The position numbers were made by a program, and so were the translations under genes. The notes beneath the pieces are model-generated. The model was not told the origin of the DNA and ran no database searches. It saw only the letters and a program-made list of their open reading frames with translations. From positions 25,478 through 89,477 of the forward strand of contig RDOA01000011.1 in NCBI GenBank assembly GCA_011364925.1: 64,000 bases of DNA, written 5' to 3'. Below, piece after piece: positions 1 through 64,000 of the stretch; positions within the stretch are counted from its first letter, which is position 1; each line of letters opens with the position of its first letter. This DNA is from Promethearchaeota archaeon (lineage in GTDB: Archaea > Asgardarchaeota > Lokiarchaeia > Sigyniarchaeales > SOKP01).

Positions 1-989
1 ATCAGTAAATCGGGATTGTCATTTGAATTGGAGAGAAAACATTGCTTAAACCAATTATATGAAGCTCCTGTGTTTCCAGCGTGCCCTTCCAATAACCATT
101 TTCCTTTTAGTGAATGACAAGATGTCCAATAATTGCACGAGGCATCAATTATTGGCTCATTTAGTACAAGATCAATAGGGGCTGTTGTACCTAAACTGAA
201 TCCAATATCTCCTTGTTCAATTGCCCCCATACCTAACAATGTTGCTTGTGTATCTCCACCTGATTTTACTACGGGAATAGTACCTTGATTAAGATTAAAT
301 TTTTTAGCCATCTCAAGTTTTAATTGACCAACTACAGTTCCAGATTCGACTATATCTGGGAAGAAATCTGGATTGAAATCAAAAGCTTGTATAATTTCAC
401 TACTCCATTCTCTCTTTTTTATATCTAATAATTGAGATTCTGCTGCAGCAGAAAAATCACTAACATAGATTCCAGTAAGTTTGTATACCAACCAATCATC
501 TAACGCTAGGACTTTTCCTATTTTATCATAGGTTTCTTCCTCCTCTTCTCTAAACCATAACAACCTTGCTAGGCAAAATAAAAAAGAAGGACAATGACCA
601 GTTATATCAAACAGATCTCGCTCTATAAATTCGTTCTCTATTAAATACGCGGAATCTATTCCACGAATATCTATATTTGGGCCCCCGTAAAGTACTTTTC
701 CCTTCTTGTCTAAAAATACTGACGCCATCCTTTGAGCGCAAGTTGATATTCCTATAACTTTGGAATTTTGATTCGTAATTTTAGAAATTGCTTGGTTTAC
801 TCCTAAAATTAATTTGTTCCAAAGATCCTCAATGTCAAATCTTTTAGCAAAACCATCTAGATCTTCGTTAAAGATTTTAATAGTTTGACTGTTGGTATGA
901 ATTAATTTTAAATCTTCTGAAACTAAACCAACTTTCACGGAATTAGATGAAACATCGATTACGATGATAAAATTTCCATTATTTTCCAT
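1..989 (-). CDS. FGGY-family carbohydrate kinase (3' end outside window; possibly LsrK-like)
   Basis: Manual translation from ATG at 989: MENNGNFIIVIDVSSNSVKVG...GISTCAQRMASVFLDKKG...GPNIDIRG...LLWFRE...YKLTG...GGDTQA...SLGTT; FGGY motifs; not in the ORF track because it is truncated. Confidence 0.85.
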   Translation of the reverse strand, partial: MENNGNFIIVIDVSSNSVKVGLVSEDLKLIHTNSQTIKIFNEDLDGFAKRFDIEDLWNKLILGVNQAISKITNQNSKVIGISTCAQRMASVFLDKKGKVLYGGPNIDIRGIDSAYLIENEFIERDLFDITGHCPSFLFCLARLLWFREEEEETYDKIGKVLALDDWLVYKLTGIYVSDFSAAAESQLLDIKKREWSSEIIQAFDFNPDFFPDIVESGTVVGQLKLEMAKKFNLNQGTIPVVKSGGDTQATLLGMGAIEQGDIGFSLGTTAPIDLVLNEPIIDASCNYWTSCHSLKGKWLLEGHAGNTGASYNWFKQCFLSNSNDNPDLL

Positions 990-1015
990 AGTTTTCACTA
1001 GTTACAACTTCAAAA

Positions 1016-1657
1016 TTAGGATGAAGTTAGGTATTTCCGGACAACTTTTCCTCTTGGAGATTCCTCTTCAAACAATATTGCTTGAAAAGAATAAATTTTT
1101 GTACTTTTTATATCTCTCCACGCATCGGGTGAAAGCCATGCTTTAGAACAAGTATGTTGCAAGAAAGTTTCCACATCCCAATTCCTATCATAGTCAACAG
1201 GCACCTGTGGAAGTAATAATCCTCTACGCATACCTCTCTCTGCTATCAATCCATCTCGACCTATTACGATTTTTTCAATATACTCGCTCGGATCACTTAC
1301 TTCTATTAATTTAGGAGGAGTTAATATCGAAATTTCAATAATAATGTTATTCATTTCTTCAAGAGTAACTGGTGAAAAGCGTGAATCTTCTATAGCTGAG
1401 CTAACTGAAACCTTATGAACAACATCATATAAGGGGAAATTAGGCTCGATATACCCTATGCAACCTCTTAAAGGATTTCCTTTAATATTATGAACATTTA
1501 AAGTTACAAATGCACCATAGTTGTCTTTAAACTTATTCTTTAAATCGTCAGGGATTGTTATTCTTTTACTATTCTTAAGGAAAAATTCGATGTTATCTCT
1601 TGCAAATTTAATTAGAGTTCTACCATCCTCTAATGAAAATAAATCATTTTCTATCAT
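1016..1657 (-). CDS. AMMECR1-domain protein (AmmeMemoRadiSam protein A type)
   Basis: GAFVTL...LRGCIG, DSRF, EISILT, GRDGL, GLLLPQV motifs; ATG at 1657 follows GGTGA SD. Confidence 0.9.
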   Translation of the reverse strand: MIENDLFSLEDGRTLIKFARDNIEFFLKNSKRITIPDDLKNKFKDNYGAFVTLNVHNIKGNPLRGCIGYIEPNFPLYDVVHKVSVSSAIEDSRFSPVTLEEMNNIIIEISILTPPKLIEVSDPSEYIEKIVIGRDGLIAERGMRRGLLLPQVPVDYDRNWDVETFLQHTCSKAWLSPDAWRDIKSTKIYSFQAILFEEESPRGKVVRKYLTSS

Positions 1658-1718
1658 ACTTCCATTCACCGAAAACAGTTTCAGTATATAATAGTAGATG
1701 GTTAACTTTAATATTAAC

Positions 1719-3113
1719 TTAATGAGATTGCTTTAATATTTTACCATGAAATTCAGTATTATCATTATTTATTTCTAATCCACTTAGAAACACTTTCCAT
1801 ATATGAACCATGGTTTTATAATCCTCAAATGGAGTAAATTTTGCTTTTGTTTTGAAAACTTCCGAGTTAATAGGAGATTCTGGAATTTTTTCAACTACGA
1901 TTAAATCCGCGTCATAACCTTCCTTGATAAAACCTTTATTTCTTAGGTTAAATATTTCAGCAGGATTTTCTGAGGCAACATTTACAAATACATTCAAGGA
2001 CAATTCATTTCTAAAAACTTTATCCAATATAGTTAGGGGGTAGGTTTCAAAACCCGGAAATCCTGAAGGTGCGTTAATATATTTCTGTGCTTTCTCTTTT
2101 TGTGTGTGAGGGGCGTGATCTGTCCCAATTAAATTTATTCTTCCCCTTTTTAGTTCTTTAAATAAAAATAATGAGTGTTCTTTATCTCTTAATGGAGGTA
2201 GAACTTTCCCATAATTAGGATTGCTTAATTGTAAAGTATTATCTAATAATATATGGTGTGGAGTTGATTCGAATGTAATTTTTAAGTTTGGCTTCATATC
2301 TAATGCTTTTTGTATTAAAGAAAAACTATCAATGCAACTAATGTGACAAAAATGAATAATTGGATAATTCGCTGCGCTTAAATCTAAATCTGTTATTATT
2401 TTATAATAATTGTCTAAAATAAAGTTCACATATTTAGCCTCTAAAGAGACAGGATACATCATATTGTGTACTTCTAGAATTGGTAAGTTATTCAACTTAC
2501 CATTATTAAATATTTCATTCTTCCCTTCAGGAGATATAGGCCAATCTGGATGTATAAAAATAGGAATTTGCATATTAGAGGAGATATTTAGGAGTTTTTG
2601 AACATTTAAATAATTTGTCCAATCTATTCCGTTTAAAGAATCTAATGGATAAATCTTGAAACCAAAAACGCCTAATTGAATAATCGAAATAATTTCTTCT
2701 AGATTTATTTCATTAGGAACTCCTGCTATAAAACCTACATTAATTTTTATTTTATTTTCTGCTTCTTTCATCCATTTTTTAACTTGTTTTGCGTTTATAG
2801 CTGGTGGAACTGTATTGGGCATGTTAAAAACTGTTGTAATACCAGAAAACGCTGCTGCTAAGGTTCCAGATGAAAATGTCTCTTTTTCACTCTGTCCTAA
2901 ATCTCTTAAATGTGAATGAATATCAATTATGCCGGGTAAAATTATTCTTTTTTCGCAATCTGTTACAATCCCATCTTTATTCTTGCTGAGAATTGATTCC
3001 ATGGCGTTTTCGATCTTATCATTTATTATAGATATGATTTTACCATCAATGATAAGTAAAGCTCCATCTTGGAGTGAACCATTTACATATATAATTGCGT
3101 TTTTTAATATCAT
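1719..3113 (-). CDS. pyrC: dihydroorotase (amidohydrolase superfamily)
   Basis: PGIIDIHSHLRD, MPNTVP, GFKIY, CHIS, PPLR, GTDHAPH, APSGFPG motifs. Confidence 0.8.
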   Translation of the reverse strand: MILKNAIIYVNGSLQDGALLIIDGKIISIINDKIENAMESILSKNKDGIVTDCEKRIILPGIIDIHSHLRDLGQSEKETFSSGTLAAAFSGITTVFNMPNTVPPAINAKQVKKWMKEAENKIKINVGFIAGVPNEINLEEIISIIQLGVFGFKIYPLDSLNGIDWTNYLNVQKLLNISSNMQIPIFIHPDWPISPEGKNEIFNNGKLNNLPILEVHNMMYPVSLEAKYVNFILDNYYKIITDLDLSAANYPIIHFCHISCIDSFSLIQKALDMKPNLKITFESTPHHILLDNTLQLSNPNYGKVLPPLRDKEHSLFLFKELKRGRINLIGTDHAPHTQKEKAQKYINAPSGFPGFETYPLTILDKVFRNELSLNVFVNVASENPAEIFNLRNKGFIKEGYDADLIVVEKIPESPINSEVFKTKAKFTPFEDYKTMVHIWKVFLSGLEINNDNTEFHGKILKQSH

Positions 3114-3775
3114 CGATTAATTAATTTTTCAGAATTCTCTCTTTGATCAATTAAAAAATTAATGTATAATATTTTATTTTCAATCCCTTTTATATCAAAA
3201 AGGTTAGTATACTTAAATCTGTATTTATTATCGACAATTCTAAATAAATTAAATGAAATCTGTGAGTTTTGGGGGAAAGAAAAAATAAAACAGTAATCCC
3301 CTAAATAGTTAAATTCATCTAAGTTTTTAATAAAAAATAACGAATTTTCCTCAGGAAATCCGTTAATAATTATTACTTTATCATAATTTAGATTAGAAAC
3401 ATTTTTTAAAATTGATTCATCCTTAACTACTCTTTTAACAAAGATTCCCGGAGTAGAGATATGGAAATTTTTAGATTTCGTATTCTCACTGGAATATATT
3501 TTAGCCAATGCTCTCTGTAACAGTAATGCTTGAGATCTCTCATCTGAGCCTAAGTATCTTAGAGAGATCCCTTCAAATTTAATTAAAATCTGAAACGAAT
3601 CAATATAGATGTATAAATTATTATTTTTTCTTATTGAATAGGAACAACAGAATGACTCTCGTATAATTGAGCAAATATTATAAATATCAAGAGGAGTTCT
3701 TCCTAAATCGATTGTGCGTTTGGAAAATTCAGAAATTTTATCAATTAATATTAAAAAGTTAACCAAACTTATCAA
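3110..3775 (-). CDS. divergent TrmY/DUF358-like SPOUT protein
   Basis: LRYLGSDERS and STPGIFV match the TrmY N-terminal half; located next to srp54; C-terminal knot motifs are poorly conserved. Confidence 0.6.
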   Translation of the reverse strand: MISLVNFLILIDKISEFSKRTIDLGRTPLDIYNICSIIRESFCCSYSIRKNNNLYIYIDSFQILIKFEGISLRYLGSDERSQALLLQRALAKIYSSENTKSKNFHISTPGIFVKRVVKDESILKNVSNLNYDKVIIINGFPEENSLFFIKNLDEFNYLGDYCFIFSFPQNSQISFNLFRIVDNKYRFKYTNLFDIKGIENKILYINFLIDQRENSEKLINR

Positions 3776-3789
3776 TATGAATATTTAAT

Positions 3790-5166
3790 TTAAAAATTAA
3801 AATCTTTACCTAATTTGTCCATGAATTGAGCTCCAGCTTTTCCCATCCCAGGGAGACCCGGCATTCCCTTCCCTTTTTTTTGCATTTGAAGAGCCCTTTT
3901 CATAAATTTCTTCATTTGATTATATTGATCAAGCATTCTATTTATTGTGGTGTAGTCTGTGCCGCTTCCTATGGCAATTCTCCTTTTTCTGGTCTTTTTA
4001 ATGATTTTTGGATCATCCTTTTCTTCTTGAGTCAGTGAATTTAAAACTACTTCCCATTTCTCTAGGTTTTTTTCAGCGTCATCGGTTAAAGCCTCGGGGA
4101 TATTACCTCCTCCCATCATAGCTAAAATTTGTTTCATTTTACCAACCTTTTTTATGCTTTTTAGTTGAATATAAAGATCGTCCAATGTGAATTTACCTTT
4201 CATCATCCTTTTGACCAGATCTGGGTCTACATCTATTTCAGCTTCTTGTACTCGCTTAACTAGACCATCAAGATCAGGAACACCTAATAGCGTGCCCACA
4301 AAAGTAGTAGGATTAAATTCTTCGAAATCTTCTAACTTTTCACCTACTCCTATAAATCTTATCGATTGGTTAGTGGCAGCACAGGCTGAAAGAGCTCCTC
4401 CTCCTTTAGCTGTTCCATCCAATTTAGTGACAATAATACTTCCAATATTTGTAGCCCTCGCAAACTCCTCTGCTTGTGGATATGCTTGTTGTCCAAGACT
4501 TCCATCGATTACTAAGATTACTTCGTTAGGCTTTAAGCTAGCTTCAATATTTTCCATTTCCTTCATTAATTCCTTTTCTTCCTTGTGTCGTCCTGCTGTA
4601 TCAACTATGATAATGTCATACCCGTCATTCATCGCTTTTTTAGTTTCTCTAACAGCGAGTTTAATAGCATTTTTCTCATTTGGATTACCATAGCATGCAA
4701 CACCAATTTGATTGGTCAATTGAACAAGCTGTTCATACGCTCCCGGTCTCCATGTATCTGTTGTAACTGCTGCTACTTTGTATCCCTTACTTTTATAAAA
4801 TCGCGATAGCTTTCCAACAGTTGTAGTTTTACCTGAACCTTGAATTCCGACAAGTAATATTATATTGCTCTTTCCAGGCTTTATTCTAATGGGAGCGGGT
4901 TTTCCCCCAATTGTTCTAACTAATTCATCATGGACAAGTTTAATAACAAAATCCTTACGCCTTGCTCTTTTTAAATCAGTATTCATGGCATCCTTTTTAA
5001 TATTTTCAGTCATCTGAAAAACAAGTTCAACTTTCACATCAGCGCTCAGTAAAGCTCTTTGTAAATCTTGAATAATTGCATTAATTACCTCCTTATCTAT
5101 ATTAGGCAACCCTCGCAACTTACGCATTATTGTCTCTAAATCTTTCCCTAGTTTTTTGAAGACCAT
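3790..5166 (-). CDS. srp54: signal recognition particle protein SRP54
   Basis: GIQGSGKTTT, DTWRPGA, DTAGR, TKLDGTAKGGG, Met-rich M domain with RIAIGSG. Confidence 0.97.
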   Translation of the reverse strand: MVFKKLGKDLETIMRKLRGLPNIDKEVINAIIQDLQRALLSADVKVELVFQMTENIKKDAMNTDLKRARRKDFVIKLVHDELVRTIGGKPAPIRIKPGKSNIILLVGIQGSGKTTTVGKLSRFYKSKGYKVAAVTTDTWRPGAYEQLVQLTNQIGVACYGNPNEKNAIKLAVRETKKAMNDGYDIIIVDTAGRHKEEKELMKEMENIEASLKPNEVILVIDGSLGQQAYPQAEEFARATNIGSIIVTKLDGTAKGGGALSACAATNQSIRFIGVGEKLEDFEEFNPTTFVGTLLGVPDLDGLVKRVQEAEIDVDPDLVKRMMKGKFTLDDLYIQLKSIKKVGKMKQILAMMGGGNIPEALTDDAEKNLEKWEVVLNSLTQEEKDDPKIIKKTRKRRIAIGSGTDYTTINRMLDQYNQMKKFMKRALQMQKKGKGMPGLPGMGKAGAQFMDKLGKDFNF

Positions 5167-5304
5167 AATTAACCGACTTTTTCATTAATGTTGTAATAAT
5201 TAAAATAAACAAAAACTAATATTTTTTTTTAAATGATTATAATATTATATAAAAAAGAAATATGAAAATAAAAAATATTACTGATTAAATGGAGAAAATA
5301 TAAT

Positions 5305-5733
5305 ATGTCAATTCGTAGAACTGAAATTCAAAAACTTAAAACGGGTCAATTTATAATGGTGGAAGATGAACCATGTGTCATTAAATCCACTGAACGATCT
5401 AAGAGTGGTAAGCATGGACATGCGAAAGTCAGAGTCGTATGTGTAGGTGTGTTCGACAATAACAAGCGATCTCTCACAATACCCTCTGGTCACATGTGCG
5501 AAATTCCTGAGATAATCAAAGGTACAGCTCAAATTAATTTTATCGAAGATAATTCTATTAACATAATGGATTTAGAATCCTATGAGTCTGTAGATGTCAA
5601 CTGGCCAGTAGAAGAAGAATTGAAAACTAAATTGAAGGAATTACAAGTAAATCCAAAAAAGATGTCTTTAGCTCAAGTGGAATATTGGCAACTTGCTGGG
5701 AAAACTTTGATTAATAGAGTTATCGTAAATTAA
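5305..5733 (+). CDS. eif5a: translation factor aIF5A
   Basis: hypusination motif SKSGKHGHAK; MDLESYE in the C-domain. Confidence 0.95.
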   Translation: MSIRRTEIQKLKTGQFIMVEDEPCVIKSTERSKSGKHGHAKVRVVCVGVFDNNKRSLTIPSGHMCEIPEIIKGTAQINFIEDNSINIMDLESYESVDVNWPVEEELKTKLKELQVNPKKMSLAQVEYWQLAGKTLINRVIVN

Positions 5734-5835
5734 AAAAAAGCAAAAATTCTAGTCAAAAAAAAATCTTTTCTTAAATTTCTAAATTTTTAAAATGTAATAT
5801 TCTTGAGAAAGATCTAAAGAAGCAGACTGAGACTT

Positions 5836-6762
5836 ATGGACAAAAAACCAGTTTCATTAGCTTGTAGAATGGATTCCGAAAAAGCTATTAAATTAACTAA
5901 AGAAATATTTGAATTTTTAGTGAAAAATGGCGAAGTTGTTCAAATGGAAACCCGAATAGCCCCTAAAATCTTTCCTCATAATGCTGTAGACTTAAAAGAA
6001 ATGACAACTGATAATACTAAGTTTCTAATTTCCGTTGGTGGAGACGGAACCATCCTAAGAGTGGCAGGAAGTCTGCCAAATCGTAATGCACCGCCTATAT
6101 TAGGGGTAAATATTGGATCAATCGGTTTTTTAGACGAATCAAATGAAAGAACTGTATTTAATGATATAATTCGTGTTTTAAAAGGGGAATATCTTATTGA
6201 AAAATGTTCCAAATTGGCCTCATTTATTGTTAAAGATTCTGAAGAAATACGATTGGGTAATGCGTTAAATGAAATTTTAATTGTGTCATCAAAAAGCTCA
6301 AAAGTTCTTCTAGCCTCAGTTAAAGTTGATGGATGTTTTCTCAATCGCAGTTATCTAGATGGGATTATCATATCTACTTCTGTAGGCTCTACAGCTTACA
6401 ATCTGAGTGCAGGAGGTGCGATCGTTAAGTCCACGATGGACTCTATGCAATTAACCCCCTTAAATAGCTTCGCTCGATCAGGTTTGAAACCATTAATACT
6501 TCCAATTGAGAGTGAACTTGAGATCCAACTTCTTAGGCAGCGATTAAGCGCAAAAATTATCATAGATGGCCAAAGAACCTTAAAAGAAATCCATCCAAAG
6601 ACTATTATTAGGATACGTAAAGCTAACTCTCACACAAGTTTTATACGTTTATCTAAAAGTATAAGCGATAATTATATTAGACGATTAAGAAAAAAAATAT
6701 TAGGAACCCTTCGTGTTCCTCTTGATGATGCAGCTGAAGAAGAATTCAATTCTGGTTATTGA
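5836..6762 (+). CDS. nadK: NAD kinase
   Basis: GGDGT, GVNIGSIGFL, ALNE, DG...STSVGSTAYNLSAGG, IDGQ. Confidence 0.95.
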   Translation: MDKKPVSLACRMDSEKAIKLTKEIFEFLVKNGEVVQMETRIAPKIFPHNAVDLKEMTTDNTKFLISVGGDGTILRVAGSLPNRNAPPILGVNIGSIGFLDESNERTVFNDIIRVLKGEYLIEKCSKLASFIVKDSEEIRLGNALNEILIVSSKSSKVLLASVKVDGCFLNRSYLDGIIISTSVGSTAYNLSAGGAIVKSTMDSMQLTPLNSFARSGLKPLILPIESELEIQLLRQRLSAKIIIDGQRTLKEIHPKTIIRIRKANSHTSFIRLSKSISDNYIRRLRKKILGTLRVPLDDAAEEEFNSGY

Positions 6763-7279
6763 TACAAATATTTTTCTAACTGGAATAAATTTTAATTATT
6801 TTCAAGAAATACTATTTACCACGCCAGCGATAATCAACGAGACTCAAGTCGAAAAGTATAAAGAACAAAATAGAAATCTATTACAAAGAATTGAATTAGC
6901 CAAAGAACTAGGAAAACTAATTATACAAAAACCTAAAGAATATTACATTCAATTAGTTGAAGAAAAATCTAAAATTACTGGAGATTGTAATGCGTTATCA
7001 AATAACGATCTCGAACTAATTGCATTAGCTTTAGAGTTGAAAGAAAATAATAGTCAAGAAGTCATTCTTTATACAAACGACTACTCCATAGAAAATTTAT
7101 GTAGTGAATTAAATATCAAATTCAAAACTTTATTTAAAAATGGGATAAAAAATAAGATATATTTTGAGGTATATTGCCCTTACTGCAATATAGTATATAG
7201 ATCTGAAGATTTAAATAAAAATTGCGAAAGATGTGGGTTAAAACTCAAAAGGCGTTTTTCGAAAAAAGAAAAATTATAG
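6725..7279 (+). CDS. nob1: Nob1 rRNA-processing endonuclease (PIN + Zn ribbon)
   Basis: VIDTN, LSNNDLELIALA, TNDYSIEN, C-terminal CPYC...CERC; start uncertain (6713 GTG, 6725 or 6728 ATG). Confidence 0.9.
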   Translation: MMQLKKNSILVIDTNIFLTGINFNYFQEILFTTPAIINETQVEKYKEQNRNLLQRIELAKELGKLIIQKPKEYYIQLVEEKSKITGDCNALSNNDLELIALALELKENNSQEVILYTNDYSIENLCSELNIKFKTLFKNGIKNKIYFEVYCPYCNIVYRSEDLNKNCERCGLKLKRRFSKKEKL

Positions 7280-7339
7280 TGCAAAATATATAGGAAAAAA
7301 ACCAAATTTATATTGAATTAAAACATAAAAAGATAAACT

Positions 7340-8395
7340 ATGGGCATTAAAATTAACGAGTTAGTCAAAGATGTTAAGAGAACTATTACCTTTGAAAATC
7401 TTCTAAATAAATACATAGCAATCGATGCTTTTAATACCATTTATCAGTTTTTAGCAATCATTAGGCAAAGAGACGGCACTCCTTTAAAAGATTATAATGG
7501 AAATGTAACTTCTCATTTATCAGGATTATTCTACAGAACAATCAATTTTTTAGAGCATAATATTAAACCTATTTATGTATTTGACGGAATTCCTTCTGAA
7601 TTAAAATTAGATACTATAAAGGAGCGGAGGAAAATCAAGGAAATTGCTAAGGAAAAAATGGTTATTGCTCAAGAGAACGAGGACTTTGGAGAAGCAAAAA
7701 AATTTGCTCAGATGACTTCAAAATTAGATACTGAAATGATAGAAGAGAGTAAAAAGTTATTAAGTTATCTTGGGATACCAATTATTGAAGCTAGTTCTGA
7801 AGGTGAAGCTCAATCTGCTTTTCTTGTTGAAAAAGGGGATGCTTGGGCATGTGCATCCCAAGACTATGACACATTACTATTTGGAGGGGAAAGATTACTC
7901 CGGAATTTTGCTGTGAGCAGAAGTAAAAAAGTCAAAAACACTACGGTAACTCTCGATATAGAATATATCTCTTTGTCAAAATTTCTTGATAATCTAAAAA
8001 TCACTCGAGAACAGTTAATAGAAATGGGTTTATTAATTGGAACAGACTTTTTTCCCGGAATTAAAGGTATTGGGCAACACAAAGCTCTCGATCTAATTAA
8101 AAAGTATGGTTCTATAGAAAATATTGTAAAAAACCATGTAAACATTGGAAATATTGAAATTGACATTGAAAAAGATATAATTGAACAAGTAAAAGATATC
8201 TTTTTAAACCCAGATATCAAAAAAGATTATCCAAAAATAATCTGGGAAAAAATAAATTACGATAAAGTTGAGGAATTACTGATTGAACAGCACAATTTCG
8301 CAAAACCGAGAGTCCAAAACGCAATTGAACGGCTAAAGAAGCAAAACTCATCTAAAACCCAAGTTTCTATTGATAGTTTCTTCAAAAAAAATTAG
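7340..8395 (+). CDS. fen: flap endonuclease 1
   Basis: IDAFNTIYQFL, YVFDG, EGEAQ, SQDYD, GTDF H3TH region, C-terminal PIP box QVSIDSFF. Confidence 0.97.
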   Translation: MGIKINELVKDVKRTITFENLLNKYIAIDAFNTIYQFLAIIRQRDGTPLKDYNGNVTSHLSGLFYRTINFLEHNIKPIYVFDGIPSELKLDTIKERRKIKEIAKEKMVIAQENEDFGEAKKFAQMTSKLDTEMIEESKKLLSYLGIPIIEASSEGEAQSAFLVEKGDAWACASQDYDTLLFGGERLLRNFAVSRSKKVKNTTVTLDIEYISLSKFLDNLKITREQLIEMGLLIGTDFFPGIKGIGQHKALDLIKKYGSIENIVKNHVNIGNIEIDIEKDIIEQVKDIFLNPDIKKDYPKIIWEKINYDKVEELLIEQHNFAKPRVQNAIERLKKQNSSKTQVSIDSFFKKN

Positions 8396-8479
8396 TTATT
8401 ATTTTAAAAAAAGGAAAAATTTTTACAAACTTATTATTTCATATTTATATATAATTATATTTTATGTACTCGATCGAAA

Positions 8480-10702
8480 ATGTCCGCTAAAGAAAACGAA
8501 AAAAGGGATACGAACAGTAAAGTTATAGCTCTACGCGTACAAGAAGCTAAAAAGAGAGATATAGGGCGAAATATCGCTCGGATTGATCAAGAAGCTATGG
8601 AGGAATTAGACATTAAAACGGGTGACGTCATAGCCTTGATTGGAAAGAAGGAGAGCGCAGGGATTGCTTGGCCAAGTTATCCTCAAGATAGTGGCTTAGG
8701 GATAATTCGTATTGATTCTCGATTAAAAAAAAATACAGGTACAAGCATAGATGAAACAATCCAAATTAGAAAAGTAACCGCATTAACTGCTCAAAACATT
8801 GTCTTAGCGCCTATTAGCGTAAAAATCAAATCAAACCCTCGATTTGAAACATTCGTGAAAAGGAAGCTACATAATTATCCAGTTACAATTGATGATTTTA
8901 TTTATATTTCAATTGGTATTAGCAGAGAGATCACATTCAAAGTTAATAACATCAGACCTGGTGGAGTGTGTATAATTAAACCAGAAACAGCTCTGCACAT
9001 TAGCGAACATATCACAGAAGATGAAGAAAGAGGTGCGGATTATGTTACCTACGAGGATGTTGGTGGTTTAGATCGAGAAATTCAAAGGGTAAGAGAAATG
9101 GTCGAGCTCCCCCTTAGACATCCCTCTTTATTTAAACGATTAGGAATTGATCCACCTAAAGGAGTATTGCTAAGAGGTCCACCTGGGTGCGGAAAAACAT
9201 TATTAGCAAGAGCCGTTGCTAATGAGAGCGAAGCATTTTTCATTTCAATTAATGGACCAGAAATTATGAGCAAATTCTATGGCGAATCTGAGAAAAAGCT
9301 TAGAAATATTTTTATAGACGCAGAAGAAAAAAGCCCTTCTATTATCTTCATAGATGAAATCGATGCAATTGCTCCGAAAAGAGAAACTGTTACTGGTGAA
9401 GTGGAACGAAGAGTTGTTGCCCAGCTATTAGCTCTAATGGATGGACTGCACAGTAGAGGGAGAGTAATTGTTATTGGGGCAACAAATAGACCTAATAGTT
9501 TAGATCCCGCATTAAGACGTCCAGGTAGATTCGATCGAGAAATAGAAATAAAAGTACCAAACGAAAAAGGGAGAAGGGAAATATTTCAAATTCATACTAG
9601 GAACATGCCTCTTGAGAAAATCTCTCTAAAAGAATTTGCTAACATCACTCACGGATTTGTGGGAGCTGATATTTCTGCAGTTTGTCGGGAAGCAGCAATG
9701 TCTGCACTTAGAAGATATCTACCCCAAATTGATTTGGAATCTGAAATAATTGATCCAGAATTGCTTGAGCAAATAAAAGTTACTAAAGATGATTTTGAAG
9801 AAGCTTTAAAGGAAGTCATGCCCTCTGGAATAAGAGAAGTATTTGTAGAAGTGCCAAATGTTACTTGGGATCAAATAGGTGGATTGGAAGATTTAAAACA
9901 AAAATTAATAGAGTCTGTCGATTGGCCCTTATCCCATCCAAACATTTTCGAACGTATGGGAATAACTCCTCCGAGGGGAATATTACTTTATGGTCCACCG
10001 GGATGCGGAAAAACGCTATTAGCTAGGGCAGTCGCTCATGAAAGCAAAGCAAATTTTATTTCAATCAAAGGTCCTGAATTGTTATCCAAATATGTGGGAG
10101 AAAGCGAAAAAGCTATTCGTGAAGTATTTCGAAAAGCAAAAATGGCTGCTCCTTGTATCATATTTTTTGATGAATTTGATTCAATAGCTCCAAGTAGGGG
10201 TAGATATACTACTGATTCAGGCGTCTCTGAAAAAGTATTGTCGCAATTCTTAACTGAATTAGACGGATTAGAAGTAAAAAAAGACATTATCGTAATAGCA
10301 GCAACAAACAGACCTGATATTTTAGATCCCGCTTTAATAAGACCTGGGAGGATAGATCGAATTTTACTAGTTCCCGCTCCTGACGATGCAGGAAGAGAAA
10401 AGATTTTACAGATCTTTACTAAGGATATGCCTTTAACAAGTAGCGTAGATATACTATCCTTAAATAAGAAGTTAGACGGCTACTCTGGAGCTGATATTGA
10501 AACATTATGTCGTGAAGCAGGAATGATTGCCCTAAGAGAAAACATGAAAGCAAGAAAAATCTCGCGAGATCATTTTAAATTAGCTATGGAATCGATTAAT
10601 CCAAGCATCAATCAAAAGATGATTAAATTTTATGAAAGTTTTGGAAAAAAATTAAAAAATGTAATCATAAGTCAAACAAAAGAAGATCGAATGGTCATTT
10701 AA
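8480..10702 (+). CDS. cdc48: Cdc48/VCP-family AAA+ ATPase
   Basis: N-domain plus two AAA modules (GPPGCGKT twice, [23 protein letters not shown]). Confidence 0.97.
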
Positions 10703-10785
10703 TATTCATAAAATTAATTTGGGAGTAATTATTTCTGATCCTTGAATATATTTTTAATCTTTACTTAATTGATAGGTGAAAAATT

Positions 10786-11058
10786 ATCGAATCACAAAGA
10801 TGGAATCAAAAACCTATAGTTAATTCTTTAATCGATATATTAATCAAAAATAAAGGAGAAATATTAGATAAACGATTGGAAGAACTACTTAGAAAAGAAT
10901 TTCCCTACATAAATCCATTGATGCTAGAGGAATTACTAATGAAGTTAGAAAGCAGAAGCATAATCAATGTTTTTCGAGTTTCTAAAACGAAAAAAATGAT
11001 TGTACTTAACAAAAGAAATCAAGAGATTAAACCAGAAGTTATGGAAGAGCTAAACTAA
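10786..11058 (+). CDS. small winged-helix-like protein downstream of cdc48 (probable ATC start)
   Basis: Frame is open upstream of the TTG at 10876 back to TGA at 10777; SD AGGTGA at 10774-10779; WNQKPIVNSLIDIL...LMKLESRSIINV pattern resembles a winged helix. Confidence 0.65.
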   Translation: MESQRWNQKPIVNSLIDILIKNKGEILDKRLEELLRKEFPYINPLMLEELLMKLESRSIINVFRVSKTKKMIVLNKRNQEIKPEVMEELN

Positions 11059-12576
11059 TTTAAGTTTCTTCCAATTTATACATTCTTGCGATAAACATAT
11101 ATTTTCAGACTTAGATTTGAATCTTCGTTCCCTGATGTCAACAAATATGGGATAATTTACTGCGTTTCCCATTACTAACATCTCTCCTACGCTTAGACTT
11201 GATATCATGTCAGCGTAATCTTTGGTAATAGTCTCCGAACTATCCATCAAATGTTTTAAATCGTAGGGATTTTTAATATTAAGAATTAATTTAGAATTTG
11301 TCTGAGAAAGAGCTGTAGTACTTAACTTTTTAGGCCTCTGGCTTATTAAGCATAAACAAGCCATGAATTTTCGTCCTTCTCTAGCAATAGTTTCAATAAT
11401 GTATTTTGATAATGCTTTAGAATGAGCTGCTTCTGGGCAGAACTGGTGTGCCTCTTCTACTATTAGTAAGAATGGCGGAATTTCGTTATTTCTTCTTAAA
11501 TAAAATAACTGATTACAAATATAATCAACAATTATCTGTTTTTTACGTATTGAAATTTCTTTTTGAAGATTAAAAATAGAGATTTCACCCTGGTTTACAA
11601 TATTCTTAATGTTTGGGTTCTCTTGAGGTCCAAAAAGATTGAGTCGTTCTAAATCGGAGAGCCATCCAATTAATGCTTGGTTTGTACTTTTTCCTCCCTC
11701 TGGTTCTTTCTCAATTAATTCTATAATGCTGCTTAAAGTAAAATTTCTCTTCGTTTCATCGCTTTTTCTCAATTTTTTAATATATTTAGACAATTCTCTT
11801 ATCTGAACATTGGAAATCTGCTCTTGATATTTCTTGTATGCAACGGCATTCAAATGGGGTACGGAAATTTGAAAATATGATGTATCGATTAACTTTATTT
11901 TTTTCTTAAAGCTTGGTACAGAGTTTAAATACTGATATTCTCCATGAACATCAATTAATATAATCGCAGGAGTTCCTGAGTCTTCCTTCCTTGACAATAA
12001 TTCTTCAATAATAACTGATGTAAGGTAACTTTTTCCGCCTCCCGAAATTGAAAGAATCGCAAAATGTTTATTTAGAAGGCGATCCATGTTAATACAAGCA
12101 TCTAGATTTGATACCTTTACCTTACCCAAATTTAACCCATACTTTTCATCAAGACCTACAAAATCCTTAAGAATATCATCTTCAACTAAATACACTTCTT
12201 TTCCTGGACTTGCAGGATACATCATCCTTTTAATTGTCTTAATTTCAGATTCATCAGAATCTGTGAATTCTATAATCCCTAAGTTTCGAACAATTGCTAC
12301 AGCGTATTCAAAATCCTCGCTCGGAAATAACCCTTTAAGAATATTTGGATTGTTTTCGTTGTTGTAAGCCTTGATTGTTAAAGCGTCTGAAAAATATTCG
12401 TTTAACAGCACGATTTTCTCGACGATCCCAATCAAAAATCCTTCAATTGATTTTGTAAACACAAATAACCCTTTTCTGACAAGCAATCCATTTGTTCGCT
12501 TGTTTATTACAAAGGGATATTTCAAAACATCAGGTAATTGAAGAAAATTGAACACAATTCCAAGTTTTATTGACAT
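11050..12576 (-). CDS. HerA/DUF87-family ATPase
   Basis: N-terminal HAS-barrel-like region, HFAILSISGGGKS, IDVHGEY, IVEEAH, IAREGRK, ISQRP. Confidence 0.9.
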   Translation of the reverse strand: MSIKLGIVFNFLQLPDVLKYPFVINKRTNGLLVRKGLFVFTKSIEGFLIGIVEKIVLLNEYFSDALTIKAYNNENNPNILKGLFPSEDFEYAVAIVRNLGIIEFTDSDESEIKTIKRMMYPASPGKEVYLVEDDILKDFVGLDEKYGLNLGKVKVSNLDACINMDRLLNKHFAILSISGGGKSYLTSVIIEELLSRKEDSGTPAIILIDVHGEYQYLNSVPSFKKKIKLIDTSYFQISVPHLNAVAYKKYQEQISNVQIRELSKYIKKLRKSDETKRNFTLSSIIELIEKEPEGGKSTNQALIGWLSDLERLNLFGPQENPNIKNIVNQGEISIFNLQKEISIRKKQIIVDYICNQLFYLRRNNEIPPFLLIVEEAHQFCPEAAHSKALSKYIIETIAREGRKFMACLCLISQRPKKLSTTALSQTNSKLILNIKNPYDLKHLMDSSETITKDYADMISSLSVGEMLVMGNAVNYPIFVDIRERRFKSKSENICLSQECINWKKLKLV

Positions 12577-12677
12577 TGATTTAGATAAGAATGGAAATTA
12601 ATAAAAATAAGATAAGTGATAGAAATTACTGATTTTAAAGGAAAGTAAAATGTAAAAATAATAGGGGAAAAAATATT

Positions 12678-13280
12678 CTATTTTTCTAATTTTCCCATTA
12701 TCCTTAGAATTACATAATATCCATTTTTCCAAAAGTAGATCATAAATAATGTAACTGCTAAAACTGCAAATAGCGAAACTCCAGCAAATAAAATCCAGTT
12801 TCCGGTCAAAAATGAAGCAAAAAATATTGATAAAGGTGAATCTGGGTCAGGAGAAACTAAAATCTCTTGAATTATTGAAATTACAACACCGATTAGAATT
12901 GCCATAATACTTATTAACAATCCACCAGCTGCGATTTTAACATCTATGCGATTTTTGTACTTTTCTTCGATTTCTCTCACATTAAAAATGAAATGTAGCA
13001 CCCATTTTCTCCCTTTTTTAAATAATCCAAAGAAGAATATCAAAAGAAAAAACAATACTGCCAGTATCCCTGCGATTATTGCGATCTGATAACCTAGGGT
13101 TAAAGTTAAGAATGCGTTTAGCTTCCCAGTAGGCATTAAGAAATCGAATATTGACCAGATTCCCCCTGTAATACATGTTAAGCAAGCAAGAACGATAAGA
13201 ATGTAAAATATATTCCCTATTACTTTTTGGTTTGAAGTATAAACTTTTTCAGAACTTGAATATGGTACTGTTTGTTCCAT
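12678..13280 (-). CDS. 4-TM membrane protein with internal duplication, function unknown
   Basis: Four hydrophobic segments arranged as two similar halves; ATG at 13280 after GTGA. Confidence 0.7.
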   Translation of the reverse strand: MEQTVPYSSSEKVYTSNQKVIGNIFYILIVLACLTCITGGIWSIFDFLMPTGKLNAFLTLTLGYQIAIIAGILAVLFFLLIFFFGLFKKGRKWVLHFIFNVREIEEKYKNRIDVKIAAGGLLISIMAILIGVVISIIQEILVSPDPDSPLSIFFASFLTGNWILFAGVSLFAVLAVTLFMIYFWKNGYYVILRIMGKLEK

Positions 13281-13383
13281 TTTTTTCACTAATCTGTTTT
13301 ATTTAAAAAATTTATAACATTTTAAATATATAAAATTGAGTATTATAGCTAAGATTTAAAAAAAACAAAAAAAAAAAAATTCT

Positions 13384-14922
13384 TTATTCAGAATCTTTAC
13401 TTTGAAGCGTCTCAATAAAAGTTTTATGAAAATTCTTTTCATTTAGGATTGTATATAACTCATTCGATAAATTAAATACTTTATTATAAAAATTCTGCCG
13501 ATTTGCGTCAGGAATCCATTTTTTATCTATCTTACATATGTTTTCAGCAGCAGAAACAACATCTGAAAACAAACCTGCACCAGCAGCGGCTAAAATTGCA
13601 GCACCTAAAGAAGTGGCTTCCTCAATCACATTTCTGACACATGTCATTCCTAAAACATCGGAATAGATTTGATTCCATAAATCTGATCGCGACCCTCCTC
13701 CAGTAAGTTTTAATTCTTTTGGATCAAGTCCTAATTCTCTAAAAATTTCTATGTTTTTCTTCACTTCAAATGCGACACCCTCTAAAATCGATCGGATAAT
13801 ATCTCTTCTTTTATGACCCAAAGATAATCCGTAGATCAAACCTCTCGCATATGGGTTCCAATATGGTGCTCCCGCTCCAACTAAATGAGGAATCGATAGT
13901 AGCATGTTAGCGCCCATAGGTGACTTCTCAGCTTCCTCTGTCATTATTTCATAAGGATCTACATTTTGTTCAGTGGCAGATCTGCATTCTTCATTTCCTA
14001 ATTCATCCCTAAACCATCTTAGAAAAGCACCAGTCGTGAAGATACTTGCCTCTTGAACCCAAGCACCAGGAATTGCGTGGCAACTGCATAAAACTCGTTT
14101 ACTAGGGTCAAAATTCGGTTTTTCTAAATAAGCTAACATGAAACTTCCAGTTCCAGTAGTCAACTTTACATTTCCGGGTGAGACAACTCCTACTCCCAAT
14201 GCCGCCGATTGCTGGTCTCCTGCTCCTGAAACAACCATAGTTTTTTTATCAAATAGAATTTCATCATTATTAATTTCCCCTATTTCTACTCCACTTTCAA
14301 TCGCTTCTGGCATCTTATCAAGATCTAGTTCTAATTCTGAAGCAATGTCTTCCGAATATTTGAAATTGTTAATGTCGAATAACATAGTTCTTGAGGCATT
14401 AGAATGGTCGGTGTAATATTTCCCAGTTAGCTTATAAATAATAAAATCTGCTACCAAAAGGAATTTATATGCTTTTTGATAAATTTCTGGTTTTTTGTCT
14501 TTAAACCAAAGAATTTTTGTTGCCGAAAAATACGGATCTATCGTTAACCCTGTAGTTCGATATATTTTGTCAATGCCAACTTTTTTTTTTATAAATTCGA
14601 CTTGATCGGTTGTACGTCGGTCCTGCCAAACTATTGCGTTATGCAATGGATTACCGTCCTTATCTACGGGTACAATAGTTTCTCTTTGGTTAGTTACAGA
14701 TAAACTTACTATTTGTGATTTATCAATTCCACTCTTTTTTAGCGCACCCTCAGTGGTTTTTTTAATGGACTCCCACCAAGAATTCGCATTCTGCTCTACA
14801 AAAGAAGGAGATGGATAATAACTTTCCCACTCTTGATAATCACTTGATATAATCGAGCCAGCTAAATCAAAAATATAAGTCCTACAACCAGTAGTTCCAA
14901 GGTCAAGTGCGGCTATAAACAT
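13384..14922 (-). CDS. xylulokinase/glycerol kinase-like FGGY sugar kinase
   Basis: DLGTTGCR, TNQRET, AIVWQDRR, SNASRT, GDQQSA, TTGTG, GGGSRS. Confidence 0.9.
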   Translation of the reverse strand: MFIAALDLGTTGCRTYIFDLAGSIISSDYQEWESYYPSPSFVEQNANSWWESIKKTTEGALKKSGIDKSQIVSLSVTNQRETIVPVDKDGNPLHNAIVWQDRRTTDQVEFIKKKVGIDKIYRTTGLTIDPYFSATKILWFKDKKPEIYQKAYKFLLVADFIIYKLTGKYYTDHSNASRTMLFDINNFKYSEDIASELELDLDKMPEAIESGVEIGEINNDEILFDKKTMVVSGAGDQQSAALGVGVVSPGNVKLTTGTGSFMLAYLEKPNFDPSKRVLCSCHAIPGAWVQEASIFTTGAFLRWFRDELGNEECRSATEQNVDPYEIMTEEAEKSPMGANMLLSIPHLVGAGAPYWNPYARGLIYGLSLGHKRRDIIRSILEGVAFEVKKNIEIFRELGLDPKELKLTGGGSRSDLWNQIYSDVLGMTCVRNVIEEATSLGAAILAAAGAGLFSDVVSAAENICKIDKKWIPDANRQNFYNKVFNLSNELYTILNEKNFHKTFIETLQSKDSE

Positions 14923-15035
14923 AACTAGTTTTCCTCATTAGATTTTTAATTTGAGTGATAAGATATAGATCAGACCATATATATAAAAATAATAGTACTT
15001 CTTTATGAAGAATTTTATTTCATAGAATTTAGCTT

Positions 15036-15725
15036 TTAGTGTAATTTCTTCTTGTATCCACAGTATGGACATATAAAACTGGCTAATCCCACATTGAAGC
15101 CTTTAATCTCTGTAATCAGCTTATTACAGTTTGGACACCTAGGTGAATAATCAGGAAACCATTGTCCTTTGATATTTGGCATCTCTTTAAGCATATTATA
15201 GAATTTTAGTTTATCTAGATTCTTTTTATTAAATTTTAATATGTGTTCTTCGTCAGCAATTGATTTTCCTTTAGGGGTTAATACCATCAAAAATTTCATT
15301 TTTTTAGGGTTGTTTAACAAGGAAAGTGTCCGTAATATTGCTCCTTCTTTATATTGCTCAAACAATTTAGCTAATTCTGGAGGGGCTAATGCTACTAATA
15401 TTGCATGAGTGTCTTTTGCTTCAAGTTTGACCTTTTGTATAAGGAATTGGAAAATTCTTCTTTCCTGATCCATTCCCCAGATAAAATTCCATGGTTTAAT
15501 ATCATAATCTTCCTCATTAGGCCCAACAACTCTTTTAATACACTCAACTCGTGAATAATGTTTAAATTTATACATATTAGAGAGTAAATCATCAAAAAAA
15601 CTAGGTTCAATCACAGGATAAGATTTAATTATATCTTTGAGCGATAGCAACTTAACTTCGGTTAATACTTGTGTGTTAAGAGTATCCCACGGGGTAAAAG
15701 TGAAAATAGAAAAAAAATTACTCAC
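15036..15725 (-). CDS. hypothetical protein with C-terminal Zn ribbon
   Basis: 229-aa ORF ending CPNC...CPYCG. Confidence 0.7.
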   Translation of the reverse strand: MSNFFSIFTFTPWDTLNTQVLTEVKLLSLKDIIKSYPVIEPSFFDDLLSNMYKFKHYSRVECIKRVVGPNEEDYDIKPWNFIWGMDQERRIFQFLIQKVKLEAKDTHAILVALAPPELAKLFEQYKEGAILRTLSLLNNPKKMKFLMVLTPKGKSIADEEHILKFNKKNLDKLKFYNMLKEMPNIKGQWFPDYSPRCPNCNKLITEIKGFNVGLASFICPYCGYKKKLH

Positions 15726-15838
15726 GATTCATCATTTTTTTATTAGTATTTACGATAAGATAATGGTTTAAAATATAAAAATAAGATTTAAGAAATATTG
15801 CTCTTAATTTTTAATTAAAAACTAAAAGAGCCTGTTAG

Positions 15839-16990
15839 ATGAATGGAATTTGGGACATAAAAGCTGATGCTATAAAGAAAGGAGATAAACTCAGAGATGT
15901 ATCATCTCTTACTGATAAGACCGTAACAGATGAAGACGGTTTTACACATTACTTCTTCAGTAAAACTAATTTTTATAATCGCTGGTACACTATACCGGAA
16001 GAGGATTTCAAACTTTTCGAAAACTTTATTGAAGGGGGATCTAGGGCTTATCCTTCTGATGGTAGTATTCCATGCGATATCGTAGCGAGAGAAGCAAGAA
16101 AAGTCCTCGAGAAAATCGTACTCTGTTCAGAAAATCCCAATCACCATTACTGTGAGGATGCCCGTGAAGTATTGAAAAATGGTAAATTTTCGTCTGTCAG
16201 AGGAACTTTAAAACTATATTTGGGTAAATATACAACCCGAGATTGGAGAAGAAAAAGATTTACAGACGATATCGATTTTTGGATGTTTCAAACCAATCTT
16301 TTAGATTCTTCATTAAAAGAATGTAGTTTTATAAAAAACAAAGAAACAGGAGAATGGGAAAAAAATATAGAATGGAAGAAGTTCGAAACTAATGAAACTA
16401 AACATGAAACTCTATTTGCTGCTAATAACCTTAATCAGCTGTTGGATTTCGGAGCAGGTAGTTATCTTGAAGGCTCAAGTTTAAAGGAAATCTTTGATAA
16501 AAAAATAAAAAGAGGACACGATGTAGATTTAAGCGATATTATAAATGTTGCTATGGTAAACAATGGCATAGATGGAGTTCACAAAAATGAGTGGTTAGAT
16601 GCATGGAATTCTTTTGAACAGGCAGCAAATACACGAAATACGCGGACTACTTCCAATCTAATAAGTATTTGCAGATTCTCTTTTGCTATTGCTGATCATC
16701 TCGAAAAGGTTGGAGAAACCATTAAAAAATATAAAAATCTAATTTTAGATTCATCAAAATATTCAGACGAGAAGATTAAATCACTTTGTAACGTTTCTAT
16801 TCATTGGGAGGAATATTACAATACTCATAGTGTAGATGATACAAGAAAAATGATATATGATTTTTACGAAGAACAAGTAAGAGAAAAGCCGATACACGCA
16901 CAAAACCTGAGAATTTTCGCGAATAAGATACTTAAATTATTGAATTCTAAATATAGTTATCTTAAAATAATGTTTGAGATTGAAAATTAA
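15839..16990 (+). CDS. putative Pol-beta-superfamily nucleotidyltransferase (AbiEii/MenT/DUF6036-like)
   Basis: SVRGTL...RFTDDIDF and KKIKRGHDVDLSDI resemble AbiEii-type motifs I, II and IV. Confidence 0.55.
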   Translation: MNGIWDIKADAIKKGDKLRDVSSLTDKTVTDEDGFTHYFFSKTNFYNRWYTIPEEDFKLFENFIEGGSRAYPSDGSIPCDIVAREARKVLEKIVLCSENPNHHYCEDAREVLKNGKFSSVRGTLKLYLGKYTTRDWRRKRFTDDIDFWMFQTNLLDSSLKECSFIKNKETGEWEKNIEWKKFETNETKHETLFAANNLNQLLDFGAGSYLEGSSLKEIFDKKIKRGHDVDLSDIINVAMVNNGIDGVHKNEWLDAWNSFEQAANTRNTRTTSNLISICRFSFAIADHLEKVGETIKKYKNLILDSSKYSDEKIKSLCNVSIHWEEYYNTHSVDDTRKMIYDFYEEQVREKPIHAQNLRIFANKILKLLNSKYSYLKIMFEIEN

Positions 16991-17042
16991 TTTTAGATTT
17001 ATAAAATAAAAATTTAATAATTCGTGTTCTAATCTTTCAAAC

Positions 17043-17339
17043 ATGACTCAATTTAAGATTGTTGTTAAAAAAAGGTGCTTTTTTTGTGATAAGCTGTTGT
17101 CTTGGCTCCAAGATAAAGATGTCGATTATATTGTATTAGATTACCAAGACCCTAAAGATTTCAATGATCCTTTAATGAAAAATCCAACATTTAATAGCCT
17201 ATACTGCGATATGAGTGCATGTGTAGAAAGTTTACCCCTCGTAGTAAAAAATGATAATGAGTTCTTTTACAGCGAAATCTGGGATTTAGTAAATAATACG
17301 ATTATAGAAGAAAAAGCTAAGGAAATATTTGAGATTTAA
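17043..17339 (+). CDS. glutaredoxin-like protein
   Basis: N-terminal CFFC, helix-strand pattern, SLP cis-Pro-like motif. Confidence 0.7.
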   Translation: MTQFKIVVKKRCFFCDKLLSWLQDKDVDYIVLDYQDPKDFNDPLMKNPTFNSLYCDMSACVESLPLVVKNDNEFFYSEIWDLVNNTIIEEKAKEIFEI

Positions 17340-17344
17340 AATCT

Positions 17345-17366
17345 TCGTGAAACTGAACTTTCACGA
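17345..17366. terminator. perfect 8-bp inverted repeat between convergent genes (possible terminator or stability hairpin)
   Basis: TCGTGAAA-CTGAAC-TTTCACGA, 5 nt after the Grx stop codon. Confidence 0.35.
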
Positions 17367-17413
17367 TCATTATAGAATACAATAGTAAGATTTTGAGAAG
17401 GAAGCTAATAATA

Positions 17414-18634
17414 TTAATCAGTAGATTTTTGATTACTTACAAATCTATCTTTCGTGATTCTGTGCAGTAAAAGAAAGCCAATTACAGCAATAAGAGAAAG
17501 AATACCCGCAAAATACCAAATCCACCGTCCGCCAAGAGTATCACCAATTAATCCTGCAATCAATACTGCAAAAAGATTGGGAATCGCCCAATGAAAGCCA
17601 AAAACAGCCATATAGCGGCCTCTTTTATCTTCTGGAGCAAAAGTTCCTGCTACAGACATTGCTAATGGCATTTCAATCATTTCTCCTATAGTTATTATTA
17701 TCATAGCGATGAAGAACAGATAGACTTCGGAAATAAAGCCATACATTCCAAAACCGACTATATAAAAAAATACACCAAGAGCTATAACCTTCATTGGGGC
17801 ATATTTTGACATTTTTTTTGTAATCCAAAATTGAAATACTACTACCATTAAAGCGTTCGTGCTCAATAAATAACCGAACATGTCTAATGGAAATCCATGA
17901 TATTTAAAAAGAAATAGAGACAAGGTACTATTCAATTGCATATAAACAATAACTGTTATTGCAGATATAGCTAGAAATAAAATATATTGCCAATCTTTTA
18001 ATACTTCTTTATATCCTTTAATAGTTTTAATGAGAGAATCATTATGGCCTCCTATTTCTAATTCTGGCTTTGTCTCAGGGATTATTGTATAAACAATAAC
18101 AGCTGTGATGAGACTGCCAATAGCGTCAATAATAAATAAAAGTAAAAAGGATCGGGTAGCAATTATACCACCCAGTATTGGACCTGCAACTGCAGAAAGA
18201 TTAACAGCTACTCGAAGTATACCAAAACCTTCAGCTTGTTTTTCTTTTCCTAATAAATCTGTTACCATTGCCTGTCTTGCAGGTCCCCCAACATCACCCA
18301 ACATACCTAAAATGGCTCCAACTATATAAAACAAGATAATATTATCTAAAAATCCTAAAATAATACTCCCCATTGCACTGGAAATCAATCCAAATAAGAG
18401 CATCAAACGACGACCATACTTATCAGCAAAGGCTCCTCCCATCGCTGAACCAACTAAGGAACCAGCAGAAAACATTGTAAACATCAAACCGACTTCAGTC
18501 CATGTTATCCCAAAACGATGATAAACATATATAGAAAAATAGGGGAAGAGGATAAATCCACCCAACCTATCAATAAATGTGGCAAGTACCAAAATTTTAA
18601 ATGGTTTGGGATATTGGAAGTATTTTTTAAACAT
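17414..18634 (-). CDS. MFS transporter (MDR type)
   Basis: About 12 TM segments; motif A GAFADKYGRR. Confidence 0.92.
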   Translation of the reverse strand: MFKKYFQYPKPFKILVLATFIDRLGGFILFPYFSIYVYHRFGITWTEVGLMFTMFSAGSLVGSAMGGAFADKYGRRLMLLFGLISSAMGSIILGFLDNIILFYIVGAILGMLGDVGGPARQAMVTDLLGKEKQAEGFGILRVAVNLSAVAGPILGGIIATRSFLLLFIIDAIGSLITAVIVYTIIPETKPELEIGGHNDSLIKTIKGYKEVLKDWQYILFLAISAITVIVYMQLNSTLSLFLFKYHGFPLDMFGYLLSTNALMVVVFQFWITKKMSKYAPMKVIALGVFFYIVGFGMYGFISEVYLFFIAMIIITIGEMIEMPLAMSVAGTFAPEDKRGRYMAVFGFHWAIPNLFAVLIAGLIGDTLGGRWIWYFAGILSLIAVIGFLLLHRITKDRFVSNQKSTD

Positions 18635-18822
18635 TATCCGATCAGATTTGGAAGGGTTTGATTTGCTAGTATAAAGAATTATGATTAATATACATTCTTA
18701 TAATGAAATTTTTTTGAATTAAGTGAAACAAAAAAATTAAGAATTCTTTTATAGTGAATTCTAATTATATTTTTTAATGGAAATATGATTATACTTATAC
18801 AGTTTAAGTAGTATAAAGAGGA

Positions 18823-20073
18823 TTGAAAATGTTTGATTATATAATCTCTGATGAAGCTAAAAAAATAAAAGAAGAAGTACGAGCGTTTGTAAGAGACGAA
18901 GTACCTCACTCTTTAATTAAAAAGATGGATAAAGAAGAAATTAATTACCCAACAGAGTATTTACAGAAACTTGGAGAAAATAATCTTATAGGTTTAAGGT
19001 TCCCTAAAGAATATGGTGGTCGAGGTTTAAATTGGGAATGTGAAGTTGTCGCTCTTGAAGAAGTAGGAGTATTAGGAAGTTCGTTACCGTGCTTATATTC
19101 ACTTCCTATAATTACAGGAGAAGCTATGAATATGTTTGGGTCTCAGGAACAAAAATTAAAGTACTTAAAACCGATGTGTGAAGGTAAAAAATATACTGCA
19201 GAAGCATTAACAGAACCAAGAGGAGGATCAGACTTTTTTGGTGCAACTTGTACGGCAATCAAAGATGGTGACTATTACATTTTAAACGGAGAGAAGCGCT
19301 TTGTGGTCGGTGCTGAGGGTGCGGATTTCTTCTTAGTTTATGCTAAAACTGATTTAAATCCAAAAGCGGATCCGCGTTCCTCGCTTAGTTTATTTATTGT
19401 TGATCGAAATAAAGGCGTCGAGACAGAATATATATACGGACTTTTAGGGACTAGAGGTGGTGGTGCAGGCAGATTAAAATTTAAGGAGGTCCAAGTCCCT
19501 AAAGAAAATATTATACTAGGAGAAGGAAAAGGAGGTTTAATTTTTTATCAAATGATGGTTCCTGAACGCCTTACGACTGCATCTGGTTCATTAGGATCAG
19601 CTAGGACATGTTTACATATTGCTACCAAATATTCAACTAAAAGGAAAGCTTTTGGACAAACGATTAATAACTTCGAAGCTGTGAATTTTAAAATAGCTGA
19701 CAGTATAACGCTTTTAGATGCTGCTAGATCGATTGTTCTAAACACAGCAAGGACTATTGATGCTGGGGCGCCAGCGGCTTTACAAAGAAGATTAGTCTCT
19801 GAATCAAAGAAATTTTCCACTAAAGCTTGTTGGAAAATAATTAATTATGCCATGCAAGTAATGGGGGGAATTGGATATACAACAGTTTACCCCATTGAAA
19901 GAATACTTCGTGATTCAAGAATTGGGGAAATTTGGACTGGAACTTCCGAAATAATGAATTTAATTATTCAACACGAGTATTATAAGGAAATATTAAGTGA
20001 AAAATGGTTGGATCGGGACGTAGAGCAGGACGCTCTCGAAAGCGATGCAGAAGAAGAGAAACATTATGGTTAA
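18823..20073 (+). CDS. acyl-CoA dehydrogenase
   Basis: [47 protein letters not shown]. Confidence 0.95.
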
Positions 20074-20262
20074 TTAATAAATTAGATATTAGTGCATTTA
20101 ATTTCTTTATATTTTTTTTAACAGTATCGTTAGAGACTATTTTTCTGTATTTCTCTCTTATGATAATTTTATTTTGCTCTATTGGTTAAATATGTAATTA
20201 CGAAAGCTTTTTTTCATTGAACCATTTTATAAGGACATAATATATATGAAGGGAGATATTGC

Positions 20263-21483
20263 ATAGAAAAAGATCTAATAACCACATTAAATCTTTCAGC
20301 TGTAACTTTTCTGGTATTACTTGGATTAAGCATTGTAGCCCCAATTTTGCCATATTATGCTGAAACTTTTAATGTAAATTATACACTAGTTGGACTTGTG
20401 GTTTCTGCATTTGGGATAGCCCGTATGTTCATCGATTTGCCCGCAGGTTTAATGGGTCAAAAATATAACAAAAAAATCCTAATGCTCTTGGGACTAACAC
20501 TTGTATCTATATCCTCAATCTTAGCAGGAATAGCTCAAAATTACTGGATTTTGTTAGTAGCTCGAGTCATAGAAGGCTTCGGTTCTGCAATTTATGTAAC
20601 TATTGCTACTATTTTTATTGCGTTGGTTGCAAAACCAGAACGAAGAGGTTTTCTTATGGGTATTTACTCTGGCTTTTTATTATTAGGTAGCATTTTTGGA
20701 CCAAGTTTTGGTGGTATTATTGCTAATATTTATGGAATCAATGCCCCTTTTTTTGCTTATGCCATAGTATCCGCTATAGGGATAATTCCCACTCTTACTC
20801 TGCCGAGTATAAAGAATTCGGAAAACGAAAACACCGTTAGGCTAAGAAAACTTTATAGTGAAGCTTGGTCGATTTTGAAAAAGCCAAATTTCCTTTTCGT
20901 ACTCCCTTCAATCTTTTGCTTTTTTTTTATACGAACAGGAGTACGAAACACTCTTGTACCACTTTTTTCACTAAATGATCTTAGCTTAAACGAAATTGAT
21001 ATTGGAATATTATTGACATTAGCAGCTATAGCAACTACTATTACAATGCTACCTGTAGGCATTATTTCGGACAAAATAGGACGTAGAACTCCTCTATTGA
21101 TATCTCTTATCTGTTCTGCTTTTGTAACTCTATGGATACCTTTTACATTAAATTTGGTTTATATATCATCCGTAATGTTTGCTTATGGAGCGATGATCGG
21201 ATTATCTGGTCCGATTTCAGCATATATGACAGATATTGCACCTAAAAACAAGCTTGAGATTTATATGGGTATGTATCGTACGATAGGAGATATAGGTTTT
21301 GTACTTGGTCCGTTATTAATGGGATCCGTTGCAGATCTTACAAATATTACTGTATTAAGAGGAGGTTCTCTGATCACATTGATAGGCTGGCCCCCTTTTG
21401 CTGTAGCGGCTTCTATAATGGTATTATCGGGACTAATTCTCTTTAAAGCCCCTGATCCGAGACCTAATGGTATTATATCATAG
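20263..21483 (+). CDS. MFS transporter (probable ATA start upstream of the TTG at 20347)
   Basis: GIISDKIGRR motif; the first TM helix (LITTLNLSAVTFLVLLGLSIVAPILP) is encoded upstream of 20347, after SD GGGAGA. Confidence 0.88.
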   Translation: MEKDLITTLNLSAVTFLVLLGLSIVAPILPYYAETFNVNYTLVGLVVSAFGIARMFIDLPAGLMGQKYNKKILMLLGLTLVSISSILAGIAQNYWILLVARVIEGFGSAIYVTIATIFIALVAKPERRGFLMGIYSGFLLLGSIFGPSFGGIIANIYGINAPFFAYAIVSAIGIIPTLTLPSIKNSENENTVRLRKLYSEAWSILKKPNFLFVLPSIFCFFFIRTGVRNTLVPLFSLNDLSLNEIDIGILLTLAAIATTITMLPVGIISDKIGRRTPLLISLICSAFVTLWIPFTLNLVYISSVMFAYGAMIGLSGPISAYMTDIAPKNKLEIYMGMYRTIGDIGFVLGPLLMGSVADLTNITVLRGGSLITLIGWPPFAVAASIMVLSGLILFKAPDPRPNGIIS

Positions 21484-21493
21484 TCTTATGCTT

Positions 21494-22642
21494 TCATTTT
21501 TGTTTAGATAGATATCTTATTTTTACAAGTAAATCTCGTATTTCCATTTTGTCATTTTCAGATGTAATATATTTCTTTTTTATTCCCTCTAATAACGGGA
21601 TAGCCTTAACTTTATTACCTTGTAGAGATACCATATGTCCAAATTTCTCTTCAAGAACTAATTTCATAGCAGCTAAACCAAAACGTAATCCAAGAATTCT
21701 GTCAAATGAATTTGGAGTTCCTGCTCGCATAGTATGCCCTAAAACAACACTTCTACACTCAAATTCTACATCATTCTTCTTAAACTCATTCATTAAATCG
21801 TCTCTTAAATTTAATTCGTCAACAATAATCTGAGAGATATTTAATTTAGCTAATAATGGGTTTCCAAATGAATCTTTAGGTAATTTATCAATTACTTCTT
21901 TTGATATAGTTTTGAAGTCTCGTTCTAATGATTTTAAATTAGGATAAGCGCCCTCAGAGGTTGCAATGATATGATAAGTATATCCAGAATCAACTCTTTT
22001 CTTTAAAACATCTACAATGTCCATTTCAAAATCAAAAGGAGTTTCAGGAATTAATATAATATCTGCACCAGCAGAAATTCCGCTATACATTGTTAAAAAA
22101 CCCGCATCTCTTCCCATTATTTCTACTACAAACACTCTTTGGTGAGAACGTGCGGTTGTTGTTAAATTATCTAACGCATTGGAAGCTAATTGTACTGCGC
22201 TCCAAAAACCAAACGTATAATGAGTACCAGCTAAATCATTATCTATAGTCTTTGGACATCCAACAATTTTAGCTTTAGCATATTTAAACATAGAATTAGC
22301 GATTCCAAGTGTGTCATCCCCTCCGATCGCTATTAAAGCATCAATGCCCAAATTTTTAAAATTCATTGTCAATTCCTTAGCTTTCTCCTCAACTGAACTA
22401 ACTCCTTTAAAAGGATTTGTCCGACTAGTATATAATAAAGTGCCTCCTACAGTGTGAAGATCGTCATGCTCAGCAATGTTTAGAGGAATTGTTTTATTTT
22501 CAATAAACCCTTTCCATCCTTTTAATATTCCTACGCATTCTACCCCTGCATCAAATGCTTTCAACATTATTCCATATATTACAGAATTCAAACCTGGGCA
22601 ATCTCCACCTCCTGTGAGGATTCCAACTTTTTTAACTGTCAA
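21494..22642 (-). CDS. pfkA: PfkA-family 6-phosphofructokinase, probably PPi-dependent
   Basis: TGGGDCPGLN, GGDDT, PKTIDND, EIMGR, VLGHTMRAG. Confidence 0.92.
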   Translation of the reverse strand: MTVKKVGILTGGGDCPGLNSVIYGIMLKAFDAGVECVGILKGWKGFIENKTIPLNIAEHDDLHTVGGTLLYTSRTNPFKGVSSVEEKAKELTMNFKNLGIDALIAIGGDDTLGIANSMFKYAKAKIVGCPKTIDNDLAGTHYTFGFWSAVQLASNALDNLTTTARSHQRVFVVEIMGRDAGFLTMYSGISAGADIILIPETPFDFEMDIVDVLKKRVDSGYTYHIIATSEGAYPNLKSLERDFKTISKEVIDKLPKDSFGNPLLAKLNISQIIVDELNLRDDLMNEFKKNDVEFECRSVVLGHTMRAGTPNSFDRILGLRFGLAAMKLVLEEKFGHMVSLQGNKVKAIPLLEGIKKKYITSENDKMEIRDLLVKIRYLSKQK

Positions 22643-22718
22643 TTATTTCATACCTTCCTTAATTTTAATTTTAAAAAAAATATATAATTAGAAATTATGA
22701 ATTATTCACTTATTATTT

Positions 22719-23288
22719 TTAATTCACTTCATCATTTTCAAATTTTTGGAATGAATATTTTGATTTGTCTTCCGGTAAGATATAACTTCCTCCCCCTAAA
22801 TCAGTTAATATTAGCGTGAATTCGAATTCTCCTTTTAAAGCTTTGCGCAGATTTCTTAAAATCTTATCAAGTTCATCTATTTCAGCGTCATCATTTTCGA
22901 GATTTTTGCGATAAATTGAAACTGCATTTTCAAATCTAAATAATACGCCTTCAATATTAGTATAATAAAAATCTGCGCTAGGACCTGGTTCCACACTTAA
23001 TTCTAATTCTGGGATTTCCAACCTACCTATAGGAGATCGATAAATTTTTGATTTTAAATCTTTTTCATTCGATACTTTTAAAGTTATTTTTCCAGGAGCA
23101 TTATTGGTTGTTAAAGGGATAATATCATTGTTAGAAAATTGACATTTATCACATTCAAACTTAATTAGTAACATTTTATCTCCATCAGAAACATCATAAA
23201 TCGTTTTAGTCATTTTTATTTTTCCTATTTTGCATGAAGGACAGATGAAAGAAAAGTCTATTTTATCACTAGTACGTTTTTCTTTCAT
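22719..23288 (-). CDS. ZPR1 zinc-finger protein
   Basis: CPSC...CDKC, IPELELSVEPG, TNIEGVL, D-x-x-GGSYI. Confidence 0.9.
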   Translation of the reverse strand: MKEKRTSDKIDFSFICPSCKIGKIKMTKTIYDVSDGDKMLLIKFECDKCQFSNNDIIPLTTNNAPGKITLKVSNEKDLKSKIYRSPIGRLEIPELELSVEPGPSADFYYTNIEGVLFRFENAVSIYRKNLENDDAEIDELDKILRNLRKALKGEFEFTLILTDLGGGSYILPEDKSKYSFQKFENDEVN

Positions 23289-23526
23289 TATTATTCACTC
23301 ACTAAATTATGGATGCAAAGTTCAAGCTACTATGAAAAATCATTAATTTCAGTGGTCTACTTATAAATTTTATTCAGAAATTTTTAATTTATTGCTAGTT
23401 ACTTTACCTTAGTAGTTCTATTTACGATAATTTTATAAGTTTTCCAAAAAAAAATACTATATTATAATTTTCGGCTATAAATGTAATCATAATTATAAGA
23501 TCGAATAAGTAAAAGGATGGAAAAAA

Positions 23527-24111
23527 TTGAAGGATAATGGAATAATAGAAATCACTTTTCATGGTCGAGGAGGTCAAACAGCTATAACCGCCAGTCAACT
23601 TCTAGCTCAATTGGCTTATGAAGAAAGTTTTAAAGACGCAATCGCAATTCCAATTATAGGTGCTGAAAGGAGAGGAGCACCAATTCAAGCATTTACAAAA
23701 TTGTCTCGAAATAAAATAATAAAGACTTATGATAGTGTAACTAATCCTAATTATATGCTTATTTTTGATCCCACTCTGTTAGATATTCCTAGGATTCTCG
23801 AAACGATAAAAAGCGGAGTTACATTATTGATTAACACTAAACATCCGATTGATACATGTGAATTTCCTGAAAACATCAAAATTTTTATTGTTGACGCAAC
23901 TGGAATCTGTATTAACTTAGGTTTTATGCACTCAAGTGGTCCCATTTTGAACATTCCAATGTTGGGGGCATTTGGGCAGATAACCAAATTTTATAATCTT
24001 GATACTCTTAAAAAAGTAATCTATAGCGAATTTGGAGAAGAAAGAGGTAAGAAAAATTTAGAAGTCGCTATAGAAGCATATAATAGTGTTAAGGAGGTTG
24101 AACTTATATGA
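23527..24111 (+). CDS. porG: 2-oxoacid:ferredoxin oxidoreductase gamma subunit
   Basis: EITFHGRGGQ, GAERRGAP, NIPMLGA. Confidence 0.9.
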   Translation: MKDNGIIEITFHGRGGQTAITASQLLAQLAYEESFKDAIAIPIIGAERRGAPIQAFTKLSRNKIIKTYDSVTNPNYMLIFDPTLLDIPRILETIKSGVTLLINTKHPIDTCEFPENIKIFIVDATGICINLGFMHSSGPILNIPMLGAFGQITKFYNLDTLKKVIYSEFGEERGKKNLEVAIEAYNSVKEVELI

Positions 24112-24446
24112 ACAAGGTGAAATGGAAGAACATATGTGAAGATAAAGATAAACGCCCTGAAGTTCAAGAGTACAAAAACTGGCAAGAGTTACCTCCAATT
24201 CCAATTTCACTTCCAATTAAGGGAAGTATTGGAACAACTGGGGATTGGAGAACATTCAAACCCGTTGTTGACCGAGAAACTTGTACAAAATGTGGTATAT
24301 GCTGGATGTATTGCCCTGAAGGTACGATCCTCAGAAATGAACAAGGAGAATTTGAAGTTGATTATATATATTGTAAAGGATGTGGCATATGTGCCAAAGA
24401 ATGCCCCACAAAAAGTATAGAAATGATAAGAGAGAGTGAAGTATAG
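24108..24446 (+). CDS. porD: 2-oxoacid:ferredoxin oxidoreductase delta subunit (2x4Fe-4S)
   Basis: TGDWRTFKP, CTKCGICWMYCP, CKGCGICAKECP. Confidence 0.93.
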   Translation: MNKVKWKNICEDKDKRPEVQEYKNWQELPPIPISLPIKGSIGTTGDWRTFKPVVDRETCTKCGICWMYCPEGTILRNEQGEFEVDYIYCKGCGICAKECPTKSIEMIRESEV

Positions 24447-24447
24447 T

Positions 24448-25704
24448 ATGGTAGAAGCACAACAAGATATTATTCAAAAAAAAGAAACAAAAATTATTAA
24501 AGGTAATATTGCAGCAGCTTACGCTGCGAAGTCAGCACGCGTACAAGTGATTAGTGCATACCCCATTACACCTCAAACAACTGTAGTAGAAAAACTATCT
24601 GAGTTTGCAGATAAAGGTGAGATGCCCGGAACTCAATATCTTAAAATGGAATCAGAACATTCCGTAATGGCTTCTATTATAGGTGCAAGTACTGCTGGTA
24701 CTCGCACTTTTACGGCAACTTCTGGTCAGGGTTTATTTTACATGTATGAGATGGTTCATTGGGCAGCGGGTGCTCGCTTACCTATTGTTACGACGATTTC
24801 ATCGAGAGGTCCAGCCCCTCCATGGAATATCTGGGCAGATTTTACTGATGTGATAAGTTGTAGGGATACAGGGTGGATGATTTCGTTTGCATCGGGGCAC
24901 CAAGAGATATACGATGATATATTAATGTCATATAAAATATGCGAAGATCACGATATCCTATTACCTAAATTCGTGGCTTACGGTGGATTTACTCTATCCC
25001 ATACATCAAAACCGGTAATTATCGAGGAACAAGAGGATGTGGACGAATTTTTGCCACCACTTCCTGATGAGAAAGGATGGCCTCACATTTTTCTTGATCC
25101 TGAGAGACCAATGATGCACGGGAACCTCATTATGCCATCTGGTTTTTACAATGAATTTAGGTTAAAAATTCATTTTACTCATACCTTAGCTAAGCAAAAA
25201 ATAAAGGATGTTTCTACCGAATTCGAGAAAAAATTTGGTCGATCTTATGGAAATGGTTTAGTTGAAGAATATAAAATGGAAGATGCGGAAATAGCTGTTC
25301 TTAATTATGGAGAACTCGCAATGCAGATGGAAGACGCAGTTGATGATCTTAGGAATGAAGGGTATAAAGTAGGGTGTGTAAAGCTAAGATACTTTCGACC
25401 ATTTCCTACTGAAGAAATAAGACAAATCGCTAAAAAAGTTAAGGTTTTGGGTGTAGCCGATAGGGCTACTGCCTTTGGTTCTCCAACTGGAGGACCTGTA
25501 AGCAGTGAAGTGTTAGCAGCTCTGTATGGTTCAGGAACGAGTACAATAATTTTACCAATCGTAATGGGTTTAGGCGGTAGAGAGGTAGGATTAGAACAGC
25601 AAAAAAATCAGTTAAAAGTATTGAATCATTTAAATGAAACTGGAGAGTTTCCTAAAGATATGATCGAAGGTACTTTCTGGGATGGATTATTGGAGGTTGA
25701 TTAA
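24448..25704 (+). CDS. porA: 2-oxoacid:ferredoxin oxidoreductase alpha subunit
   Basis: AYPITPQT, ESEHS, TATSGQG; ATG at 24448 directly follows the porD stop. Confidence 0.93.
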   Translation: MVEAQQDIIQKKETKIIKGNIAAAYAAKSARVQVISAYPITPQTTVVEKLSEFADKGEMPGTQYLKMESEHSVMASIIGASTAGTRTFTATSGQGLFYMYEMVHWAAGARLPIVTTISSRGPAPPWNIWADFTDVISCRDTGWMISFASGHQEIYDDILMSYKICEDHDILLPKFVAYGGFTLSHTSKPVIIEEQEDVDEFLPPLPDEKGWPHIFLDPERPMMHGNLIMPSGFYNEFRLKIHFTHTLAKQKIKDVSTEFEKKFGRSYGNGLVEEYKMEDAEIAVLNYGELAMQMEDAVDDLRNEGYKVGCVKLRYFRPFPTEEIRQIAKKVKVLGVADRATAFGSPTGGPVSSEVLAALYGSGTSTIILPIVMGLGGREVGLEQQKNQLKVLNHLNETGEFPKDMIEGTFWDGLLEVD

Positions 25705-25706
25705 AC

Positions 25707-26645
25707 TTGGTATCAATAAAAGAAGCATTAGAAATTGGACAAGAAGAATTTTTTTTAGCGGGAAACTCTACATGCGCAGGATGTGGGCTTGAAATCGCTT
25801 TAAGATGGGCTATGAAAGCTCTTGGACCAAATACAGCGTTAGTTACACCCGCGAGTTGTTTGAATGTTGTTGTAGGATTGTGGCCAAAGACAGCTCCAAA
25901 TTTTCCTTTCATGAATATGGCGTTTGCAGCTGCTGCCGCCGCTGCCACAGGAGTTTCTGCTGCATTTGAAGTAAAAGCTCATAGATTTCCAGGGAAAGTC
26001 TGGGAGAAAATGACCACACTGGTTTTCGCTGGTGATGGTGGTACAACAGATATTGGAATTCAAGGTTTAAGCGGCGCAGCTGAGAGAAACTCTAATATTA
26101 TATACTGCTGCTATGATAATGAAGCGTATATGAATACAGGGATTCAAAGATCATCAAGTACACCACATGGTGCGATTACAACAACAACCACTTTAGGAAA
26201 GGAGAGATATAAGAAAAATTTACCTCGAATAATGGCCGCACATGATCTTCCTTATGTTGCAACTTGTTCTGTTAGTGAACCACTAGACATATACGAGAAG
26301 TTTAAAAAAGCGAAATCGATTGAGGGGTGTAAATATATACATATCTTAGCATCTTGTCCTCCTGGATGGGGTATTGCTTCTGAAGAATCTGTGGAAATCC
26401 CAAGATTAGCTGTTAAAACGGGTTCTTGGATTTTATATGAAATTGAAAATGGTGTTTTGAAATTATCAAAAAAGAGCAAGCCGTTATTAGACCCCTCAAA
26501 AAGAGCTCCTTTAATTGACTACTTGTCGAGACAAAAACGATTTTCAAAATTATCAGAAAAAACTCTGATTGAACTTCAGGAGAGACTCGATCTAGAATGG
26601 TCCAAACTTGCTGATGAGTTATCTTGCCAAGAACATAATCAGTAA
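25707..26645 (+). CDS. porB: 2-oxoacid:ferredoxin oxidoreductase beta subunit
   Basis: CAGCG, GDGGTTDIG, DNEAYMNTGIQRS, CPPGW. Confidence 0.93.
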   Translation: MVSIKEALEIGQEEFFLAGNSTCAGCGLEIALRWAMKALGPNTALVTPASCLNVVVGLWPKTAPNFPFMNMAFAAAAAAATGVSAAFEVKAHRFPGKVWEKMTTLVFAGDGGTTDIGIQGLSGAAERNSNIIYCCYDNEAYMNTGIQRSSSTPHGAITTTTTLGKERYKKNLPRIMAAHDLPYVATCSVSEPLDIYEKFKKAKSIEGCKYIHILASCPPGWGIASEESVEIPRLAVKTGSWILYEIENGVLKLSKKSKPLLDPSKRAPLIDYLSRQKRFSKLSEKTLIELQERLDLEWSKLADELSCQEHNQ

Positions 26646-26690
26646 AGAAACATTCATAATATTATTAAGCTATAATTTAAATGAATCCAT

Positions 26691-27359
26691 ATGGGTTTTT
26701 TAATAAAACTTAAAGGAAAAAGTATTGGAGATTTGGATTTCATTTTTGAGATTGCAATCGAGAACATTATTGAAGGTAAATTAATTGCCTTTCCAACTGA
26801 TTCAGTTTACGGTTTAGGGGGAGATCCTCTTAATCTTGAATTGATAAATAGAATTTATGAAATTAAGTATCGAGATCGATCTAAAAGTTTATTATTATTA
26901 GTTGCAGATATTGAAGAAGCAGAAAAGATCGCTGTATTTAACAAAACAAGTTATAAGTTAGCAGAACACTTCTGGCCGGGGCAGTTAACGCTGATATTAA
27001 AAAAAAAAGAGCCTAATATGATTCCACCGGAGGTTACAGCTTTTAAGAATACAATCGGTATTCGAGTTCCAGAAAACGAGATCATTCAATCTTTATTAAG
27101 AAAGTTAAGGTCAAAAGGATATTTTGGTGGATTAATCGGAACATCAGCAAACTATTCTGGAGAACCTCCTTCAATAAGCGGGGATGAGGTTGCAAAGAAA
27201 TTTTTATCACCAATTGATTTAATACTTGATGGGGGTAAAACAAAGTCACAAGTTTCGACAACAATCCTTGATTGTTCATCAGAAAAGTTAAAGATCTTAA
27301 GATTAGGAATTATAGGACAAGATCAAATTGATGATATAATTAAATCATCGAATGAATAA
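26691..27359 (+). CDS. sua5: L-threonylcarbamoyladenylate synthase (single-domain YrdC/TsaC type)
   Basis: AFPTDSVYGL, KYR, FWPGQLT, GIRVP, TSAN, STTILD. Confidence 0.93.
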   Translation: MGFLIKLKGKSIGDLDFIFEIAIENIIEGKLIAFPTDSVYGLGGDPLNLELINRIYEIKYRDRSKSLLLLVADIEEAEKIAVFNKTSYKLAEHFWPGQLTLILKKKEPNMIPPEVTAFKNTIGIRVPENEIIQSLLRKLRSKGYFGGLIGTSANYSGEPPSISGDEVAKKFLSPIDLILDGGKTKSQVSTTILDCSSEKLKILRLGIIGQDQIDDIIKSSNE

Positions 27360-27375
27360 CTAAAAGGGGGTCATT

Positions 27376-27906
27376 TTGAATAATTTCAACTTGTTGGTTT
27401 CAACATCAAGATTCAATGAAGTAAATGCAAAAGCAGAGCTTTGGTTTATTTTGTTAATATGTGGTGATAATTATCCCGTAATCTCAGGAATTAAGTATCC
27501 AGGTTTAATAACCGCAGCAACTAATATCGACAATAAAGAAGTTATAAAAAAGATCAAAAATCTACTTGTCAAGGATCCAAATTTCTTCCAATTCATTCTA
27601 AAGATCATTCCTATTGACTATGTTTGTGAGACTAAAATACAAATTATAAAAGAAATAGTAGAAAAATATTATCCTCTTTATTTAGAAAAGTCAAATTCTT
27701 TCAAAATCGAATTGAATCGTAGAAAAAACGAAAAAATTGAAAGAGATGTAATTATTGAATCAGTAGCAAAAAATATTGTTAATCGCGTTGATTTAGACAA
27801 TCCTGACATTATTCTAAGGATTGAATTACTTGGAAATATTTGTGGGATCTCCTTTTTAAGACCAGATGAAATTATTAAAATTTCAAATAAAATGAGTCAG
27901 CTTTAA
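27376..27906 (+). CDS. THUMP-domain protein
   Basis: KIIPID, SFKIELNRR, VDLDNPD. Confidence 0.88.
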   Translation: MNNFNLLVSTSRFNEVNAKAELWFILLICGDNYPVISGIKYPGLITAATNIDNKEVIKKIKNLLVKDPNFFQFILKIIPIDYVCETKIQIIKEIVEKYYPLYLEKSNSFKIELNRRKNEKIERDVIIESVAKNIVNRVDLDNPDIILRIELLGNICGISFLRPDEIIKISNKMSQL

Positions 27907-28559
27907 TAAGAGCTCCTCTTATCTAAACTTAACAATACCATTTTTTCACATATCAAATCATTCAGTGCCTTAAATAAGCTCTGTAGATTGACTTGTTCTG
28001 CGTATATTTCGCTCTCATCTATACCATATGACTTTAAGATAACTAATATTTGGTTATTAGAAAAACCGAAGTAATCTTTAATTATTTTATATTTTTCTTC
28101 AGAATTGTCTTCAAAATTTATATCTAATTCCTTGAAATTCAAATGCTTATTGATTTCCATTTGAATTTGATCAATATTATTTTTTGGAGTAATGATACAA
28201 TAACTAATTCTTCTATTTCGCAAATTGTTTTCAATTACCCCAAAATCTTTAAGGCTTATTTTAATTTGTCTTTTAGCAGCTAAATATAAGAAAAATTCTA
28301 GATTCTTCTTATTTGAAATATTAGCATTTATATGGAAAGCTTTTTGGACAAAATAACAAGCATGTAATATATGCTCAATATTTAAAATATGCTTTTCATT
28401 AAAAAATTGTAATACTGTGTCTTTATGTAAATCTTGTACACTCTCGATTAATTTAACTAAATCATTTATTCGAACTTCATCAGGATTGATTTCAATCTGG
28501 TTAATTCCTACATAATAATCAGACACACCATGAGTTCCCTTAATAGAATAAATCTTCAT
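27903..28559 (-). CDS. cgi121: KEOPS subunit Cgi121
   Basis: EFFLYLAAKRQIKISLKDFG motif; ATG at 28559 overlaps the ecfT stop (ATGA). Confidence 0.85.
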   Translation of the reverse strand: MKIYSIKGTHGVSDYYVGINQIEINPDEVRINDLVKLIESVQDLHKDTVLQFFNEKHILNIEHILHACYFVQKAFHINANISNKKNLEFFLYLAAKRQIKISLKDFGVIENNLRNRRISYCIITPKNNIDQIQMEINKHLNFKELDINFEDNSEEKYKIIKDYFGFSNNQILVILKSYGIDESEIYAEQVNLQSLFKALNDLICEKMVLLSLDKRSSY

Positions 28560-29332
28560 AAAGGTAAACTCCATTTAAACCATAGTGGCATTAACACATA
28601 GTTAATTCTAATATATATTAAAAAAATTGTTAATAGAATCAAACAAATCGAAAATATCCAATCTTTTAAAGAGAACTTGATCATATAATAAAAAGTGCGT
28701 TCTTTTTGATTACCGAAGGATCGAGATTCTAAAGCTTCAGCGACATTAAAAGCTCTTTTAATAGAACTTATAATTAATGGAACTAAAAGAGGAAAGAGAT
28801 TTTTAATTTGATTAACAACCCCTTTTTTTTGCATTTCATACCCTCGACTCTGTTGCGCGTCGATGATATTTTGGGTTTCAATTGCAATAGTAGGGACAAA
28901 TCTAAACGCTAGAGAGAAGGAAAATGCATACTCATAAGGAATTTTCATAGTAATAAGAGACAAAGCTAAATCGTTAGGATCTACTGTTAAAAAAAACAAA
29001 GAAAACGCGGAAATCATTATCGAAATTCTAAGTATCATAGCAATCGCAAAGGAAAATCCGTATACATTTATAAATAGAGTGTTGAGAATAATTATAAAAA
29101 TATAAAGAAAAGCCATACCTTTTACGCTCTTCAGCCATTTTTTAAACAATTTTCCAACTATGATTATTGGAAGTAATGTAATTAATATGCATAATAAGGG
29201 AATTATTTCTTGAAACAAAAAAGCGTTAATTGTATAAGTTATCGCTAGTAATAATTTGGTTCTTGGATCTAATCTATGTAAAAAAGTATCCTTCTTTAAA
29301 AATTTAAAAGCACTCAAAAATTCTAAAGACAT
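28556..29332 (-). CDS. ecfT: ECF transporter transmembrane component T
   Basis: LHRLDPRTK, AFRFVP, AQQSRG, ALESRSF. Confidence 0.93.
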   Translation of the reverse strand: MSLEFLSAFKFLKKDTFLHRLDPRTKLLLAITYTINAFLFQEIIPLLCILITLLPIIIVGKLFKKWLKSVKGMAFLYIFIIILNTLFINVYGFSFAIAMILRISIMISAFSLFFLTVDPNDLALSLITMKIPYEYAFSFSLAFRFVPTIAIETQNIIDAQQSRGYEMQKKGVVNQIKNLFPLLVPLIISSIKRAFNVAEALESRSFGNQKERTFYYMIKFSLKDWIFSICLILLTIFLIYIRINYVLMPLWFKWSLPL

Positions 29333-30208
29333 CTATGCATCTCCCTCTTTTAATTTTATTGATTCAATGTTTAGACGACTTGAAAGAAAGTCAACAATTT
29401 CGTGTTCTTTAATGAGTTCTTTAGGGATGATAATACCTATTTTTTCCAATTCTTTCTTGAGTAAATATAATTGTGGTAAAATTAACGATGATTTTGATAT
29501 AATAAACTCATTAGTGAAGATTTTTTGCGTCGGACCATCAGCAATTATCCGTCCTGCTTCCATCAAGATTGTTCTTGGAACATATTCGACTGTGAATTCA
29601 ATATTATGGGTTACCATTATTATTGTTTTGCCCCGTTCTAACTCTTTCCTTACTAGTTCAAGGAAAAACTTAATTTCTTTAGCATCTTGACCTAATGTTG
29701 GTTCATCAAACACAATAATATCAGGATCGCGACAAAGAATTGATGCTATAGCCAATTTTTTTGATTCTCCTCCTGATAATGTTAATGGTGATCTCTTGCG
29801 AAATTTTTCAAGGTCAAATTCATTCAGTATTTGGTTTATTTTAAATTGAATTTCGGCTTTATCTAAATTTAAATTTTTCAATGAAAATTTAATTTCATCT
29901 TCTATTGTGTTAGAAAATAATTGGTGCATTGGATTCTGGAAAACAATTCCAACCTTTTTAGATATCATTGCTATAGTTTTTAAGGCTATATTTTCTCCTT
30001 CTATAAAAACACTTCCTCTTGTAGGTCGAATTAAACCGTTGAGTGTACGAATTAATGTAGTTTTTCCTGCTCCATTTTGTCCCATAATTGCTACAAATTC
30101 GCCTTGTTTAATATTTAACGAAACTTGCTTTAGAGCTACTGTCTCATTCGAATACATGAAATCGACGTTATGAACCATGATTATGGGTAATAATTTATTA
30201 TACTTCAT
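29333..30208 (-). CDS. ecfA2: ECF transporter ATPase A'
   Basis: GQNGAGKT, VFQNP, LSGGE, FDEPT, VTH. Confidence 0.9.
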   Translation of the reverse strand: MKYNKLLPIIMVHNVDFMYSNETVALKQVSLNIKQGEFVAIMGQNGAGKTTLIRTLNGLIRPTRGSVFIEGENIALKTIAMISKKVGIVFQNPMHQLFSNTIEDEIKFSLKNLNLDKAEIQFKINQILNEFDLEKFRKRSPLTLSGGESKKLAIASILCRDPDIIVFDEPTLGQDAKEIKFFLELVRKELERGKTIIMVTHNIEFTVEYVPRTILMEAGRIIADGPTQKIFTNEFIISKSSLILPQLYLLKKELEKIGIIIPKELIKEHEIVDFLSSRLNIESIKLKEGDA

Positions 30209-30219
30209 AGCTAGTTAAG

Positions 30220-31059
30220 TTATATCATTGATTTTATTATTTTTATTGCATCTGGGATCGAAACAGGAATATCATGCTTAAATTGGTTTCTTTTTCTTAA
30301 TTCATTAAAGACTGAATAAATTTTCGGCTTATTAACATTCAAATTCTTAAAAGTGTCAGAATTAATAATTTTATCCTTAACGCCATAATCTAAAACCTCT
30401 CCACCTTTCATTAAAATAATATCATCTACGATTGGCAAAATTAAATCCATCCTATGTTCGCTAATTATAATGGTTATGCCTTTTTCTACTTGAATCTTTT
30501 TTAAGAGAGCAAGTATTTTCTTAGCGAATAATGGGTCCAGATTAGCAGTTGGTTCATCTAATACTATGATGTTAGGTTCAATCACTAAGATTGATGCGAT
30601 TGCAACGCGTTGTTGTTCTCCACCACTTATTTCAAAAGGAGCTTTATCTAAAATATCCTCAATTTCAGTTAATTTTATAGTCTCGTCAATTTTTTGTCTT
30701 ATCTGCTCTCTTGGAATTCCAAGGTTTTCCAAACCGAACGCTATCTCGTGTTCTACATTCATAGCTATTAGTTGATTCTCTGGATTTTGGAAAACTATTC
30801 CCACATCATTAGATAATTCAGATATAGTCGTTTCATTAGTATTTTTACCTGAGACTTCCACGAATCCTTTATAGTAACCTGCATAAAACTGGGGAATTAA
30901 CCCATTTAAGCATCTAATCAATGTTGTTTTTCCAGATCCGGTTTCCCCAGCCAATAAAATAAATCTATTTTGCTTTATTTCTAAATTAATATTCTTAAGC
31001 GCATACTCATCGTTTCCTTTATATCGAAAGTGAAAATTATTAAATTTGATCAAACTCAT
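30220..31059 (-). CDS. ecfA1: ECF transporter ATPase A
   Basis: GETGSGKT, VFQNPENQ, ISGGEQQR, LDEPT, SEH. Confidence 0.9.
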   Translation of the reverse strand: MSLIKFNNFHFRYKGNDEYALKNINLEIKQNRFILLAGETGSGKTTLIRCLNGLIPQFYAGYYKGFVEVSGKNTNETTISELSNDVGIVFQNPENQLIAMNVEHEIAFGLENLGIPREQIRQKIDETIKLTEIEDILDKAPFEISGGEQQRVAIASILVIEPNIIVLDEPTANLDPLFAKKILALLKKIQVEKGITIIISEHRMDLILPIVDDIILMKGGEVLDYGVKDKIINSDTFKNLNVNKPKIYSVFNELRKRNQFKHDIPVSIPDAIKIIKSMI

Positions 31060-31099
31060 ATAATCAGATTTCCATACTTCTTTTAATTTATAAGGAAGA

Positions 31100-32095
31100 T
31101 TAATTAATTAAAGTTTTTTTTATCTTGTCTATTAAATGGTTGAGGGTTTTTTCTGAATCATTTCTACCATTCAATGTTGCAGCACCTTCATGTCCACCAC
31201 CACTCACATCATCTATTTCGCTAACAATTTTACCTAGGTGTAAACCAGTTTTTAAACGGATTTGTTTTTTAGCTCTAGTTGTAATTCTAAAACCAGCTTT
31301 TTCTTCTGTTATTACAATTGCTACGTCGAATCCAATCCTCGTTAGAAGTGCAGCCGCAGAAGCGGTAAAGCTGCTAAGGTGTGAAATTCCAACTAACCAT
31401 TCGTTAATTCGAATTATTTTAACTCTTTGGAGTGCTTTGATTTGTGCAATTTTCTCTGAAATGTCTCGATCTTTTTCTAATAACAGTAATATATCTTGAA
31501 TCTCAACCTCATCATTTACAAGATTTGATAGGTGTTTTATAGTTCTATTATTTCCATGTTTGAGGAATCCTGAATCTGCTAATATTGCCGATATAAGGAG
31601 ATATCTATACGGAATTGGAATGTATATTCTGTGATCTTCAAAAAACTCTACTACTATTTCTGATGTAGAAGAATAATTATCATGAATCAAATTGAGTGAT
31701 AAAAGATTATTTGGATAATTTTTCTGTAGATTTAAATGATGGTCTAAGAAGACAAAAGGAATATCTAAATTTGATTTGTCAAAAAGCTTTACTTGATCTA
31801 AATTATTCGTGTCTAGAATTACTATCACATCGATATCTAAGCTTTCTTTACCAATTTGAATGTCAAAATCAAAATCAGGAAATTTCCGACTGAAATTTTC
31901 TAAATAACTTTTAGTTTGTTTAGATAATTCTGAAAAAGTTACATATATCTTTTGATTTGGATAAAAATTTTTAAAAAAGAGCCTTAAAGCTAAACTGGAT
32001 ATAAATCCGTCAAGATCAACTAAATCATGAGATGTTATTAAAAAATTTTTTCCTTTTAAATACTTTAAAATTTCATCTCTCTTAGAAGTATTCAT
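31100..32095 (-). CDS. DHH/DHHA1-family phosphoesterase
   Basis: H...DLD, ILDT, LDHH, DSG, GGGH motifs. Confidence 0.9.
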   Translation of the reverse strand: MNTSKRDEILKYLKGKNFLITSHDLVDLDGFISSLALRLFFKNFYPNQKIYVTFSELSKQTKSYLENFSRKFPDFDFDIQIGKESLDIDVIVILDTNNLDQVKLFDKSNLDIPFVFLDHHLNLQKNYPNNLLSLNLIHDNYSSTSEIVVEFFEDHRIYIPIPYRYLLISAILADSGFLKHGNNRTIKHLSNLVNDEVEIQDILLLLEKDRDISEKIAQIKALQRVKIIRINEWLVGISHLSSFTASAAALLTRIGFDVAIVITEEKAGFRITTRAKKQIRLKTGLHLGKIVSEIDDVSGGGHEGAATLNGRNDSEKTLNHLIDKIKKTLIN

Positions 32096-32111
32096 AAATC
32101 TTCCAAATTAG

Positions 32112-32468
32112 TTATTTGGATTGAAGATCTGCTTGAAGAGATTTCTGCATATTCTCAAAAGTGCTTTTGGTTCTCTCAATTTTTTGAGCCAAAGTAGTAG
32201 AACGCATAGACAAAATTTCTTTATCAGATTTTTTTTCGTCTAATAACTTATTTCTATCACTTTTAACCAAAATACCACCAATCTGCTTATATACAACTGT
32301 ATCCGGACTAGCTTTCTCCAACTCTTCTAAGGCCAATTCCGTTTCTCTTATGGAACTATCAATTTGCAGCTTTTGTTGGGTAAGTAGTTCTAAGGATTGT
32401 CCTAACTGAGTTAAATTTTGAAATTTCTTTTTAGTTTCTTCATCTAACTGGTCCAAATTTATTGTCAA
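32112..32468 (-). CDS. pfdB: prefoldin beta subunit
   Basis: Coiled coils flanking the VYKQIGGILV hairpin; superoperon position. Confidence 0.92.
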   Translation of the reverse strand: MTINLDQLDEETKKKFQNLTQLGQSLELLTQQKLQIDSSIRETELALEELEKASPDTVVYKQIGGILVKSDRNKLLDEKKSDKEILSMRSTTLAQKIERTKSTFENMQKSLQADLQSK

Positions 32469-32520
32469 TGAATATCACATATTAGTTTTATAACAAGAAA
32501 TGTAGTTTGAAATATGAAAT

Positions 32521-32790
32521 TTACGAATTCTTCACAATTTTCAGAACACCCTCAAGTATCCTACCAAAACTTATGATTTCATTGATACTTGCTCGGAAAG
32601 CAGTGATATCATTACTTTCAATCTGAAAAATTAAGGATTTTTCTTGTTTTTGCAAAGAAATTTTAGATCTTTTCGATTTTTGAATGTTGAATTCTGGTAA
32701 AAAAGAATTATACGAAATATTACATAAATCAGGATTTTTAAAAAGAATTTCAATTGTAGACTTGATTTTGAAAGAAGTATTTTTTTCCAT
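32521..32790 (-). CDS. pcc1: KEOPS subunit Pcc1
   Basis: IESNDITAFRASIN motif; lies between L37Ae and prefoldin. Confidence 0.85.
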   Translation of the reverse strand: MEKNTSFKIKSTIEILFKNPDLCNISYNSFLPEFNIQKSKRSKISLQKQEKSLIFQIESNDITAFRASINEIISFGRILEGVLKIVKNS

Positions 32791-33080
32791 TATTCTTCTG
32801 TAGTCTCAAGTTCTCGCTGCTTCCGTTTTGCTATTCTAAAGGATTCTGCACCACGAGGTGTTTGAGTATTATAAGCACCTCCAGTAAACTTTGCATTGCA
32901 TTTCTTGCAATACCATATACCCGTCGAAATTCTATTTATCGATCCTCTTGTTTCGCAACGAGGACATTTCAATTTTCCGCTTTTTTGATCTTCCATAACA
33001 AGGCGCCACTTTTTCCTTACATTGGCTCCGTAACGAGGTCCAAAAGTAGCAGAAATCCCAGTTTTTTTCGTTTTACCCAT
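32790..33080 (-). CDS. rpl37ae: 50S ribosomal protein L37Ae (eL43)
   Basis: FGPRYG, CPRC...GIWYCKKC, FTGGAY. Confidence 0.96.
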   Translation of the reverse strand: MGKTKKTGISATFGPRYGANVRKKWRLVMEDQKSGKLKCPRCETRGSINRISTGIWYCKKCNAKFTGGAYNTQTPRGAESFRIAKRKQRELETTEE

Positions 33081-33238
33081 TGAGATCACTTAGTCTTTTT
33101 CTTATATTCTGTTTAAATAAAAACTCAGATACACTTTAAATTTTTCTAATTAAGAAAAATTAGGTTTACTTAGAATTTAAATCAAGTTTAGATAAAAATT
33201 AAAATTTTAAAAAATATAATTTATTAGGATTGTTAATA

Positions 33239-34057
33239 TTAACGCTTATACTGCCACAGATTTAATTCTTTTATGATCTTCTTGGCGAGTTCCATAGATT
33301 TTTTGACTAACATTTCAATTTCTTCCATAGAAAAGGTAGCAGTGCCACTTTTTTGTATTGATGCTAATTTATTTTCAGTTACTGAGATGGAGAGCATTCC
33401 ATCGCAAACAAGTTCCTCTGGTAGACTAGGGTCTAAAAAGATCATATCACCTATTTTTCCATAGGTTACTACCATAGGCAATTCATTTACTATTGTTTCT
33501 CCGGTTAAATAATTACCTGTCCATTCGACGTTTCCATCAACCCACTTTCCTTCTGGAATTTGACTTGATATTAAAGCGCTTAAGGCACTTATTCCTCCCG
33601 CATCAATTAAATTTCCAGAATAGTTAATTACATATATATCCACGAATAAAATATATACCATTTCATTCTCTTTAATACATAACTTTTTCGTCTGGACACA
33701 ATCCGCATGGCGAATGCCTCGATCAACAACGCGTGCAAGTTCTATTGATTGTTCGTCTGGAGGACCTCTTTCAAATAGAGGAGATGCTAAGGGTAGTAAC
33801 TCTGCCATAAACGTACAAACACCTTCATTTGGTAGGTCAGGAAAAGGGGGGCCTACTTCGTATTTTAAACCAGTAATCACCTTTGTGTCCCCTAAAGTAA
33901 CTTCAGAAGAACCTTCTGCTGAAGTAATAACGTCACATTTTACGGTCCAATCTCTGTAATCCCAAAGACCTCTTCCATCAATCCTTTCACCTTTTTTTAA
34001 ATTGGAAAGAATATAATTCTTCTCAATTGTTGAAATCACTCGTTTTATATTCATCAT
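33239..34057 (-). CDS. rrp42: exosome complex component Rrp42
   Basis: RIDGR, AEGS, ELARVVDRGIR, GNLIDA. Confidence 0.95.
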   Translation of the reverse strand: MMNIKRVISTIEKNYILSNLKKGERIDGRGLWDYRDWTVKCDVITSAEGSSEVTLGDTKVITGLKYEVGPPFPDLPNEGVCTFMAELLPLASPLFERGPPDEQSIELARVVDRGIRHADCVQTKKLCIKENEMVYILFVDIYVINYSGNLIDAGGISALSALISSQIPEGKWVDGNVEWTGNYLTGETIVNELPMVVTYGKIGDMIFLDPSLPEELVCDGMLSISVTENKLASIQKSGTATFSMEEIEMLVKKSMELAKKIIKELNLWQYKR

Positions 34058-34821
34058 GCTCCTTTTTCTCCTCCTTTGTATTGTTCCTGTATATCTATAT
34101 ACTTCTTTTTAAGAGCTTCGAGTTGAATTTCATGAATTTTATTAAGAGCTTCTTTAGCTAAAACTAAACATTCACTAAACTCCTTGATATCCATAGTACC
34201 ATCGAATTGAAGTAATGACAATTCCTCGTTGAACCATGTAATGGCACAGGGAAGATCTGCTTCACCAGCTTTATCCTCTATTCCGGATAAATCAGTGATG
34301 AGTTCTCCATCGATTTTTCCCATAGCTACAGCACTTACTAAACTTCTCATAGGGATGCCTGCATCTGCAAGTGCTAAAGCTGCAACTGTAGTAGAAGCAC
34401 ATCTAGTTCCTCCATCTGCATCCATCACATTAATAAACACTTCAAAGGATGTACCGGGGTAAAGTTCTAGGAATAAAACTGGATCTAAACAGTCAGTTAC
34501 AACCATAGATATTTCTTTTTCCCTACGACCTGGAGCTGGACGTTTTCTTTCAAACACAGAAAAAGTCGCCATTCTATAAAAAACCCTTAGAATACCTTTA
34601 TCAGGTTTTGCTAAGTGGTGTGGATGAACTTCTCTAGGACCGTATACAGCAGCGTATATCTTATTATTACCCCATTCTAAATACGCTGAACCATCAGCGT
34701 TTTCTAATACTCCTACTTCCATTTTTATTGGTCTTAATTCGTGTTTATCTCGACCATCAAGTCTTTTCCCGTCTTCGCGAAATAACTTTTCTGGATACTC
34801 GTCTTTAATAATTAATGGCAT
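34054..34821 (-). CDS. rrp41: exosome complex component Rrp41
   Basis: RLDGR...ELRP, ADGSA, YGPRE, DGGTRCA, DAGIPM. Confidence 0.96.
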   Translation of the reverse strand: MPLIIKDEYPEKLFREDGKRLDGRDKHELRPIKMEVGVLENADGSAYLEWGNNKIYAAVYGPREVHPHHLAKPDKGILRVFYRMATFSVFERKRPAPGRREKEISMVVTDCLDPVLFLELYPGTSFEVFINVMDADGGTRCASTTVAALALADAGIPMRSLVSAVAMGKIDGELITDLSGIEDKAGEADLPCAITWFNEELSLLQFDGTMDIKEFSECLVLAKEALNKIHEIQLEALKKKYIDIQEQYKGGEKGA

Positions 34822-35631
34822 TTAATTTATACCTCTTATCTTTTTTTCATTTTCAATATATACAGACATTCGGTCTGTTAAACCAACAGTATGAGCTTCT
34901 CGTTCAATTTTTTTAATAGCATCAATTAGCAATCTCTCGTGAGCAATATCGCCTCCTTTTAACCATATTCGACCATTCTGAGTCACAAAGATATTGCAAT
35001 TAGTCAAATTCTTTAACATTTTAATCATAGATCCACTACGTCCAATTACTCTTGGTATTTTGGGAGGATCAATTGAGATGACCAATCCATCTCGCCTTTT
35101 ACCTAAATATTTGCCTACTGTAGTTAATTCTGGTGCGTTTAGCCTGTCTGCTGATAATACCTTAACGATTAATATATCTCCAACCTCATATTTCTCGGTT
35201 GAGTCATCTTGATGATTTGGTGCTCCACCTCTAAAACCTCTAGGTTTTCCTCTTTTAACGGTGTTCTTTGGTTTCAAAATTCCTTCCTCTTTCGCGTTTA
35301 TATCACAAATATATTTGACTGGATTTTTATCAAGAACTAATGCTATTATTTTATCTCCCGGTCTGGGTGTATAAAACCCCCTTAGCGGAATAACATTTAT
35401 ATAATTTTTTTTAACTTGTTTTAATCCAATATTTAAAGAAATTATTTTTGTTCTCTCGCTATTAAAAATAGTCCCTCTTCCAGGGAGGAAATTTTCAGTA
35501 TCTTCTGTTAAAATTTCACCGGGGACTACAAGATCCCGAGTTGTTTCATCATCGTCAAATTCATCGATTTCCTCATCTTCGTTATCTTCAGTAGTAGGTT
35601 CTTCAGTAGAATCATCTTGGTCATTTTCCAT
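34822..35631 (-). CDS. rrp4: exosome RNA-binding protein Rrp4
   Basis: VVPGE, S1 domain, KH motif PRVIGRSGSM, NGRIW, AHTVGLTDR. Confidence 0.95.
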   Translation of the reverse strand: MENDQDDSTEEPTTEDNEDEEIDEFDDDETTRDLVVPGEILTEDTENFLPGRGTIFNSERTKIISLNIGLKQVKKNYINVIPLRGFYTPRPGDKIIALVLDKNPVKYICDINAKEEGILKPKNTVKRGKPRGFRGGAPNHQDDSTEKYEVGDILIVKVLSADRLNAPELTTVGKYLGKRRDGLVISIDPPKIPRVIGRSGSMIKMLKNLTNCNIFVTQNGRIWLKGGDIAHERLLIDAIKKIEREAHTVGLTDRMSVYIENEKKIRGIN

Positions 35632-35722
35632 TTATTTTCACTCTCATATTGTAATTAATGTATACACTTAACCATATTTGTAAAAAAATATCATCAATAA
35701 AAACTAGCTAAATGTTTTCTGA

Positions 35723-36514
35723 TTAGGATTTCATAAGCTTTGTTTGAACTCTTCCATGAGTTAACTTATTCAATTTATCTATTAATTCCATTTGTAAACC
35801 AGCAGGTAAAGTTACAACTGATACCCATGATCCGTCTGATTGCCACTCCTCTTTTTTAATCTGAGCTAATTGCGCTACAATATTGTATCCCTTTGCCGTA
35901 AAGTCCGAAGGAATTTTTAGCGCAAGTTCAATTTGTTCCATCCTAATAGGTATGATGGCACGTATTTGTTTAACAACATCCTCTACTTGTTCTTCTGCAT
36001 TCCTCATTAAGTCAATTTTAACTTTTGCTTCTTCGATAGCTTTTTCTATTCTCTGATAGGGGTGTGGTTTATTGTTTTGAGGATTAATCGCATTTTTTGT
36101 AATAATTGTAATAATCTGCTTCAACTTTTTCTCTTTTTCTTCTTCTCTTTGCGTTCGAGTCCATTGAATCTCTCCATCTAATAAAATATAACTTGCGATA
36201 ATTCTTCCTTCATTCGTATTAAAAACAGCTTCCATATCACCGTCAGTAGCTTTCTTCCCTCTTCTCAAATCCTCAAAAACGATAAAGCTTTCAAAAATTA
36301 GTTCTAATGAGATTTGAGGAATTTTTAAAAGTTCATTAACAGAAATACGAGATTTTTCTTTTCCTTCTGCAAGACGTTTATTGATTTCTTCGCGAATGAT
36401 CTTTTTAGCTTCCCATGCTTTATCTGGCGCGAGTAACATCTCGAACGTTCGACCTTCTTTTTCTATCCGTCCAATGATGAAACCGCCCAAATCTATCCTT
36501 GCTCTGTCTATCAT
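35723..36514 (-). CDS. ribosome assembly factor SBDS/Sdo1
   Basis: INPQNNKPHPYQRIEKA, IPIR, EEW..DGSW, PAGLQ. Confidence 0.95.
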   Translation of the reverse strand: MIDRARIDLGGFIIGRIEKEGRTFEMLLAPDKAWEAKKIIREEINKRLAEGKEKSRISVNELLKIPQISLELIFESFIVFEDLRRGKKATDGDMEAVFNTNEGRIIASYILLDGEIQWTRTQREEEKEKKLKQIITIITKNAINPQNNKPHPYQRIEKAIEEAKVKIDLMRNAEEQVEDVVKQIRAIIPIRMEQIELALKIPSDFTAKGYNIVAQLAQIKKEEWQSDGSWVSVVTLPAGLQMELIDKLNKLTHGRVQTKLMKS

Positions 36515-36629
36515 CGTAATTCTCTCTAACTAGTGGATAAAATTATCGCGTTTCTCTTCGTATTTTGCCTTCTATTATAAGATAAACGTTAAAGGGGTTT
36601 AACCTTGATTTCTAAAAATGTCTGGATGA

Positions 36630-37346
36630 TTATATTTTAGCAAGTAATTCTTCTTTTTCTTGATCATTTAACAATTTAAATTTCGCATCGTCTTTCATAA
36701 TGAATGCTACATCGCATGTATCTTTACTTAAATTCTCTCCCATTAGTTCCTTTAGAGTCCTTAACGGCAATAACTTTAATTCTTCATCACTAATATCTTC
36801 TTTATAATTTTCTTCAAGGAAGGTTCTTGCTTCAGTCGCTCCAGACCCAATAGCAAAAGCTTTATATCCCCACATAGCTCCACTTGGATCTGTTAGATAC
36901 AAGGAAGCCTTTCCATTGGTATCGACTCCAGCTATAAGGAAGCTAACCCCAAAGGGACGCACCCCCGCATTCTGAGTAAAAAGTTGTAGATATTCACAAA
37001 TATTAAGTGTGCTATCTTTAACAGATATTTTTTCATCATAATTCAAAATATTAACTTGTGCTTGGACGCGAGCTCTATCAACTAGGACTCTTGCGTCTGC
37101 TGTTAAACCGGCAATAGCCACACCTATGTGATCGTCAACTTTAAAAATTTTCTCAGAACCAACCACTTCTTGGAGTTCTGAACTTTTTTTCTCTACAGTA
37201 AATACAACAGATTTATTATTTCTACATACAATAGCCGTTGTTCCTCTCCTCACGGCTTCTATGGCATATTCAACCTGAAAAAGACGACCCTCAGGGGAAA
37301 ACTGAGTTATCGCCATATCATAGCCTCTTCCTGCTTGCTGGAACAT
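36630..37346 (-). CDS. psmA: 20S proteasome alpha subunit
   Basis: YDMAITQFSPEGRLFQVEYA, RPFGVS, DPSG, AIGSG. Confidence 0.97.
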   Translation of the reverse strand: MFQQAGRGYDMAITQFSPEGRLFQVEYAIEAVRRGTTAIVCRNNKSVVFTVEKKSSELQEVVGSEKIFKVDDHIGVAIAGLTADARVLVDRARVQAQVNILNYDEKISVKDSTLNICEYLQLFTQNAGVRPFGVSFLIAGVDTNGKASLYLTDPSGAMWGYKAFAIGSGATEARTFLEENYKEDISDEELKLLPLRTLKELMGENLSKDTCDVAFIMKDDAKFKLLNDQEKEELLAKI

Positions 37347-37524
37347 AATTCTCTCCTAATAGAATTTTTAATTTATTTTTATTACATATATTTTTTTACT
37401 TTTTTAATAAACAAATAATCAATAAAATTTATATTTTGTCTAAATAAACTATAACCTTTCTTGTAAGTGTTAACGGATTAAAGTACAAAAATAATTGAGA
37501 GAAAATTGGGTTAAATCGATTAAT

Positions 37525-37908
37525 TTACGCCCACGCAACCTTATTAATAAAAATAGACCATTCGAGTACAATTAAACCTTCATCTCTAGTGTGAGCTATT
37601 AGATAAACTCCTTCTTTCGTAATCGAACCAACAATATTTCCCTTACCACCAACTATATTCTTAGCAGCTAATTGTATTTCATCGTTTTTCAATATAGCAT
37701 ATCTAGAATTTTGAAACATCAAAGCAGATTCTTTTTCCTTCCATGCTTTTAGAATTGCTTTAGCTTCTTCGTTTGAGAACTCAAAATCTTCGGATTTAAA
37801 GAGTATGTTACCTTCAGAATCTAATGCAAATATTTCTTCCATCCCTTCAAATTCATGTAATTCATTAACTAAATAATCAAAACGTCGTTGTTCCATGGCT
37901 TGTATCAT
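37525..37908 (-). CDS. profilin-like protein
   Basis: 127 aa; IFALDSEGNILF and LMFQNSRYAIL...KNIVGGKGNIV resemble the Asgard profilin pattern (recalled, not searched). Confidence 0.6.
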   Translation of the reverse strand: MIQAMEQRRFDYLVNELHEFEGMEEIFALDSEGNILFKSEDFEFSNEEAKAILKAWKEKESALMFQNSRYAILKNDEIQLAAKNIVGGKGNIVGSITKEGVYLIAHTRDEGLIVLEWSIFINKVAWA

Positions 37909-38065
37909 AAACTTCTTATGGTTTTATTTAGAGGATTATAAAATTACAACAATTTAAATTTATTTAGAACGAAATAAGCGAAATATTTGATTTGATTTGA
38001 AAAACGAGAAATTTTAGATTAAAGAAATTATTATAAAAGTTATACATTAACTCCTATAATATTGA

Positions 38066-38857
38066 ATGTTCATGGTGAAAAGCTTAGTTCTCTCTGATAA
38101 AATCTACAATGGCTTTATAAAAAGAAATAAAGATGATATTTCGGTTAGATATCTCAAATACTTAAACGAAATGACCCAGAGTTTTTCTAATACAAAGATC
38201 AAAATAAAAAAATTACGCCAATTTGATAATCGTTTTGAGATTCTAATCTCTGGTCCAGAAGAAATCTTCATCTTTAATATGCTCAAGAAAAAAGTAGGAA
38301 CTATTATTGATTTTGATGAAATTGAGATTGGAAAAGTATATAAAGGAGTTATGGGAGATGTAGGGAAGGTAGGGTTCGGAATCTTCGTAGATTGTGGTAT
38401 TCTAAATCCAAAAGTCGATGTATTACTCAATCTTTACGATTTACGCACCCAGTTATGTAAAGCCAGACCTATGTCAATAACGGAAGTAATAAATGCATAC
38501 GATTTTATCGATCAATTTCCTGTATTTGTTAAAGTTACCTCAATTAATAAAGAAAAGAAGCAAATTCAAGGTAAATTAGATCAACAAACCTTAGGTTTAT
38601 ATGAAAAATTAATTGATGAGAATCTTGAAGCAGTTTTTATGAGTGGAGATACAAAAGGTCAATTGAAAAAAGCTATTGTAAAATCGGGACATTCTAGGGA
38701 TGTAGTTTCAATAGATCGATATGGTTTTCTCGAAAACATCGTAATACTACAGGAGAATACGACAGCTCCTGGAATTATTGCAGAAATTGGGAAATACCTT
38801 AAGAACTGCAATTTAAGCGCTATACGCCCCAAAAGAATTAAAATGCTATTTTTATAA
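38066..38857 (+). CDS. DUF2110-family S1-like domain protein
   Basis: GKVGFGIFVDCG, GHSRDV...LE, APGII motifs. Confidence 0.75.
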   Translation: MFMVKSLVLSDKIYNGFIKRNKDDISVRYLKYLNEMTQSFSNTKIKIKKLRQFDNRFEILISGPEEIFIFNMLKKKVGTIIDFDEIEIGKVYKGVMGDVGKVGFGIFVDCGILNPKVDVLLNLYDLRTQLCKARPMSITEVINAYDFIDQFPVFVKVTSINKEKKQIQGKLDQQTLGLYEKLIDENLEAVFMSGDTKGQLKKAIVKSGHSRDVVSIDRYGFLENIVILQENTTAPGIIAEIGKYLKNCNLSAIRPKRIKMLFL

Positions 38858-38867
38858 AGATAGAGTA

Positions 38868-38998
38868 TGGTGGGCCCAGGGAGGTTTGAACTCCCGACCT
38901 TCTCGGTGTATTCTCGGATATGAATAAATCATAACATATTAGCGAGACGTATATTATTCAATCCTAAAATTGAATCATAACCACTAGACCATGGGCCC
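38868..38998 (-). tRNA. tRNA-Val(UAC) with two introns (23/24: 38975-38951; 33/34: 38940-38911), CCA encoded
   Basis: Spliced 76-nt cloverleaf GGGCCCA...TCTCG-CTTACAC-CGAGA...TGGGCCC-ACCA; BHB central helices GTTA/TAAT and CTCG/CGAG. Confidence 0.88.
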
Positions 38999-39134
38999 TT
39001 TTTTTGGGCTATTTAAAATAATTATTTTACATTTAATTAATTTTTTAATTAGTACAATTGCTTTAAGACTTTTTCAGTATAAAAATTACAAAATTCATTC
39101 TCGATTTTAAAGTATTATCTTATTAAATAAAAAG

Positions 39135-39236
39135 CGCAATCGGAGGGATTTGAACCCTCGCATCCGTTGGACACCGGATTAGCAATCCGGCGCTTTTGGC
39201 ACGCTCAAGCGTTCTACCAAGCTAAGCGACGATTGC
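39135..39236 (-). tRNA. tRNA-Ser(GCU) with 19-nt D-arm intron (22/23: 39213-39195)
   Basis: GCAATCG/CGATTGC acceptor, CCGGA-TTGCTAA-TCCGG, long variable arm, G73; central helix TGGT/GCCA. Confidence 0.92.
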
Positions 39237-39508
39237 TTGTTCTTGAATTGATCTTCAAGTGCTATATTCTGTATATAAAAATTTAAAATTTTAATACTTT
39301 TTCATTGAAGTGAACAATCCAAATTAAAGAAAAAAGAATCGAAAAATTACTATCTTTCTCTGTATGTAACTTCGAATCTGGGCTGATATTTTTTGTTTTA
39401 ATAAATAATAGTTTTGAGGTTAAAATCAAAATAATACCAGAAAACTCTATAGGGTACGTATATTAACCTATTTATAATCAAGTGTCCATAAATAACCTGG
39501 ATTAAATG

Positions 39509-39991
39509 CTATTCTTGGATAATTTCAAAAACCATTTTCTCAATTAAAGGTTTCTTTGTGTAGCGCTTATCGTAATACCAACCCACTAAATGACCCTCTA
39601 AATCTTTTTCAGGTATATTCGGAATTATAATGATCATTACTCCATTTGAAAGATATTTCAATATTCTTTTATCAATTTGGTGCAATTTATCGTTCCCTGA
39701 TGGATGAGTGTGTGCTTGCCATACGATATCAACTCCAAGTTCTTGTTTAAACTTCCGCATATTATAGATCTTCGACTTCTTATATCGCATCCAACTCCTT
39801 GGTTTTACATGAGATTTAGATTTTCTTAAATCTGGATTGATGATAAACTTATTAACAATTCCGAAGTTTTCTTTACGATCTGCAAAAATCCAGTAGTGTT
39901 CTATATTTGGATAAACCTCTGCAGCTTTCTGAGTTATTTCTTTAAATATTCGATCTGGTATTAAATACCTAAAATTTTTTGCCCCATTCAT
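39509..39991 (-). CDS. JAB/MPN (JAMM)-domain protein
   Basis: YPNIEHYW (Glu) and AHTHP-x6-HQID metal motif. Confidence 0.75.
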   Translation of the reverse strand: MNGAKNFRYLIPDRIFKEITQKAAEVYPNIEHYWIFADRKENFGIVNKFIINPDLRKSKSHVKPRSWMRYKKSKIYNMRKFKQELGVDIVWQAHTHPSGNDKLHQIDKRILKYLSNGVMIIIIPNIPEKDLEGHLVGWYYDKRYTKKPLIEKMVFEIIQE

Positions 39992-40161
39992 TTTTACATT
40001 AGCTCAATTACGAGTCAATGAAACATAAAATTTATATTTTTCTTATATATATCGTCCTAAGGTACGAAATATAAGAGAAAAATAAAAAAAAATTTATTTT
40101 ATTAAAAATAATCTACTTTAATACTTAGATCGCATTTTAAAAAAATAATAAACATTAATAG

Positions 40162-40262
40162 GCACCTGTAGCCTAGTGGTAAGACGCTGGCCTTGAGTGC
40201 GTATTATTATCAAGTAAGCCAGTGCGCGTAAGCGCTCGGGGGTTCAAATCCCTCCAGGTGCG
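40162..40262 (+). tRNA. tRNA-Ser(UGA) with canonical 37/38 intron (40198-40216)
   Basis: GCACCTG/CAGGTGC, CTGGC-CTTGAG[intron]A-GCCAG, long variable arm; central helix CTTG/CAAG. Confidence 0.92.
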
Positions 40263-40287
40263 TTTTAAAATGTGAATCATGTAGAAT

Positions 40288-40391
40288 GGGCTATTAGCGC
40301 AGTCAGGTAGCGCATCCGGCTCTTAACCGGCAGGTCGGGGGTTCGATACACTTAATCAGAGTCGTTGAGTGCGGAATTCCCTCATAGCCCG
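40288..40391 (+). tRNA. tRNA-Lys(CUU) with 30-nt T-loop intron (59/60: 40348-40377)
   Basis: GGGCTAT/ATAGCCC, loop CTCTTAA; central helix TTCG/CGGA; splicing restores the TTCGATT loop. Confidence 0.92.
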
Positions 40392-40431
40392 TTAAATTCT
40401 TCTTTTTCCAGTCTTTCAGTTTAATAAAAAG

Positions 40432-41367
40432 TTATTTTAAATACTGAAAAATAACTTCAAAATCTGAAAAATCGAATGGTTTTAAGATATATCCATCAGC
40501 ATGGCTATCCTTTAAATTTTTTTCTACTTCCGAGCCAGGGATCGCTGTTAACAAATAAACTGCAATTTTATGAAGGTCTTTGTTTGCTTTAATCTGTTTA
40601 CAGATTTCATAACCACTATAATCAGGTAGTATAATATCTAACAGAATAAGTTTTGGTGGATTATTTGCTACTTCTTCTAAACCTTTAGAACCGCTTATTA
40701 CTCCTTTGCAGGTATACCCTTTGCTTTCGAAATAACTCGTGAGTAAACGAATAGTCGCTAAATCGTCTTCGATGAGTAATATATCGTATTGAGTAGTCTC
40801 CGTCTTTATATTATCAAGAATATTTATTATTTTTTTTTCTAACAGCAAGGACTGGTTAAAAATATTCTGGATGGTGGTAAAAACTTCCTCTTCTATCTCA
40901 TCTTTATAATTTTCAATTAGAAGTTGGGAAAACCCTTTAATTGATGTCAATGGTTCCTTCAAAGCATGGGATATGCTAGTTAGAGTCTGATCGTCTAGTT
41001 TTTGCATATCATCGTTAATATTCCTAGATTTCTGTTTTATAAAGTAATTCACACTTTCTCTTATGAGTTTTGAGATCGTATTGTAATCATCTTTATGGGC
41101 ATTAATAAATTCACTCCATTCTTCTTTCGTATCGTCTGAAACATATAAGGAAATCCGTTCCTTCTCTCTATCGTAAATCTTTTCTCCGCGTAACCAATTT
41201 AAAAAACCAGTTGTGACATTCTCTCTCCATATGGCGAATTTGCCAGTTTCTTCACGGTATTGCTCCATGAGTTTTTTTGCCATCTCACTCTCCAAATCTA
41301 GATTTTCAATTTCTTCTTCTGAGAGTTTTGGTAATGAATTGTTGTCTTTTTCGTTTGAATTAGTGAT
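40432..41367 (-). CDS. RHH-HisKA(DHp)-receiver fusion protein, paralog 1 (start ATC 41367 or GTG 41376)
   Basis: KERISLYVSDDTKEEW...TISKLIRESV (RHH-like), SHALKEPLTSIKG (H-box), REC domain with IEDD, LLDIILPD, LLTA, ILKPF; no HATPase domain. Confidence 0.85.
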   Translation of the reverse strand: MTNSNEKDNNSLPKLSEEEIENLDLESEMAKKLMEQYREETGKFAIWRENVTTGFLNWLRGEKIYDREKERISLYVSDDTKEEWSEFINAHKDDYNTISKLIRESVNYFIKQKSRNINDDMQKLDDQTLTSISHALKEPLTSIKGFSQLLIENYKDEIEEEVFTTIQNIFNQSLLLEKKIINILDNIKTETTQYDILLIEDDLATIRLLTSYFESKGYTCKGVISGSKGLEEVANNPPKLILLDIILPDYSGYEICKQIKANKDLHKIAVYLLTAIPGSEVEKNLKDSHADGYILKPFDFSDFEVIFQYLK

Positions 41368-41542
41368 CTTTAACACCTTTCGTTATTTGTACTACTGCTT
41401 TAATTCAAATTGTGATTGATATCTTCGAAATTTCATGTATAAATAATAAATGTCAATATAAATAATTTTACACAAAAAATAAATCTATTTATTATAAATT
41501 TTCAAAACCAAAAAATTTTGAACGCAATTTTAGTTTTTGTTA

Positions 41543-42514
41543 CTATTTTGCTTTACCATTTAAAATTTTAAAAATTATGTCAAAATCAGAAAAATTAAAA
41601 GGTTTCAGTATAAAGCCGTCTGCCTGTGAATTCTTTAAATGTTTTTTTACTTCTGATGCAGATATCGCTGTAAGGAAGAATACTGGAATTTTCTTAAAAG
41701 TATTATCTGTTTTTATAGTCTGACAAATATCGTAACCACTTATATCTGGTAATATTATATCTAATAATATAACTTTCGGAATAGTTCGACGTAATTCTTC
41801 TAAGCCTTTTGATCCGCTAACTACTCCCTTACAAATAAATTCTTTACTTTCAAAATAACTAGTAATAAGTCGAATCGTTGCTAAATCGTCTTCAATCAAC
41901 AAGATGTCATATGGTGTAGTGTAAGGCTTAATATTATCTAAAAAATTCTTTATAATGCTCTCCAGTAAATTACTCTGATCAAAAATATTCTTAATGGTCT
42001 CTTCTACATGATTGCTTAACTTACCACGATATTCTTCGCTTTCAAGTAAGAGTTGAGAATATCCTTTAATTGATGTTAAAGGTTCCTTTAAAGCGTGAGA
42101 GATATTAGAGATAGTCGTTGGGTTTAACTTTGATAACTCGCTTGAAACTCTGCCCGAATCTTCTATAAATGTGGTTACGCTTTGCCTTATTAATTCAGAA
42201 AATGTTGGGAACTCTTCCTTGTTCACATTTATAAAATTTTGCCAATCGTTTTTTACATCATCAGCAACATATAATGATATTCTTTCCTTGTCTCTCGTAT
42301 ACACTTTTTCTCCTTTTAACCACCTGATAAAACTTTCCGTTACCATCCCTCTCCAAATCGGGTATTTAGTAGTTTCTGCCTTGTATTCTTCCATTAAATG
42401 TTTAGCCTTCTCGCTATCAAGGTCAAGATTTTCGATCTCCTCTTCGCTTAATATGGGTCTTTCCTCTTTTTTCCCCTTTTGGGAATCCTGGTTACTTTCT
42501 TCGGACCTAGTCAT
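41543..42514 (-). CDS. RHH-HisKA(DHp)-receiver fusion protein, paralog 2
   Basis: Same architecture: KERISLYVADDVKNDW...TFSELIRQSV, SHALKEPLTSIKG, IEDD/LLDIILPD/FLTA/LKPF. Confidence 0.85.
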   Translation of the reverse strand: MTRSEESNQDSQKGKKEERPILSEEEIENLDLDSEKAKHLMEEYKAETTKYPIWRGMVTESFIRWLKGEKVYTRDKERISLYVADDVKNDWQNFINVNKEEFPTFSELIRQSVTTFIEDSGRVSSELSKLNPTTISNISHALKEPLTSIKGYSQLLLESEEYRGKLSNHVEETIKNIFDQSNLLESIIKNFLDNIKPYTTPYDILLIEDDLATIRLITSYFESKEFICKGVVSGSKGLEELRRTIPKVILLDIILPDISGYDICQTIKTDNTFKKIPVFFLTAISASEVKKHLKNSQADGFILKPFNFSDFDIIFKILNGKAK

Positions 42515-42991
42515 CTTTTCATCTGATTTAACTCATACTTGTAAGATTTACCTTCAACCTTAACAAAGGAATTACAACGATTTTTAGTGCAAAAAATTAG
42601 TGAAAAAAGTATTATTTAAGATTATGGAAAAAGAAAATGATGTCTCAATTACTCGTTTCTCGTTTCGAGATAAAGCCGAATAGAGTCATGATCTCTCTTA
42701 AATAAAAAAAGGGATTTTTGATTATGTAATAGAAGTCGAATCAACAATCCTAACCATCTATATTGATCGGGGAAACATGGTTCTCAGAATATATATCTGG
42801 ATAATACAATATCAATTTTTTAAAGAAAATTGAGCAGTTTATATTGAAAAATATATATTTACATGTTACTGATATTTTTAATTCCAAAAAATAAATTAGT
42901 TATCTAACAATTCATATTCATTTTTGTCGTGTGAAAAAAAATACAATAATACTTTGTACAAATGGTAAAAAAAATGAAAATGATCGTAATA

Positions 42992-43088
42992 TTTAAATAG
43001 GTGTGTGTAATTAATTTTATTATGTCGAGTTTGTGTGCGCAAAATTTTTAATTTTTGATTTCAAATTTTTCAAATTACAAATGCGACA
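42992..43088 (+). promoter_or_regulatory. putative tfb promoter (TATA TTTAAATA) and 5'-leader stem-loop
   Basis: TATA-like box at 42992-42999; 43023-43035 pairs with 43076-43088 (12 of 13 positions, including 2 G-U). Confidence 0.4.
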
Positions 43089-43128
43089 AAAATTTTTTTG
43101 ATAATAATAAGGGAAGTGGTATAATAAC

Positions 43129-44016
43129 ATGGTCGTTGAAATAGATATTACATCAAATTTATGTCCCGAATGTGGAGGACCTACTGTTAGTATTCAGGAA
43201 AGGGGAGAAACAGTCTGTCAGCAATGTGGATTAGTAGTTGGTGAGAGAGGTCTAGATGTCACTCACAGTGGAATACGAGCATATTCAAAACACGAAAAAG
43301 ATAGAAAAGAACGAACAGGGTCTCCAATGTCTATCTTAATGCCCGATATTGGTCTAAGCACTGTGATCGACAGAACAAAAATCAAGAATCCTGACTTAAG
43401 ACGCGCTGCGAAATGGAATACTCATTTATCCTGGGAAAAAAGGAATATGTTAATGGCTATTACCGAATTAAAAAGAATAGGTGGAAATTTAAATTTTCCT
43501 GAAAGAGTGAAAAAATCTGCGGTGCGATTATACAAAGAAGTTTTTAAAAGACAGCTTTTAAGGGGTAGGTCTATTAATGGAATGGTGGCTGCTTGTGCGT
43601 ATTACGCATGCAAGGATGAAAAAGTTCCTATAACACTCCAAGAAATTTTAGAAGAAGCATCTATTAACGACAATATCGTAAAGAAATGTTACAAAATCTT
43701 AGTTCGTGAACTTAATTTAAAAATCTCGCATATCGATCCTGTTACACTAATTCCACGTTATTGTGCTGATTTAAATTTAGGAATCGAAGTAGAAAAAGAA
43801 GCTATGAGAGTACTTCACAATTTTATTGTAAGGACTTCTATATCTGGAAAGGATCCTAAAGGATTATGTGCTGGTGCAATATATCTCGTGTCTAAATTAA
43901 GAAATGTAAAAGTATCACAGAAGGACATTTCTCATATAATAGGCGTAACAGAAGTCACGCTACGCTCTAGATATAAAGAGCTACTTAAGAACATCAGTTT
44001 AAATTTTAACGCCTAA
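43129..44016 (+). CDS. tfb: transcription initiation factor IIB (TFB paralog)
   Basis: CPEC...CQQCG Zn ribbon, two cyclin repeats (RGRS, GKDPKG), GVTEVTLRSRYKEL. Confidence 0.95.
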   Translation: MVVEIDITSNLCPECGGPTVSIQERGETVCQQCGLVVGERGLDVTHSGIRAYSKHEKDRKERTGSPMSILMPDIGLSTVIDRTKIKNPDLRRAAKWNTHLSWEKRNMLMAITELKRIGGNLNFPERVKKSAVRLYKEVFKRQLLRGRSINGMVAACAYYACKDEKVPITLQEILEEASINDNIVKKCYKILVRELNLKISHIDPVTLIPRYCADLNLGIEVEKEAMRVLHNFIVRTSISGKDPKGLCAGAIYLVSKLRNVKVSQKDISHIIGVTEVTLRSRYKELLKNISLNFNA

Positions 44017-44121
44017 TCCCATACTCTTGATAGAGATTATACTTTCAAATTTTTTTGTATTAAGCTTCCTCAATTTAACATTATAAAAATTAGCTTTTAG
44101 TGGGAAATAAGATATTTGATT

Positions 44122-44805
44122 CTAAAGAGCATTAGTGCTCGTTAGAAGAGCCATAATGTAATCAGCTACTTCTTCGATAGAATCAGAAATTGCCTCTAGA
44201 ATGTCAAAAACATTTCCAACAGTGAAGATAGTGAAGAAATTAACGTCGTATTTTACTTCTTGAAGACTTTCCCTCAGCTTTATGTTAAGTAAATCAACCT
44301 CATGCTCGTATTGGTTTATTTTTTTTACATATTCCTTTATATTACTTCTTTCTCCAACTAAATCAATCACAATCTTATCCAAATAATCAACAGCTTTTAC
44401 AGTTGTTTCGATTATCTCTAAGATTAAATTTATCGACTCTTCTTTGCTTTGTTCCCAAAACCTTGTTGGAATAGTTGATATCCTACGAGCGACGCCAGTA
44501 CTGCAATTTGCTACATCATCTAATCTTTTAATTAAATGAGATAAATTTAATCTCGTACTTGGATTTAACTCTCCTTTTGAAACATCTTTTAAGATCTCTC
44601 TTCTTATCTCATCAGCTTCCCCCTCTAAAAGATCCACTCTCTCAAAATTTTCTCGTGCTTTAGAAAGATTTTCTTCCATTAATAGTACTCTCAATCCTTT
44701 CTCAAGTTCTTTAACACATTCTTTATCTATCTGAGCGTGTTTGATTGTTTTTTCCAAAACATTTAATGCAGTTTCTCGTTTTAAAAATTCTATTAATGAA
44801 CCCAT
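44122..44805 (-). CDS. DUF47/PhoU-like phosphate transport regulator
   Basis: LEGEADEIRR, LDDVAN, EHEVD, ISDSIEEVAD. Confidence 0.88.
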   Translation of the reverse strand: MGSLIEFLKRETALNVLEKTIKHAQIDKECVKELEKGLRVLLMEENLSKARENFERVDLLEGEADEIRREILKDVSKGELNPSTRLNLSHLIKRLDDVANCSTGVARRISTIPTRFWEQSKEESINLILEIIETTVKAVDYLDKIVIDLVGERSNIKEYVKKINQYEHEVDLLNIKLRESLQEVKYDVNFFTIFTVGNVFDILEAISDSIEEVADYIMALLTSTNAL

Positions 44806-44874
44806 TATTATCACTCCAAATTCTTTCTCTTCTTTTACTATATATTACTATTACTTTTTGTTTTTTATATTTTT

Positions 44875-45906
44875 TTAAGTTAATCCAAACGAATTGAATC
44901 CGAGATAAATAAATCCTGCAACAATTGCAGCAATCGGAAATGTAAGAATCCAGTACATTGCCATTTTTCCTAAACCTTTATAGTCAATTTCTTTTTTTTG
45001 CGCTAGACTCATACCAATAATACAGAAGACTATAACGTGACTGTGTGATATTGGTAAACTTAATAAAGTCGCAATCATCAAGATTAAGGCTGAACTTAAT
45101 TGTGTGATAAGACCTTCACTTGGTCGAGAATTGATCATTTGGGATGCAAGATTTCTTACAACAAACCTCGCAGCAATATAGATCCCAAAACATGAAGAGA
45201 TACCACAAAAAAAGGCAAATAATAAATATGACTCAAAATTCAAAGAACCATTATCTAACAGGCCATAGAGAATTCCTAATGCCTCACCTGAATTAGCACC
45301 TACCCATATCTCAGCAAAAATGACTGCTACTAATAGGAACCATTTAAAGTATTTCTCAGATCGCTCGATTTGATTCAATCCCTTTAAGCGAGAAAGATAA
45401 GTCTTTGCAAGTATCCTAAACAGAGAAAAAGTAATTATCAAACCAAAAGCAGGCGATAAAAACCAACCAAGGATAACATTGTTCAATTTTGCCCAATTAA
45501 ATGCTGTAGCAGGATTTACAACGCCTTGCGTAAAGGAATATACGAATACAACTCCCACAATGCTTCCAACAAGAGAATGTGTGCTGCTTAGAGGGATTCC
45601 CGCGAAGCTACCAATTATTAACCAAAGAATACTGCTTATTAGAACTGTTAACAACATAAAATCTGTATAAACTAACGCTTCCCCCAATAAATCAGCACCA
45701 ACGGTTTTTGCTACAAACGCGAAACTAAAAGAAAACATTCCTGCCCCAACAGCTATACCACCAATTAGTAATGCCAAACTAAATTTAAGTACTCCCGCTC
45801 CGACTAAGGTAGATAATGTTTCATCATTTGCTCCAATCGAAAATGCGAGGGCTATTGCCAAAATAATTAAGACAATTACTAAAATTGATAGTGTGTTGAC
45901 TGCCAT
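44875..45906 (-). CDS. pit: PiT-family inorganic phosphate (anion) transporter
   Basis: GAND, GIPLSSTHS, LPISHSH; multiple TM segments. Confidence 0.88.
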   Translation of the reverse strand: MAVNTLSILVIVLIILAIALAFSIGANDETLSTLVGAGVLKFSLALLIGGIAVGAGMFSFSFAFVAKTVGADLLGEALVYTDFMLLTVLISSILWLIIGSFAGIPLSSTHSLVGSIVGVVFVYSFTQGVVNPATAFNWAKLNNVILGWFLSPAFGLIITFSLFRILAKTYLSRLKGLNQIERSEKYFKWFLLVAVIFAEIWVGANSGEALGILYGLLDNGSLNFESYLLFAFFCGISSCFGIYIAARFVVRNLASQMINSRPSEGLITQLSSALILMIATLLSLPISHSHVIVFCIIGMSLAQKKEIDYKGLGKMAMYWILTFPIAAIVAGFIYLGFNSFGLT

Positions 45907-45925
45907 TTCGGATCGAATATTAGTT

Positions 45926-46588
45926 TTACTTGAAAATCAAATATTTAATCGCTAAAAATTGAATATATTCCGAAAAATTTTTCATATGGTCAGCCAGCAT
46001 CATAATATCTTCTATTAAATTTTTCAAATATAAAAAAGTTCTCGATAGGTAATCCATATCATAATTATACAAGCGATTAAGCAACTTCCATTCTTCATCT
46101 CTCATTTTCCTTCTCTCTTCTTTAATATCTTCACAAATATCATGAGCCTTACTCAAGTCGGTTCCGATATTTTTTATTGCTTCAGCCAAATCATTAGAAA
46201 TTATTCTTAGAGATTTCATAATACTTATTATTTGGAGCTTGAACTCCTTATCAGGAAATACAACTTTATAGAGAAGCAATCGATTTGCAAGATATTCTCC
46301 TATATTTTTAATATCGTTAATTTTATTAAAGAGCTTAAGGCGATCTGCTTTTGAAAACATCAATTTTGACTTAAATATTTTAGATTCAAAAGTTTTCTTA
46401 ATTCTTACCTCGGTATTTGTCTCAATTACATATTTTAGATTTTGAGTGAATTTATCGAATTTCTCATCAGCAAGAAATTCAATACCTTCAATTAGGATTA
46501 AATTTTGTTCGTTTATATTATCTACAAATAAGTGCGTTAATTCGTCGATACTTAGTTTTTTTAAATCTTTGTCACTTATTTCTTCCAT
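45926..46588 (-). CDS. second, divergent DUF47/PhoU-like protein
   Basis: All-helical; SKADRLKL and IEDIMMLADHMKN resemble DUF47; co-oriented with pit. Confidence 0.7.
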   Translation of the reverse strand: MEEISDKDLKKLSIDELTHLFVDNINEQNLILIEGIEFLADEKFDKFTQNLKYVIETNTEVRIKKTFESKIFKSKLMFSKADRLKLFNKINDIKNIGEYLANRLLLYKVVFPDKEFKLQIISIMKSLRIISNDLAEAIKNIGTDLSKAHDICEDIKEERRKMRDEEWKLLNRLYNYDMDYLSRTFLYLKNLIEDIMMLADHMKNFSEYIQFLAIKYLIFK

Positions 46589-46776
46589 TATAAGCCCATC
46601 CTTAAGTGCTCTAATGCGAAATTACAATTTTGGTTGATAGATTCTATATAGAGATATTAATTTCTAAATAATTTAATTTTCCTATTTGTTTATTAACTAT
46701 AGAATATAAATATCTTCTGTTAGAAAACTTGAAGTCTTATTGAAAATATAAACTTTCTTTTCTCTATTACCTTGAG

Positions 46777-47007
46777 ATGAGTTATACTCAAACATTTTAT
46801 TTTTTTCGTTGTTATCACTGTGGGGAATGGTTTTACAGTAATAAAATAATTAAGACTAAAAAATGCTGGAAATGTGATCGTTCATTCCAATTCAAAAACT
46901 CTACAAAATTTACTAAAATGGTAACACTTCAAGAAGCAATAAAAATTATAAAGAATCTGAAAATGAAAGGAGAAATGGAAACACTTCGTAAGTTTCTGAA
47001 TATGTAA
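46777..47007 (+). CDS. small Zn-ribbon protein (DUF1922-like)
   Basis: FRCYHCG...KKCWKC followed by a C-terminal helix. Confidence 0.7.
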   Translation: MSYTQTFYFFRCYHCGEWFYSNKIIKTKKCWKCDRSFQFKNSTKFTKMVTLQEAIKIIKNLKMKGEMETLRKFLNM

Positions 47008-47121
47008 ATGAAAAAGAGCCATTAATAAATTTAAAAAATAAAATTATTTAACCCTCTCTTCTTCACTCTCTTAAAGTTCTTAACTTTTATAACGAGTCAA
47101 TATTTACAGTCAACATTTGGA

Positions 47122-48585
47122 TTGGATTATTTTATGGAGATACACGATGATTTAAGACTATTTGATGAAGCCTTTATTAAACAATTAAATCGAGAAGCTG
47201 AAAATAAAATTGAATATTGGGACATAAGGGCAACATTTACGGAAGGTACAACTTTAGACTTCACTGATCAGAAGAGCACCGAGATTTCTTCTTACGATCT
47301 TACTAGTTGTGGTATCAGGACTTTTGTCAATGGAGGATGGGGATTTTATGTCTTAAAGGATATTGACAAGCACAAAATAAAAGCTGGTTTTCTAAAATCA
47401 ATAAAATTGTCAGTATTGACAGAATCTTTATCTAAAAATAAGTTCAAGATCAAAGAAAGAGATCCTATTGTTGAGGATTTTAAAATAGATACTCAAATTA
47501 AATTATCTAATGTTGATATTGAAGAAAAAATTCAATTGGTTAAAAATCACGAAAAATTCGCCTCTGATTATTCTAAAATGATAAAAAATACCCGTACAAT
47601 CTATATGGATGGTCTAAATGATTCTATATTTATAAACTCATTTGGAAGTATTGTTAAACAAAAGCTTTCGTATTTACGACTTTTAAACATGGTTTATTCT
47701 CAAAAGTCGGGTGTTATACAGAGATCAATTAACTCAATAGGGGGATTGGGTGGATTTGAGATATCCTCTACAGAAAAGGCTGAAAATCTAAGCCAAAAAA
47801 CAGCAGAAGAATCAATTACACTATTAAACGCTAAATCTCCAGTTGGTGGAAAATTCACAGTTGTGACAGATTCGAAACTAGCAGGAACAATGATCCATGA
47901 GGCATTAGGCCACGCCTGTGAAGCTGATTTGGTTTTAAGTAAAGAAAGTGTTCTAGAGGGGAAAATAGGTCAGAAAATTGCTTTAGACGATATAAATATT
48001 ATAGATAATCCATCAATAGGTCAAGGAAAACAGTTTGGGTTACCCTACGAGTTATTTGGGAGTTACTTCATTGATGATGAAGGAATTCCTTCCCAAAAAA
48101 CTATTATCATTGAAAATGGGATATTAAAGAACTATCTACATAGTTTAGAGACTGCTTCAAGGATGCAATTAATTCCAAACGGTCATGGACGAGCTTCTTC
48201 GAGTTCTTCAAAGCCGCAAGTACGTATGGGATTTACTTACATTGAACCAAAAGATTGGGATATCGATGAATTAATAGAAGATACGAAGAACGGTATTCTC
48301 TGTGAAGATTTTTTATATGGATACACAAATCCTACCACTGGTAACTTTCAATTTAAATGCAAATTTTCGTACAAAATAGAAAATGGGGAGAAAAAGGAAA
48401 TGATGCGGGATGTTGCGTTATCAGGTATGATCTTAGAAGTATTAAACAGAGTCTCAGGAATAGGCAATAAAAAGACTTTCAATTACTCAGACGGTATTTG
48501 TGGTAAGGGAGGCCAGAGTGTCCGCGTTTGTGACGGTGGACCATACATAAGAATTGAAGATATAACTGTAGGAGGTCTGAATTAA
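47122..48585 (+). CDS. tldD: TldD metalloprotease
   Basis: HEALGHACEAD, IDDEG, NGHGRA, CGKGGQ...GGP; start may be the ATG at 47134. Confidence 0.93.
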   Translation: MDYFMEIHDDLRLFDEAFIKQLNREAENKIEYWDIRATFTEGTTLDFTDQKSTEISSYDLTSCGIRTFVNGGWGFYVLKDIDKHKIKAGFLKSIKLSVLTESLSKNKFKIKERDPIVEDFKIDTQIKLSNVDIEEKIQLVKNHEKFASDYSKMIKNTRTIYMDGLNDSIFINSFGSIVKQKLSYLRLLNMVYSQKSGVIQRSINSIGGLGGFEISSTEKAENLSQKTAEESITLLNAKSPVGGKFTVVTDSKLAGTMIHEALGHACEADLVLSKESVLEGKIGQKIALDDINIIDNPSIGQGKQFGLPYELFGSYFIDDEGIPSQKTIIIENGILKNYLHSLETASRMQLIPNGHGRASSSSSKPQVRMGFTYIEPKDWDIDELIEDTKNGILCEDFLYGYTNPTTGNFQFKCKFSYKIENGEKKEMMRDVALSGMILEVLNRVSGIGNKKTFNYSDGICGKGGQSVRVCDGGPYIRIEDITVGGLN

Positions 48586-49962
48586 ATGGAGAGCACGGTT
48601 GATGTGTATGAATTGGCTAAATATGGAATAAGATTCGCGGAAAAGAAATGTCGTTCGTTCAAATGTGCTGAAATTTTTGTTGGAAATTCACAATATACCA
48701 ATATTGAGCTCGAAGAGAATTCGATAAAATATAGTGAAATAGGAAGCGATAAAGGAGTCTCTTTTAGAATTTACAACAATAAGGGTTCTATCGGATTCGC
48801 ATTTACAAATCAATTGAATAAAAAGGTTGTAGAAAACACAGTTATTAACGCTGCTAAAATGATGAGCGCAGGTACTTCAGATCCATATTTCAAAAATTTA
48901 CCTGGAGAATATAAAAGCTATCCCGAAGTGGATAATTTATATGATAAGAGCATTAAAACATTAACAGTTGAAGATTCGATTAACTTTGTTAAAGAATTAG
49001 TCCAAGTTTGCTCTGAAGATGACTTAGCGATTTCCCAGTCTGGAGATTTCACAGCAAATCACAATAAATCCTACATTTTAAATTCAAATGGGATTGAAGT
49101 GTTTGGAGAAGAAACTTTATTTTCAATTTCTTCAAATATGATTGTCAAAGACAAAATAACTGGAGAAACTTCAAATGGATACGAATCCCAAATTAAAAGA
49201 AAATTAATAGATATCGATGCAATGTATACCGCAGAAGAAGCATTGAAAAATGCGAAGAAAAATCTAAACCGAATAAAAATTAAAACAAAAAAAATGCCAA
49301 TAGTATTAACTCCTAAAGGAACCATAAATCTGATTTTAAGCCCAATTGCGTCAGCTATAAACGCGCAATTATTCCAATATAAACGTAGCTTTTTAGTTGA
49401 TAAACGAGAAACTAAGATCGGTTCAGAACATCTAACTGTTGAAGATAACGCCTTAATACATGGAGCTGTAGGATCTAGCAACTTTGATGGGGAAGGAGTC
49501 CCATGTAAAAATAAAAAAATCATTGATAAAGGAATTTTCTTGAAAACAGGGTTATTACATAATAGTTATACAGCGGGGAAAGAAGGAATCGAAAGCACTG
49601 GTAATGCTTCCAGAAGGTCTTTTAGTTCTATCCCAACAATAGGGATATCAAATTTAATCTTAAAACCTGGAAATATATCTCAAGAAGAATTGATAAAGGA
49701 TATTAAAGAGGGGATTTTGTTAAATTCTACAGCTGATTCTCCAAATATCTCAACTGGTGATTTTTCTGGACTTATATCCCAGGGAAATTTAATAATCAAG
49801 GGAGAAATTAAGCAAGCTTTAAATGAAACAATGTTTGGTATTAATTTGTTAGAACTTTTTAAAAATATTATGTTAGTTTCAAAGGAATTTAAAGTGTATG
49901 GTTCATATTACGCTCCTTTCGTGAAGATCGATAATGTACAAATAATAGGAGCGAATTCTTAG
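48586..49962 (+). CDS. pmbA: TldE/PmbA protein
   Basis: FDGEG, STGNA, SNL, TGDFSG; no HExxxH; adjacent to tldD. Confidence 0.92.
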   Translation: MESTVDVYELAKYGIRFAEKKCRSFKCAEIFVGNSQYTNIELEENSIKYSEIGSDKGVSFRIYNNKGSIGFAFTNQLNKKVVENTVINAAKMMSAGTSDPYFKNLPGEYKSYPEVDNLYDKSIKTLTVEDSINFVKELVQVCSEDDLAISQSGDFTANHNKSYILNSNGIEVFGEETLFSISSNMIVKDKITGETSNGYESQIKRKLIDIDAMYTAEEALKNAKKNLNRIKIKTKKMPIVLTPKGTINLILSPIASAINAQLFQYKRSFLVDKRETKIGSEHLTVEDNALIHGAVGSSNFDGEGVPCKNKKIIDKGIFLKTGLLHNSYTAGKEGIESTGNASRRSFSSIPTIGISNLILKPGNISQEELIKDIKEGILLNSTADSPNISTGDFSGLISQGNLIIKGEIKQALNETMFGINLLELFKNIMLVSKEFKVYGSYYAPFVKIDNVQIIGANS

Positions 49963-49972
49963 GATATAATTT

Positions 49973-50500
49973 TTAAGAGGATGTAATATTTAAACGCATT
50001 GTTAAAATTTCCCAAAATTTATCTTTTAACCCAATGTTACTTTCCCATAATTCCGCAATTACAATTTGATTAGCTCCTGGTTGAGTAAAAGAAATATTAT
50101 ACGCATTCGAAATCCAATTTTTTCCGTGTGAAAGGAAAATCACTGATGAGTTCAAATAAGATGTAGCGTTTATTGAGCCAAATGGACCTATTTTTGTGTT
50201 ATTATTTCCTTTAAGGATTTCTATTCGAAACGAAAAATCTCGATTTAAAAAGTTACCAACTGACACATAAAAAGTAATATTTTCACCAACTGTTGCATTC
50301 GTTGGATAATTCTCTGCTTTTCTATTAGAATTAAGCAACCCATAGGTAATATAACCAGGCTTAGGAGTCAATAAAGAATAAATAATAAAACCTGAAATTA
50401 TAATTATCCCAATAATCAAAAAAATTTTTAGAATATTATCAAATTGTTTATAATTTTGTTTTATGTCTTTAAATCTTGTTTTCTTATCCCTATTGGACAT
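49973..50500 (-). CDS. DUF1616-like membrane-anchored protein
   Basis: One TM segment, then GLLN...KAENYPTN...GE and an Asn-rich beta domain. Confidence 0.65.
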   Translation of the reverse strand: MSNRDKKTRFKDIKQNYKQFDNILKIFLIIGIIIISGFIIYSLLTPKPGYITYGLLNSNRKAENYPTNATVGENITFYVSVGNFLNRDFSFRIEILKGNNNTKIGPFGSINATSYLNSSVIFLSHGKNWISNAYNISFTQPGANQIVIAELWESNIGLKDKFWEILTMRLNITSS

Positions 50501-51554
50501 TATATTTGAACCAATTTATTGTTTTCAGTAATCCTTCTTGTAAAGGTGTTGTGGGTTGCCAATTTAGAATCTTCTTAGCTTTACTTAAGTCAGCACACCT
50601 TCTTACTGGATCGTCAATAGGTAGAGTTTTAAAAACAATTTCTGACTTGGAATTCGCTAATTCCTTTATAATTTTAGCCAACTCCAAAATTGTGTATTCT
50701 TTGTTGTTTCCTAAATTAATAACTTCTCCAATAGCTTCTCTGTTATGAACGAACTTCAGAATTCCCTCAATCTCATCAACAACATAGATAAACGATCGTG
50801 TCTGTGAACCATCACCAAAGATTGTGATTTCTTCATTATTTAGAGCTTGATGTATAAAATTTGGAACTACTCTTCCAAATTCAGGACCGTATCTAATTCT
50901 TGGTCCAGATGTATTAAAAATTCGCACAATTTTAGTTTTAATTCCGTGTTGTAGTTCATAAGCTTTAACAAAAGCTTCTCCAGCTCTTTTAGATTCATCA
51001 TAGCAACTTCTGGGACCTACGGGATTGACATGCCCAAAATAGGTTTCTGCAGTTGGAATTGCTTCATCAGGAGGATTGCCATACACCTCTGATGTGCTTG
51101 TATAGAAAAACAAAGCATTGTGAGCTTTAGCGATACCTAGTGCGTTCATAGTTCCTAATGTATTGCTTTTAAGTATAGGTATTGGATATTTTTTAAACTC
51201 GAATGGAGATGCTCTACTTGCCATATGCATCACGATATCTATTCGCTTAATATCACCAATACAAATTCCGTTTGGATGATGGGTCAATCCAAAGAATATT
51301 GGGTTAGAAATATCATGATTAATAAAACGAAAATTTACCTCATTCATTAAATGAGAGATGTTTTCAAATCTCCCAGAAGAGAGATTATCTAAACAAACAC
51401 AATTAGCTCCTTGATTTATTAGAACATCACACACCCAAGAACCTAAGAAACCTGCTCCACCTGTCACAAGGATTGTCTTCCCCTGAAATGTGATGCTATC
51501 TTTTTGTAAACGATTTAATATTTCATCGAGATCTGCTTTAAAATCGTATTTCAA
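50490..51554 (-). CDS. UDP-glucuronate decarboxylase-like extended SDR
   Basis: TGGAGFLG, STSEVYG, PRSCYDESKR, GDGSQTRSF, DDP..R. Confidence 0.9.
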   Translation of the reverse strand: MKYDFKADLDEILNRLQKDSITFQGKTILVTGGAGFLGSWVCDVLINQGANCVCLDNLSSGRFENISHLMNEVNFRFINHDISNPIFFGLTHHPNGICIGDIKRIDIVMHMASRASPFEFKKYPIPILKSNTLGTMNALGIAKAHNALFFYTSTSEVYGNPPDEAIPTAETYFGHVNPVGPRSCYDESKRAGEAFVKAYELQHGIKTKIVRIFNTSGPRIRYGPEFGRVVPNFIHQALNNEEITIFGDGSQTRSFIYVVDEIEGILKFVHNREAIGEVINLGNNKEYTILELAKIIKELANSKSEIVFKTLPIDDPVRRCADLSKAKKILNWQPTTPLQEGLLKTINWFKYNVQ

Positions 51555-51660
51555 GTTAACAACCTACAAAATTTAAACTAATAATCTTTTAAAGAGTTTT
51601 ATTTATTAAAAAGATATAGATTCTTTACAGTCTCTATTCAAAAAATAACGACTGATAGAA

Positions 51661-52251
51661 CTAGCGAGTTTTCTGTCCACAGTATTGACAATACTTAAGC
51701 TCTAAAGGATAATATTTGCCACAACTAGTACATTTTTTTAAGGAATTCTTGATAATTTCTCTTCCAAGAATTTCAAAAACATTTTCGACATTTTCTCCTG
51801 TTTTTGAGGACACTCCATATATATCTCCTTGAAATTTGTACTTTTCAAGTAATTCTTTAGCTTCGTCAAGGTGAACTTCTCTTTGTTTTTCTAAATCAAT
51901 TTTTGCTTCTATCAACAACTTCGTTTTTGGATAATTGGGAACAGAGTTAATAACATTAATCCAATCGTGAAGATCATCCAATGAATCCTTATTAGTAATG
52001 TCGTAAAGAATCAAAGCTCCTGAAGCACCTGAAACATAAGACGGCAATAAAAGACGGAATTTTTTTTCCCCTGCAAAATCCCAAATATTAAGTAATATTT
52101 CATTATCATCAACCATTACTTTTTTTGTTTCAAAATCTACCCCAATCGTTGATAATGTTGATTTATCAAACTTCCCCGTCGCATACCTTCTAATTAGAGA
52201 AGTTTTTCCTACATTTTTAGCGCCAGCTACAATCACTTTAAATTTGATTAT
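51661..52251 (-). CDS. Rab-like small GTPase with C-terminal Zn ribbon (probable ATA/ATC start; GTG 52236 is the alternative)
   Basis: GAKNVGKT, TIGVDF, WDFAGE, AKID, SSK; C-terminal CTSC...CQYC. Confidence 0.9.
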   Translation of the reverse strand: MIKFKVIVAGAKNVGKTSLIRRYATGKFDKSTLSTIGVDFETKKVMVDDNEILLNIWDFAGEKKFRLLLPSYVSGASGALILYDITNKDSLDDLHDWINVINSVPNYPKTKLLIEAKIDLEKQREVHLDEAKELLEKYKFQGDIYGVSSKTGENVENVFEILGREIIKNSLKKCTSCGKYYPLELKYCQYCGQKTR

Positions 52252-52448
52252 CTCAAATCACATCGAGTTTTTTAATTGCATTCTAATTATATTACTACTA
52301 AAATAAAATATTAATCTTTAATCATAAAAGTTTTGTTATTAATTTGTACTAAATGTTTTTAGGGTCATTTCATCCAATTTTTGCCTGAGGAGAAATAAAT
52401 GATAAAATATTATAAATATTTTAATGGAAGAAAAAATTCAGTAAAATC

Positions 52449-53756
52449 ATGAAGGATGACTCAAATAAGAGGTTTTTTGGAACCTTACCACAAAAAGAGC
52501 TTCTGAAGTTATATGCCAAACATGTGAATGCCCCAAAAGTTCGATTTTTTAAAAGCTTTGGCTTAGGCTTAATTCCAGGTAAAAGGCGGGGTGTAAAATT
52601 TAATATGTTAGAGGGATTAAAGCCTTCTGATCCACCTTTTGAACTATATAATTGTCATACATGTGGAGGTGTATACAATCTTGGGCATGGTTATCCCAAA
52701 ATAGTTCAAGTGCTTAAAGATGCTTTAGATAGTGGATTGGATATAGGCGATCATTTACAACTTTCAGAATGGAGAGCCATACTAGGGAAGAGATTAGCGG
52801 AACTAATGCCACCCGAAATTACAAAAACAACTTTTGGCGTTAGTGGTGGTGAAGCAGTTGATACTGCTATCAAATTTTCAAGGGCATATACGAAACGTAA
52901 GAAATGTATCTCTGCGATTGGAGGTTATCATGGTCATACTGGGTTTGCTCTAGCGACTGGAGATTCCGATTTCAAAGAAAATTTTCTATGGAATCTCTCA
53001 GATTTTAACCAGGTACCTTTTGGTGATATCGATGCTTTAAAGAAAAATCTATCAAAAGATGTTGCTTGTGTTATTTTAGAAACCATCCCCGCAACTGGAG
53101 GCGTTTTAATAGCTCAAGAGGGCTATTTTTCAGAAGTACGAGAATTATGCGATGATTTTGATGCTATGATGATAATCGATGAAGTTCAAACTGGACTTGG
53201 ACGGACAGGTCATTTTTGGGCTATTTATGGGGGTCTTTATGACCATGAAAAGGTTATACCTGATTTTATGGTATTAGGAAAGGGTTTAAGCGCGGGAGTT
53301 TATCCGCTTTCTTCATGCAGTTATAAACCATTTATAGAGAAAGCAGTATTTAAGGATGATCCATTCATACATATTTCCACTACGGGAGGTTCGGATTTAG
53401 GTTGTGTTGTTGCTTATGAGATGTTAAACATTCAATCCAAACCTGAATTTTTAAAACATGTAAGGGAAATGGGCAAATTATTTGGTAAAGGTTTGGAAGA
53501 AATCAAGGATGATAATCCTAACTTGATTAGAGACACGAGAGGTAGAGGACTAATGTGGGGCTTGGAGTTTACTAGTGAGACATTAGGACAATTAGCTATG
53601 CTCTCCATTATAAAAGAAGGTGTTCTTCAAAATTACTGTGGAAACAAAAAAGACACACTTATCATTATGCCCCCATTAATTGTTACGAAAGAAGAAATCG
53701 ATGAAATCATCATAAGAATTGGTGAAGGCGTTAAAAAGCTTAAACAATTAATCTGA
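52449..53756 (+). CDS. class-III PLP aminotransferase (acetylornithine/putrescine type)
   Basis: SGGEAV, YHG, DEVQTGLGRTG, GKGL, RGRGLM. Confidence 0.92.
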   Translation: MKDDSNKRFFGTLPQKELLKLYAKHVNAPKVRFFKSFGLGLIPGKRRGVKFNMLEGLKPSDPPFELYNCHTCGGVYNLGHGYPKIVQVLKDALDSGLDIGDHLQLSEWRAILGKRLAELMPPEITKTTFGVSGGEAVDTAIKFSRAYTKRKKCISAIGGYHGHTGFALATGDSDFKENFLWNLSDFNQVPFGDIDALKKNLSKDVACVILETIPATGGVLIAQEGYFSEVRELCDDFDAMMIIDEVQTGLGRTGHFWAIYGGLYDHEKVIPDFMVLGKGLSAGVYPLSSCSYKPFIEKAVFKDDPFIHISTTGGSDLGCVVAYEMLNIQSKPEFLKHVREMGKLFGKGLEEIKDDNPNLIRDTRGRGLMWGLEFTSETLGQLAMLSIIKEGVLQNYCGNKKDTLIIMPPLIVTKEEIDEIIIRIGEGVKKLKQLI

Positions 53757-56096
53757 TTCTTCGCGATATTTAAACCTACTTAACTTATAAATCTCTTGAG
53801 CAATTTTCTTCCCAATATTCTCAATTTTCATTAAATCCCCAATATCGGCATTAAAAATCTCTTGAAGTGTCTTTAATTCGGTTAGTAAGTTTTTTGCTCT
53901 AAGAGCATTTATACCCGGAATCCCAGCGACAATATATTCTAATAAATTAGAAATTTCTATAGGTTTTTTATCAAACCTTAGTTTTGTCTCTCCTTTCGAT
54001 CCTGACTGTTCTTTTTTTGCGAGTTGATAAAGAAACATTGCTGTATCAGAGGAATTATTTGTCTTATAGATCGTAATTCCTAAGTTTAAAATAATTGATG
54101 TGATCGCACCATACAGCGCATTTTGGTTAATATTTGAACTTATGAAGGGGTCACCTTCTAAAATTAATATAGGTCTAGTAAAATTGTTTTTTAACTCAAA
54201 GAGCTCGTTAAATAGTCTCCCATCCTTGATAGAATCGTTAAAATCTTGATCGGATTTTCTTTCAATTCCAACTCTTTCTGAAATCACATAATCAGCAACG
54301 GGTAATTGTATTAATTCTATAGATACACCCATCAGAGATAGTGCTCTCACGACCGCAGAAGCCGTTTCTCTAATATCACATATCACCTTGTAATTTTGAG
54401 CCCCTTTAACTTCCTGAATTGAAGATAATTGTGGAGTTTCTTCATTACTATTGAGATCATTAGTCTTTTCCTTTTTTTCTATGAAATTCAAAAGGCTTGA
54501 TTGTCCTGCCTTTGAAATTACATCATTTTCTTTCATCGTTTTTAAACTAGCCCTCATTAACCGTTCTTTAGACTTTTCAGCCCAATAATAACCTTCATCC
54601 CGAGTTCCTTCTGCCATTAAGATGAAGACCTTTCCTTCCTTTTTCCTCCCAGTTCTACCACGACGTTGAATCGAACGAATAGCACTTGGAACAGTATCGT
54701 AAAAGATTACTAAGTCACACTCCGCTATATCTAAACCTTCTTCCCCTACGCTCGTAGCTACTAAAGTGTTATAGATTCCTTCTTTAAATTTATCAAGAAG
54801 CTGTATTTGCTCTTTTTGAGTTAATCCCTTATCCGAAGTTTTAGAAAGCTGACCAACAAATTTATGAGCTTTTATAATTCCATCTCTCTCAAGAAATTTC
54901 ACGATATTATTGACGGAGTCTCGAAAGTGACAAAATACCAAGATTCTCGAATCTTTATTCTCAGAAATCTGTTCATGTAAGAGTTCTAGTAATTTCTCCA
55001 ACTTCGGGTGAACAATCCCTTTCTGTTTGTTCGCATCAATCAACTCAGAAATTCGTTTTATTCCCGAATCTCTAAAAAGTTCTGTTAAGGATTTATTTGC
55101 AGTATTCTTCTTTATTTTATCTAAATTTTTCTTCAGATAATCGTCTAAAGCGCTTATTCCTTGAGTTTCTATAAGTTCATCCATATGAGATAAACGAATT
55201 GCATTTGCAGCATTCTTTTTAGCAATGAATAGTTCATACTTCTCTTCTTCGGTTCTTGAAGAATTAATTCTCGTATTAATTCTTTCATTTAATTTAAGCA
55301 AATCTTTTCTTGTTATTTTATTCAGATCTGATGAGTTTAGTAAATCTTGCCGTTTTAAATCTTTATAGATTGTCCTTAATTTTTCTGTAATAATTTTTTT
55401 AATATTTATGAATTCTGCAGGAAGTTTCACCTTTAACCATTCATTATCAACATTATAGATATAAGGCTTGACATCCGAATCTTTTTCTGTTCTAATCTCC
55501 ACACGGTCGATAAAGAGATTATTCTTTATCTCGGTTATCTTCCCTTCAGTGGATCCTGGACTTGCTGTAAGTCCTAGAATTTGGTGTATCCTAGAAGATT
55601 CAACGTATTTCTTAGCAATGAAACAATATGCGTAATCACCCACACTCCGATGGCACTCATCAAAAATTATTAAAGAAACATCCTTTAATGAGTAAAGATT
55701 GGAAATAATATCATTTTGTAATACTTGTGGCGTCATAAAAGCAATTTTCAGGGACTCCCACATCTCTTTTCTCCTTTCGGGAGGAGTAGTTCCCGTAATT
55801 GCTTTTAGGTTCTCCTCAGGAATAGTAGTTAAATCTGAAAAAGATTTATAATGCTGATTTACTAGAGGTTTTGTTGGAGCTAAGAAAATGACTTTAGAAT
55901 GAGGTTCTTTTGATAATCTGTGTACTGCTAGCATTAAAGCTATTATCGTTTTTCCTAATCCTGTTGGAATAACTACCAAACAATTAGTATTAAGACAACT
56001 TATAAATATATTTTCTTGATATGCTCTCCTTGAAACATAATTCTCTTTCAATAAAGGGTGAGATATAAATTGCTCATTATTCGATACGAAAATCAC
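53748..56096 (-). CDS. hef: Hef/FANCM-like helicase fused to ERCC4 nuclease
   Basis: PTGLGKT, DECH, TASPG, QRRGRTGR, ERKS, C-terminal HhH. Confidence 0.95.
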   Translation of the reverse strand: MIFVSNNEQFISHPLLKENYVSRRAYQENIFISCLNTNCLVVIPTGLGKTIIALMLAVHRLSKEPHSKVIFLAPTKPLVNQHYKSFSDLTTIPEENLKAITGTTPPERRKEMWESLKIAFMTPQVLQNDIISNLYSLKDVSLIIFDECHRSVGDYAYCFIAKKYVESSRIHQILGLTASPGSTEGKITEIKNNLFIDRVEIRTEKDSDVKPYIYNVDNEWLKVKLPAEFINIKKIITEKLRTIYKDLKRQDLLNSSDLNKITRKDLLKLNERINTRINSSRTEEEKYELFIAKKNAANAIRLSHMDELIETQGISALDDYLKKNLDKIKKNTANKSLTELFRDSGIKRISELIDANKQKGIVHPKLEKLLELLHEQISENKDSRILVFCHFRDSVNNIVKFLERDGIIKAHKFVGQLSKTSDKGLTQKEQIQLLDKFKEGIYNTLVATSVGEEGLDIAECDLVIFYDTVPSAIRSIQRRGRTGRKKEGKVFILMAEGTRDEGYYWAEKSKERLMRASLKTMKENDVISKAGQSSLLNFIEKKEKTNDLNSNEETPQLSSIQEVKGAQNYKVICDIRETASAVVRALSLMGVSIELIQLPVADYVISERVGIERKSDQDFNDSIKDGRLFNELFELKNNFTRPILILEGDPFISSNINQNALYGAITSIILNLGITIYKTNNSSDTAMFLYQLAKKEQSGSKGETKLRFDKKPIEISNLLEYIVAGIPGINALRAKNLLTELKTLQEIFNADIGDLMKIENIGKKIAQEIYKLSRFKYREESD

Positions 56097-56234
56097 CTAA
56101 TATTGTTAGATTACATTATCTTCTAAGAAAATTCATTTTCTGATTTGATTTAAGGTAACAGAGACTATAGAATCTCTTAAATTATATTAATACCTTTTTA
56201 ATAATTATTAGTAGCACTATTATCAAAACAAGTT

Positions 56235-56402
56235 GCGCGAGTGGTTTAGACGTATAACGACACTTTCACTGTATAGGATTAGTGTAAAGCGTTAAACGCT
56301 CACACCGTGTAAATTTTCGCTGATTTAAAGCGAAAATCTCGACGGTCGGGGGTTCAAAAATTTGAAATCTTATTTCAAATTGAATAATTCCCCCCTTGCG
56401 CA
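56235..56402 (+). tRNA. tRNA-Val(CAC) with three introns (28/29: 56262-56295; 44/45: 56312-56343; 58/59: 56358-56387)
   Basis: Spliced 72-nt cloverleaf GCGCGAG...ACACG-CTCACAC-CGTGT-AGGTC-GGGGG-TTCAATT-CCCCC-CTTGCGC-A; each intron is a hairpin with BHB-like ends. Confidence 0.87.
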
Positions 56403-56513
56403 CTAAAATATCACAGATAAAAATAATAAATTCATAAATTCATAGTTAAAAACATAAAAGTTTTATTTTATCCTACTTTATATGACTCAATCACTAATTC
56501 TTAGGAGTATGTT

Positions 56514-56816
56514 ATGTCTTCTTTTTTAGAGTCACGCGAATTAAGAAAGTTGTATAAAGAAGTCCGAAAAAACATTAAAGTTGGTTCGATTTTCCTTACT
56601 AGATATGAGAAAGCTCGTATCACAGGTGCGCGTGCTCTCCAAATAAGTTTTGGGGCACCAATTTTAATTGAAAAACCTAAGAATGTAATTGATCCTATAA
56701 AAATTGCACTATTAGAATTAAAGTCCAAAATCTTACCACTTACAATTAGAAGAGAATACCCAAGTGGAGAATATCAAGATATATCAATTAATAATTTGAT
56801 ACTTAAAAAAGATTAA
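56514..56816 (+). CDS. rpoK: RNA polymerase subunit K (Rpo6)
   Basis: LTRYEKARITGARALQISFGAP, LPLTIRR. Confidence 0.96.
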   Translation: MSSFLESRELRKLYKEVRKNIKVGSIFLTRYEKARITGARALQISFGAPILIEKPKNVIDPIKIALLELKSKILPLTIRREYPSGEYQDISINNLILKKD

Positions 56817-56819
56817 ACA

Positions 56820-57281
56820 CTATTGAATTCTATATTTTCCTCTTTCTGTTAGGATGTAAACAACATTACCTTCAATCTGTTCTTCTTCCAAATAACCTTT
56901 AGAAATTAAATTACTTAAGACTTTCTCTAAATCTGCTTTTTTGTAAGGCTCAATACCTAACGGAATTCTACTTTGATTAGCAACAATAGCTATACGTGAT
57001 AATGTCATTCGTTTATTTGTAAAAGATTCAAGGATTGTAAGTTCATCATTAGTAAGGCGTTCAAATTGATCGTGTTCAAGTAATTGGCCTTTAAGAGTGT
57101 TAGCGAGGTCTAGTGTTTCAGGACTAATTTTTTGCTTTTTAACTTCGACATGTTTTAGCTGAACAAGATCTTTTGCGACTGGTGCTTTTTTAGACTGAGC
57201 AATTTGTTCAAAATAATTACGAATTTTTTCTTTATCCTCCAATTCTTTTTTTGAATTTTTATCTTCTTCTTCATTCTCCAT
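56820..57281 (-). CDS. hypothetical protein with C-terminal winged helix
   Basis: Charged N-terminus; LSNLISKGYL...YILTERG wing signature. Confidence 0.65.
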   Translation of the reverse strand: MENEEEDKNSKKELEDKEKIRNYFEQIAQSKKAPVAKDLVQLKHVEVKKQKISPETLDLANTLKGQLLEHDQFERLTNDELTILESFTNKRMTLSRIAIVANQSRIPLGIEPYKKADLEKVLSNLISKGYLEEEQIEGNVVYILTERGKYRIQ

Positions 57282-57326
57282 AATAATACGATAAGGAATT
57301 TAATTATAAAAATTTATATTTAATTA

Positions 57327-57893
57327 ATGAAAGAAGTCTTAAAGCTAAAAACCGGAGAAAAAGTTATTATCCGACATATTGTTGAATCAGATATTGACGG
57401 TGTTTGGAATAATTTTAATGAGGTTGTTGAAGAAGGCATTTATCTTCCTGTTTTGTTTCCGGTTAAATCAAGATTTGAAAAGCAATCATGGTATAATAAT
57501 TTACAAAAAGATAAGGAAATATGTATAGTAGCAGTTCACCCAAATTTAAAGAATCCATGTAATATCTTGGGTCAATGTGAAGTATCAAGTTTAGATTGGG
57601 ACGCAGCTACTCATGTTGGTAGTCTCGGTATAATTGTACAAAAGAAGTATAGGGATTTAGGAATTGGATTTCATTTAATCGATATGGCGATTCGTGAATC
57701 AAAAAAGTTGAATGGTAAAGAAAAGATCATTCTAAGTTGTTTTTCAAATAACGAACGAGCTCTTAATCTTTATATGAAAATGGGTTTTAAGGTTATAGGG
57801 AAGAGGGAAAAGCAATTTTATATGGATTCTCAATATTTTGATGAAATATTGATGGAATTATGGATTGATGATTATATATTAAATCAGCCTTAA
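57327..57893 (+). CDS. GNAT-family N-acetyltransferase
   Basis: YRDLGIG motif A; NERALNLYMKMGF. Confidence 0.92.
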   Translation: MKEVLKLKTGEKVIIRHIVESDIDGVWNNFNEVVEEGIYLPVLFPVKSRFEKQSWYNNLQKDKEICIVAVHPNLKNPCNILGQCEVSSLDWDAATHVGSLGIIVQKKYRDLGIGFHLIDMAIRESKKLNGKEKIILSCFSNNERALNLYMKMGFKVIGKREKQFYMDSQYFDEILMELWIDDYILNQP

Positions 57894-57897
57894 CTAA

Positions 57898-59337
57898 TTA
57901 TGGGTATCGAGTTTTCCTCTGGTATAATTCCCTACTTTCAGGATTTAAGGGATTTTCGTTTAGAAAAATAAAGTTTAAATTCGTTAAATTCTCTATGAAG
58001 CTCATATTAAATTCTTCTATATAGTTATGTTCCAAGAAAAGAATGATAAGATTTTTGAGATTTTCTATACCCTTCATATTTTTAATGTGGTTTTTATCAA
58101 CAAACAGCTCTTGAAGATTTTGCAGCGTGTCCAGTCCGCTTAGTGATTCAATATTGTTATTAGAAAGTTCTAATTTGATCAAATTCTCTAGGTTTTCTAA
58201 GTTTTCGATTTTATTGATTACATTGTTTGATAAATTCAATACTCTTAGATTTCCTAAATGATTTATCCCTCTGATAGAAGATATATGATTTCCATTTAAG
58301 TATAATGTAGTTAAACACTTAAGGTTCTCTAATCCTGAAATTTTGTTAATTTTATTAAACGATACATGCAAGCTTTTTAATCTAATTAAACGATCAAGGT
58401 TTTTAAGCTCTGAAACATTGTTGTAGCTAATACTTAAATGCTCTAAACTAACCAAATTGTCTAAACATTCTATTTCTGTGACTAAATTTTTATCTAAAAT
58501 GAGTTTTTCTAAGTGATTATGATCGATATTTTCGATCTTTTTTATACTATTCATTGATAGATTCAATTCCTTGAGCTTTATCAATCCCTCTAAATTATAT
58601 ATGCGAGTAATCCGGTTTTGAGATAAATTTAAGGTCTTTAACTCTACTAAATGATTTAGATTAGAAATCTCCTGAATTAAATTTCTCTGGAGATATAAAT
58701 GCTCTAATTTAAATAATCGGTCAATTCCTTTTATCTCAGCTATTGACTTTAAATTAGAACCCTCACAATTCAGTAAAGTTATTATCCCTTCTCTTAATGT
58801 AGCACTAAATCCACACGAATTTATATAAAACAAATAAAGAATTAAATTGATGCTGATTTCGATAACTTTAGGTGAAATGGATTTATCGATGTCAAAACTA
58901 AAAATATCGTTAGAAGTGTCATTAAATCTACTCTTTCCGATAGTTTTCACATTTCGTTTCAAGTATTCTTTAATGATTTTTCTTGAATATTTCGTATCTC
59001 TTAAATTCAATAATTCCACAGCAAAAATCTTTTGATTAATATCATTAAAATGATTAAGAGTAAATTCTAAGAGTGATGTAAACTTTTTACTCTCAAAATA
59101 CTTGGATCTTAAAATGTTTCCAGATATGACTCTTATATGATAATTCTCGTCTGAAAGAAACAGCTGCTCCAGGAATTTAAATTGTTTTTGATCATCTATT
59201 AATAAAAAAAGATTTAATGCCCTAATTCTTAAATCTTCATCGTTAGAATTTACGATCCACTGCTTTAAGATATCCCTTGCCTCATTTTGACCAAATTTTT
59301 CTAAATTTGCTTCAATATATTCAGGAGTTAAATCCAT
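57898..59337 (-). CDS. leucine-rich-repeat protein (SDS22-like) with helical/HEAT-like N-terminus
   Basis: About 12 repeats of LxxLxLxxNxIxxIxxL. Confidence 0.92.
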   Translation of the reverse strand: MDLTPEYIEANLEKFGQNEARDILKQWIVNSNDEDLRIRALNLFLLIDDQKQFKFLEQLFLSDENYHIRVISGNILRSKYFESKKFTSLLEFTLNHFNDINQKIFAVELLNLRDTKYSRKIIKEYLKRNVKTIGKSRFNDTSNDIFSFDIDKSISPKVIEISINLILYLFYINSCGFSATLREGIITLLNCEGSNLKSIAEIKGIDRLFKLEHLYLQRNLIQEISNLNHLVELKTLNLSQNRITRIYNLEGLIKLKELNLSMNSIKKIENIDHNHLEKLILDKNLVTEIECLDNLVSLEHLSISYNNVSELKNLDRLIRLKSLHVSFNKINKISGLENLKCLTTLYLNGNHISSIRGINHLGNLRVLNLSNNVINKIENLENLENLIKLELSNNNIESLSGLDTLQNLQELFVDKNHIKNMKGIENLKNLIILFLEHNYIEEFNMSFIENLTNLNFIFLNENPLNPESRELYQRKTRYP

Positions 59338-59627
59338 TTAGGGCTCTCAATTTAAAATTGTTAAATTACTTGCACTATCTAGTGATCATTAAGTATGATT
59401 ATTTATAATGTATATTCTACTCTATAATCATTCGTGGTTTCATATTCGAGTGAAATTCTTAACACAAATTTTTTCTATTGAGGTTTCAAAAAACTAGATT
59501 TTACTCACACTCACTGATATATAAAGAAGCTAATAATCGCATTTTTTCAGCTTAATCTTAAGCAAAAAAAAATATTCTCCTAAAAAAGGAGTTCTAATGT
59601 ATCGCTTTTTTTTTGTAATAAAAAAAA

Positions 59628-59635
59628 TTTATATA
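59628..59635 (+). promoter_or_regulatory. putative TATA box of the actin gene
   Basis: TTTATATA preceded by an A-run, about 145 nt upstream of the ATG; the AT-rich background limits confidence. Confidence 0.3.
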
Positions 59636-59779
59636 TATCAAATTTATTATTATGATAATTTGAATTTGTTATAATTTATCGATGTTATTATACTCCAAAA
59701 AAATAATATAGATAAATAATAAAAAATCAAAATTCTAATTCCAAAGATATAAGAACAACAAATTAAAAAGCTGAATATT

Positions 59780-60925
59780 ATGGCAGAAGAAGAAAGTTTT
59801 TTGAACGCGAAAGCCTTAGTAGTCGACAATGGAACTGGAATTTCCAAAAATGGGTTTGCTGGAGAAGATCAACCTCGATCTGTGTTCCCAACTCTTATAG
59901 GTTACCCCAAATATGAATCAATAATGACTGACGTCGAACATTATACTCGTGAGTACTACATTGGAGAAGAAGCTATGCAACTTAAAGGTGTTCTAAAGTT
60001 AATGTTTCCAGTAGAACACGGGATTATAGAAGATTGGACAGCCATGGAAAAGATTTGGCACTATACTTTCTACACAGATTTAAGAATTGATCCTAGCGAG
60101 CATCCTGTCCTTCTAACTGAAGCTCCGTTGAATCCAAGACCAAACAGAGAAAAAATGGCGGAAATAATGTTTGAGACATTTAATGTTCCTGCTCTTTATG
60201 TAGCAATGCAGGCAGTCTTATCTCTCTATGCCTCTGGTAGAACAACGGGATGTGTAATAGATATTGGAGATGGTGTTTCTCACGTTGTACCTATTTTCGA
60301 AGGTTTCGCGCTAAGTCATGCAATCCAAAGAATTGATCTTGCCGGCCGTGATATCACAACATACTTACAAAGATTGCTCCGCCAAAAAGGATATTCATTC
60401 ACAACTTCTGCAGAGAAAGAAATCGTCAGAGATATCAAAGAAAAACTCTGCTATGTTGCAATTGATCCAGAAAAAGAGATGATGCTCTCCAAAAAAGTAG
60501 CTGGAATGGAAAAAAGCTACATGCTACCTGACGGAGAAACAATAAATGTAGGTGTCGAAAGATTTTTAGCACCCGAATGCTTCTTCAATCCATCAGTAAT
60601 CGGGAAAGAATTAGAACCTCTCGATGATGTAATAGTTGGTGCTATTTCAGAATGTGATGTCGACCTTCGTAGAGACCTTTATGGTAATATTGTGCTTTCT
60701 GGTGGCTCAACAATGTTCCCTGGGATTAAAGAGCGCTTAACTAAAGAAATTAAGGAACAAATTCCAGAATCAGTTGATGTTAAAATAATAGCACCTCCAG
60801 AACGTATGTATTCCGTATGGATTGGTGGGTCTATTTTAAGTTCACTGAAAACCTTCCACAGAATGTGGGTCACAAGGCGTGAATACAAGGAGATGGGCCC
60901 TCAAGTAATACACCGCTGCTTTTAA
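59780..60925 (+). CDS. actin (Lokiactin-type)
   Basis: [57 protein letters not shown]-terminal HRCF. Confidence 0.97.
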
Positions 60926-61125
60926 GCCTATTAGGGCAACCTCTTAAATTTTTTGAATTTTTTTATTTTTCTTTTCTACTTTTTTAATGTTGTTGAACAA
61001 TAACTTTTAAATATCTAAAATATAATCATAAATTTGATTGTATTTTTGAATTTCAAACTTTCTCTAAAGATGGTTTAGGTCATTGTAAAAAATATGTCCA
61101 ATTACTAATATTGTAGAGATATAAA

Positions 61126-62100
61126 ATGCCCGAAAGTAGTATAATTTTAAACGATCTTAATAAAGTCTTTATTCCTTGCAGAACGGTATTGGAGATGGAA
61201 GCCTTAACTTCTTTATTCTTAGAATATTACAATTACGATCTAATTAAGGAAATACCAAAGAGCCAACCTTCAAGCCAACAAATAATTGAAGTCTTTCGAA
61301 TTTTAGACTGTCAACCGCTTGAAAATATAATAAAATATTTTATCGATGGTGTTGTTCAAAAACTAAAACCTATTACGATGTATGAAAGGGATCATCACGA
61401 TCGATTTAGAATGGGAAATGTTGTGGCTTATACAAAAACGCGCGTTTGTCTTTACTTAGCTTTGCACAGATTAAAGTTGAAATTTATGTTCATTAAGCAT
61501 TTCATGGATAATTTCAAAAAAAATGAATTTAAATTAAATATCCCGGAAGAGCAGACAGATTTAGCACCACATTTGTTCATTTCTTCTTTCTATAAAGACT
61601 ACATTCAAAAAAATGAAATGAATCTAAAACTAATGCTTTCTTCTAAAAGGATTTCTGATAGAGTTAGTAAATTAATAGATCTTAAAGATATTATTACTAA
61701 CCAGGATATAATCAACGCAATAACCTTTAAAAAGTATTTAGATGATAATAACAGAATTAAGTTTATTATGAGAGAAATAAAGGCTTCAATTTTTGTATGT
61801 AAGGTTATGTTTGCTCAAATGGATGTATTTGATCCCTTTTTTGAGGGCAAAGAGATCATGGTTGACGCTGAGGAATTTATGATAAACCAAGATTTCATAC
61901 CAGTATTAATCCCAGCAATATCAAACGCTTATTCTGGTAATAACAGGGCTCAACTTGAAGATTTGTTCAGAGCATACGATTTTATGATGATAAGAGTACT
62001 AAAGGGGATAAATTACGCTGTAGAAGTAGCTTCTGGTGGGCATATCCTCTTGGATTTAGAGGACACAATATACAACTCTGGAAACATCTTCGACATATAA
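61126..62100 (+). CDS. hypothetical protein (predicted helical)
   Basis: 324-aa ORF with ATG start; no recognisable motif. Confidence 0.7.
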   Translation: MPESSIILNDLNKVFIPCRTVLEMEALTSLFLEYYNYDLIKEIPKSQPSSQQIIEVFRILDCQPLENIIKYFIDGVVQKLKPITMYERDHHDRFRMGNVVAYTKTRVCLYLALHRLKLKFMFIKHFMDNFKKNEFKLNIPEEQTDLAPHLFISSFYKDYIQKNEMNLKLMLSSKRISDRVSKLIDLKDIITNQDIINAITFKKYLDDNNRIKFIMREIKASIFVCKVMFAQMDVFDPFFEGKEIMVDAEEFMINQDFIPVLIPAISNAYSGNNRAQLEDLFRAYDFMMIRVLKGINYAVEVASGGHILLDLEDTIYNSGNIFDI

Positions 62101-62225
62101 GTCTGGAAATGAAAAACTTACCCTTTTCAGCTCTAGCTCATTCTTTTAAAGTCGAGTATTGAATATGTAAAAAATAAATTAGAATAAATATTTAGAGGGC
62201 ATAATTACAGAATTTTTGGATATCT

Positions 62226-63500
62226 ATGCCAAGAAGAGAAATTGATAAGACTCGCTTTACTTCAGATTTCAATCATATGATCAATCTCGTTATTTTGAAT
62301 AGCTTAGGATTTTTTTTTATTGGTTTTTTAGTACCTATAATCGCCAGATATAATATGGTAGCTACTGCATTAGAAATCAGTCTGATTGTATCCTTTCAAG
62401 TGTTAGGTCGAACAATTAGTGGTGCTATCACAGGGATTCTAACTGATCGAACCACATCAAGGAAAAAACTAGTATTAATTGGCTCAATTGGGAGAGGAAC
62501 ATCATATTTCATTATTTATACTGCTATAATTATTAATTCTTTATTGTTGCTCGGAATCGGTACATTTGCTTTAGGTTTTATGGCAGGTGTATTCTGGGTC
62601 CCATTCAATACTCTGATCGCAGAAAAATCTAATAAAGATAATCGTTCTGAAGCTTACGGAAAAAGAAATTCCGCAAATGCCATAGGACAAATGATTGGTG
62701 GTGTTATTGGTTTTCTTCTTTTGACAGGACTTAATTATTTTACAATTAATCCATTTCTCTTATACGCTAGTATTCCATTCTATGGTATTGCTAACCTTTT
62801 TGCAGGGTTTAGGTTTAATCGGGAGGTAGATGAATCAATTAAATTCACTAATCCCTCAGATCAATTTACAACACACACTGCAAGCGAAAAGAGCGATAAT
62901 CATCACAAACTTTCGATCGTATTAGGTTCAATATTTCTAATGGCGACATTACTTCTAAGTAATATTAACGGTTCAATAGCAAAACCTTTTTTGAACATTT
63001 ATGTTATTGAAACAATTGAAAGTGACATTCAGTTAGTTACGTGGGCATATCTGCCAGCAGGAATAGTAGCAACGCTTTTAGCCCCACAGTTGGGAAAAAT
63101 TGTAGATAAAATGAGACCTGCCATAGGAATAACAATTACAAGCACATTGGGTGCATTGGTCACATGGTTATTAATAAATTCAGCCAATATTTGGATTTTT
63201 ACAATTTTTTTATTAATGGATCTCACTATCATGATAGCAACAGGATTAATTTTTCAGAACTTGTTGAGTAGAATCTCATTAAAAAGTCGTGGCAAAGTAA
63301 TAGGTTCGGGAGAATTTTTTCAATTTCTTGGAAGTTTTATTGGTCCAATTTTAGGAGGAATAGTATGGGATTTGTATGGACCAAAGTTTCCTTTTATTAT
63401 ATCAATCTTTGTAGAACTATCTCTCATACCATTTTATTTAATCGTTGTTTACTATTTAATACCCCATATTGCTGAATCATTTAAAGAAGAGATAAAATAA
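62226..63500 (+). CDS. MFS transporter
   Basis: About 12 TM segments; GILTDR and GKIVDK motif-A variants; GPILGG. Confidence 0.9.
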   Translation: MPRREIDKTRFTSDFNHMINLVILNSLGFFFIGFLVPIIARYNMVATALEISLIVSFQVLGRTISGAITGILTDRTTSRKKLVLIGSIGRGTSYFIIYTAIIINSLLLLGIGTFALGFMAGVFWVPFNTLIAEKSNKDNRSEAYGKRNSANAIGQMIGGVIGFLLLTGLNYFTINPFLLYASIPFYGIANLFAGFRFNREVDESIKFTNPSDQFTTHTASEKSDNHHKLSIVLGSIFLMATLLLSNINGSIAKPFLNIYVIETIESDIQLVTWAYLPAGIVATLLAPQLGKIVDKMRPAIGITITSTLGALVTWLLINSANIWIFTIFLLMDLTIMIATGLIFQNLLSRISLKSRGKVIGSGEFFQFLGSFIGPILGGIVWDLYGPKFPFIISIFVELSLIPFYLIVVYYLIPHIAESFKEEIK

Positions 63501-63516
63501 AGCAATTAGACTCTGA

Positions 63517-64000
63517 TTAATGCTCTTTAGGCATTTGTTTTAATTCTGCGAGTGAGAAAACAGGACCATCGATGCAAACATATTTTTCACCAATATTGCA
63601 TCTTCCACACTTTCCTATACCACATTTCATTCTCATCTCTAAAGAATTAAGAATTTGTTCATCTTTCCAATTTAATTTTTCCAATTCATTTTGAGCTGTT
63701 TTGATCATAATAGGAGGACCGCATACTACAGCAACAGCATTATCAGAAGATGGAGCAACCTCTTTTACAACTGCAGCTACAAATCCTACTTTTCGCGTCC
63801 AGCCTTCTTCTTCGCGATCAATAGTCAAGACTATATCAATATCATCTCGTTTTTCCCATTCTTCTAAAACATCACGATATAAGACTTCACCGGAATTTCG
63901 ATTACCATAGATAACTGTAATTTTACCAAAATCTTTTCTATGTTTCTCATCTAGAATATACAAAATGAGGGAGCGTAATGTTGAGAACGCAAATCCACCG
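63517..64000 (-). CDS. FAD/NAD-binding 2Fe-2S subunit (sulfhydrogenase gamma/AsrB/PyrK-like), 5' end outside window
   Basis: CGPPIM, SLEMRMKCGIGKCGRC, VCIDGPVF. Confidence 0.9.
   Translation of the reverse strand, partial: GGFAFSTLRSLILYILDEKHRKDFGKITVIYGNRNSGEVLYRDVLEEWEKRDDIDIVLTIDREEEGWTRKVGFVAAVVKEVAPSSDNAVAVVCGPPIMIKTAQNELEKLNWKDEQILNSLEMRMKCGIGKCGRCNIGEKYVCIDGPVFSLAELKQMPKEH

Follow-up and report, generated by a model that had tools for sequence, protein, structure and literature searches.

Locus organisation

Within the 64,000-nucleotide stretch of Promethearchaeota DNA analysed here (the window), two neighbouring genes on the minus strand, designated A and B, encode paralogous proteins that are 62% identical across 300 residues (E 3e-133). 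They are flanked by a divergent gene for a TFB paralog (tfb) and by a downstream gene with a JAMM/MPN-like motif. The features, with their evidence in brackets, are:

39509-39991, minus strand: downstream neighbour gene, 160 aa, with the JAMM/MPN-like motif HTHPSGNDKLHQID (open reading frame)
40432-41376, minus strand: gene A, paralog of B with the same architecture, 314 aa, GTG start (open reading frame, Pfam, alignment to B)
40438-40785, minus strand: receiver of A, residues 198-313 (Pfam, alignment)
40807-40998, minus strand: DHp hairpin of A with H137, residues 127-190 (Pfam HisKA, alignment)
41008-41166, minus strand: ribbon-helix-helix (RHH) segment of A, residues 71-123 (alignment to B, family profile)
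41173-41331, minus strand: N-terminal module of A, residues 16-68 (alignment to B)
41543-42514, stop codon included, minus strand: gene B, N-module/RHH/DHp/receiver protein, 323 aa (open reading frame, Pfam)
41561-41908, minus strand: receiver of B, residues 203-318 (Pfam, conservation, fold matches to receiver structures)
41930-42127, minus strand: DHp (HisKA) hairpin of B, residues 130-195 (Pfam HisKA, helices in the AF2 model)
42134-42292, minus strand: RHH segment of B, residues 75-127 (hhalign, VIA-align, strand conservation)
42299-42457, minus strand: N-terminal aromatic module of B, residues 20-72 (pLDDT 95-97, no Pfam family)
42515-43128, no strand: 614-bp intergenic region between B and the divergent tfb (conserved motifs)
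43129-44016, plus strand: tfb, encoding the TFB paralog (Pfam TFIIB, Zn_Ribbon_TF)

Domain architecture of A and B

HisKA (PF00512), a helical hairpin with the H-box histidine, was matched at 45.0 bits in B and 27.3 bits in A, both above the curated gathering cut-off of 26.9, and Response_reg (PF00072) at 69.2 and 68.0 bits, respectively (cut-off 30.2). The full PF00072 signature of an acidic pair, a phospho-acceptor Asp, Thr/Ser, Lys and an aromatic switch residue is present in both receivers, as D209, D210, D252 (codon 41759-41761), T282, K304 and F301 in B and as D204, D205, D247, T277, K299 and Y296 in A. No Pfam match to HATPase_c was obtained in either protein even at E 10, and the gap of about 10 residues between hairpin and receiver has no space for such a domain. 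DUF7386 (E 0.099) and the remaining weak Pfam matches were treated as noise. The best NCBIfam matches are hybrid kinases, hit in two stretches via their HisKA and receiver parts only and with scores well under every equivalog cut-off (78 bits vs 725). The AF2 monomer model of B has a mean pLDDT of 83 over its full length and of 85.6 for the N-terminal part, and a Foldseek search with the full-length model returned receiver structures alone. The initial annotation had described the order N-module, RHH, DHp with its histidine and intact receiver, with HATPase_c missing from both paralogs; Pfam, hhalign and the sequence motifs agree with it on each point, and all motifs that it quoted (KERISLYV, SHALKEPLTSIKG, EDD, LLDIILPD, T, KPF) are found in the sequence.

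The RHH segment, put forward earlier as a sequence pattern only, gained backing from profile and fold comparison. An hhalign comparison with five genuine RHH_1 proteins encoded in this genome matched it with 95% probability (E 3.5e-8, 46 columns), and the reversed-column, N-module and DHp controls all remained below 1% probability. Its layout in B comprises the strand RISLYV, helix A (85-97) and helix B (105-127). Structural alignment of residues 75-135 (VIA-align) matched the RHH domains of ParD, MazE, NikR and PutA with Z 3.7-4.9, values that are low, in the range of a common helical arrangement and equalled by unrelated helical proteins. Among the top fold matches of this region, RHH proteins form the most frequent class. 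Sub-threshold RHH_1/RHH_5 matches occur in relatives. Because the AF2 models were built as monomers only, they show the strand in extended form and without a pairing partner.

In HisKA kinases, an acidic residue at H+1 and Thr/Asn at H+4 are tied to kinase and phosphatase chemistry. The H-box of B (SHALKEPLTSIKG, with the H140 codon CAC at 42095-42097) lies in a hairpin whose helices are modelled at residues 132-158 and 168-192, and it reads H-A-L-K-E-P, thus with Ala at H+1, Glu at H+4 and Pro at H+5. A and B therefore depart from the canonical catalytic H-box at both positions, as had been noticed from the sequence.

Conservation across the family

Residue conservation was assessed over 188 members and over 44 clusters formed at 70% identity. 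The receiver Asp equivalent to D252 is kept in 187 of the 188 members and in 43 of the 44 clusters, and K304 in 183 members. Also kept are the outward-facing residues of the RHH strand (R78 in 184/188, S80 in 177/188 and Y82 in 185/188), which are predicted to be DNA-facing. The near-invariance of these three in all paralogs makes it probable that the paralogs recognise similar DNA sites and respond to different signals.

The H-box histidine has a divided record. In all A/B orthologs examined across genera, the box SHALKEPLT(S/T)IKG including H140 is invariant at an overall identity between genera of roughly 60-70%, which exceeds the needs of a simple scaffold. Across the wider family, Y, F, L, R, K or another residue stands in place of the histidine in 13 of the 44 clusters, which belong to several separate clades and include a third paralog of the same genome. 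Paralogs adjacent to a kinase gene retain a canonical H-[D/E] box. The initial annotation had made its reading depend on conservation of the histidine among homologs, and this holds for the orthologs of A and B and fails for the family at large.

Genomic context

The gene order TFB, B, A, JAMM-like is kept in 11 of 14 compared loci. The TFB neighbour is syntenic in 11 of them (77-91% identity) and the JAMM-like gene, for which no Pfam match was found, is present in 10 (73-83% identity). Eight TFB genes, as counted from 16 cyclin-repeat matches, are encoded in the genome. The genes for PhoU_div and PHO4 beyond tfb are missing in all 14 compared loci, and a link to phosphate was rejected.

Between B and tfb, the intergenic region holds TATTTAAAT (42991-42999, found in 12/12 syntenic loci), a flanking TTACACACAC (43001-43010) and, closer to tfb, GCGCACACAAAC; with the CA-rich sequence, TATTTAAAT makes up a block at about 42985-43045. 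The 8-mer ACACACAA reaches a density of 1.57 per kb in tfb-facing regions vs 0.016 per kb genome-wide; the window's own tfb-facing region contains near-matches only. We rejected the CA-rich motif ACACA(A/C)AA as a family-wide operator: it is enriched facing tfb and absent upstream of A orthologs and dispersed paralogs, and it may equally be a promoter or leader element of tfb instead. A regulon based on this motif was dropped as well, its seven genomic clusters lying mostly inside open reading frames or beside unrelated genes, for example those of an LRR protein and an FAD oxidoreductase. Because the motif is not family-wide, it is gene order that points to the divergent tfb, or to the shared 614-bp control region, as the most likely target of A and B.

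No kinase gene adjoins A or B. The 3.9-Mb genome has 14 HATPase_c matches, all on contigs other than C16, to which the window belongs, so that no kinase is visible in the window. The earlier statement that a kinase is lacking is thus accurate for the window, but it does not extend to the family, members of which are physically paired with kinases elsewhere. At least nine dispersed or rearranged family genes, from at least four genera, are convergent with a gene for a kinase with a true ATPase domain, 10-51 bp apart. These kinases, tail-to-tail with the dispersed paralogs, are multi-PAS HisKA-HATPase_c proteins and not hybrids; among seven such neighbours, six have no receiver at all and none has a C-terminal one. 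The genome studied here encodes six or more such multi-PAS kinases (contigs C21, C25, C40 twice, C59 and C91). Neither the kinase-adjacent paralog nor its kinase has an ortholog in it, the closest kinases reaching 30-44% identity.

Proposed mechanism and alternative explanations

On balance we favour, with some reserve, a reading of A and B as kinase-partnered, phosphorylation-controlled RHH transcription factors in which the hairpin would act mainly as a dimer scaffold. The RHH strands and DHp hairpins of two chains would pair into an obligate dimer, with RHH helix B (105-127) continued, nearly without a bend, by DHp helix 1 (132-158). Phosphorylation of the receiver Asp, which is D252 in B and D247 in A, would be the work of a separate multi-PAS histidine kinase. 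The receiver is predicted to be tethered by some 10 residues to the hairpin top, beside the H-box; once phosphorylated, it may change its docking on the hairpin, and with it the geometry of the RHH heads or the oligomeric state, and so DNA binding. The DHp hairpin would thus provide both the dimer scaffold and a docking surface for the receiver; within the A/B lineage, phosphatase activity or back-transfer may be a further contribution of the histidine, the family overall having no apparent need for it. The analysis supports the earlier reading of A and B as phosphorylation-controlled DNA-binding regulators, as a predicted function.

The initial annotation also considered a phosphotransfer hub. 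In such a hub, the DHp histidine would be a working phospho-acceptor, either like Spo0B or ChpT or shuttling phosphate with the receiver Asp of its own chain, and DNA binding would report the state of a multi-step relay. This is compatible with a role as transcription factor, and it draws strength from the invariance of H140 and the entire H-box in A/B orthologs, the canonical H-[D/E] box of kinase-adjacent paralogs, the HisKA scores above cut-off and the short tether (about 10 residues) by which the receiver is joined to the end of DHp helix 2 and so lies close to the histidine. Moreover, HisKA-only archaeal proteins have been suggested to serve in dimerisation, as phosphatases or as phospho-acceptors (PMC5847659). 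The idea has nevertheless been weakened: 13/44 clusters, with a third paralog of this organism among them, have lost the histidine, but only one of the 44 has lost the receiver Asp; H+1 is Ala and H+4 Glu in place of acidic and Thr/Asn residues; and a CA-like domain of the Spo0B/ChpT kind is missing. In addition, six of the seven neighbouring kinases offer no receiver as first Asp donor and none a C-terminal one, therefore a relay step through a second histidine is unnecessary. We consider a hub unlikely.

More doubtful is a role as kinase modulator or phosphate sink, whereby the DHp hairpin pairs or competes with that of genuine kinases or dephosphorylates other receivers, phosphate is drained by the receiver, and contacts of the RHH-like segment are with protein instead of DNA. 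The tail-to-tail arrangement of kinases with paralogs, a DHp without ATPase domain and the occurrence of the N-terminal module in signalling proteins that do not bind DNA would all suit such a role. However, the RHH signature, with its basic and polar outward strand residues, is the best-conserved part of the N-terminal half, the pair is syntenic with a basal transcription factor gene, and Glu at H+4 speaks against a canonical phosphatase motif. That A and B are functionless remnants of hybrid histidine kinases that lost their ATPase domain, as their best NCBIfam matches (HisKA and receiver parts only) might suggest, is scarcely credible and already contradicted by the conservation data, the frames being intact, identities among the 120 best metagenome matches amounting to 72-98%, the tandem order and synteny kept, the functional residues invariant and the N-terminal region carried by 64 of the 68 genomes sampled from one family; from these identities, both genes are judged to be under purifying selection.

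The preferred reading of A and B as kinase-partnered transcription factors can be extended to the whole block, which is a rather speculative and, in our estimate, improbable proposal. The tfb/B/A block would form a phosphorylation-driven switch for one of the eight alternative TFBs, with homo- or heterodimers of A and B at the same DNA site coupling multi-PAS kinase signals to TFB choice, the DHp histidine trading phosphate with the fused receiver as an in-chain His-Asp buffer, and the N-module tying two-component signalling to a eukaryote-like GTPase and cytoskeleton network. We know of no response regulator for which such an in-chain buffer has been described.

Relation to known systems

Spo0B of Bacillus subtilis and ChpT of Caulobacter are kinase-dead DHp phosphotransferases. 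They resemble A and B in their histidine-bearing helical hairpin, which dimerises into a four-helix bundle without autokinase activity, but they keep a degenerate CA-like alpha/beta domain and have no fused receiver or DNA-binding domain. In A and B, conversely, the receiver follows the hairpin in the absence of a CA-like domain, RHH and receiver are fused to it, and the histidine is dispensable in many paralogs. Hybrid kinases (HisKA-HATPase_c-REC, such as HrmK, ArcB and BarA) share the order of HisKA and receiver in one chain and differ by HATPase_c, by sensor domains and by the missing N-terminal RHH. NikR and PutA likewise possess an N-terminal RHH, and their C-terminal domain controls DNA binding through the oligomeric geometry that it imposes, with fold matches of Z 4.0 (1q5v, rmsd 1.7 A, 46 residues) and Z 3.7 (2rbf, rmsd 1.2 A, 44 residues), respectively; their control domains are metal-binding (an ACT-like tetramer) or enzymes, and not a two-component phospho-switch. 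Archaeal HisKA proteins without HATPase and REC-(PAS/GAF)n-HisKA regulators such as AF_1472 (PMC5847659) are uncharacterised and have a conserved histidine and sometimes a receiver, but they carry that receiver N-terminally, with PAS/GAF sensors and no DNA-binding domain, whereas A and B are RHH, HisKA and REC without PAS/GAF.

The closest precedent is a census by Galperin et al. 2018, which lists RibbonHH-HisKA-REC proteins of Lokiarchaeum GC14_75, without experiments (for example Lokiarch_05110 / KKK46010 and Lokiarch_07240 / KKK45742; PMC5847659). The likeness is one of architecture and lineage: A and B have the same domain order, with an N-terminal Arc/CopG-type RHH and HisKA followed directly by REC without HATPase_c, and come from the same Lokiarchaeia lineage. 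Because of this listing the architecture is not new, and the suggestion of a new candidate family had to be abandoned. We know of no study of the architecture, and close homologs, from Lokiarchaeota or Promethearchaeota archaea, are annotated just as response regulators. The census devotes one sentence and one table to it and says nothing of the N-module, the tandem arrangement, the synteny with TFB, paralogs next to kinases or variation at the histidine (PMC5847659). Since the architecture was already published, the value of the present analysis lies in added context and in the experiments it suggests, not in discovery of the family; it adds the distribution of the N-terminal region, the TFB/B/A/JAMM-like synteny, the kinase-adjacent paralogs, the variable histidine and the N-module fusions.

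DNA-binding outputs are rare among archaeal response regulators (PMC5847659) and almost never recognisable, so that little is understood of how two-component systems act on transcription in archaea. The A/B family would offer a concrete and testable route, from kinase via receiver to RHH control, and its constant location next to a gene for an alternative TFB hints that a basal transcription factor is regulated in response to signals. This route would belong to the Asgard archaea, the closest prokaryotic relatives of eukaryotes. The family may also serve as a natural series for the function of kinase-less DHp domains, because some members have the histidine within a canonical H-[D/E] box, others have it within a non-canonical H-A box, and others lack it.

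The N-terminal module

The N-terminal module of B is modelled as helix, helix, beta-hairpin and helix, with W54 and W65 invariant. It matched no Pfam family, a Foldseek search of the N-terminal model against the PDB gave nothing at E < 2, and residues 15-76 found no usable match in the ESM Atlas. An HMM profile of the N-terminal region, run against PDB sequences, matched neither the N-module nor the RHH and produced weak H-box matches only. Of 68 genomes sampled from one Asgard family, 64 carry this region, which is almost absent elsewhere, and its first sub-module is also fused to Ras/Arf GTPases, gelsolin and RING in other proteins. A single truncated cluster of 241 aa, P0121, resembles N-module, RHH and HisKA running into a kinase N-box; its composition changes at the H-box (FYMINK fraction from 0.35-0.42 to 0.20-0.23), and it could be an assembly chimera.

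Architecture of the A and B proteins

Genes A and B are a genuine pair of regulators, strongly conserved and so far uncharacterised, located as follows:

40432-41376, minus strand: gene A, open reading frame of 314 aa with a GTG start
41543-42514, minus strand: gene B, open reading frame of 323 aa

Their products, which share 62% identity across 300 residues (E 3e-133), consist of an N-terminal module (N-module), a ribbon-helix-helix segment (RHH), a HisKA hairpin (DHp) and a receiver. Pfam assigns HisKA with 45.0 bits to B and 27.3 bits to A (cut-off 26.9) and Response_reg with 69.2 bits to B and 68.0 bits to A (cut-off 30.2); it gives no HATPase_c match in either protein even at E 10, and no family covering their first ~130 residues. 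NCBIfam returned only partial matches to hybrid kinases and response regulators, far under the cut-offs. The initial annotation had described two open reading frames with an intact receiver and no HATPase_c domain, which ORF calling and Pfam bear out, and had seen no HATPase_c kinase in the window, in agreement with the 14 HATPase_c matches of the 3.9-Mb genome, none of which lies on the window's contig (C16). The H-box is identical in both proteins (S-H-A-L-K-E-P-L-T-S-I-K-G; the His is H140 in B and H137 in A), with Pro at H+5 and, as had been claimed and can be read in both protein sequences, Ala at H+1 and Glu at H+4. Both receivers possess the acidic pair, the phospho-acceptor Asp (D252 in B, D247 in A), the Thr, the Lys-Pro and the aromatic switch residue.

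The full-length AlphaFold2 model of B (mean pLDDT 83) has four parts.

Parts of protein B in the AlphaFold2 models
N-module: helices 24-28 and 35-48, hairpin 53-58, helix 60-66; pLDDT 95-97 in the model of residues 1-135
RHH: residues 75-127
DHp: helix 1, 132-158 (holds H140), and helix 2, 168-192; four-residue break after the RHH
Receiver: residues 204-318; linker of ~10 residues after the DHp

Because this break is only four residues long in the model, DHp helix 1 is predicted to continue RHH helix B almost directly; the receiver is predicted to be tethered at the hairpin end, near the H-box. Both features are read from the secondary-structure layout, not from coordinates.

Evidence for the ribbon-helix-helix

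The RHH segment, originally proposed from its pattern alone, is upheld by several lines of evidence, among them sub-threshold RHH_1 and RHH_5 matches in relatives. Using hhalign, family residues 72-128 from 44 cluster representatives were aligned to five proteins of the same genome that pass Pfam RHH_1, giving 95% probability (E 3.5e-8) over 46 columns that comprise the strand and both helices; reversed family columns, N-module columns and DHp columns each scored below 1% against the same target. In the AlphaFold2 model of residues 1-135, residues 78-84 are extended and followed by helices 85-97 and 105-127, with pLDDT 94-97 across 81-110. When residues 75-135 were compared with 48,161 PDB representatives by VIA-align, most of the top-ranked entries were RHH proteins, including PrpA (7ycv), KacA on DNA (5zgn) and TacA1 (7zg6).

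RHH proteins matched by VIA-align
ParD-like 5ceg: Z 4.9, rmsd 3.1 A, 59 residues
MazE-mt9 6a6x: Z 4.7, rmsd 2.1 A, 54 residues
ParD2 7b22: Z 4.6, rmsd 2.0 A, 49 residues
NikR 1q5v: Z 4.0, rmsd 1.7 A, 46 residues
PutA RHH on operator DNA 2rbf: Z 3.7, rmsd 1.2 A, 44 residues

As absolute scores these Z values are low, and the unrelated helical MatP (3vea) and an axonemal chain (8j07) reach 4.7, so the fold matches derive their weight from whole-domain coverage at low rmsd together with the hhalign result. A Foldseek search of the PDB with the N-terminal model gave nothing with E below 2.

Distribution and the N-module

The architecture is not new, as the 2018 census of Galperin et al. covers it in Lokiarchaeum sp., where Table S3 labels Lokiarch_05110 (KKK46010) and Lokiarch_07240 (KKK45742) 'RibbonHH-HisKA-REC' and Lokiarch_06650 (KKK45814) '???-HisKA-REC' (PMC5847659). 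That census gives no experiment on RibbonHH-HisKA-REC proteins, notes that few archaeal response regulators have DNA-binding domains, and considers that 'HisKA, no HATPase' proteins might act as phospho-acceptors or phosphatases (PMC5847659). A 2023 paper entered KKK46010 only as HisKA and REC; the accession just before it, KKK46009, is a 132-kDa multi-PAS kinase (PMC10343646).

A word-indexed protein search with B (E 0.001 or better) retrieved 1,501 proteins, the best 120 of which are 72-98% identical and all carry HisKA and Response_reg; those that are named are response regulators of Lokiarchaeota, Promethearchaeota or Hermodarchaeota archaea. An exhaustive HMMER search with residues 1-132, run over 1.84 billion cluster representatives, yielded no more than 91 clusters. 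In a sample of 301 genomes from across the phylum, 64 of the 68 belonging to the window's own family have the N-terminal region; it was weakly matched in one of seven genomes of a sister family and was not found in the other 225. Besides A and B, the window's genome encodes one other full member, a 333-aa copy on contig C2; together they make up three of the genome's 11 receiver-domain matches.

The N-module, the first N-terminal sub-module, is a separable unit of about 50-60 aa with two invariant Trp (B residues ~15-80; window 42299-42457 in B, 41173-41331 in A) and the consensus L-S-E-E-E-I-x-x-L-D-L ... Y-x-x-E-T-x-K-x-A-I-W-R-G-x-x-T-x-x-F-x-x-W-L-K-G-E-K; searches of Pfam, PDB sequences and Atlas clusters gave no match to it. 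It is mobile among Asgard-type metagenomic proteins, standing without an RHH between an Arf-like GTPase and a receiver (P0162), behind Ras-like GTPases (P0168, P0169), behind a Ras fragment plus gelsolin (P0178) and behind a RING finger (P0203). In P0121 (241 aa, truncated, from a single metagenomic cluster), N-module, RHH and H-box run into a kinase-type DHp and an ATPase N-box, with a change of composition at the H-box junction; this could be a genuine but rare RHH-histidine kinase or else a chimera created in assembly by joining at the conserved H-box.

Kinase partners, the H-box histidine and proposed mechanism

In other genomes, dispersed paralogs of about 277-304 aa often lie tail-to-tail with a large kinase, at gaps of 10-51 bp in nine loci spanning at least four genera (L016, L014, L037, L038, L039, L041, L042, L043, L046), and four loci have further kinases within 2-3 kb (L033, L034, L035, L045). 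At L014 and L016, from one genus, the two tandem genes are separated by a kinase, and no tfb lies close by. All seven neighbouring kinases scanned are multi-PAS HisKA-HATPase_c proteins whose last domain is the ATPase; C-terminal receivers and HPt domains are missing from all of them, and a receiver at the N-terminus occurs in one. Dispersed paralog and multi-PAS kinase form an ordinary kinase-to-regulator arrangement. The window's genome, which encodes six or more multi-PAS kinases of that type (30-44% identity), lacks both the kinase-adjacent paralog and its kinase ortholog.

RHH reading head, helical hairpin and phosphorylatable receiver are constant in the family and its members are physically paired with ordinary kinases, for which reason we favour, as the best supported and a fairly probable reading, that A and B are two-component response regulators with an RHH output, in which the DHp holds the dimer and offers a phospho-sensitive docking surface to the receiver. 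A histidine kinase would phosphorylate the receiver, as in a two-component response regulator, and this would alter the surface presented by the hairpin that keeps the dimer together and, through intervening steps that we infer, affect DNA binding by the RHH.

A working phospho-His in A and B, either Spo0B-like or swapping phosphate with the own receiver Asp, is unlikely. The H-box is invariant in the tfb-linked A/B orthologs (always S-H-(A/T/S)-L-K-E-P-L-T), as such a role would have it, but the family does not require one: among 188 near-full-length members, grouped into 44 clusters at 70% identity, the His is replaced (Y, F, L, R, K or others) in 13 clusters across several tree clades, and the receiver Asp is kept in 43. 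Nor do the non-hybrid neighbouring kinases call for one. Kinase-adjacent paralogs mostly retain a canonical H-D/E box (SHDLKEPLT, SHELKRPLT, VHEVKGKLT); a third clade has lost the His, including the C2 copy, which falls below HisKA detection. The initial annotation had staked its phosphorelay proposal in part on conservation of this His among homologs, which fails family-wide but holds in the A/B lineage. That A and B act as kinase modulator or phosphate sink, with no DNA binding, is quite improbable, and their decay is ruled out by the conservation data.

Within the response-regulator reading, the paralogs probably bind similar DNA sites and differ in input, since A and B have their DNA-facing strand residues in common with nearly all paralogs (R78 in 184, S80 in 177 and Y82 in 185 of the 188 members); A/B heterodimers are plausible. 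The interest of the pair lies in its TFB linkage, kinase pairing, graded His loss and GTPase-linked N-module, all directly testable.

Gene neighbourhood

Two further genes flank the pair:

39509-39991, minus strand: JAMM-like gene
43129-44016, plus strand: tfb, divergent from B

The order tfb, B, A, JAMM-like gene was compared at 14 loci representing eight genera: it includes tfb in 11 and the JAMM-like gene in 10; DUF2110, profilin-like and proteasome-alpha genes come next in nine. A phosphate link was rejected, as the PhoU_div and PHO4 genes on the far side of tfb are present in none of the 14. The genome encodes eight TFB paralogs (16 cyclin-repeat matches), namely tfb and others on contigs C34, C36, C44, C70, C76, C91 and C95, and the copy beside the pair is 77-91% identical across genera. 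From this conserved gene order, A and B may control tfb.

The tfb-B intergenic regions (G+C 18-28%) contain an invariant TATTTAAAT in 12 of 12 loci and, on the tfb side, recurrent elements ACACACAA / TTGTGTGT, the 8-mer of which occurs at 1.57 per kb there versus 0.016 per kb genome-wide; in the window's own region the 8-mer is represented only by approximate copies, TTACACACACC and GCGCACACAAAC. The 8-mer is absent upstream of A orthologs and dispersed paralogs, and its few other genomic clusters mark no coherent gene set. We regard it as a conserved cis-element of the tfb-B region.

The JAMM-like protein (160 aa) has a JAMM/MPN-like motif, HTHPSGNDKLHQID, with His replacing the usual Ser, and no Pfam match. 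The profilin-like gene (37525-37908, minus; 127 aa; Pfam Profilin E 2.2e-4, under the cut-off) heads the proteasome-alpha gene block. The interval from gene A to the JAMM-like gene contains two tRNA-like sequences (about 40170-40400, plus); by eye, the T-arm of one of them seems to be interrupted, and its anticodon may be CTT. As ARAGORN called no tRNA in 38800-40450, they may be intron-bearing tRNA genes.

Elsewhere in the genome, a 545-aa protein with receiver and leucine-rich repeats (L030:584-2218, contig C101) has the receiver nearest to that of B (phmmer E 9e-41), and might therefore share a kinase with it. On contig C23 (L031:7277-8871), a 242-aa protein with a weak HisKA match and HATPase_c is followed after 24 bp by one of 281 aa, which carries a receiver at its C-terminus and matches B from the DHp region onward (residues 142-320).
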